From: Candidatus Micrarchaeia archaeon
GTDB taxonomy: Archaea > Micrarchaeota > Micrarchaeia > Micrarchaeales > CABMGC01
Length of the DNA: 44,445 bases
Assembly: GCA_049964835.1 (NCBI GenBank)
Contig: JBMFWW010000004.1
Span: 1 to 44,445, forward strand
Direction: 5' to 3'
Shown: positions 1 through 44,445 of the stretch, piece by piece
How positions within the stretch are numbered: position 1 is the first letter of the stretch
Layout: every line of letters begins with the position of its first letter
Made by a program: the position numbers and the translations under genes
Notes under the pieces: generated by a model
What the model was told of the DNA's origin: nothing
What the model saw: only the letters and a program-made list of their open reading frames with translations
The model's database searches: none

Positions 1-167
1 CTTCATACACTATTTTTAAAGAAATGCCAGATCATCGTTTACGTTACCCTAACGGTGCTTTTTGGAGTGCAGGTTATGGTAGCAGTAATGCTGGACCTCA
101 AACCGAAGAAATAGTAAGGAATTATATCAGACAACAGGACATTTCGGGGCAAATGAAATTGACATAA
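1..167 (+). CDS. tnpA: IS200/IS605-family Y1 transposase TnpA, 3' part (runs off window start)
   Basis: Frame from nt 3 reads SYTIFKEMPDHRLRYPNGAFWSAGYGSSNAGPQTEEIVRNYIRQQ...*, matching the FWS.GY...G...E.V..YI..Q C-terminus with catalytic Tyr; TAA at 165-167. Not in ORF track. Confidence 0.9.
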   Translation, partial: SYTIFKEMPDHRLRYPNGAFWSAGYGSSNAGPQTEEIVRNYIRQQDISGQMKLT

Positions 168-184
168 CTACTTTATTCAAAAAT

Positions 185-218
185 GATACCTAGAGCTTTA
201 GCTCTAGGAGAAGGTCAT
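185..218 (+). mobile_element. IS200/IS605 right end: subterminal hairpin plus cleavage tetranucleotide
   Basis: Perfect hairpin CCTAGAGC-TTTA-GCTCTAGG (189-208) followed by AGAAGGTCAT; GATA (185-188) at hairpin foot and TCAT (215-218). Confidence 0.85.
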
Positions 219-220
219 TT

Positions 221-961
221 TCATACGCTTTGCACTATGCCGTTTAGATTGGTGGAAAGTGGAGCGCCTGATGCGGCTATCGTTCCGTTTGGATTTATTA
301 TGTAATAAATCTCTAGATAGCCTTTCGGATCGTACGAATATGTTGCGTTCAGATTAGAGATTCCATATAGCAATCCTGGATTTTGGGTGCCGTTTCCATA
401 TTGGTCTGCGAAACTCTGTATGGACGGGCCAGGCTGCCCTAAATCATTGTAAAGCTCTATAATTATTATATTCGCTCCTTTGGATCTTATTGCACTGTAA
501 TAGCCTCCAGATGTCAGGATATGCTCTCCCTCTTGGCATGAAGAGCACCATGTGGTTACCAACCACAATACTACTGGCTTGCCTCTCAGGTCGCCTAAGG
601 TAATACTTGTGCCGTTTGTCAATGTAATCGGGATGTTTGGTGCAAGCTCCCCAACAGTCGCGTTGGCTACTCCGTAAGTGGACTGGCTTCCTGCAGTCTG
701 CACACCGCTAGTTTGGGTGTGCTGAACTGCCAAAAAACTTAAGAATCCGATGCCGCCTAAGCCTAATAATGTGAGTATTCCACAGCATGCTATAGCTGCT
801 ATTGCAAGCATGGTGATGCCGCCTATGCTGCGCTTTTTTAGCTCGTTAATGCTAAGGCTGCCTTTATCCGCCTTGTGCTTGTCATTAAAATGTGCCATCA
901 GGCCAGCATCAGAATTAAGTTCTTTGTTACAAAACTTACATTTACTTGTCATGTTTTTCAT
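221..961 (-). CDS. Membrane-anchored TlpA/thioredoxin-like protein with N-terminal C2H2 zinc finger and Cys-Cys in TM helix
   Basis: CKFC-x12-HFNDKH finger; hydrophobic IAAIACCGILTLLGLGG; GELAPNIPITL...GDLRGKPVVLWLVTTWCSSC redoxin motif. Confidence 0.8.
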   Translation of the reverse strand: MKNMTSKCKFCNKELNSDAGLMAHFNDKHKADKGSLSINELKKRSIGGITMLAIAAIACCGILTLLGLGGIGFLSFLAVQHTQTSGVQTAGSQSTYGVANATVGELAPNIPITLTNGTSITLGDLRGKPVVLWLVTTWCSSCQEGEHILTSGGYYSAIRSKGANIIIIELYNDLGQPGPSIQSFADQYGNGTQNPGLLYGISNLNATYSYDPKGYLEIYYIINPNGTIAASGAPLSTNLNGIVQSV

Positions 962-1481
962 CTCTTTTCATGGTGCAACAGCACGCACTCTTTGAAATAT
1001 AATGGATTGAAACAACGAATAGTATCACCGATATGAAATAAAAATAAACGTAATTATTCTCAAAAAACGCATCTACAGGCACAGAGTAAGCAAAAACTAG
1101 GGGCGTAGACACGCCGAATAGTGCAATAATTGAAGGCACTATCGGAGTACAGCAAAGCAGGTTTACGAATGTGCTTAAGATCGCTCCAGCGGATGCTTTA
1201 GTGGCGGTGTTCTTAAATTTTGATGAATTTCGGATTCCTCTAATAGATAGGTTAAGTGTTATTGTAAGACCAAACAAAACACCGAAAATTATCGAGAATG
1301 CTATCTGAATTGGCGTGATAAATCTTACGAACGTTAGACTCACAGTGCCGTTAGGCAAAGAAGGCAAGAGAACAAGGTAAAGGGCCGTAAATACTATCGA
1401 TAAAGAAATCAATAACAAAACGTAATGATTATTATTAAGTATCATTCCAATCGCATTACTTTCATACTCAAGAAACGGCAT
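942..1481 (-). CDS. MerF/MerT-like heavy-metal (Hg) transporter, about 4 TM helices
   Basis: NLLCCTPIVPSIIALFGVS and C-terminal SACCCTMK resemble MerF (LCCFTP...ACCT); adjacent to merA. Confidence 0.7.
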   Translation of the reverse strand: MPFLEYESNAIGMILNNNHYVLLLISLSIVFTALYLVLLPSLPNGTVSLTFVRFITPIQIAFSIIFGVLFGLTITLNLSIRGIRNSSKFKNTATKASAGAILSTFVNLLCCTPIVPSIIALFGVSTPLVFAYSVPVDAFFENNYVYFYFISVILFVVSIHYISKSACCCTMKRDEKHDK

Positions 1482-1508
1482 TATATCTATAATTTATCAT
1501 ATGTTAAG

Positions 1509-1542
1509 TTATAAATATGTATTTGTCACATATATATTGTGA
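1509..1542. promoter_or_regulatory. Divergent promoter with candidate ArsR/SmtB operator inverted repeats
   Basis: TTATAAATA (1509-1517); ATATGT-N7-ACATAT (1515-1533); TCACA-N7-TGTGA (1526-1542), all in a 65-bp divergent intergenic gap. Confidence 0.5.
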
Positions 1543-1546
1543 TTTT

Positions 1547-1657
1547 ATGGCAAAACAAAAGCGGAATGCAAGGAAGGACATGGCTCATTCACAGGAAACA
1601 TCGCAAAAAGAGCAGACCGATAATGGTGGAGAAATGAAATGCAACTGCGATTGTTGA
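1547..1657 (+). CDS. 36-aa putative metal-binding peptide ending in CNCDC
   Basis: ATG 1547 to TGA 1657: MAKQKRNARKDMAHSQETSQKEQTDNGGEMKCNCDC; GTGAT RBS-like motif just upstream; first ORF ahead of arsR-merA. Confidence 0.6.
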   Translation: MAKQKRNARKDMAHSQETSQKEQTDNGGEMKCNCDC

Positions 1658-1677
1658 TCATTAAACGTTGATTTTGC

Positions 1678-2016
1678 ATGCAAAGAGAGAATAACATAGA
1701 TGTATTCATTTTCAAGGTGCTTTCAAACGAGGTTAGGCTGTCGATAATAGAGACACTCCTCAAGACTCCTATGAATGTAGGTGAAATTTGCGAAGAGACA
1801 CACGAAACGCAGTCTAGGATATCGCACGAGCTACGCTGCCTGGCGGTTTGTGGATTTGTTTACTCTAAAAGAGACGGGAAGAAAATAATATACGAACTTA
1901 ATAAAGATACAATAGCACCAATTATAGAGGCTGCAAATAAACACGCAAGGATTTTTGGAAACAAAATGAGAGGTTGTGAAATACTCTCCGACATAAGAAA
2001 GATGACTATTAAATGA
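1678..2016 (+). CDS. ArsR/SmtB-family transcriptional regulator (likely mer operon repressor)
   Basis: FKVLSNEVRLSIIETL...MNVGEICE...QSRISHEL..L...GFV...RDGKKIIYEL winged-helix pattern; four Cys. Confidence 0.92.
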   Translation: MQRENNIDVFIFKVLSNEVRLSIIETLLKTPMNVGEICEETHETQSRISHELRCLAVCGFVYSKRDGKKIIYELNKDTIAPIIEAANKHARIFGNKMRGCEILSDIRKMTIK

Positions 2017-2029
2017 AGAGGTAATAAAT

Positions 2030-3457
2030 TTGACAAACAAGGAATATGAATTGGTTATATTGGGTAACGGCGCTGCGGCGTTTGCCGCTGCAATAAAAGC
2101 CGATGAGCTTGGCAAGAAGACTGCCATGGTAAAAGGAGGCACAATTGGGGGAACATGCGTTAACGTCGGATGTGTTCCTAGCAAAAGACTTCTTATTAGT
2201 GGGGAAGTTATCAAAAATACAAAAATCCACAATTTAGGTAAAAATACAATTGTGCAGCATGATGAGGAGTTCGATTTCGCTAAGATAATGGAATTTAAGA
2301 AAAAGCTTGTAGAAGACCTTAGATCCGATAAATACGAAAAGGTGCTAAACAAGCTGTCAAACGTAGAGCTTTATGAAGGAATCGCAAGTTTCGTCTCTGA
2401 AAAAGAAATAGAAATTAGACATAATGATAAAAGTACAATTATTTCAGGCGGAAAATTCATTATAGCTACCGGTGCTAGCCCATCGATACCCAAACTTCAA
2501 GGGATAAGCGAAGTAAACTACTGGACAAATATAGAAGGCCTTGAACAGGAAAAAATTCCAGAATCGCTTATAGTAGTCGGGGGTCGAGCTCTTGGCCTAG
2601 AATTTGCCCAGATGTACAACAGGTTCGGAACAAAAGTAATTCTTCTGCAAAGAAGTCCACTGCTTATTCCTGAAGAAGAGCCGGAGATGTCAAAGGCAAT
2701 GGAATTATACTTGAAAGAAGATGGAATTGAGATACATACAAACGTCAATCTCAAAAGCTTTGAGAGAAATACTACAAGCAATAAAGCTATTGTAAATGCC
2801 GAGGTTGATGGAAAATCAGTCAAGTTTGAAGCGGCCATGATTCTCTTTGCTACNNNNNNNNNNNNNNNNNNNNNNNNNNNNNNNNNNNNNNNNNNNNNNN
2901 NNNNNNNNNNNNNNNNNNNNNNNNNNNNNNNNNNNNNNNNNNNNNNNNNNNNNNNNNNNNNNNNNNNNNNNNNNNNNNNNNNNNNNNNNNNNNNNNNNNN
3001 NNNNNNNNNNNNNNNNNNNNNNNNNNNNNNNNNNNNNNNNNNNNNNNNNNNNNNNNNNNNNNNNNNNNNNNNNNNNNNNNNNNNNNNNNNNNNNNNNNNN
3101 NNNNNNNNNNNNNNNNNNNNNNNNNNNNNNNNNNNNNNNNNNNNNNNNNNNNNNNNNNNNNNTTGCACGTGTAGGCTAGTTAGATTTACCGATGTACCAA
3201 AGGCCATCATAATGGGTGATACTAGGGGCATGATAAAGATGGTTGCACATCCAGAAACGCATGTCGTTCTGGGAGTCCAAATACTTTCGCCAATGGCAGC
3301 GGAAATTATTCATGAGGCCGTTATGATAGTAAAAAATAGGTATAAAGTAGAGGATGTAATAGACATGGTGCATGTATTTCCAACTATGTCTGAGGCTTTG
3401 AAAATGGTCGCCCAATCCTTCTTTAGAAATGTTAAAGATACAAGTTGCTGTATATGA
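2030..3457 (+). CDS. merA: Mercuric reductase without NmerA domain; interrupted by N-gap 2854-3162
   Basis: GNGAAA FAD motif, GGTCVNVGCVPSK redox centre, HVFPT, C-terminal SCCI vicinal cysteines; GAGGT RBS before TTG start. Confidence 0.93.
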   Translation: MTNKEYELVILGNGAAAFAAAIKADELGKKTAMVKGGTIGGTCVNVGCVPSKRLLISGEVIKNTKIHNLGKNTIVQHDEEFDFAKIMEFKKKLVEDLRSDKYEKVLNKLSNVELYEGIASFVSEKEIEIRHNDKSTIISGGKFIIATGASPSIPKLQGISEVNYWTNIEGLEQEKIPESLIVVGGRALGLEFAQMYNRFGTKVILLQRSPLLIPEEEPEMSKAMELYLKEDGIEIHTNVNLKSFERNTTSNKAIVNAEVDGKSVKFEAAMILFAXXXXXXXXXXXXXXXXXXXXXXXXXXXXXXXXXXXXXXXXXXXXXXXXXXXXXXXXXXXXXXXXXXXXXXXXXXXXXXXXXXXXXXXXXXXXXXXXXXXXXXXXCTCRLVRFTDVPKAIIMGDTRGMIKMVAHPETHVVLGVQILSPMAAEIIHEAVMIVKNRYKVEDVIDMVHVFPTMSEALKMVAQSFFRNVKDTSCCI

Positions 3458-3546
3458 CTATTAAAATCCTGTCAGAGGTTCTATCTATCACTCAATCCTC
3501 AAGGGAATACCCAAAATGAGGCGGGTGCCGCGCCGTAAGGATAAAG

Positions 3547-3619
3547 CGCCTTGGCCGGGATTCGAACCCGGGTCACAAGCGTGACAGGCTCGTATGCTAG
3601 ACCGCTACACTACCAAGGC
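3547..3619 (-). tRNA. tRNA-Asp(GTC)
   Basis: Reverse complement GCCTTGG TAGTGTAGCGGTCTAGCATA CGAGC-CTGTCAC-GCTTG TGAC CCGGG-TTCGAAT-CCCGG CCAAGGC G; CCA not encoded. Confidence 0.96.
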
Positions 3620-4160
3620 AATGCATTATTTATTGTTGCGAAAGANNNNNNNNNNNNNNNNNNNNNNNNNNNNNNNNNNNNNNNNNNNNNNNNNNNNNNN
3701 NNNNNNNNNNNNNNNNNNNNNNNNNNNNNNNNNNNNNNNNNNNNNNNNNNNNNNNNNNNNNNNNNNNNNNNNNNNNNNNNNNNNNNNNNNNNNNNNNNNN
3801 NNNNNNNNNNNNNNNNNNNNNNNNNNNNNNNNNNNNNNNNNNNNNNNNNNNNNNNNNNNNNNNNNNNNNNNNNNNNNNNNNNNNNNNNNNNNNNNNNNNN
3901 NNNNNNNNNNNNNNNNNNNNNNNNNNNNNNNNNNNNNNNNNNNNNNNNNNNNNNNNNNNNNNNNNNNNNNNNNNNNNNNNNNNNNNNNNNNNNNNNNNNN
4001 NNNNNNNNNNNNNNNNNNNNNNNNNNNNNNNNNNNNNNNNNNNNNNNNNNNNNNNNNNNNNNNNNNNNNNNNNNNNNNNNNNNNNNNNNNNNNNNNNNNN
4101 NNNNNNNNNNNNNNNNNNNNNNNNNNNNNNNNNNNNNNNNNNNNNNNNNNNNNNNNNNNN

Positions 4161-4247
4161 GCTAATATTACAGAACCCCTTCAATTAGCCGAAATAGAGT
4201 TTGAAAAGGGAGTAATACCTATTGTTGTAATAAGAGGAAATGAGTAG
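4161..4247 (+). CDS. rpoK: RNA polymerase subunit K (Rpo6), 3' end only; 5' part lies in N-gap
   Basis: ANITEPLQLAEIEFEKGVIPIVVIR matches the RpoK C-terminal P...A..E...G.IP..V.R pattern. Confidence 0.85.
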   Translation, partial: ANITEPLQLAEIEFEKGVIPIVVIRGNE

Positions 4248-4255
4248 GTGTTTTT

Positions 4256-5695
4256 TTGAATGATAATTACGATATAATTGTTGCAGGAGCAGGCATTGCC
4301 GGTTCATTGGCAGCAGCAGCTGCTTCAAGAAAGGGAGCTAAAGTAATAATGCTCGATAGAAATGATGAATCACAAGTAGGAAAAAAGACAAACTGGGGTT
4401 GGGTATGTGGTGATGCTGTTGCAAAAAGCCACTTAGATTTCATATCTGACCATATAGATTTGAAGTTTGGAGATCCTGAGCTAGACCTAAAAGTAGACGG
4501 AGTATATGCTTTTAGTCCTGATTTAGAACATAAGTTTCTTTTTGATGGTGAAGGGTACAGTTTAGATAGACCAAAGCTTGCAAAAAAACTATACCAATAT
4601 GCAATTAAACATGGTGCAGAGTATATACCTAAATTCAATGTAGAAGGACCTATAATAGAAGATAACAAAGTAGTAGGCATTTACGGAAGAGATGGGAAAA
4701 ACGAACAGGTAAAGATTAAAGCAAAGTTAGTAATAGATGCATTAGGAATAGCAAGTATGATAAGAAGAAAGCTTCCTGTAAACGATTATATCGAAAGAGA
4801 GGTAAGCACAGATGATATAGAGTCTACTGGTAGATACATCTTTAATTTTGAAGCTACACATGAAGATAAGAGATATTATGATCCACACAACGCGCTAATA
4901 CACTTAAATCAAGTTCTAGCACCTGGTGGTTATGGCTGGGTATTTCCAAAGCGTGGCAATAGAATGAATATCGGTTTAGGCGTTGAGAAGAAAAGTTTAG
5001 AGATAAGAAATAGCAAGTTAAACAAAAAAGACACACTTCATATGTTGATAGATGAGTATGTTAAATGGGTACCATTAATAAAAAGTACATCATTAGATGA
5101 AACAGATGCTAATGGTAAAGGATACTGGTCAGTTACAGTAAGAAGGCAGTTTGATAGTCTTGTATATCCTGGATATATGGGCGCTGGAGACAGCATGGCA
5201 ATGCCTAATCCCATAAGTGCAGGTGGTATTGGTCCAGCTATGGTTGCGGGAGTTCTTGCAGGAGAGGTTGCCGGAGAAGCAGTAGCAAAAAAAGACACAT
5301 CACTTGAATCTATTTGGGAGTATAATATTAGGTATAATAAAGATTACGGAAACAAAACTGCAGGACTAGAAGTATTTAGAGTATACTTACAATCAATGAA
5401 CAATGACCTTATAAATTACGGTATGGCTCACTTCCTTACAGAAGAAGAAGCTGTTGAAATAAGCTACGGTAGAATACCTAAATTAACTCTCAAAAGCACA
5501 TTCAACAAGATACTTAGTGGTATAAGTAATATAAATGCATTTAGAAATTTGCTCTTTGTTGTAGATAAAATGAAAACACTCAATGAGATTTATCAACAGT
5601 ATCCTAACTCTCCGAAGGAATTTGGAGCATGGAAAGCAAAGGTTACAGCTGAGATGTCAGGTGTAAAAGAGAAGTTTAAACCTAATCCAGTTTAA
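4256..5695 (+). CDS. Geranylgeranyl reductase family FAD oxidoreductase
   Basis: GAGIAG, VCGDA, GGYGWVFPK, GDSMAMPNPISAGGI motifs; AGGTG RBS before TTG. Confidence 0.88.
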   Translation: MNDNYDIIVAGAGIAGSLAAAAASRKGAKVIMLDRNDESQVGKKTNWGWVCGDAVAKSHLDFISDHIDLKFGDPELDLKVDGVYAFSPDLEHKFLFDGEGYSLDRPKLAKKLYQYAIKHGAEYIPKFNVEGPIIEDNKVVGIYGRDGKNEQVKIKAKLVIDALGIASMIRRKLPVNDYIEREVSTDDIESTGRYIFNFEATHEDKRYYDPHNALIHLNQVLAPGGYGWVFPKRGNRMNIGLGVEKKSLEIRNSKLNKKDTLHMLIDEYVKWVPLIKSTSLDETDANGKGYWSVTVRRQFDSLVYPGYMGAGDSMAMPNPISAGGIGPAMVAGVLAGEVAGEAVAKKDTSLESIWEYNIRYNKDYGNKTAGLEVFRVYLQSMNNDLINYGMAHFLTEEEAVEISYGRIPKLTLKSTFNKILSGISNINAFRNLLFVVDKMKTLNEIYQQYPNSPKEFGAWKAKVTAEMSGVKEKFKPNPV

Positions 5696-6408
5696 TAATT
5701 GTTTTTTGTTTTTAATATCTTTTCATTAAGATAAAAGTACTGTGCTTTTTTAATGGAAAAGATATCTTTTCTTAGCATTGGCAAGAATGTAGCTACCTTA
5801 TTTATGTTTAAACCTGTCAATAATTCATTAAATTGCGGTACAATTATAAGTTTACATTTTTTATTAACAGGTTTATACAATTCTAAAGCTCCCTTTCCTA
5901 ATGGAGCAGTTATCCAAATTCTTTTACCGTTGTCATCTACCGCATGCGCATGCGCTGAAATTATATATTTTTTAAGTATTGCTTTATTGGATGGTAGACC
6001 ATTTCCATGCAGAAAGGCATAATCTTTAATAAGAATTTCATTCTTTATCTTTGCTTTTATGCCCATCATATCAATTATTTCTTCAATATGTCCATCATGA
6101 TTTCCCTTTGTTATATATATTTTAATTTTGTTTTTTATAACTTCAAAAAACTCCTTCAATAATAGATACTCCTTTTTTTCAGGGTACATAATACTTTCTT
6201 TTATGTCACCTAAGAGGACTAGCTTTTCTGCTTTTTTTTCATTAATTTCTTTCTCTAAAATTTGTGACATTCTTTTTGTAGCGTTTAAAAATACAACTCC
6301 TCTATTTTTAAAAAGATCTTCTTTGCCTATATGTAAATCGCCTATTACAAGGCAGGATATATCTTTAATATAAAGTATCGGATATTCTTTTACAAACTCA
6401 ACATTCAT
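5692..6408 (-). CDS. Calcineurin-like metallophosphoesterase
   Basis: DLHIG, LGD, GNHD, HG, HAH motifs; start moved to MNVEF (6408) to avoid overlap with the divergent gene. Confidence 0.88.
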   Translation of the reverse strand: MNVEFVKEYPILYIKDISCLVIGDLHIGKEDLFKNRGVVFLNATKRMSQILEKEINEKKAEKLVLLGDIKESIMYPEKKEYLLLKEFFEVIKNKIKIYITKGNHDGHIEEIIDMMGIKAKIKNEILIKDYAFLHGNGLPSNKAILKKYIISAHAHAVDDNGKRIWITAPLGKGALELYKPVNKKCKLIIVPQFNELLTGLNINKVATFLPMLRKDIFSIKKAQYFYLNEKILKTKNNY

Positions 6409-6453
6409 ATGTATATAAAGGTTCATAGTTATTAAATAATTATAGGGAGCATA

Positions 6454-7527
6454 ATGGCAAATGGTTTTAAGATAGGAAAAATATTTGGTATTGATATAAG
6501 TATTCATTGGACTCTGTCACTTCTTCTTTTCTTATCACTTATACTCTTGCTATATGGTGAGTATTTATTATTTCTAGTAATTATCCTTTTATTTACATGT
6601 GTATTTTTGCACGAAGTTGCGCATTCATTTACTGCTCTGAGAAATAATGTTCATGTGAGTGAAATTGTATTAAATATTATAGGTGGAGCATCGATAATAG
6701 ATAATACAAAGATAAATCCCAATACTGAGTTGAGAATAGCAATAGTTGGCCCTATAGCAAGTATATTTATAGGATTGATTTTCGGTGTACTTTCAGTTCT
6801 TTATACCGCTGGCGGTGTACCTTCTTATCTATTAAACATAATGTTTGAAATAAATATACTTTTAGGTGTTTTTAATTTGTTGCCAACATTTCCAATGGAT
6901 GGAGGAAGGGCATTGAAAAGTTTTTTGCAGAAAAGAAGATCAGAATTCAACGCAACAATGCTTACTGCAAAGATAAGTTCTGTTGTAATAGGACTATTCT
7001 TAATAGGGTCATTTGCTTACACGTTATATATTAACGGTTCGATAATCTATAAAGAATTTGAATTTTTTATACTTCTATTTATAGCGGTTTTCCTTTATAG
7101 TGGATCTGAAACAGAAAAAGAATATGCAATAATAAAGTATGAATGTAAAAATTTATTTGCTTCTGATATAATGGGCAATGACTTTTCAATAATTCCAAGC
7201 ACTCTTTCACCCATATCTATCTATAAATTAGCATTAAAAAAGAGGCAGGACATACTTATATTTAAAGATTCAAAAGGATATAGATACATAAATTCATTTA
7301 AAGCAAAAAATTATCTAGCAACTAAAATACAGGATATATCTTCACCCGCAGCCTCTGTTAATGGAAATGATAAAGTAATAGATATACTGACAAAGCTTCA
7401 GACATCCGGAATAGATTTAGCAGTTGTAATTAAAAATAAAAAGGTTAGTGGTGTAATAACAGTTCAAAGGATTCAGAACTTTATTTATTTGCATATACTT
7501 GCCAAAAAATCAAAGAAAAGAATTTAA
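6454..7527 (+). CDS. Site-2 protease (M50) with degenerate CBS pair
   Basis: HEVAH, FNLLPTFPMDGGR, GIDISIHW N-terminus, C-terminal CBS-like region. Confidence 0.9.
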   Translation: MANGFKIGKIFGIDISIHWTLSLLLFLSLILLLYGEYLLFLVIILLFTCVFLHEVAHSFTALRNNVHVSEIVLNIIGGASIIDNTKINPNTELRIAIVGPIASIFIGLIFGVLSVLYTAGGVPSYLLNIMFEINILLGVFNLLPTFPMDGGRALKSFLQKRRSEFNATMLTAKISSVVIGLFLIGSFAYTLYINGSIIYKEFEFFILLFIAVFLYSGSETEKEYAIIKYECKNLFASDIMGNDFSIIPSTLSPISIYKLALKKRQDILIFKDSKGYRYINSFKAKNYLATKIQDISSPAASVNGNDKVIDILTKLQTSGIDLAVVIKNKKVSGVITVQRIQNFIYLHILAKKSKKRI

Positions 7528-7568
7528 TAATTGTAGTATAATGTATAATTTGACCAGAAGTTGTATTG

Positions 7569-10500
7569 ATGTTATATCTAGATTCATTAGTAATTGATAA
7601 ATTTAAGTCTTTTAACCACTCTGAACTTAAGTTTAATGGGGGTTTTAACTGCGTAGTTGGGCCAAACGGTAGCGGAAAAAGCACAATTTGTGATGCATTA
7701 CTATTTGGTCTAGGGGAAAGTGCTGCAAGGAGATTGAGAGTAGATAGATATGATCAGCTTATTCGCGGAATAACTGAAAACGAGAAAAAGCTAAAGCTTG
7801 CCCATGTAACCTTAAATTTCAAGGGGGACGAGAATCTTACAATTTCACGTTTTATAAGAAGTGATGGAAAGACAACATATAAATTAAATGGAAAGCATAT
7901 GAAAAAGCACGAAATTCTTTCTGTATTAATGAAACATGGTATAAAAGCTGATGAAACTAATACCATATCACAAGGTGAGATAACCACCTTAGGAAATATG
8001 AAGCCTACAGAACTTAGAGAGTTGATTGATTTAGCTTCAGGAGTAAAGGAGTTTGAAAGCAAAAAGAATGAAGCAATAAAGGAACTTGAAAAAGTAGATC
8101 AAAAAATAAGCGAATCTAATGTTGTATTGCATACACAGAAAGGTTTTGTAGATGAGTTGAAAGCAGATAAGGAGCTCGCTGAAAAGTATCTAGAGATAAC
8201 TTCTAGATTGAAGGTATTAAATTATAGTATGCTATTAATAAAAAAAGAAAATGCTGAAAAGTATCTTAATGAGTTTTCTAGTACAATAAAAGCACTTGAT
8301 GTTAAATATGTTACAATAAGCAAAAAGCTAGATGATTTAAACGCTTTAATAGATTCATCAACAAAACAAAGGCAAGAACTTACAAGGCAGCTAAGTCAAA
8401 GCAATATAGAGATGGGCTCGATAAACTCAAAGCTAGAAGCAACAAATATTCAAATTGTTAAGCTTGAATCTGAAATAGAGGCGTCAAACAACGCAATAAA
8501 AGAATTAGAGCTCAATATAAAATCATTAACTGAAGAGAAAGCTTCATGCAACTTTACCATAGAATCAAACAACTCCTCAATAGCAGCTATTGTTAAAAAA
8601 CTTCAGCCGATGGAAGAAAGGCTTTCAAAAATAAAATTAAAACCTGAAGAGTTGAAATCTAACCCTAAAATAACTGAAAACCTTCAGCAGAAAAATTTAG
8701 AACTAGAAAAAAGACTTGAAGAACTAAGCAACGAAATAAACTTATTAAATAATCAAATATCTTCAGATAAAGCAACTCTTGAGTCTAAAAAAGCAGAAAG
8801 TATTTCCTATACTCAAACCTATAATTTAAAGAAAAAAGAACTTGCAGAACTTGAATCTAAATTAAAGAACATATCTAATAATCTTTCAAATAGTTTGGCC
8901 AATACAAAAAAATTGGAGCAGGAACTTTCAAAACTAGAGCAAGAATCATATGCATTGGATGAAAAGTTAATAAATCTTAGAGAGCAAAGAGCATCAATTA
9001 GGCAAAGGAGTTCATCAAATTACGATCAAATAAAAAATAACTTTTCAAACTCAAAAAGTTTCTTTGGAAGAGTATCTGATCTATTCAATTATGATTTAAA
9101 ATATATAAATGCTATAGAGTCTACTGCAGGCTCTAGAATGGATTATATAATTGTAGAAGATATTGAAACTGCAAATAATATAATAAAATACATGCGTTCA
9201 AACTCACTCGGAAGAGCATCATTTATACCACTTAACGAAATAAGAGTAAATGAGTCTAATGACAAAGAAAAGGGAATGACTCCCTTAATGAGTTTAATTA
9301 CATTTGATAAAAAATTCTTAAAGGCAATGACGTATATTTTTGGAAATACATATTTAATAGAAAGTATAGAAGACTCAAAAAAATTCGGAGTTGGTAAAAG
9401 AAGATACGTAACAATAGACGGAGACATAGTGGAGCAATCCGGAGTTGTTTCAGGCGGCTCAAGCGGAAAAAAGATATCAATATCATCAATAGAGAATCAG
9501 ATAAAATCATTTAATGATAAGAAGCAGGAGTTTAAAAATAAAATTGATGATATATCCATAGCGCTTAAAAACTCAAGAAAATCTGAGGCATTTGCAGAGA
9601 TGGAAGCAAAATCATTAAAATCTTCTGTAGAAAATATAAAAACAGAAATTGAAAAGCAATTAGAACTCATAAACGGTATTCAGTCTGAAGTATCAAGTAT
9701 AGAAAAGAATCTTTCTTTAAATAATTTAAGATGTTCAAAGCTTTTAAAAGACAAAGAGTCTATTTTTCAAGAATTTAATGAAAATAAAGAAAGATTAAAT
9801 ATTGCTTTCAATGAAGCTATGGAAATATCAAAAAGAATTGCTGAAAGTGGCCTAAACGATGAAGAGATAGCTAAAATTGAGGCATTAAGAAAAGAGTCGG
9901 AAAAATTAAAGATGGATATGGTATCACTTCAAAAAGAGAATGAACTTGTTAAGAAGAGAATAACTACAATAGACAAAGAGATAGCTACAAAATCAAAATC
10001 AATAGATACACTGATGCAAAATATAGATACATCTAAAAACAAAAAAGAAAAGCAAATATCTGAAAGAAAAGATATTGAAAAGAAGATATCTTCAGGTAGC
10101 GATGAAAGTAAAAAGATATACTCCATGCTTAATCAATTAGATGAAAAAATATCTAAATATAGTAATGAGAAAGGCCATATCTCTGCAGAAAAGTCTTCTA
10201 TAGAAAGGCAGTTGTCAGAATCAAAAATAAAGAGATCGCAGTATGAAACTAGCTTTGCAGACATCTCGGCAGAATTATCAAGTTATAAAGAAGAAATAAC
10301 ACCAATAACTGGAAATATACCTGACATGGAAAAGGAATCTATTGTTTTATCCTCAAAAATAAAAGATATGGGAAATGTGAACCTAAGAGCACCTGAAATG
10401 TATGCTGAAAGGGCAAAAGACTTAGAAAATGCTGCAGAGAAGCTTGAAACATTAAAAACAGAAAGGCAAGCGGTAATGAGAATGATAGAAGAAATAGATT

Positions 10501-10976
10501 CTAAAAAACTGCAAACTTTTATGGGTACACTAAATGATGTACTATTGAACTTCAATAAGTTGTGCAGTTATGAGTTTAAAGATAAACCGGAGATAACACT
10601 TTCAAATCCAAGCGATCCGTTTAAAGGAGGTTTGGTTATAACAGTTACTGAAAATAAAATTAAAAAAATTCTTACATCGATGTCGGGAGGAGAAAAATCA
10701 TTCATATTATTAATATTAATTATTGCAATTCATATGTGCAAGCCTTCTTCATTATATATATTTGATGAAGTAGATGCTTCTCTTGACAAAGAAAATTCCA
10801 AAAAATTATCTCATTTAATAAAACAGATGAGCTCAAACGCTCAGTTTATAGTAGTAAGCCACAATGATTCTCTAGTTTCAAGTGCGGATGTTGCAATTGG
10901 AGTTGCAAAATCAAATAATGAATCAAAGGCAGTAGGTCTTGAAATAAATAAGATACTTAATAAAATACAACAGTGA
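7569..10976 (+). CDS. smc: Chromosome segregation protein SMC
   Basis: FKSF, GPNGSGKS Walker A, SQGE Q-loop, hinge GRASFIPL...SGG, MSGGE signature, FDEVDASLD, coiled coils. Confidence 0.95.
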   Translation: MLYLDSLVIDKFKSFNHSELKFNGGFNCVVGPNGSGKSTICDALLFGLGESAARRLRVDRYDQLIRGITENEKKLKLAHVTLNFKGDENLTISRFIRSDGKTTYKLNGKHMKKHEILSVLMKHGIKADETNTISQGEITTLGNMKPTELRELIDLASGVKEFESKKNEAIKELEKVDQKISESNVVLHTQKGFVDELKADKELAEKYLEITSRLKVLNYSMLLIKKENAEKYLNEFSSTIKALDVKYVTISKKLDDLNALIDSSTKQRQELTRQLSQSNIEMGSINSKLEATNIQIVKLESEIEASNNAIKELELNIKSLTEEKASCNFTIESNNSSIAAIVKKLQPMEERLSKIKLKPEELKSNPKITENLQQKNLELEKRLEELSNEINLLNNQISSDKATLESKKAESISYTQTYNLKKKELAELESKLKNISNNLSNSLANTKKLEQELSKLEQESYALDEKLINLREQRASIRQRSSSNYDQIKNNFSNSKSFFGRVSDLFNYDLKYINAIESTAGSRMDYIIVEDIETANNIIKYMRSNSLGRASFIPLNEIRVNESNDKEKGMTPLMSLITFDKKFLKAMTYIFGNTYLIESIEDSKKFGVGKRRYVTIDGDIVEQSGVVSGGSSGKKISISSIENQIKSFNDKKQEFKNKIDDISIALKNSRKSEAFAEMEAKSLKSSVENIKTEIEKQLELINGIQSEVSSIEKNLSLNNLRCSKLLKDKESIFQEFNENKERLNIAFNEAMEISKRIAESGLNDEEIAKIEALRKESEKLKMDMVSLQKENELVKKRITTIDKEIATKSKSIDTLMQNIDTSKNKKEKQISERKDIEKKISSGSDESKKIYSMLNQLDEKISKYSNEKGHISAEKSSIERQLSESKIKRSQYETSFADISAELSSYKEEITPITGNIPDMEKESIVLSSKIKDMGNVNLRAPEMYAERAKDLENAAEKLETLKTERQAVMRMIEEIDSKKLQTFMGTLNDVLLNFNKLCSYEFKDKPEITLSNPSDPFKGGLVITVTENKIKKILTSMSGGEKSFILLILIIAIHMCKPSSLYIFDEVDASLDKENSKKLSHLIKQMSSNAQFIVVSHNDSLVSSADVAIGVAKSNNESKAVGLEINKILNKIQQ

Positions 10977-12034
10977 GATATTTGAAAAATGTAAAAAAAG
11001 ATAATTTAAACAAGAAAATAGAGCAAAACAAGAAAACAAATAATAATATTATAAATTTGACATATGTGTTGATAATAATCTTTATGGTCGCTTACATAGC
11101 AACTCAAAGCATTATTTTTGGTTTTTTATCTTTTGCACTAATAATAGCTACACTTTTTCTTGAATTCAAATCAAGTGTTACAGAGGAAGGCACAAAAAAG
11201 ACAATTATTGATATAGGTATAGTTTTAGTTGTAGTTATAATATTATTCTGGGTAATACCAACAATAGTTCTTCAATCATCCTCACCTATTAATGTTGTAG
11301 CTAGCTGTAGTATGTTGCCGAGTATACAAAGAGGAGATTTAGTTTTAGTCCATGGGATTTCAAATATGAGTTCATTTCTAAGTGAAAACAAAATACCAGT
11401 TATAAAAATATCTCAAAATGAATTATTAACATTATTCGGTAATATCACACAACAATTCATATACCCATTTCCATATATAAAAGGAAATCCTTCAGAAGTA
11501 CTATTAAAGGGCTATTATACAAACGCATCTAAATATCAAATTGGTTTATACAATGTTGAATGTATAGACGGATATTTATCAAAAGGTCTATCTAAAGATC
11601 TTTCACAGTGTTTAGCCAATACATATGAAAAAGGCAGTATAATCCAGTATAACTACTCTATTGCAAACCTCTCTTATCAAAATACAATATTCAAAGAGCC
11701 GTACATATCAAGTATAAAAATCAATAATACTGTTGTTTACGAAAATTATAGCAATCCTGTTATTGTTTATAAAACAATTCCTGGAGACAGTTTCACAGAT
11801 TCACAAATAGTTCATAGAGTATTTGCCGCTCTTCAAGTAAATAATACTTATTATATATTAACAAAAGGAGATAATAACCAAATCTTAGATATTGAGGATA
11901 TGAACTATCCTCCAAATCAAACTCAAATTATTGGTTACGTTGCACTGACAATTCCATTTTTGGGCTATCCCTCACTAATAATAAAAGGTCAATTTGGTTC
12001 TGTTCCAGGATGCAATGAAACGATATTAAGATAA
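10973..12034 (+). CDS. Signal peptidase I (Sec11-type) with large internal insertion
   Basis: VVASCSMLP (box B), RGDL (box C), IVHRV (box D), TKGDNN (box E); N-terminal TM helices. Confidence 0.85.
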   Translation: MRYLKNVKKDNLNKKIEQNKKTNNNIINLTYVLIIIFMVAYIATQSIIFGFLSFALIIATLFLEFKSSVTEEGTKKTIIDIGIVLVVVIILFWVIPTIVLQSSSPINVVASCSMLPSIQRGDLVLVHGISNMSSFLSENKIPVIKISQNELLTLFGNITQQFIYPFPYIKGNPSEVLLKGYYTNASKYQIGLYNVECIDGYLSKGLSKDLSQCLANTYEKGSIIQYNYSIANLSYQNTIFKEPYISSIKINNTVVYENYSNPVIVYKTIPGDSFTDSQIVHRVFAALQVNNTYYILTKGDNNQILDIEDMNYPPNQTQIIGYVALTIPFLGYPSLIIKGQFGSVPGCNETILR

Positions 12035-12104
12035 AGTATAACTTATATCAAAACTATATCGAACTTTATGCTAAAAATTTATTGAATTCCGATTAAAAAT
12101 AGGC

Positions 12105-12854
12105 TTAATCAGGAAGCTCTTCTTTATGTTTTTCATAAAATAGTTTTTTATAAGAATCTATAGTTCCTATATCCATCCAAATTCCTTTTGCAATAACTCC
12201 ATACACATCGGTATTTTTAACAAGCCATTGTGCAAAGTATCCTGGAGAGTCAGGATTATTCCCATCCTTTATGTACTCTTTTATTTTATTTAGATTATCT
12301 ACATTGAAGAAGTATATTCCTGTGCTTATAAATGTTCCTTTAGGATCACTTGGTTTTTCACAAAATTCAACAACTTTATCTCCATCTAACTCCACAACGC
12401 CGAATCTTTTTGCATCATCCAATGATTTTACATCATAAATACAAAGAACCGGACCGTTTTTATTGTAGAACTTATCCTGTAATTCTTTTAAACTAAACTC
12501 ATAATAGTTGTCTCCCGCGATTATTAAAAGATCATCATTTAATTTTGCATTTTCGATAGTATGCAATATACTTCTTATTGCACCTAACTTAACATTATTA
12601 TGTAGTGCAGGTTCTACTACAAGTTCAATTTTTCTTTTACCTAAAAGATTTTTATTATTTAACCAGTATTCAAATTGATCTGCAAATTTTTTGTTTGTTG
12701 ATATAACTATGCGGTTTATATTTAATCTTTCAATATCTTCTATAATATAATCAAGAAGTGGTTTTCCTCCTATGGGAAGTAGATGTTTAGGTGTAAATTG
12801 GGTTATAGGCTCCAATCTTGTAGCAAACCCTCCACATAATATTAGTGCATCCAT
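12105..12854 (-). CDS. Sugar-phosphate nucleotidyltransferase
   Basis: ILCGGFATRLEP...PKHLLPIGGKP, GDN, EKP, WMDIG. Confidence 0.92.
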   Translation of the reverse strand: MDALILCGGFATRLEPITQFTPKHLLPIGGKPLLDYIIEDIERLNINRIVISTNKKFADQFEYWLNNKNLLGKRKIELVVEPALHNNVKLGAIRSILHTIENAKLNDDLLIIAGDNYYEFSLKELQDKFYNKNGPVLCIYDVKSLDDAKRFGVVELDGDKVVEFCEKPSDPKGTFISTGIYFFNVDNLNKIKEYIKDGNNPDSPGYFAQWLVKNTDVYGVIAKGIWMDIGTIDSYKKLFYEKHKEELPD

Positions 12855-13002
12855 TATTAAGACCAATAATTATACTTTGTTATCTATATTCATATATAAA
12901 TGTTGCTATTTGTTTTTCGTAACAATTTATGTAGTACCTATGTTTATATTACTTACAAAAACTTATTTATTAATATATTGGTAAAATATGTTTGGTGTAA
13001 GT

Positions 13003-13473
13003 ATGATAACATTAGGAAACAAGATACCAGAGATAACATTGGTTGATACCGATCTTAATAGAATTAGTCTAAAAAATGAAGTAAAAGGCCCTACATTATT
13101 AGCTTTCTTTCCGGGCGCATTTACCGGAGTTTGTACAAAGGAACTATGCACATTTAGGGATAACATCTCAAAGTTTAATTCAATAAATGCAAAGGTTATA
13201 AGTATAAGCGTAGACGGACCATTTTCAAATAAGGCATTTAAAGAAAAGAATAACCTTACCTTTCAGGTTCTAAGCGATTATAATAGAGAAGCTGTAAGAT
13301 TATTTGGTGTAGAACTTAATAATTTTGCAGGTCTTAACGGATACACAGCAGCAAAGCGTTCTGTATTCTTAATAAATAAAGACGGAGTTGTAAGTTATGC
13401 GTGGATATCTGATGATCCTACAGTAGAACCAGATTACAATGTTATAATGTCTGAAATTCAAAAGTTAAAGTAA
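13003..13473 (+). CDS. Peroxiredoxin (BCP/PrxQ-like)
   Basis: FFPGAFTGVCTKELC PxxxTxxC motif, ISVD, AKRSVF. Confidence 0.92.
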   Translation: MITLGNKIPEITLVDTDLNRISLKNEVKGPTLLAFFPGAFTGVCTKELCTFRDNISKFNSINAKVISISVDGPFSNKAFKEKNNLTFQVLSDYNREAVRLFGVELNNFAGLNGYTAAKRSVFLINKDGVVSYAWISDDPTVEPDYNVIMSEIQKLK

Positions 13474-13513
13474 TGTATTATTTAAGCATTTATTAGTTAA
13501 TTTATTCAGAATG

Positions 13514-13599
13514 TGCAGGGGGTGAGATTTGAACTCACGGATCCACAAAGGAAACAGGCCCTGAACCTGTCGCATTTGACCAAGCTCTGCAACCCCTGC
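13514..13599 (-). tRNA. tRNA-Leu(CAG)
   Basis: Reverse complement GCAGGGG...ACAGG-TTCAGGG-CCTGT, long variable arm, GTGAG-TTCAAAT-CTCAC, CCCCTGC A. Confidence 0.95.
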
Positions 13600-13648
13600 T
13601 TTAATCTGTGTTTATATACTTTTTATACTTTAAATATATAATGGTTTT

Positions 13649-14815
13649 ATGCTTATAGGATTAGTTGGTGCACCTAATAAGGGCAAGAGTACATTATTTT
13701 CAGCATTGACTACAATAGAGGTCGGAATAGCTGATTATCCATTTACTACAATAAAGCCAAATCTAGGAACGACATATTTTACAAAAGAGTGTCCAGATAA
13801 AGCATTAGGATTAAAATGCATGCCTAGGAATTCTTTATGCGTCAATAATATTAGAAGAATACCAATCTCAATAACTGATATCGCAGGATTAGTCCCTGGA
13901 GCTAGCCTTGGAAAAGGTATGGGCAACCAATTTCTGAGCAATATAGTTGGAGCGGACGCATTAATATTAGTTGTTGATTTAACTGGCGAGACTGATTCTA
14001 GTGGCAATAAGACACAATTTTATGATCCATATTTAGACATAAAAATGATAAGAGAAGAGCTTAAATTTTGGTTAAGTGAGATAATTAAAAAACACATGGG
14101 AACATTATCAAAAAGCAAAGACGGTATAACTTCTATTAAAACCTTATTATCCTCTTTTAAAGCAACTAGCAATCAAGTAAAAGAAGCAGCAGAACTTTCA
14201 AATTTATCACTTTCATTCATATCCTGGGATGATAAAAACATAGAGCTATTTTCAGAAAAGTTTCTTTCATTAAATAAACCAATGGTCATAGCCGCTAATA
14301 AATTAGACCTTTCAAGTGGCAAAGTACTTACCGAATTAATCGAAAAGGTACCTGATTTAAAGGTAATTGGTTGCTCAGCAGCAATAGAACTTGCACTGAG
14401 AAAAGCAGAAAAATCAGGAGTAATAGAGTATGACATCAATAAATCCTCATTTAATATAAAAAGTGCAGAACCCGAGCAAAAGAGAGCATTGGATTTTATA
14501 TCAGAATACCTTAGTAAGCACAATGGTACGGGTGTTCAAGAGTTAATAAATTATGTAACTACAAAACTACTAAAGCAAATTGTTGCATATCCAGTTGAAA
14601 ATGATACTAAATATACAGATCATTTTGGAAATGTACTGCCAGATGCAATTTTAATGACGCAAGGCAGTACTGCATTAGATCTAGCTTCAAAAATACATAC
14701 TGATCTTGCTGAAAAAATGATTTATGCTATCGACGCAAGGAAAAAAAGTAGAATTTCAAAAGAATATTTATTAAAAGATAACGATATAATAAAAATAGTT
14801 AGCGCAGCAAAATAA
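13649..14815 (+). CDS. ychF: Obg-family YchF/Ygr210-like GTPase with TGS domain
   Basis: GAPNKGKST, YPFTT, DIAGLVPGA..GKGMGNQFL, NKLD, IHTDL. Confidence 0.9.
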   Translation: MLIGLVGAPNKGKSTLFSALTTIEVGIADYPFTTIKPNLGTTYFTKECPDKALGLKCMPRNSLCVNNIRRIPISITDIAGLVPGASLGKGMGNQFLSNIVGADALILVVDLTGETDSSGNKTQFYDPYLDIKMIREELKFWLSEIIKKHMGTLSKSKDGITSIKTLLSSFKATSNQVKEAAELSNLSLSFISWDDKNIELFSEKFLSLNKPMVIAANKLDLSSGKVLTELIEKVPDLKVIGCSAAIELALRKAEKSGVIEYDINKSSFNIKSAEPEQKRALDFISEYLSKHNGTGVQELINYVTTKLLKQIVAYPVENDTKYTDHFGNVLPDAILMTQGSTALDLASKIHTDLAEKMIYAIDARKKSRISKEYLLKDNDIIKIVSAAK

Positions 14816-14869
14816 TATAATTTACAAAGAAACCATTTTAAGCTTTTACAGACAAAATATAGTGATGCA

Positions 14870-15784
14870 ATGCGAGTAAATAAGCAAAATAATAAACTAT
14901 TTGTATATATCTCTTCAGATGTAATAAACTCCTTAAATTTAAAAGAAAATGATGAGATAGAATTCTTACCTTTTAATAACAAATCATTTCTAATAGCAAA
15001 AAAGAATGATCTTACAGCTTTGCTTACTGGAAGTATACAAAATAAGCCAGAAATTATTGAATCTCAAAAGACATCTCAAAACATAACACAACAAAATCAA
15101 AATACTTTATCGAAAATATCAAATGAAGAAATAATTGTGCTTAAAAAACTTGATGAATTGAGGTATACCAACAGAACAGTCGAGAATGTAAATAAAATAC
15201 TTGATGTTAAGTTCAGATCTGTGCTTCAACAACTTCTAAAGAAAAAAGCAGTTTTTTTGCTAAAAGACAAAGATGGTAAAGAACACTACAGCATATCAAA
15301 ATATGTTTATGACACATTCTTAATGAGAAAGAAAACAAATTCTAATTTAGAGCAATCAAAGCAGATTTATAATAACCCACAAACAAAAAGTTTTAATAAT
15401 GCGAATTCAAGATTTTTTTATTTAAAGAAAATACCAGAAGAACAGGAAAATGCAGAAGTAGAGTATCTTGATAAGAATGGGTATATTGTTCTTCAAACTG
15501 AGGCTGAAGCTGCAAGCATATCTAGTCATCTAGAAGAAAGCATAAGACAAGGTATGATTCTTGGCACAAGAGCCTTTAATAAAAAGTTCTATATTGTTAC
15601 AAGATCATTTTTTGAAAAGTATTCTGCTAATATTATAAAATCCTTAAGGCAAAATCCTATGAAGGTATCTGAGATTTCAGAAAAAGAAGGATTAAATGAG
15701 GACGCAGTTAGAGGCATATTATACTTACTTTCTGAAGCTGGAGATATACGAGAGCAAAGGCGTGATGTATTTTCAATAGCATAA
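14870..15784 (+). CDS. Hypothetical DNA-binding protein: AbrB-like N-terminus plus winged-helix-like domains
   Basis: VYISSDVINSLNLKENDEIEF (AbrB pattern); C-terminal MKVSEISEKEGLNEDAVRGILYLLSEAGDI (wHTH pattern). Confidence 0.6.
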   Translation: MRVNKQNNKLFVYISSDVINSLNLKENDEIEFLPFNNKSFLIAKKNDLTALLTGSIQNKPEIIESQKTSQNITQQNQNTLSKISNEEIIVLKKLDELRYTNRTVENVNKILDVKFRSVLQQLLKKKAVFLLKDKDGKEHYSISKYVYDTFLMRKKTNSNLEQSKQIYNNPQTKSFNNANSRFFYLKKIPEEQENAEVEYLDKNGYIVLQTEAEAASISSHLEESIRQGMILGTRAFNKKFYIVTRSFFEKYSANIIKSLRQNPMKVSEISEKEGLNEDAVRGILYLLSEAGDIREQRRDVFSIA

Positions 15785-15794
15785 TATATCAAAT

Positions 15795-17504
15795 TCACAG
15801 ATGATTTTTATTTTCAACAAAATAATCTCCTATAAACATGTATCTTGTTTTAGTGTCATTTGCAGCAATTATTACGTCTTCAGGTTCCATCGCTATTGGC
15901 ATACCATGTATGTTTAAGCTTGTATTAAGAACTACACCTATACCCTCAAATTTTTTAATATGCTTTAGAAGTTGCATATAGCTTTTATTTTCAATTCCAA
16001 CCATCTGGGGTCTTGCTGTTTTATCAATATGCATGACTGAGTTCATTTTTTCAACAAATGGCTCCTTTACTCTGTAGGCCATAGTCATAAATTTATTATA
16101 ACGACCGTTAGAATTTTCAAATATTCTATCCTTTTCTTCTTCTAATATGGAAGGTGCAAATGGTTGGAACCACTCTCTTTTCTTAACAAATAAATTTAAC
16201 CTATCCTTCACCTTTTCGGAACTTGCTTTTGCTATAATACTCCTATTTCCAAGGGCTCTAGGTCCATACTCCATTCTTCCCTGAAACCAAAATAAATAAT
16301 TATCATTTCTTATCAACTCTGCAGCGTGCTTTGTTTTTTCGTTAGGGTCTTCAAGCTCGAAATAAAGATTTTTATGTTTTTTAAGCTCTTTTTTAATGTA
16401 GTCATCGTTGTACTCATTTCCTAAATATGCATTGTCAAAAGTATATTCTGATATCTGATTTAGTTTATAATTTACTGACATTGCTGCGCCAAGCGCTATT
16501 CCTCCATCTCCCATATGTGGAAATACAAAAATATCTTTTATTCCAGTTTCTTCTCTAATTCTCATATTTGCTTTTACATTTGACATTGTGCCTCCTGAAA
16601 CACTAAAATACTTAAGGCCATATTCGCTATTTAAATTTTTAAAATATTTAACTAATACTTCTTCGAGAAGCTGTTGCGACATATACGCAAGTTGTTCTCT
16701 TGGAGTGTTCCATGCAATTTTAGAAAGAACTTTATACTGTTTTATTGGTCCATACTTTGCTTTTATATCTATTCCATTAACTTCAAATAGTGTCTTTAAT
16801 TTATTATCTTTAAAAGAAAAAGGATATGAGTAATCTGCCATAGCCATTATCTTTCCTTCATCTTCAAGCTCTCTCATACCTAATATGTTAGTTATCTGCT
16901 CATAAAATATGCCTATTGAATTTCTTGCTGATATCTCATGTTCCTTAGTTATAGTATTATTTTCATATGTTGAAATAGAAGAACACTTACCATCTCCTAC
17001 TCCATCAAGCGTAACGATAAGCTGCTTCTTAAATCCGGATGTAAATGCAGCAGTAGCCGCATGAGCTTCATGATGATCTATAGCATAAAGTTTAAAATCA
17101 CTAAATCCCATAGTTTTCAAAGATTTAGAAACTTCGTACTTACTAATTGTTGAGCAAAGCGGTAGAACACCTATACTTGTCATTGCGTACTTTTGATAAT
17201 GCATAAGATTTTCAAAGTTGGGTTTTTGCATTTTTCTTCTTCTAAATTTATAATAATACTCTTTTTGAGCAGGAAAAATTCTTGATATTGTTTTTGTAAG
17301 TTCTAAAGTAGGAAAAGCTATAGTTTTTACATCCTTCGGAGATATTTTTGCAAAATTTAATGCTGCTCTTATTGAGTTATATGGAAATTTTATTTCTAGC
17401 TTTCTTTTTGTAAATCTTTCTTCATTTGCAGCATAAAGTATCTTATTATCCTTTATTAATGCTGCTCCGGAATCGTGTCCGTCCCATATTCCTAATATAT
17501 ACAT
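15795..17504 (-). CDS. NodU/CmcH-family O-carbamoyltransferase
   Basis: GHDSGAAL, EERFTKRK, HHEAHA, DGVGD, EGKIMAMA, GRMEYGPRALGNRSI, KKREWFQPFAPS, LNTSLNIHG. Confidence 0.93.
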   Translation of the reverse strand: MYILGIWDGHDSGAALIKDNKILYAANEERFTKRKLEIKFPYNSIRAALNFAKISPKDVKTIAFPTLELTKTISRIFPAQKEYYYKFRRRKMQKPNFENLMHYQKYAMTSIGVLPLCSTISKYEVSKSLKTMGFSDFKLYAIDHHEAHAATAAFTSGFKKQLIVTLDGVGDGKCSSISTYENNTITKEHEISARNSIGIFYEQITNILGMRELEDEGKIMAMADYSYPFSFKDNKLKTLFEVNGIDIKAKYGPIKQYKVLSKIAWNTPREQLAYMSQQLLEEVLVKYFKNLNSEYGLKYFSVSGGTMSNVKANMRIREETGIKDIFVFPHMGDGGIALGAAMSVNYKLNQISEYTFDNAYLGNEYNDDYIKKELKKHKNLYFELEDPNEKTKHAAELIRNDNYLFWFQGRMEYGPRALGNRSIIAKASSEKVKDRLNLFVKKREWFQPFAPSILEEEKDRIFENSNGRYNKFMTMAYRVKEPFVEKMNSVMHIDKTARPQMVGIENKSYMQLLKHIKKFEGIGVVLNTSLNIHGMPIAMEPEDVIIAANDTKTRYMFIGDYFVENKNHL

Positions 17505-17575
17505 AAAACCAGTAAATAATAACATGGATTACTATTTAAATTATATACCTAATTTAATTGTATGTATGCTATTAT

Positions 17576-17731
17576 TTACAACAACAAGAAATGATCTAAT
17601 AGTACTATCAAAACTGCAAAAGCAAATACGGTAATAAGTACAAATTTTGGATTCATTAGCGGTCCTCTTTCAGGTGCATCATAAAAACTCATTATGCCTG
17701 CTTGCTGTGTAGGTGTAGATAATGTTGCCAT
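17576..17731 (-). CDS. secG: Preprotein translocase subunit Sec61beta
   Basis: 51 aa MATLSTPTQQAGIMSFYDAPERGPLMNPKFVLITVFAFAVLIVLL...; AGI..F.D + P + TM signature; GTGAT RBS. Not in ORF track. Confidence 0.9.
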   Translation of the reverse strand: MATLSTPTQQAGIMSFYDAPERGPLMNPKFVLITVFAFAVLIVLLDHFLLL

Positions 17732-17853
17732 TTTAATCACATACATATTGTTGATTAATTATAAAAAGCTTTCAGTCTAACATTTTTATTTAACAATGCT
17801 TAATAATAAATACTTTTAATAAAATAATATACACGATTTTAATAAGTGCTAAA

Positions 17854-19566
17854 ATGATTATCGGATATACAATAACTACCTCTGTTTTAATTTCTTTTGT
17901 AGTGCTGATTTTTGCAGTAATTTTTTACAGAAAGAATCTCAACTCATTGCTAAAAAAACATATAAATAAATATACACTTCTAGGATTAGTACTAATACTT
18001 GCATTTTTCATATCTTTGATGCTTATTTTTATTCATCCTGTCGAACAGCTGTTTTTTGATGAAAATATATATCAAGGAATAGCATTGAACATTGTACATA
18101 GCGGTAATAGTCTTTGGTGCCAGTATGGAACCGGTCTTTTAACACATTGTTATTCAAATCAATTATATCACGATCCAGTAGGTATTTTTGTATTCTTAGG
18201 AATAGTTCTTATGCTCTTCGGTCCAGGACCTCAAACTGCATATAATTTTCAATTATTTATAGGAATTTTATCAATAATCGGTGTATTTCTATTATCAAGC
18301 ATTATTACAGAAAGAAAGGCATTAGCACCAATATCTACCTTTATTTTTTCGTTAATACCTGAAGTTATTATTTGGTCAAGAACACAGGCAGCTCCAGATT
18401 TATACTTTATGATGTTTACTACTTTTTCATTTTTCTTTTTTATAGTGTTTACAAAAAATGAGAACAAAACAACTCTAATATTATTTTTGTCATCTCTTTC
18501 TCTAGCATTTTATTCAAGAATAGAAAGTTTTTTACTAATGCCTATTTTCATAATATTATACTTTATATTTGGAGATGCGCAGATTAAAGTAACTATTAAA
18601 AAAAGAGCCATGCTCTTAAAACGAATGATATCTGATTATAACTGGCTTATAATACTGCTTTTCTTTTTTCTAATTTTTGCATCACAAGGGCTTTATATAT
18701 ACCTTGAAAACCAATCACCGCAGTACGGCCAGGCATCAAATCAAAGTGTAATATCTATTTCTAACTTTAAACAAAATATCACTCCAAATGCAGAGTTTCT
18801 ATTAGGAACAACAACAAACTATCCAAGCATTTCAAGTATTAACTTGTTGGCATTAGCTATTCTTGGCTTTATCTTTATAATAATATTTAAAAGAATAAAA
18901 AATAGATTGGGCATATTTCTCATGCTTATTCTTTCTATACTACTCTTTTTTATTTTCTATACTTCTTTCTATGCTGGATCTGTAAATTATGGTGTAGATG
19001 TAAGATTCATGTTGGAACTTATGCCATTTATTGCAATAGCTGCAGGATTTGGAGTGTTAGGACTTACGGACATTGTATATTTTGGATTTAAAAAATTATT
19101 GAAAGTTAAAAAGGAAGTATTTTTACTTATTCTAAGCACAATTTTAATAATTACAGTAATAATTCCATTTTATTTAATAATTCCGTATATAACAATACCA
19201 GTAAATGAAATGCCTCAAGAATACTTTAATACTCAAGCTACTTCATTTATATACAATAATTACCAAAAAGTACCTACAAGCTGTCTTGTCTTTTCATTCA
19301 CACCCGATATATGGTATGAATTAAATAGGAGCGCGGCTCAGGTTTCTTATATGAGCGAATTAAATTCAAATACAAGCAACAATCTATTCAAAAATTATTC
19401 ATGTTTTGTTTTTGATTATGGATATTGGTGCACAGTTTCTGAATTTAGTTCTTCAACTTGTGGTTCTCAATTATTTAGTTACAATACATCTGTTTTAGCT
19501 ACAGAGAGAAATTCAGAAGGATCAAATTTTACATTATATAAGATAAATAACGCTACAAGTAAGTAG
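17854..19566 (+). CDS. GT-C membrane glycosyltransferase (PMT/ArnT, GT39-like)
   Basis: FFDENIY acidic motif after first TMs, YHDP, many TM helices, RFMLELMP late motif. Confidence 0.8.
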   Translation: MIIGYTITTSVLISFVVLIFAVIFYRKNLNSLLKKHINKYTLLGLVLILAFFISLMLIFIHPVEQLFFDENIYQGIALNIVHSGNSLWCQYGTGLLTHCYSNQLYHDPVGIFVFLGIVLMLFGPGPQTAYNFQLFIGILSIIGVFLLSSIITERKALAPISTFIFSLIPEVIIWSRTQAAPDLYFMMFTTFSFFFFIVFTKNENKTTLILFLSSLSLAFYSRIESFLLMPIFIILYFIFGDAQIKVTIKKRAMLLKRMISDYNWLIILLFFFLIFASQGLYIYLENQSPQYGQASNQSVISISNFKQNITPNAEFLLGTTTNYPSISSINLLALAILGFIFIIIFKRIKNRLGIFLMLILSILLFFIFYTSFYAGSVNYGVDVRFMLELMPFIAIAAGFGVLGLTDIVYFGFKKLLKVKKEVFLLILSTILIITVIIPFYLIIPYITIPVNEMPQEYFNTQATSFIYNNYQKVPTSCLVFSFTPDIWYELNRSAAQVSYMSELNSNTSNNLFKNYSCFVFDYGYWCTVSEFSSSTCGSQLFSYNTSVLATERNSEGSNFTLYKINNATSK

Positions 19567-19631
19567 ATGCTTAAAATAAGTAAATACTTTAAGAATTGTA
19601 AACTTAAAATAAAGTGTAAAAATAGTAAAAA

Positions 19632-20438
19632 TCAAATCTTAATTTTTCTAAATCTTCTACTTTTTATAAATGATCTAAGTATCAAAACTAAAAATATTAT
19701 TATGATTATTACAAAAAATAGGTAAAACGGATTTATATTTAAAAAAGAAGACATAGTTTTTTTAGATGTTGCATTGATTATTATTGTTTGATATGAGGAA
19801 TAAGTTAAGTTATTACTTTTATAAGCTGCAAGTATAAATCCAGTATAACTGCCACCAGAAACCAATGAACTTATATTAAAGTAAACATTTTTTTTAGTTA
19901 GTGGTTTTATATTTTCATAATAGTAATTACTTGATATGCTCTTAAATTCTTCCGGTACAATTAATGAAACGTTTACTTCTTGCGCAGTATTTCCTGAATT
20001 AAATACAGTGACATTAATTAAATAATTTGGAGAATTTACAGTTATATTTTTGGTAATCAGTAATTGGCTTTGAGTTGCGTTGAAAAAGTTATCAACACAT
20101 GGAAAAATAGCAGAAAATATCGAAGAACTTTGTTGATAAGAAACTACTATGTAATTAACATATGTCCCTTTTGCAGTTACATTTGTTAGAGTAATATTTA
20201 AATTATTAGAGCTATCTGGACCTATTGAAGAAATATAAAAATGTCCATTAGATGTAGCATAACTAATTTTTGGATCAATATTTAGGTTGTAAGCCGCATC
20301 ATTTCCAGAGTTGCTAAGATTAAAAATTATATAATTATTATTTAGTTGTTTAGTGCACGTTCCAGTTAATGTGACAGTCCCAGCATATACAAATCCAAAA
20401 ATAATAACGCTAAAGAGTATAAAAACAAATTTTTTCAT
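19632..20438 (-). CDS. Secreted, C-terminally anchored surface protein (Ig/CARDB-like beta-rich)
   Basis: Signal peptide, N-x-G-N motifs, many N-x-S/T sequons, C-terminal TM plus basic tail. Confidence 0.75.
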   Translation of the reverse strand: MKKFVFILFSVIIFGFVYAGTVTLTGTCTKQLNNNYIIFNLSNSGNDAAYNLNIDPKISYATSNGHFYISSIGPDSSNNLNITLTNVTAKGTYVNYIVVSYQQSSSIFSAIFPCVDNFFNATQSQLLITKNITVNSPNYLINVTVFNSGNTAQEVNVSLIVPEEFKSISSNYYYENIKPLTKKNVYFNISSLVSGGSYTGFILAAYKSNNLTYSSYQTIIINATSKKTMSSFLNINPFYLFFVIIIIIFLVLILRSFIKSRRFRKIKI

Positions 20439-20530
20439 AAAATCAATTAAATATTATAGATATAATAATTAAATCTACTTATCTATTAATAAATACTGAT
20501 AAGTTAAAATATAAATTAATTAGTGTAAAC

Positions 20531-21304
20531 ATGCCAAGAAAACTTAGTAAAAGAAAACAGCCAGATAGAGATATCCACCTTATACATGAAGTTCAGAAAA
20601 TAGAGAACGGCGTCTTTGATAAAAAAACATTAATGATTCTTGCAAAATTTTTTAATCATAAGATAGTTTCAGAACTCATGTTTGTGATTTCTACCGGAAA
20701 AGAAGCAAACGCATACCTGGCAAAATCAGGAGACTCTATTCAGGATGAATTTGTAGTTTTAAAGATATTTCGAGTTCAGAACTCTAACTTTCAAAATCGC
20801 ATAAAATACATGCAAGGTGATCCAAGATTTGGTACATTGAATAAGAAAATGCAATCTATAGTAACTTTATGGTGTAAAAAAGAGTTCGGAAATCTAAAAA
20901 TTGCTTATGAATTGGGAGTTGCAGTTCCAAGACCAATAAAAGCAATAGATAATGTATTGGCAATGGAGTTTATCTACACATCAAATGGATCTCCAGCACC
21001 AATGCTAAAAGATATAACTCTTAATAATCCTACTAAAGTCTTAGATGAAATTATTAAAAATATAGGATTATTATATAAGGGGAAAATGGTTCATTCAGAT
21101 TTAAGCGAGTATAATATACTTATAAAAAATGTTGATGAAGAAGAAAAGGCAGTTTTTATAGATATGGGGCAAGCCATAGTATATGGCCATCCTAAATTTG
21201 AAGAGTACTTAAAACGAGATGTATCTGTAATCTTGGCACATTTTTCAAAAAAATACAAAATAGATAATAGTTTAGATCAAGTATTAGAAAAGATAAAACT
21301 CTAA
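20531..21304 (+). CDS. rio1: RIO1 serine kinase
   Basis: ISTGKEANAY, GDPRF, W..KEF.NL, HSDLSEYNIL, IDMGQA. Confidence 0.95.
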   Translation: MPRKLSKRKQPDRDIHLIHEVQKIENGVFDKKTLMILAKFFNHKIVSELMFVISTGKEANAYLAKSGDSIQDEFVVLKIFRVQNSNFQNRIKYMQGDPRFGTLNKKMQSIVTLWCKKEFGNLKIAYELGVAVPRPIKAIDNVLAMEFIYTSNGSPAPMLKDITLNNPTKVLDEIIKNIGLLYKGKMVHSDLSEYNILIKNVDEEEKAVFIDMGQAIVYGHPKFEEYLKRDVSVILAHFSKKYKIDNSLDQVLEKIKL

Positions 21305-21317
21305 TTTTGATATGTTA

Positions 21318-21623
21318 TTATACTGGTATTTCAAAACCTTTCTGCTTGAGTAGGGATTTGTCCATTACGCTGTATCTCCATATTATATCCCCTCTTTCAT
21401 TCCTTTGGATTTCCCATGGTTTTACTAATACAATATCTCCTTCTTTTACCCAAAAACGCCTCTTTAGCCTTCCTGGTATAGAGCATGTGCGTTCTATCTT
21501 ATCCGAACAAAAAACAATAAAATTAGTGGCTCCTAGTGATTTTGTTACAACTCCTACCAATTCACCACTTTTTGGAATCATAAGTCTTGGCTGTTCTATT
21601 ACTCCTCCTTTTTTATGTTGCAT
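21318..21623 (-). CDS. eif1a: Translation initiation factor aIF-1A
   Basis: CSDKIERTCSIPGRLKRRFWVKEGDIVLVKPW...GDIIWRY; start moved to MQHKK. Confidence 0.95.
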   Translation of the reverse strand: MQHKKGGVIEQPRLMIPKSGELVGVVTKSLGATNFIVFCSDKIERTCSIPGRLKRRFWVKEGDIVLVKPWEIQRNERGDIIWRYSVMDKSLLKQKGFEIPV

Positions 21624-21631
21624 ATTTTCGC

Positions 21632-22039
21632 CTAATATATTTTTACAGTGTATCTTGCACCACACGCTTCACAAACTATGGTTACATAACCTCTGTCTCT
21701 TTGCTCAAATCGCGTATCTGGTTTTTTACACTCTTTACATATAACGTAAGTCTTAAAGTACATTTCTATTTTAGTTTTGAGTGATTGCTGATTAATCTTT
21801 GCACTTATCTCAAGAACATGATTATTTATGCTTACAGGAGCAGCTAGTTCTTTACTTAGATACTTTGCTATATCCTCCTGAGATCTTCTAGCTTTGTCAG
21901 ATATTTGATCTATATTTTTCAATATAGTCTTACTTCCTTGCACCAAGCTATCTACTTGTGGTATTTCAAAGTCAGACTTCTCAACCGATAAGGTAGGAAG
22001 CTCTTTGAAGGCTTTGTCTAATAGTTGATCATAATTCAA
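21632..22039 (-). CDS. eif2b: Translation initiation factor aIF-2 beta
   Basis: YDQLLDKA N-terminus, YVICKECKKPDT...CEACGA zinc ribbon; probable TTG start after GGTG. Confidence 0.93.
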   Translation of the reverse strand: MNYDQLLDKAFKELPTLSVEKSDFEIPQVDSLVQGSKTILKNIDQISDKARRSQEDIAKYLSKELAAPVSINNHVLEISAKINQQSLKTKIEMYFKTYVICKECKKPDTRFEQRDRGYVTIVCEACGARYTVKIY

Positions 22040-22245
22040 AAATGCACCAATACATTTTAGTAGCAAAATTATTAATATATGTTGTTTTTAAGGATTTGAA
22101 ATGATCTGCTTTCACTTTTGCTAATTAATCTTAATTTATCTATTTTAACTTATTAATCAAATAAATGTGACAAATAATACCAAACAAATTGAGAATATTT
22201 TAATATTTATGCTGTAAATATATAAAACTATCTTGAGTTCATTAG

Positions 22246-22938
22246 ATGGCAGAATTAAGAAGTAATATACCTACAAAGCAGGAATTAATAGATTTAATAA
22301 TTGCAGATATTGCACTTTCTATAGCATTTTCAATAGTTTTTGGTACTGGTAACTTTCTTCTGTTTTTCCCAATAGCATTATTTGCAGTCTCAATTTCATT
22401 CATACTTCATGAATATATGCATAAAATTGTAGCTCAAAGGTTTGGAGCAATAGCCGCTTTTAAAAGATCTGATTTTGGAATAATCATAGCTCTTGTTACA
22501 AGTTTTTTAGGTTTTTTATTGGCAATGCCTGGAGCGACCATGATATACACAAACAACTTTACAAAAAAAGAAAATGGATTAACATCTCTTGTTGGGCCTC
22601 TAACAAATCTTATAATATTTTTGATAGTTATATCTATAGCACTTACAGTAAGGTTTTCATCTTATATCGAAACCGCACTAGTTTTTGCAGCTTTCATTAA
22701 TCTGTGGCTCGCATTTTTCAATATGCTTCCGATATATCCTTTAGATGGAAGCAAGGTTTTAGCTTGGAGTAAACCTCTTTATATAGTCGTTTTATTAGTA
22801 GCAATGATATTTTTAGTTTTGATAGGGCCACTTATAGGTCTTACAATACTCGGAATGATATTCGATATTGGTTTCCTACTTGTAATAGCGTTTATAATGT
22901 CTTACCTTTATAGAGGTATACTTTTTAGAACATTTTAA
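22246..22938 (+). CDS. M50-family membrane metalloprotease
   Basis: LHEYMHK, GPLTN, FNMLPIYPLDGSKV. Confidence 0.9.
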   Translation: MAELRSNIPTKQELIDLIIADIALSIAFSIVFGTGNFLLFFPIALFAVSISFILHEYMHKIVAQRFGAIAAFKRSDFGIIIALVTSFLGFLLAMPGATMIYTNNFTKKENGLTSLVGPLTNLIIFLIVISIALTVRFSSYIETALVFAAFINLWLAFFNMLPIYPLDGSKVLAWSKPLYIVVLLVAMIFLVLIGPLIGLTILGMIFDIGFLLVIAFIMSYLYRGILFRTF

Positions 22939-23153
22939 AGCCAAAAGCACAAATGTCTTATCCCAAAATAAGGTCCTCACAACAAAGGAATCTGATTATG
23001 TAAAAAGTTTGAGTGAGATATTAAGAACTGAAAAAAAGAGTTTAGTAATGATCTAAATAAATTAGAAAATATTTAATGATTCTAATTTGTGACTTCCTCA
23101 TAATCGTAAAATGCGTGAGATTATCTGCTCGAGTTTGTTAAACTCATAAAACA

Positions 23154-25952
23154 CTAGAAGACCTCAATACTTGGTTTTTGTGGAAATGCTCTTGCTGCTC
23201 TTTGTGAAGCAGACCCATTTTCTTTTTCAACAGTTATTTCTAGTCCGGTTATTTTGGATATATAACTCTTAGAAGCAGCTATTATGTTGAACTCTTCTTC
23301 CTCGCTCAGTTTACATGGTCTAATTTCATTTATTCTCTTAAAAATACCAGTAAGATATTTAGATACAACTTCCTTATTCACTGATTCATTAACTGTAGAT
23401 ATTGTACCGCTTATATTTTTTGTTTCAATTAGCTTATTCAGAGAGTCTCTTTTCCATTGGTCTGCAACAATTATTTTACAATTTTTAATATTTGCAATTT
23501 TATTTTTTGTTAATTCATAAATTTGTTTGACATCATCAATTGTCGAATCTATTAACATTTCTCCAAATTCTATCTTTTCATCAATAAGTGAGCTGTCTAC
23601 AGAAGGCCATGTTTCTGTTGCAGCGAGAGTCGTATTCCCAAGTAAATTCCACAACTCCTCAGACACATGTGGTGCCAGAGGCTGCAACATGAGTGCAACA
23701 TTGCATAGATACTCTCTAAGTACCATTGCGTTGTTCCCACCCCTTGAAATATATCTTCTCAGTTCTATATTTGTATTAAAAATTACACTGTTTACAATAT
23801 CCCTCAATTCTAATTTTTCCATTGCATTTGTTATGTTCTGTATTTTTTTGTTTAATTTTGAATAGAGCCAGTAATCTATATTATCTAGTTTGTTACTTGG
23901 AAACTCACCAAGTTTCTCTGATAAATCAAACATATATTCAATTCTTTCCTTAATTCCATTTGCAGTATCTTCAACAAAATCAGAATCATTAAATAAGTCA
24001 GTATTGCCTATCTCTACAAGTTTAATTATATCTGCTCCGTACTTTTTAATTGCATCTTTGACAATTATTATATTTCCTAGACTTTTACTCATTTTTTCTC
24101 CGTTCATCATTACAAGTCCATTGACTACTATCTGCTTTGGCCAAAACGCTCTATCAAAAACAGCGATATGATTAAATATATGCATTGTCAGGTGATTAAA
24201 AATTAGGTCAAGACCTGAATGTCTCGATGTGTTTTTATACCAATAATTAAAAGATTCTTTAGATTTTTTAATTATATCGTAAGGTATGCCTAGCTTTGTT
24301 GATATTTCATCTATGCTACCTATGTTCCTAAAAATATAATCAAAGAATTCAGAAGTCAATTTTTCAGATTCTACATTATTTATGTATGTATTTATTGTGT
24401 AATAAGCCATGTATATTGTTGAATCCGATAATGACTCTATTATATATCTCTGATCAAAAGGAAATTTAGTTCCTAGTCCTTGGGATCTTGCAACTGCACG
24501 CAAATTTATCCAGTCCATTGCAGAAAGAAAGGCACTTTTACTTTTTTCAGGCACAATTCTCATTTCTTCTAAATAGTTTTTAGCACTCTCTTTCCATTCT
24601 TGGTTGCCATAATTAATAAACCATTGATTATCTATTATTTTTACTATTATTTCGGTTCCACATCTGCAAAGTACTCTTTGTCTATTTGCAATTATATAAA
24701 CAGAAACGGCTTGTTTTGAACCTTTCAACTTATCTATTATATGTTCCCTCACTACAGGTTCAGATTGTCCTTCATAACCTGGAAATGACATTATACCCCT
24801 ATGTGATTCTTCCTTATACTCAAGTTTAGTTGCTTCCTCTATCTTATCATTTGGAGAATTAATATCTATACCTAATTTTTTAAGATAAAATTCAGCAGGA
24901 ATTTCTTCTGGTTTGATATTATCTAAAGTTACAACCTTTATGGGTTTAATCTCATCATTTATAATACCTTCTTTGAAAAGACGTTTAAGTGCAATATAAT
25001 CAAAAGGCGCGTGAGCTGGGACACTCATTACAATTCCAGTACCAATTTCTTGCTTAACAAAGTATCCTGGAAGTATTGGTATCTTATTTTTTGATATTGG
25101 ATTTATACAACTTTTATTTATAAGTTCTTCACCACGTATTTCTGATTTTTTAATAAGTTTTAATTGATACACTAATTTTTCATATGTTGCACTTGAAACA
25201 AGTACGTCTCCAAATTCTTTCAGATCACATAAATAATAAGTTGCGTCTTTATTGATAAAAATATTTGTAACACCATAGATAGTTTCCGGCCTATATGTGG
25301 CACATATCAAACTATACGATTCATCATTTACTTGAAACAGTATGCCCGTTTCCTGCTCAATTTCTGGCTCAGTGTCTCCCTTCGTATCATGCATTCCTAC
25401 TGCATTATTTTCCTTAGTGCACCAACCTACTGGATGCTCACCTTGTACAAGATAACCTTTTTCTTTTAAGATTCCAAATTGCCACTCTATAAATTTGCTG
25501 AAATTTTTATCTATGGTTGTAAATCTTCTTCTCCAATCTATGCTGAATCCGGCAAGTTTCATTCCTTCTTCGACTTCTTTTGAAAAATATTGTCCCATGA
25601 AAAGTGGATCTGACATTTTTTGCACTGTATCATCAGGTATGCCAAAACTTCTAAAATCAGCAAGTATTACAGGATCATTACTCTTTACTTTATTTGCTTG
25701 CGCCAATAAGGGAATTCCAGTAAGATGAAATCCCATAGGATATAAAACATTAAAGCCATTCATCCTTTTATATCTTGCAAGAGCATCAGCAGTTCCATAG
25801 GTTCTAAGGTGGCCTATATGCTGTGGGCCGTTAGGATAAGGTATTGCTGCCGTTATCAATAACTGTTTCTTTTCATTTACTTCAGGTTGAAATATCTTTG
25901 CGTCTTCCCAAGCTTTTTGCCACTTAGCAGATATAAAGTTGTAGTCAATCAT
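23154..25952 (-). CDS. leuS: Leucyl-tRNA synthetase (archaeal type)
   Basis: PYPNG..HIGH, TYRPET editing domain, GTGIVMSVPAHAPFDY, ESLSDSTIY, KMSKS. Confidence 0.97.
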   Translation of the reverse strand: MIDYNFISAKWQKAWEDAKIFQPEVNEKKQLLITAAIPYPNGPQHIGHLRTYGTADALARYKRMNGFNVLYPMGFHLTGIPLLAQANKVKSNDPVILADFRSFGIPDDTVQKMSDPLFMGQYFSKEVEEGMKLAGFSIDWRRRFTTIDKNFSKFIEWQFGILKEKGYLVQGEHPVGWCTKENNAVGMHDTKGDTEPEIEQETGILFQVNDESYSLICATYRPETIYGVTNIFINKDATYYLCDLKEFGDVLVSSATYEKLVYQLKLIKKSEIRGEELINKSCINPISKNKIPILPGYFVKQEIGTGIVMSVPAHAPFDYIALKRLFKEGIINDEIKPIKVVTLDNIKPEEIPAEFYLKKLGIDINSPNDKIEEATKLEYKEESHRGIMSFPGYEGQSEPVVREHIIDKLKGSKQAVSVYIIANRQRVLCRCGTEIIVKIIDNQWFINYGNQEWKESAKNYLEEMRIVPEKSKSAFLSAMDWINLRAVARSQGLGTKFPFDQRYIIESLSDSTIYMAYYTINTYINNVESEKLTSEFFDYIFRNIGSIDEISTKLGIPYDIIKKSKESFNYWYKNTSRHSGLDLIFNHLTMHIFNHIAVFDRAFWPKQIVVNGLVMMNGEKMSKSLGNIIIVKDAIKKYGADIIKLVEIGNTDLFNDSDFVEDTANGIKERIEYMFDLSEKLGEFPSNKLDNIDYWLYSKLNKKIQNITNAMEKLELRDIVNSVIFNTNIELRRYISRGGNNAMVLREYLCNVALMLQPLAPHVSEELWNLLGNTTLAATETWPSVDSSLIDEKIEFGEMLIDSTIDDVKQIYELTKNKIANIKNCKIIVADQWKRDSLNKLIETKNISGTISTVNESVNKEVVSKYLTGIFKRINEIRPCKLSEEEEFNIIAASKSYISKITGLEITVEKENGSASQRAARAFPQKPSIEVF

Positions 25953-26102
25953 TCTATCAATATATATATAACATAATCTTTTTTATATTACTTTCTAAAT
26001 TGTGATGACAGTTTTGCAAATAGTAATATATTTAAATATTAAACTATACAATATATCGATGTGTTTTAATTTTAGACTAGTTTATACTTTAAAATGATAT
26101 AT

Positions 26103-26453
26103 ATGGAAAATAAAGCAGAGTTAGAAATTAAATCGCTTGATAAAAATTTTAAGAATGGTTTACTAAGAATCATGATCTTAAAAATAATAGAACGTAAAGA
26201 GATGCATGCTTATGCTATTTACAAAGAGATTCAATCAAATAAGAAAGTCATTATTAACGTTAGTAAAAATGACATTTATAATTCCATAGCATCTATGGAA
26301 AAATTAAATATGATAGTATCTAAACTTTCTAATAAAAATCAAAAGGTACTTGTACTGACAAAAAAAGGCAAAGATGTAACCGTTAAGTTTAGAACAATAA
26401 TGAAAAGACATATGTTATCACTTAAAAAGTTGATGGTTGAGTTTAATGAATGA
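26103..26453 (+). CDS. PadR-family transcriptional regulator
   Basis: GLLRIMILKII...MHAYAI...IY..IASMEK...LTKKG. Confidence 0.8.
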   Translation: MENKAELEIKSLDKNFKNGLLRIMILKIIERKEMHAYAIYKEIQSNKKVIINVSKNDIYNSIASMEKLNMIVSKLSNKNQKVLVLTKKGKDVTVKFRTIMKRHMLSLKKLMVEFNE

Positions 26454-27435
26454 CATTGCAGTTGATATTAAAAATATTAAAAAATCATTCGGATCTTTTC
26501 AAGCAGTTAAAGGTATTTCTTTTAAAATAAGCAAGGGAGAGATTTTTGGTTTACTTGGGCCAAACGGAGCAGGAAAAACAACTACCCTGAATATGATTTT
26601 GGGTCTTCTTAATCCGACTTCTGGAACTATACTAATAAATGGTTATGACAATGTAAAGGACGCCGTCAAAGTCAAACAAATGATTGGATTTATGACCCAA
26701 GAAACAGTTGTTGACGGATATATTTCAGCTAGCAATAATCTTAGAATATTTGCCAAGTTATACCACGTTCCAGAAAATGAGATAGAAAGTAGAGTAGAAA
26801 GAGCGCTTAAGGATGCTAACTTATTAGAATTTGCAGAAAAACCCGCAGGAACGTTTTCAGGAGGAATGCAAAGAAGACTAAATCTAGTAAAATCTATGTT
26901 GCAAGAACCTAAAATACTAATACTTGATGAACCTACTACTGGACTTGATGTTCAAAGTAGAATCGGGATGTGGGAAAGCATTAAAAATTTGAACAAGAAG
27001 GGTATTACTGTGATATTGACTACCCAATATCTTGAAGAATCAGATTTTCTTTGTGACAGAATAGCTATAATTGATCACGGAGAGATAAAAGCCATAGGTA
27101 CCGCATCTGAGCTAAAAAGAATGGTTTCAAAAGGAAATATACTTGATATAACATTAAAAAAAGATGAAATAGAAAAGGCAAAAAAAATAATAGAATCAAA
27201 GTTTGATATCGATCTTACTATTGATAATGATAAGTTAAGAGGTAATATAGAAGTTAATTCTATGTCAACTTCTGTTAAGATTGCACAGCTGCTTGAAAAG
27301 GAAAAAATTGAAGTTTTAGCATTCAGTGTACATCTTCCTACAATGGATGATGTATTCATAAAGTTAACCGGTGCAAGTTTTAGGGATAACACATCTTCAG
27401 AGAATACTGCATCTAAAGCAAGATTTAGGAGATAA
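26446..27435 (+). CDS. ABC exporter ATP-binding subunit (DrrA-like)
   Basis: GPNGAGKTT, FSGGMQRR, LDEPTTGLD, PTMDDVF C-terminus. Confidence 0.95.
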   Translation: MNDIAVDIKNIKKSFGSFQAVKGISFKISKGEIFGLLGPNGAGKTTTLNMILGLLNPTSGTILINGYDNVKDAVKVKQMIGFMTQETVVDGYISASNNLRIFAKLYHVPENEIESRVERALKDANLLEFAEKPAGTFSGGMQRRLNLVKSMLQEPKILILDEPTTGLDVQSRIGMWESIKNLNKKGITVILTTQYLEESDFLCDRIAIIDHGEIKAIGTASELKRMVSKGNILDITLKKDEIEKAKKIIESKFDIDLTIDNDKLRGNIEVNSMSTSVKIAQLLEKEKIEVLAFSVHLPTMDDVFIKLTGASFRDNTSSENTASKARFRR

Positions 27436-27436
27436 A

Positions 27437-28549
27437 ATGACTTTAATTGGAGATTCACTTACAATAGCAAAAAGAGAAATGCTTGTATTCAAAAGCAACC
27501 TTAGAACTAATATTATACGTTCTTTGATGTTTCCGTTTATAATAATACTTTTCTTTGGAAATCTTGGAAGTACTGTCTCAAGCGTTCCTGTTGCAATTGT
27601 AAATCTTGCAAACAACCCACAGTCTATGCAGTTCATAAATTCACTACAGGGGCAAAGTGTACTTGAAATAACTGCAATGACAAATCAAGAAAATGCACTT
27701 TCACTTTTACAAAATGGTGAGGTTACTGCGATAATAACAATAGAGCCAACATTTCCAAATAATTTCAATAACAATCCTTCAGTTTCTGTTTACTATTCAA
27801 ATAGTGAATTTAGTACAGTAAGTGCAGTACTTCCTTTTATAAAAAGTGTTTCTTCAACCTTTGGCGTAAATAACGTTAAGCAAAGTTTAGCTGCTCAATC
27901 GCCAATAATAACCTCAAATCCAATATCTGGTGCATCAAGCAATTATAGAGACTTTATAATCGCAAGTGTTATAATAATGGCTACGGCCTTTGGGTCGATA
28001 TTTGGAAGTGGCTTTTCAATAATAGTTGATAGACAGCTAGGAACAATAAAATCTTTTCTTGTAGCGCCAATAAATAAGGATGCGATACTTTTTGGAAAGC
28101 TAATGGCTGGAACCGTCCAGTCGCTGCTTTATGGTTTTCTTGCCCTCTGTTTAGGATTTCTATTTGGAGCTGGAATAGCTATGGGTCCAATAGGTTTGCT
28201 TTGGATACTAGCTCTGATATTCTTTGTTTCATTATCATTTAATGCTATTGCTTTAATAGTTGCATCAAGGATTAAAACTGTTGAATTGTATGCAATAGTT
28301 GCACAAGCAATAACTCTTCCAACGTGGTTCCTATCTGGTGCTTTCTTCCCAGCTTCATCATTTCCATCATTTATACAACCATTTAGCATTGGAGATCCTT
28401 TAACATATGCAACAAGTGGAATTAGAGATGTTATGTTATCAGGGTACTTCCCAATAAGTCACATAATAACTGACTTTAGCATAATGATAATATTTACAGT
28501 AATAATAATACTGTTTAGTTTTAGATTATTTAAGAGTACAATTGATTAA
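27437..28549 (+). CDS. ABC-2 type permease
   Basis: DRQLGTIKSFLVAPI...GK, LSGAFFP, DPLTYA; 1+5 TM topology with extracellular domain. Confidence 0.92.
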   Translation: MTLIGDSLTIAKREMLVFKSNLRTNIIRSLMFPFIIILFFGNLGSTVSSVPVAIVNLANNPQSMQFINSLQGQSVLEITAMTNQENALSLLQNGEVTAIITIEPTFPNNFNNNPSVSVYYSNSEFSTVSAVLPFIKSVSSTFGVNNVKQSLAAQSPIITSNPISGASSNYRDFIIASVIIMATAFGSIFGSGFSIIVDRQLGTIKSFLVAPINKDAILFGKLMAGTVQSLLYGFLALCLGFLFGAGIAMGPIGLLWILALIFFVSLSFNAIALIVASRIKTVELYAIVAQAITLPTWFLSGAFFPASSFPSFIQPFSIGDPLTYATSGIRDVMLSGYFPISHIITDFSIMIIFTVIIILFSFRLFKSTID

Positions 28550-28570
28550 AATATATTTAAACGTGATAAA

Positions 28571-30157
28571 ATGAAAAAAATTATAAACATTTGGTTTGTT
28601 TTTGCTTTGGCTGCGATGGCATTGCCCGCTATTGTAAACGCACAAAGTGTCAGTGGAGCACTGAGTGTAACAAATCTGCAAATATCCCCGAATCCAATAA
28701 TCGCAGGTTCTAATGCGCAGATAAGCTTTCAAATATATGACTCTTATTCATCAACACTGAATAATGTAAATATACAATTGCAAGGAGCATATCCAATATT
28801 AAATTTTTCTCCAGCAGGATTGCAAATAGTTAGCAGCATGTCACAAGGGATATATGGCGGCTCTAGTACATACTTTACATATAATATAAACATACCAAAA
28901 GATACTCCTTCAGGAACATACACATTAAATGTACTAGCTACTTATCAAAGCACACAAATTGGAGCTACTGGTTCTACAGAAACGGTTACAGGTTCATCTG
29001 TAATGCCCATTACCTTTTATGTGAACGGACAGCCAAATGTAACATTAACATCACAACCGAGCCAGATCTTACCTGGTCAACAGTTTAATATGGAATTGAA
29101 TGTGTTAAACTCTGGATATGCGGCTGGAAAAAATATAACAATAACACTTGAAAATAATACAAACTTTACGCCTATAGGTGCAAAATCTTTCAATATAGGA
29201 CTTCTAAATCAAGGAACATCAGCGCAATTAACTGCTCAGTATCAGGCAAATAAATTCATAACTAATGGAACTTATACCATACCTATTTTAGTAACATATC
29301 AAACAGAAACAGGCCAAAAGTATACCGAGACGCAAAATCAGAAAATCAATATATTAATAAACAATCCTAATATCGTAATAAATGTTGTGTCTGAAGAACC
29401 ACAAACTTTGTATAAAGGTTATAATCAAACTTTAGGATTAGTAATCAGTAACATAGGAACAGGAACAGCAAACAATGTTTCTGTAGCATTTAACTCTGGG
29501 TACGGAATAAATGTCCTCAGTTCTGTATCCAAGATGTTTATAGGAAGTATAGCACCAGGACAGGGAGTAGATGAATCATTACTTATATCTGCATCTAACT
29601 ATTCTTCAAATAATGCATCTTTCTATGCAACTGTAAAGTACCTCTCTGCAAATTATCACTCAGTATTCAATAAAAATATAACAATACCAATAAACATTGC
29701 TTCATCTTCAACATTTAGTATAAGCAGTGGAAATTACTCTATACCACTAGGAGCAACAGCGGTTCCATTGAATCTTGTTATAACAAATACTGGAAATATA
29801 GACGCGCAAAATATTCAACTTTCATTGCAGAGTGGCTATCCGATAACGCCAGTTACAAGTTCAGACTACATACAGCAACTTGCACCAGGACAGAGCGCAA
29901 ACGTAACATTTGAGGTTAGTGCAGATACAAACGCAAATTCCGGAACATACCCAATAACAATATACGAAACGTGGAAACAGCCAAATGGAGCTGTAGAACA
30001 GTTGTATTCCGGTACAAATGTTTATTATGCCGTAGTTGGAGGAAGTTCAGCAGGTGGCTCTGGAACTATAACAGACGTAGTAATAATTATCATAGTTGTC
30101 ATAATTCTGGTAGCTATCTATAGAAGAATGAAATCCTCTATGAAGAAAAAGCAATAA
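28571..30157 (+). CDS. COG1361 S-layer-domain-like surface protein
   Basis: Signal peptide, repeated N-x-G-x-x-x-A-x-N-V/I Ig-like modules, GTY motifs, C-terminal TM plus basic tail. Confidence 0.82.
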   Translation: MKKIINIWFVFALAAMALPAIVNAQSVSGALSVTNLQISPNPIIAGSNAQISFQIYDSYSSTLNNVNIQLQGAYPILNFSPAGLQIVSSMSQGIYGGSSTYFTYNINIPKDTPSGTYTLNVLATYQSTQIGATGSTETVTGSSVMPITFYVNGQPNVTLTSQPSQILPGQQFNMELNVLNSGYAAGKNITITLENNTNFTPIGAKSFNIGLLNQGTSAQLTAQYQANKFITNGTYTIPILVTYQTETGQKYTETQNQKINILINNPNIVINVVSEEPQTLYKGYNQTLGLVISNIGTGTANNVSVAFNSGYGINVLSSVSKMFIGSIAPGQGVDESLLISASNYSSNNASFYATVKYLSANYHSVFNKNITIPINIASSSTFSISSGNYSIPLGATAVPLNLVITNTGNIDAQNIQLSLQSGYPITPVTSSDYIQQLAPGQSANVTFEVSADTNANSGTYPITIYETWKQPNGAVEQLYSGTNVYYAVVGGSSAGGSGTITDVVIIIIVVIILVAIYRRMKSSMKKKQ

Positions 30158-30170
30158 GTTCTAATAATTA

Positions 30171-30220
30171 GTTTTTGTTTTCTTTTATTTTTCTTTTCCC
30201 TTCTTATTTTTTATATTTTC
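30171..30220 (+). terminator. Oligo-T rich putative archaeal terminator
   Basis: Dense T-runs directly after the stop of the PadR-ABC-surface protein operon. Confidence 0.5.
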
Positions 30221-30287
30221 TGACATTGGGATTTCCACTATCCTCACTTCATACAAAAGGTTTATAAAGCATTCTTGTAATAGATAA

Positions 30288-30911
30288 TTGGCGACTGGAA
30301 TGGATAGGATTATTGAGGAGTGTTTTAATTTATCAAGTGACCAGAAAGAAGGATGTCTTTTTGTAGTCGAAACTGAAAATATAAAAACAAAATATTACAA
30401 AGATTACAATACTGACATTTATAAAAAAAACGGCAAAAAATTATCCGTTTTGAATAAAAAAGATAAGACAACAATAAAATTGCTTGCAGGTCTTGATGGA
30501 GCAATGATCATAAATAAAAAAGGTGAGTTAGTACATTATGGTGCAACATTAATTAATTCCGATAAGTTTGTTGGACATGGTAAAAGACACGCGTTTGCAT
30601 TAGGCACCAGTAAAAAGATAAATGGTGTCGTATCTATTTTGGCTAGTGAAGAGGACAAACACATACGCGCGTTCAAAAACGGTGCGTGTATCTTTGATAT
30701 CGACTCAAATAGCAAATTAACAAGCTCAAAGAAACAGATTATAGCTGATGTCTTAGCTACTCCGTTGTCAAAAACATTGATTGCTTCTGGAATAGCTACA
30801 TCGGTATTAACACTAAATCCATTGCCTGCAATAATTACAATAAGTGGGAGTTATGTTATAGTTTCAGAGGGCTTTGACAGAATTAAAAAAATATTTAATA
30901 AAAAAAGCTAA
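30288..30911 (+). CDS. Diadenylate cyclase (DisA_N/DAC domain) with hydrophobic C-terminal tail
   Basis: EGCLFVV, LAGLDGAMII, GHGKRHAFA, ASEED match DAC motifs DGA / GxRH / SEE. Confidence 0.82.
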   Translation: MATGMDRIIEECFNLSSDQKEGCLFVVETENIKTKYYKDYNTDIYKKNGKKLSVLNKKDKTTIKLLAGLDGAMIINKKGELVHYGATLINSDKFVGHGKRHAFALGTSKKINGVVSILASEEDKHIRAFKNGACIFDIDSNSKLTSSKKQIIADVLATPLSKTLIASGIATSVLTLNPLPAIITISGSYVIVSEGFDRIKKIFNKKS

Positions 30912-30935
30912 TAATACATACTTAAATACATATTT

Positions 30936-31202
30936 TTATATTGCTCCTGACAAAAAGTCTTCTTCTTTATCTTCATTTTCTATTATATCCATTATTTGTC
31001 CTTGGCCAAGACCGCTAGGGAAAATCTCAAATTTTATTAAAACTCCTGGTTCTTCAACTCCGTAAACTGACGCTTTCCATACCTTTCCTGATTTATCTAC
31101 ATATCTTGCTAATCTTCCTACCAATTCTTCTAACGATACGTTTGAAGAAGGTATTACTAATAAATGATCCTCGTCTAAAGATGTGACTATGCCGCTAATC
31201 AT
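30936..31202 (-). CDS. Small acidic protein resembling ribosomal protein L35Ae (eL33)
   Basis: M.SGIV.S...LVGRL..YVDKSGKVWKA.V.GV...GV..KFE..P...GQ.MDI follows the archaeal L35Ae pattern recalled from memory. Confidence 0.55.
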   Translation of the reverse strand: MISGIVTSLDEDHLLVIPSSNVSLEELVGRLARYVDKSGKVWKASVYGVEEPGVLIKFEIFPSGLGQGQIMDIIENEDKEEDFLSGAI

Positions 31203-31239
31203 ATAATCAATTACATTATATTAAGAAAGATATAAAGCG

Positions 31240-31842
31240 TTAATGATTAATTTCATGTTGAGCTTCTAAATTCGATAATACCTTTATTTTATTAAGAAAT
31301 AGTACAATCTTGGTACGTACTCTATTATCCCTTTCTTTATATAATACATCTTTAATAAACTCTTCTTTATGCCTTGCTAGGCAATAAAAAGATGATGCGG
31401 CTATTCTTACTATAGGTTCTTCGTCTTTAATTAATTCTCTTAATGTTTTTGATGAAATCTTATCGACAGCTTCCTTATTTAATAAAACATTTCTACGCAC
31501 ATATGGCAGTTCATTTCTTGCAAGAACTTCGATTATAAAATTATCAAATCTTTTTACTGCTTCTTTGTTACCAGATATTGCAGAAACAACATACTCATCA
31601 TCACTGATAAACTTTCTAAGTATATCTATTGGAACTCTCTTTGCAACAATATTACTTTCTGCGCACAATGTTCTAATCTCAGAATCAGAAGAATTGCAAT
31701 GTTCTACTAACTCTTCTGTACTCATTATATCTAAAATCTTTTCATTTGAAAATGCAAGTTTTTTTACTCTTTCTGATTTAATATTTTTTATTAATGAGAG
31801 ATGCTTAGAATTCATCAAGTCGAATAACTCTTTATCCATCAA
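31240..31842 (-). CDS. HEAT-repeat-like helical protein; true start may lie upstream
   Basis: Repeats of about 25 aa: SDSEIRTLCA, DDEYVVSAIS, ELPYVRRNV, DEEPIVRIAA, RDNRVRTKI. Confidence 0.7.
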   Translation of the reverse strand: MMDKELFDLMNSKHLSLIKNIKSERVKKLAFSNEKILDIMSTEELVEHCNSSDSEIRTLCAESNIVAKRVPIDILRKFISDDEYVVSAISGNKEAVKRFDNFIIEVLARNELPYVRRNVLLNKEAVDKISSKTLRELIKDEEPIVRIAASSFYCLARHKEEFIKDVLYKERDNRVRTKIVLFLNKIKVLSNLEAQHEINH

Positions 31843-32094
31843 GAAAAATTCTACAATATTCCTAACTTTTTTGGCTTTGTATGAGTATTTCTTAACAAAC
31901 TCCTTAGTTCTGAGTCTAATATGAAATTTTCTTCATTAGTTAGTCCAGAATAGCGTTTGGGTTTATGAAGTACTGGCATATAATCAGCATGTAGGTTAAC
32001 ACTTATCTTTTCAAATATTTATACCTATTGCAAAAGTTGCCAGAAAAAAGCTACAAATACCTTTGCTTAGTAAATATTTAGTAGTGGGGATTAA

Positions 32095-32413
32095 ATGCTA
32101 GCAAGTAATATTGCAGGATTAAAACCAACCGATATCAAAAAAGTTGGAACTAAAACAGAAGAGAGATATAGAGTTGCTTATGAAGTTGATGGTATATCTG
32201 TCAAATCTTTTTTTAGTAGTATGAAGATAGTAGTATGAAGATTTATGTTTAGAAAATAACTCAAATATTTTTTACAAGAATCATATCATAACAATTAGAA
32301 ATAGGCTTCTTCGACTTAGAAGACTTTCCAGAAGAAAACTTTCAAGAGAAGAAGTTGAAAATTTTCTAGTTTTACAAGAAATTGCAAAGATTAGTACAAT
32401 AAAAGTCAAATGA
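32095..32413 (+). pseudogene. Disrupted hypothetical ORF broken at a 14-bp tandem duplication
   Basis: GTGGGG RBS then MLASNIAGLKPT...; TAGTAGTATGAAGA x2 at 32214-32241; a different frame continues YEDLCLENN...IKVK*. Confidence 0.45.
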
Positions 32414-32457
32414 AAAGAAATATTAATCTGAAGTATTTAATATATTTTTGTGATAAC

Positions 32458-33222
32458 ATGACCCAAATCACTCCCCCAAAAAGTGTTAGAGCTACAGAAC
32501 AAGAAAAAACTGAACAAACGACAGTCAAACAGGATATAATTGGATTAGCTAATGTATTAAGACGTACTCCTTTATCTTTAAAGGATGTTTTAGAGTTGAA
32601 AAATGCAGATAAATTTTACTTTGAAGCGTTAAGGATAAAAGATGAGAGAACTGATAATATAGATTTATCAGATATTTTAATGCCTTACTCTGTAGTAAAA
32701 GATTCTAAATTTACAAAATTATCCGCAAACAAAACATCATTTATGCAGAGTGTTTTTAATCATTTAGAAATAGAATGTTTAGAAGCTGAGAAATCAAATT
32801 TTGGAGGCGCATCTATATCAAGAGTAAAGATACGTTCTGGATTTATAGACGAATCAAATTTTTCCGGATCTAAAATTATAAGATCTACATTCAATAAATC
32901 TTATGAACTGTTATCCGCCAAGAAAACAGATTTCACCGATGCAAAGATCTTTGAGTCTAATATCAGAGCAGTTGACTTATCAGAATCTAAAATAAAAAAT
33001 GCAATGATTAGAGATTCGGATATGGAAGGCTCAATATTTAGAGGTGCTGATTTAACAGATACGTTATTTGAAAATGTTAATTTTTGCAGATGCGATTTTT
33101 CAGGAGCAGATATAACTGGGACTAAATTTATAAATGTAAAATTTGACGGAGCCATATTGAAGGATATGATTGTTATTATCGGTGGCAAAAAATTAGTCTG
33201 TAATGGACAAGAATTTATCTAA
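32458..33222 (+). CDS. Pentapeptide repeat protein
   Basis: SNFGG ASISR, TDFTD AKIFE, VDLSE, SIFRG ADLTD TLFEN VNFCR CDFSG ADITG periodicity; GTGAT RBS before ATG 32458. Confidence 0.88.
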   Translation: MTQITPPKSVRATEQEKTEQTTVKQDIIGLANVLRRTPLSLKDVLELKNADKFYFEALRIKDERTDNIDLSDILMPYSVVKDSKFTKLSANKTSFMQSVFNHLEIECLEAEKSNFGGASISRVKIRSGFIDESNFSGSKIIRSTFNKSYELLSAKKTDFTDAKIFESNIRAVDLSESKIKNAMIRDSDMEGSIFRGADLTDTLFENVNFCRCDFSGADITGTKFINVKFDGAILKDMIVIIGGKKLVCNGQEFI

Positions 33223-33330
33223 AGCTTTATATACTTTTTTGTCTAAAATAGTATTTGCTTTATACTCTGAGTGTTGTTTGTAGCAACCTCTTGGTAATGA
33301 GGCTTTTTAGCCAAACCAAAAATTGATTAT

Positions 33331-33633
33331 ATGACAGACATTAATAATGACCTTAGACTTGTTATAGACACAGGTAAGTATACAATAGGCAATAGAGAGG
33401 TTATCAGATCAATATCAGACTCAAAAGCAAAGGTAATAGTTCTAGCTTCAAAAGGGAAAAAGGAAATTGCAGAGGATATACTACATCTTTGCAGTGTTGC
33501 AAAACTGCGTGTTATAAAATTTAGCGGCAATTCACTTGAACTTGGAACATTATGTGGAAAGCCATACTCAGTAACTGTTTTAGCTGTGTTAGAGCCAGGA
33601 AACTCTAACATTTTAAATGAAGAATATGAATAG
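33331..33633 (+). CDS. rpl30e: 50S ribosomal protein L30e
   Basis: DTGK..IG, GNSLELGTLCGKPY.V, PGNSNIL. Confidence 0.96.
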   Translation: MTDINNDLRLVIDTGKYTIGNREVIRSISDSKAKVIVLASKGKKEIAEDILHLCSVAKLRVIKFSGNSLELGTLCGKPYSVTVLAVLEPGNSNILNEEYE

Positions 33634-33642
33634 GTGTTATGT

Positions 33643-34071
33643 TTGCCAAATGGAGAGTTCGCTGCAAAGGAAGTTATAAGAAAAAGAAAGAAGCAAAGGC
33701 TTCTCAATAAATGGTGGAAGAGAAAGTACTTTAAATTAAAGCAAAAGTATGATCCTGTAGGTACAGTACCTATGGCAAAGGCATTAGTACTTAAAAAGTT
33801 TGTACTACAGCAGAAGCAACCTCACAGCGGTTTGATAAAATGCGTAAGAGTACAGCTTATTAAAAATGGAAAAATTGTTGGAGCGTATGTTCCATTTGAT
33901 GGTTCAATAAATATGATAGAAGAGCACGACGAGGTAACAATACAAGGAATGGGAGGCTCACAAAGAGGTCAAATGGGAAGTATTCCTGGCTTAAAGTACA
34001 GAGTAATAGCAGTAAACGGTGCAGATATATTCCAAGTAGTAAAGGGTAAGAAGGAAAAACCTAAGAGGTAA
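33643..34071 (+). CDS. rps12: 30S ribosomal protein S12 (uS12), divergent
   Basis: PNGEFAA, KQPHSG..KCVRVQLIKNGK, IEEHDEV, IPGLKYRV..VNG, GKKEKP; probable TTG start after AGGTG. Confidence 0.96.
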   Translation: MPNGEFAAKEVIRKRKKQRLLNKWWKRKYFKLKQKYDPVGTVPMAKALVLKKFVLQQKQPHSGLIKCVRVQLIKNGKIVGAYVPFDGSINMIEEHDEVTIQGMGGSQRGQMGSIPGLKYRVIAVNGADIFQVVKGKKEKPKR

Positions 34072-34076
34072 ATTTT

Positions 34077-34853
34077 ATGGCAGATTCAATTGATACTAAA
34101 AAAGGCATTCAGAATGAAGACATTAAATCTGGTGAAGCATCAGTATCTGAAGCTTTAGATTCAACACAGCAAGTAGAAAGATCACAAAAAAGACAAAGAA
34201 AAACCGCAATACCTAAAGAGTCAATGCCAGACAACACCTTTCTAAAAAGTAAGGTTAAGTTATTCGGCAAGTATGATATATCCAATATAGAAATAACAGA
34301 CGAAAGTGTTAAAGGATATGTTCGTTTTAACGGTCAAGTATATCCAAATATTTTTGGAAGAAGAAAAAACAATGCTTATTACAACTCTCATCTAGATATA
34401 GTTGAAAGATTAGTAAATAAGATGATGAGAGGAGGAACGGGAAAGAAGGTTGGAGGAAAGGTAATCAGAACTGAAGGAAGACTCCAAGGGAAAAAGATAA
34501 AGGTAATGCATGTAGTAGAGGATGCTTTTGATACTATAAACAAGAAAACAGGCAAAAATCCTGTACAGGTTTTCATAAATGCACTACAGAACGCAGCACC
34601 TATCGAAGATACTACAAGAGTAAGATATGGTGGTATTTCATATAATGTTGCGGTAGGAATCAGCTCAAATAGAAGAGTTGATGTTGCACTCAAAAATATT
34701 GCGTTAGCAGCTTTGATAAATGCTTTTAATAAAAGAAAGAAGCTTTCAGATGCATTAGCAGATGAGTTAGTATTAGCTGCGGATAAAGCACCAGAAAGCT
34801 ATGCTATAAAGAAGAGATTAGAAGGAGAAAGAATAGCAAAGCGTGCTAGATAA
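34077..34853 (+). CDS. rps7: 30S ribosomal protein S7 with N-terminal extension
   Basis: KLFGKYD, IVERLVNK, NPVQV...NAAP.ED.TR..YGG, SYAIKKR.E.ERIA. Confidence 0.96.
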   Translation: MADSIDTKKGIQNEDIKSGEASVSEALDSTQQVERSQKRQRKTAIPKESMPDNTFLKSKVKLFGKYDISNIEITDESVKGYVRFNGQVYPNIFGRRKNNAYYNSHLDIVERLVNKMMRGGTGKKVGGKVIRTEGRLQGKKIKVMHVVEDAFDTINKKTGKNPVQVFINALQNAAPIEDTTRVRYGGISYNVAVGISSNRRVDVALKNIALAALINAFNKRKKLSDALADELVLAADKAPESYAIKKRLEGERIAKRAR

Positions 34854-34877
34854 TTATAATTTTTAAATGTGTTAGTT

Positions 34878-37070
34878 ATGGTAAGAAAGGAGTTTGTAGC
34901 TGAAGAAGTTGCTAAGCTTATGCATGATATAGATAGAGTTAGAAACGTAGCAATAATAGCTCACGTGCACCACGGAAAGACTACTCTCACAGATTCATTA
35001 TTAGCAAGAGCCGGAATAATATCTAAGAATGTAGCCGGAGACGCATTATACACAAACTATGAAGCTATAGAAAAGGACAGGAAGATGACAATAAAATCGG
35101 CAGATATATCTTTATCATTTAACTATAAAGGTCAAGATTATATAATAAATTTAATAGATACGCCAGGCCACGTAGACTTCGGAGGTCATGTAACAAGATC
35201 AATGAGAGCGGTTGACGGAGTTGTACTTGTTGTAGATCCGGTAGAAGGAATAATGCCTCAAACCGAAACTGTTTTGAGACAAGCACTACAAGAAAGAGCA
35301 AAACCAGTTCTTTTCGTAAATAAAACTGACAGATTATTAAATGAATTAAGACTTACACAGGAGCAAACCTTTGAAAGATTGCTTAAATTGATCGGTGAAG
35401 TAAATACTCTAATTAAAAGATTTGCTCCAGAGGGATATGGAGATAAATGGCAGGTTAGCGTTGAGAATGGAAGTGTATGTTTTGGATCTGCTTATAAGAA
35501 ATGGGCCATCTCAGTAAGAATGATGGAAAAGTACAAAGTTAACTTTAAAGATATATTCAAATTAACACAAGAACAAAATGAAACAAAACTTCAAGAAGTT
35601 GCTCCTATAGATGAAGCAACACTTTCTATGATGATTGAACATTTGCCTAATCCACGGGAGGCACAGCCATACAGAATCCAAAAGTTATGGCATGGAGATT
35701 TAGAGAGTGAAAACGGAAAGGCAATGATGACAGTAGATCCTAAAGCTAAAGTTAACATAGTCATATTTGGGGTTACCAATGACCAACATAGCGGTGAAGT
35801 TGCAATAGGAAGGGTATTTTCAGGAACTGTAAGAAAAGGCACAATGTTGTATACAACAGGAATGCCAGATCCTCAAAAAGTTCAACAAGTAGGAATTTAT
35901 ATGGGTCCTGAAAGAGTAACTATCGAGCAGATATCTGCTGGAAATATAGCAGCATTAGTAGGACTTAAAAACATATCAATAGGAGACACTGCAAGTGAGG
36001 ATAATATAGAACCGTTTGAACAAATTAAGCACTATTCACAACCAGTAGTTACTAAAGCAATAGAAGCAAAAGATACAAGAGATCTAATGAAGTTAATAGA
36101 GGCATTAAGACAGTTGTCAAAAGAGGATCAAACAATAAATGTAGAGCTTAATCAAGAAACAGGGGAGCACTTAGTAAGCGGAATGGGAGAGCTGCATTTA
36201 GAAATTATAGAAACAAAGATAAGAGATGATTATAAAGTTGCAATAACTACATCTGAACCTATTGTAGTTTATAGAGAAACAATAGAAGGCGAAGCAAAGG
36301 ATGTAGAAGGTAAAACACCTAACAGACATACAAGGTTCTATATAGATGTAAAACCTCTAGAACCAGGAGTATTAGATTTAATCGAAACAGGAGTACTTAA
36401 AAACGGAAAGCCAAAGGGTAAGCAGTACTGGGATGATCTCATAAAGGCAGGAATGGAAAGAGACGAAGCGAGAGGAGTGGTAGATATTTCAAATGGAAAT
36501 GTTCTTATAGATGCAACTCACGGTGTTCAGTATCTTGATGAGGTAATGGAACTCTTGATTGAAGGATTTGAAGATGCAATGCATGACGGTCCACTCGCAA
36601 GAGAAAAGTGTTCAGGTGTAAAAATATTAATAAAGGATGCAACAATACACGAAGACCCTGTTCACAGAGGTCCTGCACAAATAATACCGGCAATAAGAAG
36701 ACCGATATATGCAGGTATGCTTATGTCAGGAGTATCACTTTTAGAGCCAAAGCAAAAGTTCACAATAAATATTCCACAAGAGTATCTTTCAGATATAATA
36801 ACGTTTGTACAAGGTAAAAGAGGTCAGATAGTGGATATACAACAAGAAGGAGAGCAAGCAACCGTAATATCAAAGATGCCTGTTGCAGAGGTAATAAAAG
36901 GATTTTCAAATGAGATAAGAGGTCTTACAGCAGGAAAGGCCATATGGTATCCGGAATATGCGGGTTATGAAAAGTTGCCAAAGGATCTTCAGGATAAGGT
37001 AGTTAGAGAAATAAGAAAGAGAAAGGGACAAACTCCTGAGCCACCTACGCCACAGCAGTTTATGGATTAA
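34878..37070 (+). CDS. fusA: Elongation factor 2 (aEF-2)
   Basis: DTPGHVDF, NKTD, GMGELHLE, HEDPVHRGPAQI diphthamide loop; atypical G1 AHVHHGKTT and switch I RKMTI. Confidence 0.97.
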   Translation: MVRKEFVAEEVAKLMHDIDRVRNVAIIAHVHHGKTTLTDSLLARAGIISKNVAGDALYTNYEAIEKDRKMTIKSADISLSFNYKGQDYIINLIDTPGHVDFGGHVTRSMRAVDGVVLVVDPVEGIMPQTETVLRQALQERAKPVLFVNKTDRLLNELRLTQEQTFERLLKLIGEVNTLIKRFAPEGYGDKWQVSVENGSVCFGSAYKKWAISVRMMEKYKVNFKDIFKLTQEQNETKLQEVAPIDEATLSMMIEHLPNPREAQPYRIQKLWHGDLESENGKAMMTVDPKAKVNIVIFGVTNDQHSGEVAIGRVFSGTVRKGTMLYTTGMPDPQKVQQVGIYMGPERVTIEQISAGNIAALVGLKNISIGDTASEDNIEPFEQIKHYSQPVVTKAIEAKDTRDLMKLIEALRQLSKEDQTINVELNQETGEHLVSGMGELHLEIIETKIRDDYKVAITTSEPIVVYRETIEGEAKDVEGKTPNRHTRFYIDVKPLEPGVLDLIETGVLKNGKPKGKQYWDDLIKAGMERDEARGVVDISNGNVLIDATHGVQYLDEVMELLIEGFEDAMHDGPLAREKCSGVKILIKDATIHEDPVHRGPAQIIPAIRRPIYAGMLMSGVSLLEPKQKFTINIPQEYLSDIITFVQGKRGQIVDIQQEGEQATVISKMPVAEVIKGFSNEIRGLTAGKAIWYPEYAGYEKLPKDLQDKVVREIRKRKGQTPEPPTPQQFMD

Positions 37071-37108
37071 TTATAAATTATATTGAACCAATGAGATGAG
37101 GTAATAAC

Positions 37109-37582
37109 ATGAAAACAACAAAATCTTATGTAACCTTTGAAGTAACAAAGGAAGTTTCAGATAAAGCGCTTGAAGCAGTAAGGCTTGCAAAGCAGAACGG
37201 CACCGTTAGAAAGGGCGTCAATGAAGTAACAAAGAGTATAGAGCGCGGTTTGTCTACATTAGTCATACTTGCTGAGGATATTGAACCTGAAGAGGTAGTA
37301 ATGCATATACCTACGCTATGTAATCAAAAAAAGATAGCATATGTTTATGTTCCTACCAAATTAGAATTAGGAAAAGCTGTAGGAATGAATGTTCCGTGCT
37401 CATCCGTTGCAATAGAAAAGCCAGGAGATGCGCAATCAGCAGTAAATGAAGTTGTATCTAAAACTACTGGAAAAGCTGCATCTTCAAATCCTGAAGAAAA
37501 ATCAAAGGATGAAAAAGCAAAAGAAGAGAAGCCAAAGAAGGAAAAAGAGAAAAAAGAAGCTAAGAAGGAAGAGTCTGAGTGA
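37109..37582 (+). CDS. rpl7ae: Ribosomal/sRNP protein L7Ae with K/E-rich tail
   Basis: RKGVNEVTKSIERG, AEDIEPEEVVMHIP, ELGKAVG. Confidence 0.96.
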   Translation: MKTTKSYVTFEVTKEVSDKALEAVRLAKQNGTVRKGVNEVTKSIERGLSTLVILAEDIEPEEVVMHIPTLCNQKKIAYVYVPTKLELGKAVGMNVPCSSVAIEKPGDAQSAVNEVVSKTTGKAASSNPEEKSKDEKAKEEKPKKEKEKKEAKKEESE

Positions 37583-37587
37583 TTATA

Positions 37588-37893
37588 ATGCCTGAAGAAA
37601 AAGCCGAACAAAAATCAAAAATTGAAAAAAAGGACAAAGCAGTCCAAACTCAAACTGAGATTAAAGAGGTTTCAAACGAAACAATTTTTGATGGATATCT
37701 AGCAGAGGTAGTTGATGTTGTAAAGGGTAGAACTGGCATATACGGAGAGATAAAGCAAGCTATGTGCAAGATAATGGAAGGCAAAGATAAGGGCAGAGTA
37801 ATAAGAAGAAACTTCGCAGGTAAGATACAGAAAGGAGATATAATAAGACTTCCTGACACAAGCAGAGAGGATAAAAGAATAATAGCAAGGTAA
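37588..37893 (+). CDS. rps28e: 30S ribosomal protein S28e with N-terminal extension
   Basis: AEVVDV..GRTGIYGE..Q..CKI.EG.DKGRVIRRN..G....GDI. Confidence 0.93.
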   Translation: MPEEKAEQKSKIEKKDKAVQTQTEIKEVSNETIFDGYLAEVVDVVKGRTGIYGEIKQAMCKIMEGKDKGRVIRRNFAGKIQKGDIIRLPDTSREDKRIIAR

Positions 37894-37898
37894 GTTAA

Positions 37899-38048
37899 AT
37901 GAAATGTTCATATTGTCAAAAAGAGATAGAGCAAGGAACTGGCTTCGCTTTTATAAGAAAAAGCGGAGTAGCAAGATACTTTTGTTCTAGAAGATGTTAC
38001 AAGTTCAACGTTACCTTTGACAGAAAGTTAAGGAACAAAGAGAAGTAA
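37899..38048 (+). CDS. rpl24e: 50S ribosomal protein L24e
   Basis: 49 aa MKCSYCQKEIEQGTG...FCSRRC; canonical position after L7Ae-S28e. Not in ORF track. Confidence 0.93.
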   Translation: MKCSYCQKEIEQGTGFAFIRKSGVARYFCSRRCYKFNVTFDRKLRNKEK

Positions 38049-38062
38049 TGAGTAATTAACAT

Positions 38063-38098
38063 ATCTTTTTCTTCTTTTTACATTACTTTTTATCTTTT
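38063..38098 (+). terminator. Oligo-T rich putative terminator of the ribosomal operon
   Basis: T-runs right after the rpl24e stop. Confidence 0.45.
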
Positions 38099-38143
38099 GC
38101 CGTTAATTTATATTAATTAGTAATAAGTGCTAGAGGTAATCAT

Positions 38144-39304
38144 TTGGAAGAACTTGTTTTTAAAGAAAAGGTCATTATACTTCATTTTGGTGAATTATGG
38201 CTAAGAGGACGCAACAGAAATAAGTACATATTCACATTAATAAGAAACATTAAAAATGCTTTAAAAGAGTATGAGTACTCTCTTGTGTATTATTATGATA
38301 GATTAATACTTAAATCATTTAAAGAAACTGATTTAGATAAAATAACAGCTATAGTAAGTAAGATCTTCGGAATAAGTTCATTTGAAATTGGAATTGTCTC
38401 AAAACCAACTCTCCAGCAGATAAAAGCCACATCGAAACCGTTTTTAATTAAAAATAAGGGTAAAACCATAAAGATAAATTCCCATAGATCATTTAAAGAG
38501 CATAAATTTGACTCTGTGCAGATAATAAGTGAGCTTACCAAACTTGCTAAAAAATTAGATGTGAAAATTTCAAATAGGGAGTATGATGCGGAGATATTTA
38601 TCAGTGTAGCTAAAGAACATGCTTTTATATATGAAGAAAAACTACGTGGTTCTGGTGGTTTACCAGTAGGTACATCTGGAAAAGCAGTTATACTTTTATC
38701 TGGAGGTATAGACTCTCCAGTTGCTGCATGGTATGCAATGAAGAGAGGGTTACAGCCCATATTTTTACATGTGCATGCATATGAAAACAACGATGAAGCA
38801 TATAATTTAAAGATGGGTTCTTTATATAAAATCTTATCTAGCTACTCTACAAAATCAAAACTTTATATATTTCCTTCTAAGATCTTCGAAGCGTATTCCG
38901 CTTCATTTGGAGTAAGTAGAGAAAGCACAGTTTTAGTAAAAGCATTTATGCTAAGATTAGCTGATAAAATAGCCGACTTAGAAAAAACTCCATTAATTTA
39001 TACCGGAGAAAGCCTTGGCCAGGTTTCATCACAAACAGCATGGAATCTTCTTGCAGAAAGTATTGATATAAAGAATGTTATATTAAGGCCATTAATAGGA
39101 ATGGATAAAGAAGAGATAGTTTCTATTGCAAGAAAGATCTCAACATTTGACATATCAATTAAATTGTACAAGGACGTGTGCACATTAAATTCAAATAATG
39201 CATCTACATCTGTAAGAAAAAGTAGTATGGGAAATATTGTAGATCTTGTTAAGATGGATAAGATAATTGAAAATACACTTAAAGAAGGAAAAGTTTTTAT
39301 ATAA
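38144..39304 (+). CDS. thiI: tRNA 4-thiouridine synthase ThiI (THUMP + PP-loop)
   Basis: GELWLRGRNR, GGLPVG, LLSGGIDSPVA, TGESLGQVSSQT, RPLIGMDKEEI. Confidence 0.93.
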   Translation: MEELVFKEKVIILHFGELWLRGRNRNKYIFTLIRNIKNALKEYEYSLVYYYDRLILKSFKETDLDKITAIVSKIFGISSFEIGIVSKPTLQQIKATSKPFLIKNKGKTIKINSHRSFKEHKFDSVQIISELTKLAKKLDVKISNREYDAEIFISVAKEHAFIYEEKLRGSGGLPVGTSGKAVILLSGGIDSPVAAWYAMKRGLQPIFLHVHAYENNDEAYNLKMGSLYKILSSYSTKSKLYIFPSKIFEAYSASFGVSRESTVLVKAFMLRLADKIADLEKTPLIYTGESLGQVSSQTAWNLLAESIDIKNVILRPLIGMDKEEIVSIARKISTFDISIKLYKDVCTLNSNNASTSVRKSSMGNIVDLVKMDKIIENTLKEGKVFI

Positions 39305-39332
39305 TTTAGTTATAATATATTGAGTTCTTTGT

Positions 39333-40799
39333 ATGCAGGAAAAAAGGCCAGATAATAAACCAGTTCACGAGAACATAATACTTTTTGTAATAACAATAGG
39401 GGTTGTAATGGCCTCTATTGATTCTACAATAGTACTTCTTGCATTTCCTGCAATAACCTCTGCATTAAAGTCAAACTTTGCAACCATACTTTGGGTTATT
39501 TTAATATACATACTCGTTACTGCTGTTCTTTCTTTGCAATTAGGAAGAGTGGGCGATATATTTGGAAGAGGAAGAATGTACAATCTTGGCTTTGCCATCT
39601 TCACTGTAGCTTCTTTATTATGTGGTCTTGCATCTACTGCAGTAGAGTTAATAATTTTTAGGTCGATGCAAGCAGTAGGGGGAGCACTTTTACAATCTAC
39701 AAGTACTGCGATAATAGCTGATATTTTCAAAAAAGGAAATATAGGAAGAGCTTTTGGTTTTACGGCAATAGGATGGAGTCTTGGTGCCGTTTTAGGAATA
39801 ATACTTGGAGGATTTATAACGACATTTTTAGGCTACCAGTACATATTCTTCATAAATGTTCCTATAGGAATACTAGCATTCTTCTTAGGTGTAAAGTATC
39901 TCAAGGATAACAACAAACACGAATCAAAAATAGATATTCCAGGAATGATTTTACTAGGAATTGCAATAACATTACTTGTATATGGTGGAATAGATATAGC
40001 AGTTGTTGGATTAACAATTTTTGTATTGGGAATACTTATTTTAGGTATAATATTATTGCTTCTTTTCATATTAAATGAGAAAAAATCTAAATTTCCAACT
40101 ATAGACTTCGTTTCACTGAAAAATAAGATATTTAGAAACTCATTGATAGCTGCATTCTTTCAGAGTATGGGATTCATAGGAGCAACATTTATGCTTATAA
40201 TGTATTTACAAGGAGTCAAGGGATACACTCCATTCTTTGCGTCTTTGCTTCTAGTTCCAGGTTATATAATAAGCGCAATAGTAGCACCAAAAATGGGAAG
40301 ATATTCAGACAAATATGGAGCAAGAGAACTTGCAACAATAGGGATAGGATTAATAATACTAGGTATAATGGTCTATTTGTATACTGTAAGTTATAACGCA
40401 TCAGTTTATTTGATAGTGATAGGATCTGGAATAGTAGGTATTGGGGGTGCAATGTTTTATCCTGCAAACAGTAACGCGCTAATGTCAAACTCGAATAAAA
40501 GTTCTTATGGCTCTGCGTCTGGATTATTAAGATTATTTTCAAACATGGGTCTTATAAGCAGTTTTGTTATAGTGATAGTCGCTGCAGCGTCAGCGATACC
40601 TAGTTCATTAGCATTTCAGATCTTTGTAGGTAGTTCAAAACTTACCTCTATAGAATCTGCAGGTTTTATAACCGGAATGCAATTTTCACTCTTAGTTCTT
40701 ATTGTTATACTAATTATTGCAGGAATTGCATCTGCAACAAGAGGCAAACATATACGAGTAGAAGAAGAAAAGGTACACCGCCAAATTCCAACAGAGTAA
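39333..40799 (+). CDS. MFS transporter, DHA2 (14-TM) type
   Basis: DSTIVLLAFP, GRVGDIFGR motif A, FFINVPIG, DIPG, YLQGVKG. Confidence 0.92.
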   Translation: MQEKRPDNKPVHENIILFVITIGVVMASIDSTIVLLAFPAITSALKSNFATILWVILIYILVTAVLSLQLGRVGDIFGRGRMYNLGFAIFTVASLLCGLASTAVELIIFRSMQAVGGALLQSTSTAIIADIFKKGNIGRAFGFTAIGWSLGAVLGIILGGFITTFLGYQYIFFINVPIGILAFFLGVKYLKDNNKHESKIDIPGMILLGIAITLLVYGGIDIAVVGLTIFVLGILILGIILLLLFILNEKKSKFPTIDFVSLKNKIFRNSLIAAFFQSMGFIGATFMLIMYLQGVKGYTPFFASLLLVPGYIISAIVAPKMGRYSDKYGARELATIGIGLIILGIMVYLYTVSYNASVYLIVIGSGIVGIGGAMFYPANSNALMSNSNKSSYGSASGLLRLFSNMGLISSFVIVIVAAASAIPSSLAFQIFVGSSKLTSIESAGFITGMQFSLLVLIVILIIAGIASATRGKHIRVEEEKVHRQIPTE

Positions 40800-40899
40800 T
40801 AAATCATAGTAGTTTTTAGCACGAACAAGGGATTTAGGATTAGATATTTTTCAAGTTTAATAGAAAAGTATTTATATCATATTATAAAAAACATAATCT

Positions 40900-41454
40900 A
40901 TGCAAAAAAGGTTCAATCTCCTTAGAACTGCCGGTTACATTGAGTTAAGATATAAAGAACTTAAAAGAACATTGAGAGATATCGAAGAAAACTGCATTGT
41001 AAAAATACACAAAAAGGACTTTTTCTTTAAAAAAGAGGATGGATTTACACTTAATGATTCAGAACAAATCCACTTTCAATATAAATGGCTTGAAAAAGTT
41101 AATGAAGCACTAGAAGAGATCACTCCAAAACCGATAGCTTTTTTGAAGATAGGGAGAGATTATGGCTATTTAATGGATATTGTTAATGGAGAAACATTAG
41201 AACAAAAACTCAAAAATCCGGAATCAAAAGAAAAAATTAAAAGAGAGTTTAATTTTGATTTGCTTTATGACTCGATTAAAGAATTACATAGAAGAGAACT
41301 GCCACATGGCGATTTGGACCCTTCCAATATAATGATTTCACACAATAATAGATTTGTCCTCATAGATCCGTTTAAACACCCATCTCTATCAGATGGTATA
41401 CACGATGACCTTTCTAATTTGAAGAGAGTTCGTGAATTTGTATTTAATGCTTAA
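40900..41454 (+). CDS. Small protein-kinase-like fold protein
   Basis: VKIH, TPKPI, LMDIVNG, LH...HGDLDPSNIM, LIDP. Confidence 0.75.
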   Translation: MQKRFNLLRTAGYIELRYKELKRTLRDIEENCIVKIHKKDFFFKKEDGFTLNDSEQIHFQYKWLEKVNEALEEITPKPIAFLKIGRDYGYLMDIVNGETLEQKLKNPESKEKIKREFNFDLLYDSIKELHRRELPHGDLDPSNIMISHNNRFVLIDPFKHPSLSDGIHDDLSNLKRVREFVFNA

Positions 41455-41519
41455 TGTAATTTTTATTAAATAGTAAATTTTCTTTTTTTTAACTAATAAA
41501 ATTGATATATAATTACTGT

Positions 41520-42027
41520 TGTAGTATCCCGATTTAATGTCATCTCGATAATTAATCTCATCATTTTACCTTTTATTTGTTTCTTATTCAGCCGTTTTTC
41601 GTGTCATCCTCTCAAAATATGCAATTTTTTGAGTGGTGTCAAGACTCAGATGTGGCATGTTGTTATAACACTCAACAACTTTGTCCAAATCAAATCCAAA
41701 ATGTTTGTATAGTTTGTCTGTTGAGCCAAACCAGCGTTCAATCTTACCATTGGATTGTGGTCTTTTTACCCTAAACAGTATATGTTCTATGCCTCGTTTC
41801 TTTAGTTTTTCTCTAAATTTGTATTCCTTTTCCTTATTAGCACAGAATTTGATTCCAGGATCAGTCATCACTTGTTTCGGAACGCTCCATTCGCGTATTG
41901 CACTGTCAAGTACAAACAATGCATTTTCTGTTGCAGCATTATTGAATTTGCCTCTTCCGACCACTTTTCTAGAGGCATCATCTACATATGCGATAACATG
42001 TTTTCCATCTTCTGTGTCTGTGTAGAT
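41520..42027 (-). mobile_element. 5'-truncated IS481-family element (rve/DDE integrase core) with one terminal sequence
   Basis: Minus frame TDTEDGKHVIAYVDDASR...VMTDPG..F...GIEHI...PQSNGKIERWF...YN..PH.SL; TGTAGTATCCCG end at 41520; no HTH region. Confidence 0.8.
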
Positions 42028-42248
42028 TTTTTAAAACACTACTTCTAAAAGTGCTTAACAGAAATAAAATAATTATACTTAAGCGAGATTATAATCCTCA
42101 TATCTGTAGTGTCACCTCAACTTTGCGTGAGCTAAGCATTCTACAACAAGAAGTAATCCAACATTTTTATAGTATTTCTAAAAGAATCTTAGCATAGTAT
42201 ATTTTTATAAGAAGACCATACTTTTTAATATATTAAATATAAAATAAA

Positions 42249-42278
42249 AATAGGTAGATAGTTAATAGGTAGATAGTT
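42249..42278 (+). repeat. 15-bp tandem duplication AATAGGTAGATAGTT x2
   Basis: Exact direct repeat read from the sequence. Confidence 0.9.
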
Positions 42279-42796
42279 ATTAAACCGCAAATAAGCTTAA
42301 AACAATTTTTATTCTTACAAATAAAAAGATTTAATAATATTCTTACAATATTTTAGTATTTCTAATATTATCTATACTTTTTCTAATTTCCTCTTATTTT
42401 GCAGTTTAACGCACGATCTAACTTACTGAGTATTTACTCAAAATAAAAATTTACATTTAAATATTGCCAAATTAGACCCTATTTTTGTCGTCGGAAGTTG
42501 TTTTGTATAGAAAAATGAGTACGTTTACACCATAATTTTTGTTTTATCATAATCATGAAATCTAGTTTTTATTTTCCATATTTATGCAATAAAAAATGCT
42601 TTATGAGGAAATGGCCTCTCTTTAGAACTGCTTTTTCAAATAATAGGGATGGTTTAACTAATAGGCCTTGTTTTTCATAATTGTGAAATGAGTTACTTTT
42701 TTTAGTTATGTTTTTGTTTCATAAATTTGAAAATCAATAAAACTGAATAAAAAATTTGTATATTTCATTTATATGAAAAACTGTTTATTGTTTGTT

Positions 42797-43128
42797 CTAT
42801 AAGCTCCTCAATGGGCTTTTTAATCCATAAACCTTAGTGTGCAGTTCCTCCCTGACCTTATTATACATTGATTCAGAAAGTGAATCCAGATATGGCATTA
42901 TGATCATGGGGACTGGCCTTTTTGTAGCGGAATAGGCTGGTTGAATATAACTAAATGGGTTTGTTTTGCTCCTAGCCTTTTATAGAAGTTTATTCTTTTA
43001 GCTGCGGTCGGACTTAATGTTTCAGGTTCAACTTCTATAACAACAGGAAGCTTTAGATTTTCTTTCAACATCATAAATGCCTATAACCCATAGCCTCTGC
43101 CCCTGAATTTTTTCTTTATTGCGAAATG
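42797..43128 (-). pseudogene. GNAT acetyltransferase remnant (5'-deleted, internal stop, frameshift)
   Basis: HFAIKKKFRGRGYG L* AFMMLKENLKLPVVIEVEPE...KRINFYKRLGAKQ / PFSYIQPAYSATKRPVPMIIM; stop at 43081-43083, frameshift near 42960. Confidence 0.8.
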
Positions 43129-43411
43129 CAATACTTCTATTATCAGTACCCTTTCGATCCTTAATGCGATAAAATAATGATGGTAGATTCATAAAATATG
43201 GATACTTTTCAAATAGTTCATATCTATATATAATCATTAAAAATAGTATCAGTGAAACGCATGTAAATATAAATGGCGCTATAAAAACCGTTGCTTTTCC
43301 AGTGTATACACTAAAATATATTCCAAAAGTCCAAGAGAATATAACGAGTACTAATCCAATTGCAATGAGCAACCTTGCTGGATCCCCTAATGGATGTCTT
43401 TTAAGAGACGT
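43129..43411 (-). pseudogene. 3'-truncated membrane protein joined out of frame to the GNAT remnant
   Basis: Two TM helices then YPYFMNLPSL; in-frame ACG at 43411 after GGTA looks like a mutated ATG; the tail of ORF 43028..43372 is off-frame GNAT DNA. Confidence 0.6.
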
Positions 43412-43523
43412 AATTACCGTATTTAGTAGACGAAACGCAGCTATTTATGCTTTTTTAGATTAAGTACTTAAATTTTACAAAATAATTTTATATTAATAAA
43501 GTAAAACCTTAATTTTTACCCAA

Positions 43524-44096
43524 TTACTTCCTTTTTAAATCTTTTTTTATTTTATTATTAGTTATAATCTCAAATATCTGAATAGGGGTCATATCAGCAT
43601 CAATGAATTTATATCCCTCTTTTTTTGCCCAGATGTTATCCTCTTTAACCATCTTCACTATTTTATCCTTCTGCTCTTTAGTCTCCCCAAATCTGTGATA
43701 AGCATTTTTATCATTCAGCCTCCGCTTTACCCTTTTTAATGCTAATTTTTCATCTTCATAGAGCCAGAATCGCTTTCCAAACCAACGCTCCATGTGTTCT
43801 GGAACAGGACCTCCGAATAAGTACATCTCTTTATTTCTATTATCATTAATTAATTTCTTTAGACGTTCCATATCTGGAGTCCATTCAAGACCTAACTTTT
43901 CAGCCCATTTATTAACTCTTTTTCCTATTCTAGGTGGCAATTTAATCTTTTTGCCCATTTTATCACGAAAAAAGCCAACAGTCTTATCCCCATCGTAAGC
44001 ATTCTTTCCTTGTTCTTGAAAATATTTACATAATGTTGTTTTTCCAGATCCTGGAGGACCTCCGATGAATATATGCAACTTTTTTGAATGTACCAT
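43524..44096 (-). CDS. P-loop nucleotide/small-molecule kinase-like protein
   Basis: IFIGGPPGSGKTT, YDGD, R...R lid motif, FIDAD. Confidence 0.8.
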   Translation of the reverse strand: MVHSKKLHIFIGGPPGSGKTTLCKYFQEQGKNAYDGDKTVGFFRDKMGKKIKLPPRIGKRVNKWAEKLGLEWTPDMERLKKLINDNRNKEMYLFGGPVPEHMERWFGKRFWLYEDEKLALKRVKRRLNDKNAYHRFGETKEQKDKIVKMVKEDNIWAKKEGYKFIDADMTPIQIFEIITNNKIKKDLKRK

Positions 44097-44158
44097 TTTA
44101 TCACATAATATTATATTATATCTTTTTTAAAATAAAAATCATTAGTTAAATTATTATA

Positions 44159-44441
44159 TTATTTTTTAGCCATAAGTAATCTTACCTTATCTTTATTTAT
44201 CCTAGAATTATATGATTTTATATTTCTTTCATTTGCAGATTTAAATTCATCATTTTTTATCGATGTACTTACTATTGCTCCATCTGAATAAGTTAAAATA
44301 TCATTTTTTTAGAGTATGGCGTCGAGAAGTTTATCAAAGCCCTTTTAGAATCGATGTGTTTTATGATAATTCTCTACATGTAGACACTATCGGACTTTAA
44401 TTCTGTAGACTGTTTTCTTGTTTCAATTTTTTTTCTGCCAT
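44159..44441 (-). pseudogene. Decayed hypothetical ORF
   Basis: MAEKK / IETRKQSTELKSDSVYM*RIIIKHID...KK / NDILTYSDGAIVS...MAKK*; frameshifts in A-runs and one stop. Confidence 0.4.
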
Positions 44442-44445
44442 AATA

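Follow-up and report, generated by a model that had tools for sequence, protein, structure and literature searches.

Near the left end of the 44,445 nt stretch of DNA analyzed here (the window) lies a horizontally mobile mercury-resistance cassette of ~3.3 kb, which is organized as two divergent operons. One operon encodes an ArsR-family regulator and the mercuric reductase MerA; the other encodes a membrane-anchored redoxin fusion and a protein with four transmembrane (TM) helices, a pair of genes that travel together across many genomes. On balance, we lean toward a model in which this pair acts as an analog of MerT and MerP, capturing Hg(II) and importing it. More tentatively, we suggest that the 4-TM protein, with its LCC(T/S)P motif, and its anchored ResA-like partner could constitute an unrecognized, widespread Hg(II) uptake system, a distant branch of MerT in which a thioredoxin-fold protein replaces MerP.

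A mobile mer cassette with two divergent operons

With the redoxin as bait, we fetched 80 loci (labeled with L-numbers), one of which, L001, carries a 92%-identical copy of the cassette. We conclude that the cassette is mobile because this segment was the only part of the window held in common with L001 (Table 1), the L001 cassette ends carry a 112-nt inverted repeat, an IS200 fragment lies next to the window copy, and integrase matches adjoin merA in L002 (a fragment) and L006. The GC content is 0.43 and 0.37 within the first 2 kb of the window, compared to ~0.30 elsewhere. A probable DPANN host had been proposed in an initial annotation made from the sequence; such a host is plausible since the closest cassettes sit in MAGs labeled Micrarchaeota, but it is left unproven by the mobility of the cassette.

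Table 1. Positions of the cassette, its ORFs and its bordering features in the window.
Feature	Position	Strand	Remarks
IS200/IS605 TnpA C-terminal fragment	3..167	+	Pfam Y1_Tnp 32.1 bits (cut-off 23); cut by contig end; adjoins left edge of cassette
Shared cassette	221..3517	.	Only window stretch matching L001, 92-93.5% nt (blastn of window vs L001); flanks unrelated
Membrane-anchored redoxin fusion, 246 aa	221..961	-	Pfam AhpC-TSA and Redoxin above cut-off
4-TM membrane protein, 179 aa, unnamed family	942..1481	-	LCCTPxxP in TM3 (C110, C111, P116); predicted cytoplasmic C-terminal tail with C168-C170
Divergent intergenic region, presumed promoter/operator	1482..1546	.	65 bp, AT-rich; TCACA-N7-TGTGA at about 1525-1541
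36-codon ORF ending CNCDC, 36 aa (46 codons from 1517)	1547..1657	+	Doubtful gene; only relative in L001
ArsR/SmtB-family regulator, 112 aa	1678..2016	+	HTH_5 and NF033788 above cut-off
MerA mercuric reductase, 475 aa, without NmerA	2030..3457	+	TIGR02053 top family for both visible parts
tRNA-Asp(GTC)	3546..3619	-	ARAGORN; 29 nt past right edge of cassette

The initial annotation described five Cys-rich genes in two divergent units. All five open reading frames (ORFs) lie exactly where it placed them, and the motifs and the intergenic gap are as it reported; four of the ORFs are real genes, and the exception is the 36-codon ORF ending in CNCDC. The two leftward genes overlap by 20 nt. Profile searches agreed with its description of a mer module in which an ArsR-type regulator accompanies MerA, and in which NmerA, MerP and a TRASH protein of the MerH type are lacking: none of the five ORFs matched an HMA/MerP domain (Pfam, NCBIfam) or the TRASH domain (Pfam) at E ≤ 0.1. 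While ~103 mid-gene codons of merA read N in the window, the two visible parts scored 278.9 and 119.1 bits against TIGR02053, and the L001 copy (92% identical) scored 558.7 against a cut-off of 454.45. The window protein contains both the redox pair C43/C48 (GGTC43VNVGC48) and the C-terminal pair (SC473C474I), and no NmerA precedes it, the alignment beginning at model position 1.

The regulator exceeded the cut-offs for HTH_5 (PF01022; 40.6 bits, cut-off 22) and NF033788 (72.4, cut-off 55). It has four Cys residues (C38, C54, C58 and C100), the last three of which are invariant in all 16 ArsR neighbors of the redoxin/membrane pair, archaeal and bacterial. The arrangement resembles that of the CmtR-type α4C-site sensors, with a pair of Cys four residues apart in the region of the recognition helix and another close to the C-terminus, residues that we take to correspond to Cys57, Cys61 and Cys102 of CmtR. 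Assignment to the CmtR equivalog itself (NF047906) was rejected, the match being sub-threshold (35.4 bits, cut-off 150), and the context of CmtR is Cd/Pb, in contrast to the mercury context here.

The CNCDC ORF had been interpreted as the gene for a micropeptide that relays Hg in the cytoplasm, which we consider very improbable; it is more likely to be leader sequence of the arsR-merA transcript than a gene. Both the window and L001 have an intact ORF, with its last 10 codons (GGEMKCNCDC) unchanged, but a run of this kind is not unusual at 9% divergence. A search of 5.8 billion proteins returned no homolog of the peptide, and inspection of intergenic regions of L002-L008 and L012 did not reveal the ORF. 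The window and L001 versions differ by two synonymous and eight non-synonymous codon changes (4, 2 and 4 at the three codon positions), a pattern that has no third-position bias and resembles non-coding DNA, unlike the adjoining arsR (12 synonymous and 4 non-synonymous; 6, 0 and 14 at the three positions) and the visible parts of merA (46:21 and 13:3).

The redoxin and its membrane partner

The redoxin fusion scored above the Pfam cut-offs for AhpC-TSA (32.5 bits, cut-off 26) and Redoxin (26.9, cut-off 26.6). From the N-terminus, it consists of a cytoplasmic C2H2-like finger (C8-x2-C11-x12-H24-x4-H29), a TM helix bearing the pair C59C60, a disordered linker, and an extracytoplasmic thioredoxin-fold domain of the ResA/TlpA type with W138-C139-S-S-C142; the placement of this domain outside the cell is suggested by the K/R-rich segment ahead of the TM helix. 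T137, W138, C139 and C142 are invariant among 63 redoxin sequences. The finger and the TM-helix Cys pair are confined to closer archaeal relatives, most of which keep the pattern C-x2-C-x12-H-x3-5-H; Pfam zinc-finger matches were all below cut-off (E 0.005-0.06), and the AF2 model has a small ββα unit at residues 6-28 (pLDDT 80-89). In the Micrarchaeota loci L005, L006 and L008, the TM helix of the redoxin weakly matches the MerT profile.

Its best PDB relative by profile is ResA (6.8e-15), and Foldseek aligned the AF2 model (mean pLDDT 82.9; 97-98 in the thioredoxin-fold domain) with ResA/DsbE at TM 0.80. The redoxin shares with ResA, TlpA and CcmG(DsbE), its best sequence and fold matches, an N-terminal anchor followed by a WCxxC thioredoxin fold that is probably extracytoplasmic. 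It differs from them in the dipeptide, C(S/P)SC, in its partners, a MerT-like 4-TM protein and merA, and, in Micrarchaeota, in the added finger and CC-bearing helix. ResA proper (NF002854) was rejected as an identity (39.2 bits, cut-off 170), and no cytochrome c maturation genes or CcdA-like gene were seen near the redoxin at the locus.

The likeness in sequence and fold to ResA, TlpA, CcmG/DsbE and DsbF, all of which partner a membrane electron conduit, supports an alternative function for the pair as a thiol-disulfide redox module analogous to CcdA and ResA. The membrane protein would then use its Cys pairs to transfer reducing equivalents across the membrane, and the redoxin would keep or restore reduced Cys in envelope proteins under metal or oxidant stress, making its presence in mer loci protective and not a matter of transport. 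The second redoxin paralogs present in many loci also favor this alternative, which we nevertheless judge to be unlikely given the properties of the membrane partner.

The 4-TM protein and 57 relatives gave no match above cut-off to any Pfam or NCBIfam model. A search of 1.84 billion representatives recovered 302 clusters of the family (E ≤ 0.001). C110, C111 and P116 are invariant across the 58 sequences, 53 of which have at least two Cys in the C-terminal tail. Mean K+R counts are 3.4 in the N-terminus, 3.3 in loop 2-3 and 3.3 in the tail versus 0.9 and 0.6 in the remaining two loops, a topology signal pointing to N-in/C-in. The AF2 model has a pLDDT of 78.9 and a pTM of 0.72; comparison to the PDB yielded nothing by Foldseek at E ≤ 0.001, and nothing by sequence at E ≤ 10 save one chance-level match.

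This protein had been called MerF-like, a description that holds for the layout of its Cys residues but not for family membership. For MerF (NF033565 and Pfam Transport_MerF), the window protein gave no match and five of the 58 sequences gave matches, the best at E 0.018, below the 50-bit cut-off, and none to the Pfam model; the CC-TP motif and C-terminal CC are present, but the protein has four helices and 179 aa compared to the two helices and ~80 aa of MerF. As for MerT, no Pfam or NCBIfam MerT model matched, and the MerTP fusion model matched two of the 58 (best E 0.83). By hhalign, the family aligned to MerT with a probability of 78.5% (E 1.7e-5, 71 columns, from a MerT alignment of only six sequences), with TM3, TM4 and the tail placed on TM1, TM2 and the following loop of MerT and both Cys pairs in register. 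The alignment to MerF, represented by only seven sequences, reached 29.7% over the CC helix alone. For comparison, MerF against MerT gave 92.6%, reversed profiles gave 16-18% and 40 column shuffles gave at most 2.8%. Upon replacement of the template Cys by Ala, the probability fell to 3.8% for the new family, and likewise to 7.6% for MerF. The likeness to MerT thus rests almost wholly on Cys positions, and membership is not demonstrable.

The new family shares with MerT and MerF a vicinal Cys pair in a TM helix followed by Pro, a second helix and a cytoplasmic Cys pair, and its gene likewise lies in merA operons. It is set apart by two extra N-terminal helices, a length of about 170 aa (116 for MerT and 80 for MerF), the position of the second Cys pair, which is on the C-terminal tail rather than between TM2 and TM3 as in MerT, and a constant partner with a thioredoxin fold in place of MerP. 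The combination of a vicinal CC in a TM helix and another Cys pair in the cytoplasm is the one known from MerT, MerF and the C-terminus of MerA, whereas CcdA and DsbD have single Cys in separate helices. This pattern, together with the register of both Cys pairs on MerT, argues against an electron conduit, as does the lack of any sequence match above chance level, or fold match at E ≤ 0.001, among the PDB chains searched, which presumably include whatever CcdA structures have been solved.

Linkage of the pair to merA

An ORF of the membrane family accompanies the redoxin gene in 68 of the 80 loci, in 66 of them adjacent on the same strand; the others are L065, where it lies on the opposite strand at a distance of 2 kb, and L052, where only a 42-aa fragment is present. 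In ten of the 12 loci without a membrane ORF, the contig ends about 500 nt or less from the redoxin. A MerA that reaches the TIGR02053 cut-off was detected within 8 kb or less in 38 of the 80 loci, and cut or partial copies in five more, numbers that give the share of merA among redoxin loci, not the share of the pair among merA genes. Among the 38 loci whose flanks extend 5 kb or more on each side, the membrane gene is present in 37 and full MerA in 25. Accordingly, the co-occurrence with merA elsewhere on which the initial annotation had staked its accessory genes was observed in many genomes for the redoxin and membrane genes, but not for the peptide.

The MerA-linked pair spans Micrarchaeota, other archaea, Actinomycetota, Dormiibacterota, Chloroflexi, Bacillota and Proteobacteria. 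The suggestion of a distinct archaeal system was not upheld, as bacterial MAGs, chiefly of Actinomycetota, account for the majority of the 80 fetched relatives, and the pair also occurs on proteobacterial plasmids. On plasmids of cultured Acidiphilium and Acidithiobacillus, the two genes are annotated as "redoxin" and "hypothetical." In pACMV1 of Acidiphilium multivorum, a MerR-family gene (Pfam MerR domains) is divergent from a hypothetical gene, merA, the redoxin gene and the membrane gene; in the Acidithiobacillus ferrooxidans plasmid, a gene annotated as HTH is divergent from merA, the redoxin gene and the membrane gene. Neither plasmid stretch has an annotated merT or merP. The pair occupies the usual merT/merP place in these two operons, with no other transporter annotated, which also speaks against a purely redox role. 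L002-L005, L007 and L008 have arsR, redoxin and membrane genes in this order on one strand, divergent from merA, which puts the regulator immediately upstream of the pair; the L006 sequence stops short of the membrane gene. Canonical MerT, MerF, MerP, MerC and MerE are nearly absent from the 80 loci, with weak matches (E ≤ 0.01, best 26 bits, the redoxin itself excluded) in about 10, and HMA matches were limited to one small protein, two long ORFs and NmerA.

The pair is not exclusive to mercury loci, because a full MerA is missing from the flanks in 13 of the 38 well-flanked loci and other genes adjoin the pair in some loci. In five of the 13, all actinobacterial, the pair is downstream of genes for a BlaI-family repressor (L036, L049), an M48 BlaR1-like protease (L041, L056) or both (L038), and in L076 it adjoins a DsbA-cupredoxin fusion. 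Such loci, in which the pair occurs apart from MerA, fit the thiol-disulfide alternative. They also bear on a further possibility, that the pair is a general device of acidophile envelopes for binding or sequestering soft metals (Cu, Cd, Hg, Ag), recruited to various resistance islands without directional hand-off to MerA. This would agree with the several regulatory contexts (ArsR, MerR and BlaI/CopY-family), with the Sco-type copper chaperones, which have the same fold as the redoxin and rank lower in the Foldseek comparison, and with the apparent origin of most source records in mine drainage or other acidic metal-rich sites, by our own reading of isolate and source labels. We nonetheless deem it improbable: among metal genes next to the pair, none is nearly as common as MerA, as the well-flanked loci attest (25 of 38), the cytoplasmic Cys tail argues for inward delivery, and no efflux pump is consistently linked to the pair.

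A proposed route for Hg(II)

In the import model that we favor, the rightward operon would comprise a leader with the doubtful CNCDC ORF, an ArsR-family repressor responding to Hg through a putative three-Cys sensing site, and a core MerA without NmerA, and the leftward operon would supply a two-gene capture and uptake pair in the roles of MerP and MerT. Outside the cell, Hg(II) would be bound by the anchored redoxin at the WCSSC pair of its ResA-like domain, which might also keep pathway thiols in the reduced state where the medium is oxidizing and acidic. The next acceptor would be the vicinal Cys pair buried within TM3 of the 4-TM protein, a candidate Hg(II) transporter; in Micrarchaeota, the CC pair in the TM helix of the redoxin itself may be another acceptor. 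From TM3, the ion would move to the Cys pair on the cytoplasmic tail and on to the C-terminal CC of MerA, which would reduce it to volatile Hg(0). The proposed role of the redoxin is that of MerP, also an extracytoplasmic CxxC protein encoded beside a transporter, but MerP is soluble with a ferredoxin-like HMA fold, whereas the redoxin is thioredoxin/ResA-like and membrane-anchored. Counting against a transport function, the nearest relatives of the redoxin (ResA, TlpA and DsbE) are disulfide reductases not known as metal carriers.

The cassette resembles the Sulfolobus-type mer locus (ArsR-type MerR, MerH and MerA), as outlined in passages of PMC3466566, in combining an ArsR-family regulator with a MerA without NmerA in an archaeon, but has no TRASH protein and has two membrane proteins. 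According to passages of the same survey, archaeal mer operons often consist of merA alone, with binding and transport genes missing except for a merP homolog in Ferroplasma (Boyd and Barkay 2012, PMC3466566). The initial annotation considered this module the window's best candidate for an undescribed system, and neither full-text literature searches nor passages of two mer surveys yielded a description of the redoxin/membrane pair. If the import model is correct, the uptake pair would represent the first mercury transporter candidate in archaeal mer operons, one that is exchanged between archaea and bacteria living in acidic, metal-rich environments as part of a compact cassette.

Layout of the cassette and its surroundings

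Five ORFs were found in the first 3.5 kb of the window, each at the coordinates listed in the initial annotation, and they form two divergent units parted by a 65-bp gap (1482-1546). In the leftward unit, the redoxin fusion gene and the gene for a membrane protein (together, the pair) overlap by 20 nt. Among the loci retrieved with the redoxin as bait, one (L001) carries a copy of the cassette, matching the window at 221-2853 and 3163-3517 with 92-93.5% nucleotide identity; nothing else in the 44 kb of the window matched L001.

Genes of the cassette and flanking elements in the window
Feature	Coordinates	Orientation	Remarks
IS200/IS605 TnpA C-terminal fragment, cut by contig start	3-167	+	ends ~50 nt short of the cassette's left edge
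Redoxin fusion, 246 aa	221-961	leftward	
Membrane protein, 179 aa	942-1481	leftward	
CNCDC ORF, 36 codons	1547-1657	rightward	
ArsR/SmtB regulator	1678-2016	rightward	HTH_5 40.6 bits, NF033788 72.4 bits, both above cut-off
MerA	2030-3457	rightward	TIGR02053
tRNA-Asp(GTC)	3546-3619	-	29 nt past 3517, the right edge of the L001 similarity

The alignment of the window MerA to TIGR02053 begins at model position 1, and the protein is therefore without NmerA; it has C43 and C48 and ends in SCCI. About 103 codons in the middle of merA are N in the window, and the score was taken on the two visible parts separately (278.9 and 119.1 bits), for each of which MerA was the top family in the NCBIfam scan. 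The 92%-identical L001 copy scored 558.7 bits against the TIGR02053 cut-off of 454.45. Pfam and NCBIfam scans detected no HMA/MerP or TRASH domain in the cassette ORFs, which, together with the start of the MerA alignment, bears out the earlier statement that no MerH, MerP or NmerA is visible here.

C54, C58 and C100 of the ArsR regulator were invariant in 16 ArsR neighbours of the pair, archaeal and bacterial. This three-cysteine set resembles the CmtR-type site. Scored as CmtR, the regulator reached 35.4, below the model cut-off of 150. The gene order is arsR-redoxin-membrane, divergent from merA, in L002-L005, L007 and L008, and the sequence of L006 stops right past the redoxin gene. In L002 (4563-5772), L005 (2132-3297) and L006 (6474-7640), merA and arsR are separated by a conserved insert of ~1.2 kb with no long ORF; the merA-arsR spacing is only 125-235 bp in L003, L004, L007 and L008.

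The CNCDC ORF had been proposed as a micropeptide gene, a reading we do not retain. Among the loci examined it recurs in L001 alone, and a large protein search returned no homologue. Between the window and L001 it has 2 synonymous and 8 non-synonymous changes with no third-position bias (4, 2 and 4 by codon position), compared with 12:4 for arsR (6, 0 and 14) and 46:21 (12, 9 and 52) and 13:3 (1, 1 and 14) for the parts of merA. The ORF is treated here as a putative leader region rather than a gene.

The first two kb are richer in G+C (0.43 and 0.37) than most of the window (about 0.28-0.35), which fits a recent gain of the cassette. The tRNA-Asp side may be an integration site; a run of N begins beyond this tRNA. 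In L001 a 112-nt inverted repeat (1428-1539 and 4909-5020, 96% complementary) stands on both sides of the cassette; the redoxin gene's 3´ end forms one arm, and a copy beyond merA forms the other. No repeat of this kind is visible in the window. The flanks of the Micrarchaeota loci are unlike one another. Integrase matches were found next to merA in L006 and, as a fragment, in L002, which also has a TnpB-like fragment.

The rest of the window is archaeal chromosome, encoding SMC, archaeal LeuRS, S7, aEF-2, L7Ae and digeranylgeranylglycerophospholipid reductase. When 22 window proteins were compared by blastp with the ORFs of every locus, no informative match emerged. Since the nearest cassettes are in MAGs labelled Micrarchaeota, a DPANN host is no more than plausible, a step down from the "probable" of the initial annotation. 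Elsewhere in the window, a thiol peroxidase/peroxiredoxin-like gene (12988-13473, +) adjoins tRNA-Leu(CAG) (13513-13599, -), and several ORFs, 200-570 aa long and including 17854-19566 and 28571-30157, had no NCBIfam match at E<=1e-10.

The membrane protein and the redoxin

Judged by sequence, the window membrane protein is a member of no named family. Neither it nor 57 diverse relatives matched Pfam or NCBIfam, searches of the PDB by sequence gave chance matches only (phmmer E 0.57, profile search E 1.5), Foldseek with the predicted model returned nothing from the PDB at E<=0.001, and the 30 nearest ESM Atlas clusters were all "hypothetical protein", none with Pfam. The closest named ESM Atlas cluster, HMA (0.76), is a lead only. 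Just 10 relatives were found by a word-indexed search; an HMMER pass with a broad profile over 1.84 billion representatives recovered 302 clusters (E<=0.001). Lengths among the best 150 of these 302 clusters are mostly 160-240 aa, and eight longer members (246-630 aa) have no Pfam domain and thus offer no informative fusion.

Alignment of 58 sequences showed the motif LCC[T/S]PxxP with C110, C111 and P116 invariant, and 53 of the sequences have at least two cysteines in the C-terminal tail. The predicted structure contains four long helices (pLDDT 78.9, pTM 0.72). Mean K+R counts are 3.4 at the N-terminus, 3.3 in loop 2-3 and 3.3 in the tail, with 0.9 and 0.6 in the other loops; this distribution predicts an N-in, C-in topology, which would place the CC pair within TM3 and the tail cysteines in the cytoplasm.

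The initial annotation had called the protein MerF-like. The NCBIfam MerF model was matched by only 5 of the 58 family members (best E 0.018) and the MerTP model by 2; by the family models, the protein is not MerF-like. With reference merT, merP, merC, merE and merF taken from annotated plasmids, hhalign gave 78.5% for the family against a small MerT alignment (E 1.7e-5, 71 columns) and 29.7% against a small MerF alignment, the benchmark of MerF against MerT being 92.6%. MerC (0.4%) and MerE (0.2%) were rejected as relatives. Controls with reversed profiles gave 16-18% for MerT and ~2% for MerF, and 40 column shuffles of each reached at most 2.8%. Replacing the template cysteines with alanine lowered the family-MerT value to 3.8% and the MerF-MerT value to 7.6%. 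TM3, TM4 and the tail of the family overlie TM1, TM2 and the loop of MerT with both cysteine pairs in register, so the family, which differs from MerT in having two additional N-terminal helices, would act like MerT with those helices added. From these alignments, the family may be a distant relative of MerT rather than a demonstrable member. A tblastn search of plasmids with the window protein matched six, none mycobacterial, so a link to the mycobacterial transporter MerH is not visible, as judged from plasmid matches rather than from a MerH sequence; the same search with an actinobacterial family member gave no match.

The redoxin protein passed both Pfam AhpC-TSA and Redoxin. ResA headed a PDB profile search (6.8e-15), followed by TlpA, CcmG/DsbE and DsbF, and Foldseek aligned the protein with ResA and DsbE structures at TM 0.80, Sco copper chaperones ranking lower. 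The main rival explanation is that the pair is a CcdA/ResA-like thiol-redox pair; we consider it unlikely. As the most likely mechanism we favour, at somewhat better than even odds, an uptake relay in which the pair would do the work of MerT and MerP.

The AlphaFold model of the redoxin (mean pLDDT 82.9) comprises a small beta-beta-alpha unit (residues 6-28), a helix (49-60), a disordered linker and a domain that starts at about residue 101 (pLDDT 97-98). T137, W138, C139 and C142 do not vary among 63 relatives. In most relatives the CxxC domain is preceded simply by a basic N-terminus and a single TM helix; Micrarchaeota-type copies and a few further archaeal relatives add the C2H2-like finger, and the vicinal CC within the TM helix is seen in Micrarchaeota-type copies only. 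The CC helix of the L005, L006 and L008 copies weakly matches the MerT profile. Many loci have a second redoxin paralogue, which lies directly after or before the pair in L004 (9121-9810), L008 (3614-4150) and many actinobacterial loci.

Occurrence of the pair with and without merA

The redoxin alignment, used as query in a single scan of species-representative genomes, gave 80 loci. The redoxin is accompanied by a membrane-family ORF in 68 of them, adjacent and on the same strand in 66; the ORF is 2 kb off on the opposite strand in L065 and a fragment in L052. Where the ORF is missing (12 loci), the redoxin is at a contig edge in 10, leaving L022 and L027 as true exceptions. At the TIGR02053 cut-off, 38 of 53 MerA-like ORFs scanned were retained, spread over 38 loci, and five more loci have cut or partial copies. 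When the count is confined to the 38 loci flanked by 5 kb or more on each side, the membrane gene is present in 37 and a full MerA in 25, so the redoxin and membrane genes do co-occur with merA elsewhere, in line with the earlier proposal that these accessory genes belong to a mercury system. L052, L062, L064 and L066 have, adjoining the pair, a MerA-like flavoprotein lacking the C-terminal cysteine pair (three were scored and, at ~345 bits, fall short of the TIGR02053 cut-off); L052 and L062 also have a small, weakly MerT-like ORF upstream.

By record title, the hosts are Micrarchaeota, Marsarchaeota, Thermoprotei, haloarchaea, Actinomycetota, Dormiibacterota, Chloroflexi, Bacillota and Proteobacteria, with Actinomycetota the majority across the 80 loci. 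Two plasmids from cultured acidophiles also proved to carry the membrane gene in the tblastn search. In Acidiphilium multivorum AIU301 (plasmid pACMV1), a gene with Pfam MerR domains is divergent from a hypothetical gene, merA, a "redoxin domain-containing protein" and a "hypothetical protein"; on an Acidithiobacillus ferrooxidans plasmid, an annotated helix-turn-helix gene is divergent from merA-redoxin-hypothetical. The archaeal scope first given to the system is thus too narrow. Neither plasmid stretch has an annotated merT or merP. Hypothetical proteins of 170 aa (3172-3684 of L081, the pACMV1 locus) and 197 aa (6470-7063 of L082) are encoded within the plasmid mer operons or immediately past them and have no Pfam match at E<=0.01.

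Canonical MerT/F/C/E/P are nearly missing across the 80 loci. Weakly MerT- or MerF-like ORFs occur in about 10 (best 26 bits, in L040 and L046), and the MerP-like matches are to a small HMA protein (L058), two long ORFs, a short ORF (L025) and the NmerA carried by the L040 MerA.

A full MerA is missing from 13 of the 38 well-flanked loci. In five of these, all actinobacterial (L036, L038, L041, L049 and L056), a gene for a BlaI-family repressor (Penicillinase_R), an M48 BlaR1-like protease or both lies upstream of the pair (both in L038; repressor only in L036 and L049; protease only in L041 and L056), which suggests a second, non-mer regulatory context for the pair. The L076 pair comes after an ArsR gene and is close to a DsbA-cupredoxin fusion. 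The MerA-less loci imply that the pair is a module recruited mostly, not solely, to mer, and the mercury-only scope was given up.

A probable role of the pair in mercury resistance

Mercury resistance is a textbook system. Archaeal mer operons, according to Boyd and Barkay (2012; PMC3466566), often are just merA, with ArsR and TRASH genes in Sulfolobus, and lack binding and transport genes except for a merP homologue in Ferroplasma. MerA is recorded in 22 Micrarchaeota genomes by Christakis et al. (2021; PMC8261052), in whose text "redoxin" does not occur and "thioredoxin" appears in the reference list only. Full-text searches of the literature yielded no description of merA with the redoxin-membrane pair, in agreement with the earlier view that the architecture is undescribed; supplementary tables may list neighbouring genes.

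The pair, conserved and unnamed, occupies the usual merT/merP position, and its presence in the cultured, tractable Acidiphilium multivorum AIU301 and Acidithiobacillus ferrooxidans makes the route of Hg(II) to MerA directly testable. If the proposed relay is true, the mer repertoire would be enlarged by a transporter family and a use of the thioredoxin fold that are both new, several hundred "hypothetical" and "redoxin" genes would be better annotated, and metagenomic surveys of mercury cycling in mine drainage would have a marker.

Follow-up and report, generated by a model that had tools for sequence, protein, structure and literature searches.

A histidine in the P-loop of archaeal elongation factor 2: coupled remodelling of the predicted cation site in Micrarchaeota

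The elongation factor 2 (EF-2) of a member of the Micrarchaeota carries a histidine at the place of the P-loop aspartate of translational GTPases (trGTPases), a lysine at the place of a switch I glycine and an asparagine at the place of a further switch I aspartate, in a protein that has kept its catalytic histidine. These changes are conserved in the order to which the organism belongs, they go together, and they have counterparts in distant archaea; compared across sequences, they support the view that the cation site of the factor has been remodelled by linked changes. The explanation we favour, while granting it somewhat less than an even chance, is a His-type GTPase centre in which the cation pocket would be filled by protein side chains. 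No earlier report of a His-type EF-2 was found in the literature, where the model of Kuhle and Ficner (2014) was followed through the papers that cite it.

The gene was identified in a window, the whole stretch of DNA analysed, of 44,445 nucleotides. Its reading frame is open from a GTG at 34869 (34869-37070, + strand; 733 aa), yet the ATG at 34878 is the likely true start, as it gives the 730 aa of the homologues, the N-terminus of which reads MVRKE. The features needed below are the following.

13649..14815, + strand: Obg-like GTPase (YGR210-like G4 and TGS domains), an internal control
33331-33633, + strand: L30e/L7Ae-family protein, upstream operon gene
33634-34071, + strand: S12, upstream operon gene
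34077-34853, + strand: S7, upstream operon gene
34878..37070, + strand: EF-2 gene (aEF-2), 730 aa from ATG 34878
34959..34985, + strand: G1 / P-loop, AHVHHGKTT
34968..34970, + strand: His31 (His34 in the 733-aa frame), codon CAC, replacing the trGTPase P-loop Asp
35049..35057, + strand: Tyr58-Thr59-Asn60, upstream segment of switch I, Val/Phe-Leu-Asp in canonical relatives
35055-35057, + strand: Asn60, codon AAC, 11 residues ahead of the Mg-binding Thr
35076..35093, + strand: switch I, DRKMTI (Arg68, Lys69, Met70, Thr71), with Met70 replacing the canonical Ile70 of MnEF-2 (PMC8244253)
35082-35084, + strand: Lys69, codon AAG, Gly in the canonical R68-G69-I70-T71 of MnEF-2 (PMC8244253)
35088-35090, + strand: Thr71, Mg ligand
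35157..35171, + strand: G3 / switch II, DTPGH, catalytic His intact
35319..35330, + strand: G4, NKTD, intact
35484..35498, + strand: G5, GSAY, then Lys207 at a position that is mostly His in canonical EF-2 (6q2d: AYHNW)
36660..36680, + strand: diphthamide-site VHRGPAQ, intact, aligning with HRGPAQ of 6q2d and 5h7j
37109-37582, + strand: L7Ae, downstream of EF-2
37579-37893, + strand: S28e, downstream of EF-2

All five EF-2/EF-G domains of the protein score above the Pfam cut-offs (GTP_EFTU, EF-G_D2/GTP_EFTU_D2, EFG_III, EFG_IV, EFG_C), and its nearest solved structures are archaeal EF-2, matched over their full length (6q2d_C, E 5e-254; 5h7j_A, E 7e-250). With the canonical aEF-2 (MnEF-2 of Methanoperedens, 6u43/6u45; Pyrococcus, 5h7j; 6q2d), full-length homologues with E values from 5e-254 to 6e-240, it shares the domains, DTPGH, NKxD, the diphthamide His and the operon (L30e, S12, S7, EF-2, L7Ae, S28e); the His of VHRGPAQ is by alignment the predicted diphthamide acceptor in domain IV. 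The difference lies in His31, Lys69-Met70 and Asn60, where the canonical proteins read A-H-I-D-H-G-K-T and R-G-I-T-I. A first-pass annotation of this DNA had reported the Asp to His and Gly to Lys exchanges, in a gene with DTPGH, NKxD and the diphthamide-site His intact and placed in its normal operon, and on all of this, coordinates included, it was exact. Its view of a paired change stands; it missed a third change coupled to these two, at 35055-35057, where Asp has become Asn, and the lysine that it described is the minority state.

The P-loop Asp, which corresponds to EF-Tu Asp21 and MnEF-2 Asp31 (PMC8244253, PMC5084732), has been called invariant in trGTPases outside eIF2 gamma, and considered as their second catalytic residue (PMC5084732). 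It matches the K+-ligand Asn of MnmE and Gly13 of Ras (PMC5084732), and the predicted monovalent-cation site of aEF-2 is made of this Asp and of the backbone carbonyl of Gly (PMC8244253). The first-pass annotation had also placed the site at Asp and Gly; the Gly ligand being a backbone carbonyl, however, a change of side chain alone spares it. The monovalent-cation centre of the Kuhle and Ficner model, as relayed by citing papers, has the P-loop Asp and, two positions ahead of the Mg-binding Thr, a Gly: here the former is His and the latter Lys, the carbonyl of which may persist. The role of the Asp is disputed, as it could be a monovalent-cation ligand, a holder of Mg2+ at the sarcin-ricin loop (SRL), or an electrostatic partner of the catalytic His. 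As for Asp60, on which the MnEF-2 paper is silent, its role is taken by analogy from EF-Tu Asp51, which together with Thr62 contacts the phosphates and Mg2+ (PMC4329189), the spacing of 11 between Asn60 and Thr71 being that between Asp51 and Thr62. Residues 68, 70 and 72 of MnEF-2 face domain III (PMC8244253), and by strand alternation the side chain at 69 should face the nucleotide side, as does Thr71.

The combination of His31, Arg or Lys at 69 and Asn60 is found in 54 of the 58 genomes of the order of the source organism, and His with Arg/Lys in 117 of the 121 nearest proteins. A sequencing or assembly error was rejected on these counts, which bear out what the first-pass annotation had argued. 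Residue 69 is basic in all 54 His-type genomes (Arg in 43, Lys in 11), and at least five interchanges between Arg and Lys were counted among 23 rows of Micrarchaeota. At the same 54 loci His is written CAC (45) or CAT (9), Asn AAC (43) or AAT (11), and residue 69 AGA, AGG, CGC, CGT, CGA, AAG or AAA, hence with both Arg codon families as well as Lys; with synonymous variation at all three sites (31, 60 and 69), the His-type changes are real, well outside what chance or error would give, and under selection. The branch at the base of the His clade measures 0.077 and is not a long one, that of its canonical sister being 0.10. In the whole phylum a census by DNA pattern recovers the His P-loop in 125 of 301 genomes, confined to two families: 51 of 53 genomes of family f1 plus the source genome, 73 of 75 of family f3, and none of the 172 genomes of the 28 others, where the matches of translated genomes coincide with the EF-2 P-loop and the others stand by pattern only. 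An AU test on a reduced set of 33 rows (LG+G4) did not reject the monophyly of f1 (p-AU 0.376), so that a single origin and two events within the order are both compatible with the data, depending on whether the canonical genera of the order (G016, G031 and G032) are basal or are nested through a reversal or gene replacement.

In archaeal EF-2 as a whole, Micrarchaeota included, His at the P-loop position arose about five times, and a tree of 73 rows holds at least five changes at the P-loop Asp. Among phylogenetically independent pairs that differ at Asp31, Gly69 differs in five of five and Asp60 in four of five, bearing in mind that with five such pairs the p value of a sign test cannot fall under 0.0625. 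The 106 readable representatives comprise, for positions 31 and 69, 86 with Asp and Gly, 14 with Asp and a residue other than Gly, five with His and a residue other than Gly, and none with His and Gly (rough Fisher test, p 1.5e-4, uncorrected for phylogeny). The covariation of P-loop and switch I that the first-pass annotation anticipated is thus seen both in the pairs and in the absence of His with Gly. The partners of His are not the same everywhere, since 78 of 80 Thermoplasmata loci, and L163/L164 as well, combine His31 with a Leu or Cys as residue 69, and in the independent His-type lineages that residue is Leu, Cys, Gln or Glu; P0127, P0130 and P0155 are further His lineages. Conversely, Lys or Arg at 69 is found alongside a retained Asp31 in P0146, P0169, P0176 and P0239. 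The His-type Thermoplasmata include a free-living soil lineage, with one EF-2 in each of two genomes of 2.2 Mb. The DNA-pattern census of the Thermoplasmata-side phylum gave 12 matches in 151 genomes, among which five AHVHHGK-coding ones belong to an unrelated ORF (L158-L162) and were discounted; seven AHIHHGK-coding ones were counted, three of them translated (G315, G332 and G337), and such pattern counts are only as reliable as the translation check behind them.

The factor does not appear to be a spare copy. A canonical EF-2 elsewhere in the genome, which the first-pass annotation had considered, was absent from the source genome G000 (94% complete), where a search for the PF00009 family returned five trGTPase genes, one of them EF-2; the single-contig relatives G027, G044 and G051 have one EF-2 match each and no second copy. 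From this sole-EF-2 status, in a genome 94% complete, we infer that the protein is the single working translocase of the organism. The change is moreover specific to EF-2: EF-1a and aIF5B of the same genome, singled out for comparison in the first-pass annotation, retain the P-loop Asp, as does the aIF2g-like protein, while the P-loop region of the fifth trGTPase (L157) is masked. The Obg-like GTPase of the window also keeps, in its P-loop GAPNKGKST, the canonical Asn, a cation ligand in K+-dependent GTPases (PMC5084732). A genome-wide abandonment of cation-dependent GTPases was rejected for these reasons. A compensating change in the SRL was likewise rejected, as its core motif is matched exactly within the LSU rRNA.

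We may then consider how a His-type centre would work. In it His31 has taken the place of Asp31, through which the P-loop supplies an acidic ligand to the cation site beside the GTP phosphates; Arg or Lys has taken that of Gly69, whose carbonyl completes the site, with Met in place of Ile70; and Asn has taken that of Asp60, the switch I residue presumed to face the phosphate/Mg site. The imidazole of His31, probably protonated next to the triphosphate (a computed pKa above 9 has been obtained for a His adjacent to GTP and SRL; PMC5084732), would come in the cation's place and hydrogen-bond alpha/gamma phosphate oxygens, in Micrarchaeota a further positive charge would come from the basic residue 69, and the catalytic His of DTPGH as well as activation by the SRL would be unaltered. 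What the sequences show is the residue changes, with their conservation, coupling and convergence, in the sole EF-2; the loss of the cation, and the parts played by His31 and residue 69, are inferred. Since in Thermoplasmata residue 69 is Leu or Cys, it is His that the lineages share, and it seems a better candidate than Lys as a substitute for the cation.

The exchange at position 31 has a precedent in the dynamin superfamily, where Ser41 of dynamin, a cation ligand, and Arg48 of GBP1, an internal arginine finger, occupy the same third variable position of the P-loop, X-x-G-K (PMC5084822), a position that holds Na+/K+ together with switch I glycines or else a built-in positive chain (PMC5084822, PMC6310460). 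His31 coincides with it by motif arithmetic (A-H-V-H-H-G-K against G-L-Y-R-T-G-K; PMC5084822). The finger is Arg in GBP1 (Arg48) and atlastin (Arg77), and would be His in EF-2; these proteins form a separate, dimerisation-activated GTPase superfamily to which EF-2 does not belong, so that any likeness would be functional only. A bolder view, drawn from this analogy, would make of the P-loop histidine finger a recurrent cation-independent design, replacing a monovalent or divalent cation as GBP1 Arg48 replaces that of dynamin; we regard it as rather doubtful. Among trGTPases, eIF2 gamma also has other residues, Ala and Asn, in place of the two of the cation site and binds no monovalent cation (PMC4342817, PMC5084732), yet it is another family with other replacements, whose activator is a protein rather than the ribosome, and the aIF2g-like protein of the source genome, unlike eIF2 gamma, keeps its Asp. 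EF-G-2/EFGII of T. thermophilus (1WDT) has lost the catalytic His as well, and its genome also encodes a canonical EF-G, whereas the EF-2 studied here has an intact catalytic His, a His as replacement, and no companion; a degenerate paralogue of the EF-G-2/EFGII kind was rejected, DTPGH being intact and a second EF-2 absent.

Several observations go against the His-type centre. In EF-Tu the negative charge of this Asp seems to matter: ribosome-stimulated GTPase activity falls roughly 1000-fold with D21A, and simulations trace an effect to Asp21 and His84 being oppositely charged (PMC5084732). A His would invert that logic. On the ribosome, stimulation of EF-Tu by K+ was reportedly not observed, in ribosome-bound EF-G the P-loop Asp coordinates Mg2+ near A2662, and the Asp may act via the SRL (PMC5084732); what has been replaced may thus be something other than the role of a monovalent cation. 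The Gly ligand being a carbonyl, and Asp with a residue other than Gly being present in 14 of 106 representatives, loss of the Gly need not destroy the site. Finally, residues that changed together may stay conserved through entrenchment rather than because they bring an advantage.

The Mg2+ held by Asp in EF-G and the indifference of EF-Tu to K+ would fit a rewiring of SRL docking, in which His31, with Arg/Lys69 in Micrarchaeota, would contact an rRNA phosphate directly, free of metal, and all the changes indeed make the rRNA-facing surface more positive. We nevertheless consider this unlikely, since the SRL sequence is unaltered, EF-1a and aIF5B use the same SRL yet keep their Asp, and the Leu or Cys that Thermoplasmata carry as residue 69 is incapable of binding phosphate.

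The first-pass annotation had proposed that the amine of Lys69 could replace the cation as a built-in finger and make translocation independent of K+. In such a model the guanidinium of Arg69 would be its counterpart in most relatives, His31 only removing a useless acidic ligand. In G-alpha proteins an intrinsic switch I Arg acts in cis on the phosphates from three residues before the Mg-binding Thr; the basic residue 69 of EF-2 is two before it, and Arg68, three before, is the conserved trGTPase Arg. A finger at 69 would be in keeping with the invariably basic residue of the Micrarchaeota His clade, maintained through Arg and Lys codons, with the orientation predicted for that side chain, and with the fact that Arg and Lys fingers sit where K+ does in P-loop NTPases (PMC6310460). 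It is not, however, a constant element: Arg is commoner than Lys, the other His-type lineages do with Leu, Cys, Gln or Glu, and Lys or Arg coexists with Asp31. The repeated interchange of Arg and Lys suggests that charge in general matters at 69 more than the exact placement of a finger. The sole apparent His-less case, P0106 (Leu31 with Lys69), was rejected as proof that His is dispensable, being a singleton whose 99.9% identical counterpart P0425 has His. A finger made by residue 69 is in our opinion quite improbable.

Equally one may imagine that the site was lost with no substitute, a slower GTPase being tolerated by slow growers and the residues then locked by their coupling. T. thermophilus EF-G-2, devoid of the Asp, the Gly and the catalytic His, still makes poly-Phe (PMC8244253), eIF2 gamma does with neither cation-site residue (PMC4342817), and residue 69 varies among His lineages. 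Yet all five independent origins chose His among many possible residues, with extra convergent changes at 58, 59 and 60; the strictly basic residue 69 of Micrarchaeota is kept under synonymous turnover; the factor is the sole EF-2 of free-living soil Thermoplasmata with 2.2 Mb genomes; and the His clade has no long stem, all of which makes such a tolerated loss quite improbable.

That the cation site persists, Na+/K+ being bound as before by the phosphates, a neutral His31 and the carbonyl of residue 69, is most improbable: although any residue offers a carbonyl and Asp is common with residues other than Gly, imidazole nitrogen is a poor ligand of K+ and Na+, and both a basic residue 69 and the loss of Asp60 disfavour a bound cation. 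A His beside the triphosphate is moreover expected to be protonated, owing to its shifted pKa (PMC5084732).

Whole clades use a His-type EF-2 for all their protein synthesis, and the Asp is therefore not indispensable for a ribosomal translocase. Annotation, and inference drawn from structures, should accordingly not take AHxDHGK as universal. The independent swaps in archaea are a natural test of cation use by trGTPases, and the minimal set of co-changes is now defined (31, 60 and 69/70, often with 58/59), canonical sister proteins about 70% identical, such as L030 and L032, being suited to clean swap experiments. If the bolder view of a recurrent cation-independent design is right, a titratable imidazole could make translocation sensitive to cytoplasmic pH rather than to K+, and the recurrence of that design, in a clade of DPANN symbionts and one of soil Thermoplasmata among others, would offer a natural series of revertible variants for resolving what the Asp and its cation do in ribosome-activated GTP hydrolysis.

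Further convergent changes accompany His at positions 58, 59, 38 and 207; at the last of these, the Lys207 that follows G5, P0122, P0127 and P0130 also have a residue other than His.

We show that three residues facing the phosphates or the metal have been replaced in an otherwise intact EF-2, and that this replacement is coupled, conserved and repeatedly evolved. The stretch 34959-35093 lies in the beginning of a 733-codon open reading frame (34869-37070, forward strand) which comprises all five domains of EF-2/EF-G and can be aligned end to end with archaeal EF-2 of known structure (6q2d_C, E 5e-254; 5h7j_A, 7e-250), including the Methanoperedens entries 6u45 and 6u43. Its homologues are 730 amino acids long and begin with MVRKE, so that the ATG at 34878 is the likely start; residues are numbered from this Met, the numbering of the window's frame being higher by three. 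Translation of the window bears out every coordinate of the first-pass annotation, and places the residues of interest as follows:

34968-34970, forward strand: His31 (CAC), in the G1 motif AHVHHGKTT
35055-35057, forward strand: Asn60 (AAC), in switch I
35082-35084, forward strand: Lys69 (AAG), in the switch I motif DRKMTI
35088-35090, forward strand: Thr71, the Mg ligand

No change affects DTPGH, NKTD or the VHRGPAQ motif of the diphthamide site, and the gene order is L30e, S12, S7, EF-2, L7Ae, S28e. Apart from a GTPase centre remodelled where the residue is generally taken to be invariant, this EF-2 is ordinary throughout.

The model of a monovalent cation site in translational GTPases reportedly originates with Kuhle and Ficner. 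In the EF-2 of Methanoperedens (MnEF-2) the P-loop reads A28-H-I-D-H-G-K-T and switch I R68-G-I-T-I; a 'nascent' site is described there, made of the Asp31 carboxylate, the backbone carbonyl of Gly69 and oxygens of the alpha and gamma phosphates, which matches the Na+/K+ site of eIF5B on superposition (PMC8244253). A survey of the family ascribes cation binding to the same Asp and Gly, and gives Ala and Asn in their place in eIF2 gamma (PMC4342817). The corresponding Asp21 of EF-Tu, equivalent to the K+-binding Asn of MnmE and to Gly13 of Ras, is called invariant across the family save in eIF2 gamma, and its change to Ala is reported to lower ribosome-stimulated GTPase activity by three orders of magnitude (PMC5084732). 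As for the third residue, Asp51 and Thr62 of EF-Tu are said to contact the phosphates of GMPPNP and Mg2+ (PMC4329189), and the 11 residues that separate them also separate Asn60 from the Mg-binding Thr.

The window's own genome (806 kb in 46 contigs, 94% complete) has this single EF-2, and no canonical copy was found elsewhere in it. A family search recovered five translational GTPase genes. The Asp is kept in EF-1a (GHVDHGKST ... RGITI) and aIF5B (GHVDHGKTS ... GGITQ), which makes the change specific to EF-2, and also in an aIF2 gamma-like protein, locus L156 (GHVDHGKTT ... RSMTI); the fifth gene, L157 (G000:C5:11932-12282), has an open frame of 453 amino acids with its N-terminal part, P-loop included, masked. 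An Obg-like GTPase encoded in the window (13649-14815) keeps its cation-ligand Asn (GAPNKGKST), and the core of the sarcin-ricin loop (SRL), judged by its standard motif, is unchanged within the large-subunit rRNA of the genome.

This state belongs to a clade within Micrarchaeota, the phylum to which source names assign the organism. Of the 121 proteins nearest to the window's EF-2, all at 71% identity or more, 117 combine AHVHHGK with R-[RK]-[MIL]-T-I; three of the others are canonical, and the last shows Leu in place of the His, a singleton that we rejected as a sign that the His is dispensable, since a member of its cluster with 99.9% identity carries His. The paired change first noted was exact at its two sites and missed a third coupled one, the switch I Asp located 11 residues before the Mg-binding Thr, replaced by Asn (Asp60 to Asn). 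In the 58 genomes of the order in which the EF-2 N-terminus was translated, residues 31/60/69 are H/N/R in 43, H/N/K in 11, D/D/G in three and D/D/S in one. By family, these are 31 His-type and three canonical genomes in f1, 23 of 23 His-type in f3, and the single D/D/S genome in f2. Arg is thus the commoner residue at 69 and Lys the minority; even the nearest relative of the window's EF-2 (L004, 91-92% identical) has Arg. Synonymous codon variation is seen among the 54 loci of His type at 31 (CAC 45, CAT 9), 60 (AAC 43, AAT 11) and 69 (AGG 19, AGA 15, CGC 7, CGT 1, CGA 1, AAG 10, AAA 1), and selection therefore maintains each of the three residues. Omitting G050 and G219, two genomes flagged as unpublished, lowers counts by one each and alters nothing else. 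In a census of 301 sampled genomes of the phylum, a degenerate DNA pattern for AH[VIM]HHGK matched once per genome in 125 (51 of 53 in f1 plus the window's own, 73 of 75 in f3) and in none of the 172 genomes of the 28 other families, its reversed control giving no match at all; matches coincide with the EF-2 P-loop in genomes that were also translated, the others being matches of the DNA pattern alone.

The same solution was found elsewhere. Among the best 150 of the archaeal EF-2 clusters at 50% identity, 106 representatives had both motifs readable, with residues 31/69 being Asp/Gly in 86, Asp with another residue in 14 (Q 3, S 3, A 3, K 2, R 2, C 1), His with a residue other than Gly in five (L 2, Q 2, E 1) and, doubtfully, Asn/Thr in one; His paired with Gly occurred in none of the 106 (rough Fisher test, which ignores relatedness, p 1.5e-4). 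On a maximum-likelihood tree of 73 rows and 704 columns, built with the trait columns removed, the Micrarchaeota His rows group as a single clade of 23 rows (SH-aLRT 91), sister to a canonical clade (6 rows, 100), the D/S/D sequence falling outside both. Four other His representatives, P0122 [H/L/N], P0127 [H/Q/W], P0130 [H/L/W] and P0155 [H/Q/D] (residues 31/69/60), each stand beside canonical relatives. The fewest changes required are five for the P-loop Asp, 10 for Gly69 and four for Asp60. The P-loop Asp and switch I Gly do covary: in independent pairs differing at 31, Gly69 differs in the same way in five of five, and Asp60 in four of five, a sign test on five pairs having a floor of p 0.0625. 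Conversely, only five of the 9-10 independent pairs differing at Gly69 differ at 31, which suggests that loss of the Gly, usually with Ile70 to Met or Leu, came first or was permissive, and that Asp to His followed. Convergence extends to other positions: Tyr at 58 is shared by Micrarchaeota, P0122 and P0127, and Thr at 59 by Micrarchaeota, P0127 and P0130; position 38 becomes Thr, and 207 exchanges its His for another residue. The latter is Lys207 in the window (35496-35498), just after the G5 motif GSAY and far from the phosphates in sequence; of 37 canonical outgroup rows, 23 have His here, whereas the Micrarchaeota His clade shows Lys, Glu, Asp or Arg and three other His lineages show Glu or Gln. 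Many representatives are 900-1230 amino acids long and align with the query in two separate segments (P0123, P0124, P0126-P0128, P0130, P0131, P0133, P0138), with a P-loop ...HGKC followed directly after GK by a large insert which looks like an intein; two His-type lineages, P0127 and P0130, carry it.

P0122 is named as a Thermoplasmata EF-2, and 128 of its 134 close relatives have AHIHHGKTT ... RLLTI, the other six being fragments or lacking the motif. This EF-2 is encoded in 80 genomes, each at species level, that come from metagenomes of soil, peat and acid-sulfate soil; there 78 of 80 loci read AHIHHGKTT / [YLF]LN / RLLTI / DxPGH and two have no readable N-terminus. In two 2.2 Mb genomes, one of them a closed chromosome, the His type is the only EF-2. 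The P-loop DNA pattern matched 12 times in 151 sampled genomes of that phylum. Seven matches code for AHIHHGK, and of the three translated, two display a further state, H/N/C with ARCLTI. The other five, coding for AHVHHGK (L158-L162, in G458, G435, G430, G365 and G355), were rejected as EF-2: they translate to a conserved, unrelated open frame, with AHVHHGK in the context PAHVHHGKGIIHVHTS. From the Thermoplasmata loci and the single-copy genomes it follows, at the level of sequence, that free-living archaea can rely for translocation on an EF-2 with a His-type centre alone, residue 69 being hydrophobic or small.

Within the window organism's order, the 73-row tree needs one origin of the His type. 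Three genera coded f1 nevertheless carry the canonical D/D/G (L030 in G032, L032 in G016, L056/L068 in G031) and branch outside the f1+f3 His clade, and monophyly of f1 is not rejected by an AU test on a reduced 33-row set (LG+G4, delta lnL 9.2, p-AU 0.376), in which the His rows form one clade (support 87). Both types being present in f1, there may have been one origin or an extra event, whether second gain, reversal or gene replacement. The EF-2 of the f2 genome (G037; L059/L061) has AHVDHGKTT with QRSMTI, keeping Asp with Gly to Ser and Ile to Met, and looks like an intermediate; its RSMTI is also that of the window genome's aIF2 gamma-like protein.

How might such a centre work? We lean, with somewhat less than even confidence, towards replacement of the cation by protein side chains, His31 being the main element. 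The cation pocket would be occupied by side chains, and the element constant among His types would be His31, third among the variable residues of GxxxxGK. Within the dynamin superfamily this very position provides a cation ligand in dynamin (Ser41, with two switch I glycines), whereas in GBP1 it provides an internal arginine finger (Arg48), Arg77 being catalytic in atlastin, as described in PMC5084822; in P-loop NTPases the K+ site is said to be the place of the Arg/Lys finger nitrogen (PMC6310460). Beside GTP and the SRL, His31 would be expected to be protonated (a computed pKa above 9 is given for the catalytic His; PMC5084732), and its N-epsilon-H, extending from the same C-beta, would come roughly to the site of a cation bound to the Asp carboxylate, as estimated from standard side-chain lengths. 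Against this, the negative charge of the Asp in EF-Tu is thought to matter, and the metal that counts on the ribosome may be Mg2+ at A2662 instead of K+: EF-Tu on the ribosome is reported to show no stimulation by K+, and in ribosome-bound EF-G the Asp is described as holding Mg2+ near A2662 of the SRL (PMC5084732). Direct, metal-free docking on an SRL phosphate, another reading of the same residues, is rather unlikely.

The first-pass annotation had proposed a Lys amine as a built-in finger in place of the cation. The coupled remodelling that it saw is supported; the Lys as key element is not, Lys being a minority and Leu or Cys standing at 69 in Thermoplasmata. MnEF-2 Arg68, Ile70 and Ile72 face domain III (PMC8244253), hence side chain 69 would, by alternation, face the nucleotide side, and a Lys/Arg69 finger is geometrically possible in Micrarchaeota. 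It cannot be a general solution, however, and at least five Arg/Lys interchanges among the 23 Micrarchaeota His rows of the tree are better explained by selection on the positive charge than by selection on a catalytic group set in one precise place. We consider it improbable. A tolerated loss, locked in by epistasis, is equally improbable, and retention of the cation site is very unlikely. No published mention of the His-type P-loop strings (AHVHHGK, AHIHHGK and shorter forms) was found in the openly accessible literature searched, nor any work that brings Micrarchaeota together with elongation factor 2 and GTPase; on the monovalent cation of translational GTPases and of archaeal EF-2 it yielded only papers already cited here.

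Other features of the window deserve a word. The S7 frame (34077-34853) codes for 258 amino acids, of which the Pfam S7 domain covers residues 101-258 only: either it has a long N-terminal extension or its true start lies downstream. The ribosomal protein/EF-2 operon is immediately preceded by a gene (32410-33222) for a 270-residue pentapeptide-repeat protein. Two RIO-type kinase genes are present in 44 kb, at 20531-21304 and 40900-41454, the latter short (184 amino acids) and weakly matching. Finally, the 207-residue protein encoded at 30288-30911 has a DisA-type diadenylate cyclase domain (E 3e-11), which suggests c-di-AMP signalling in a very small genome.
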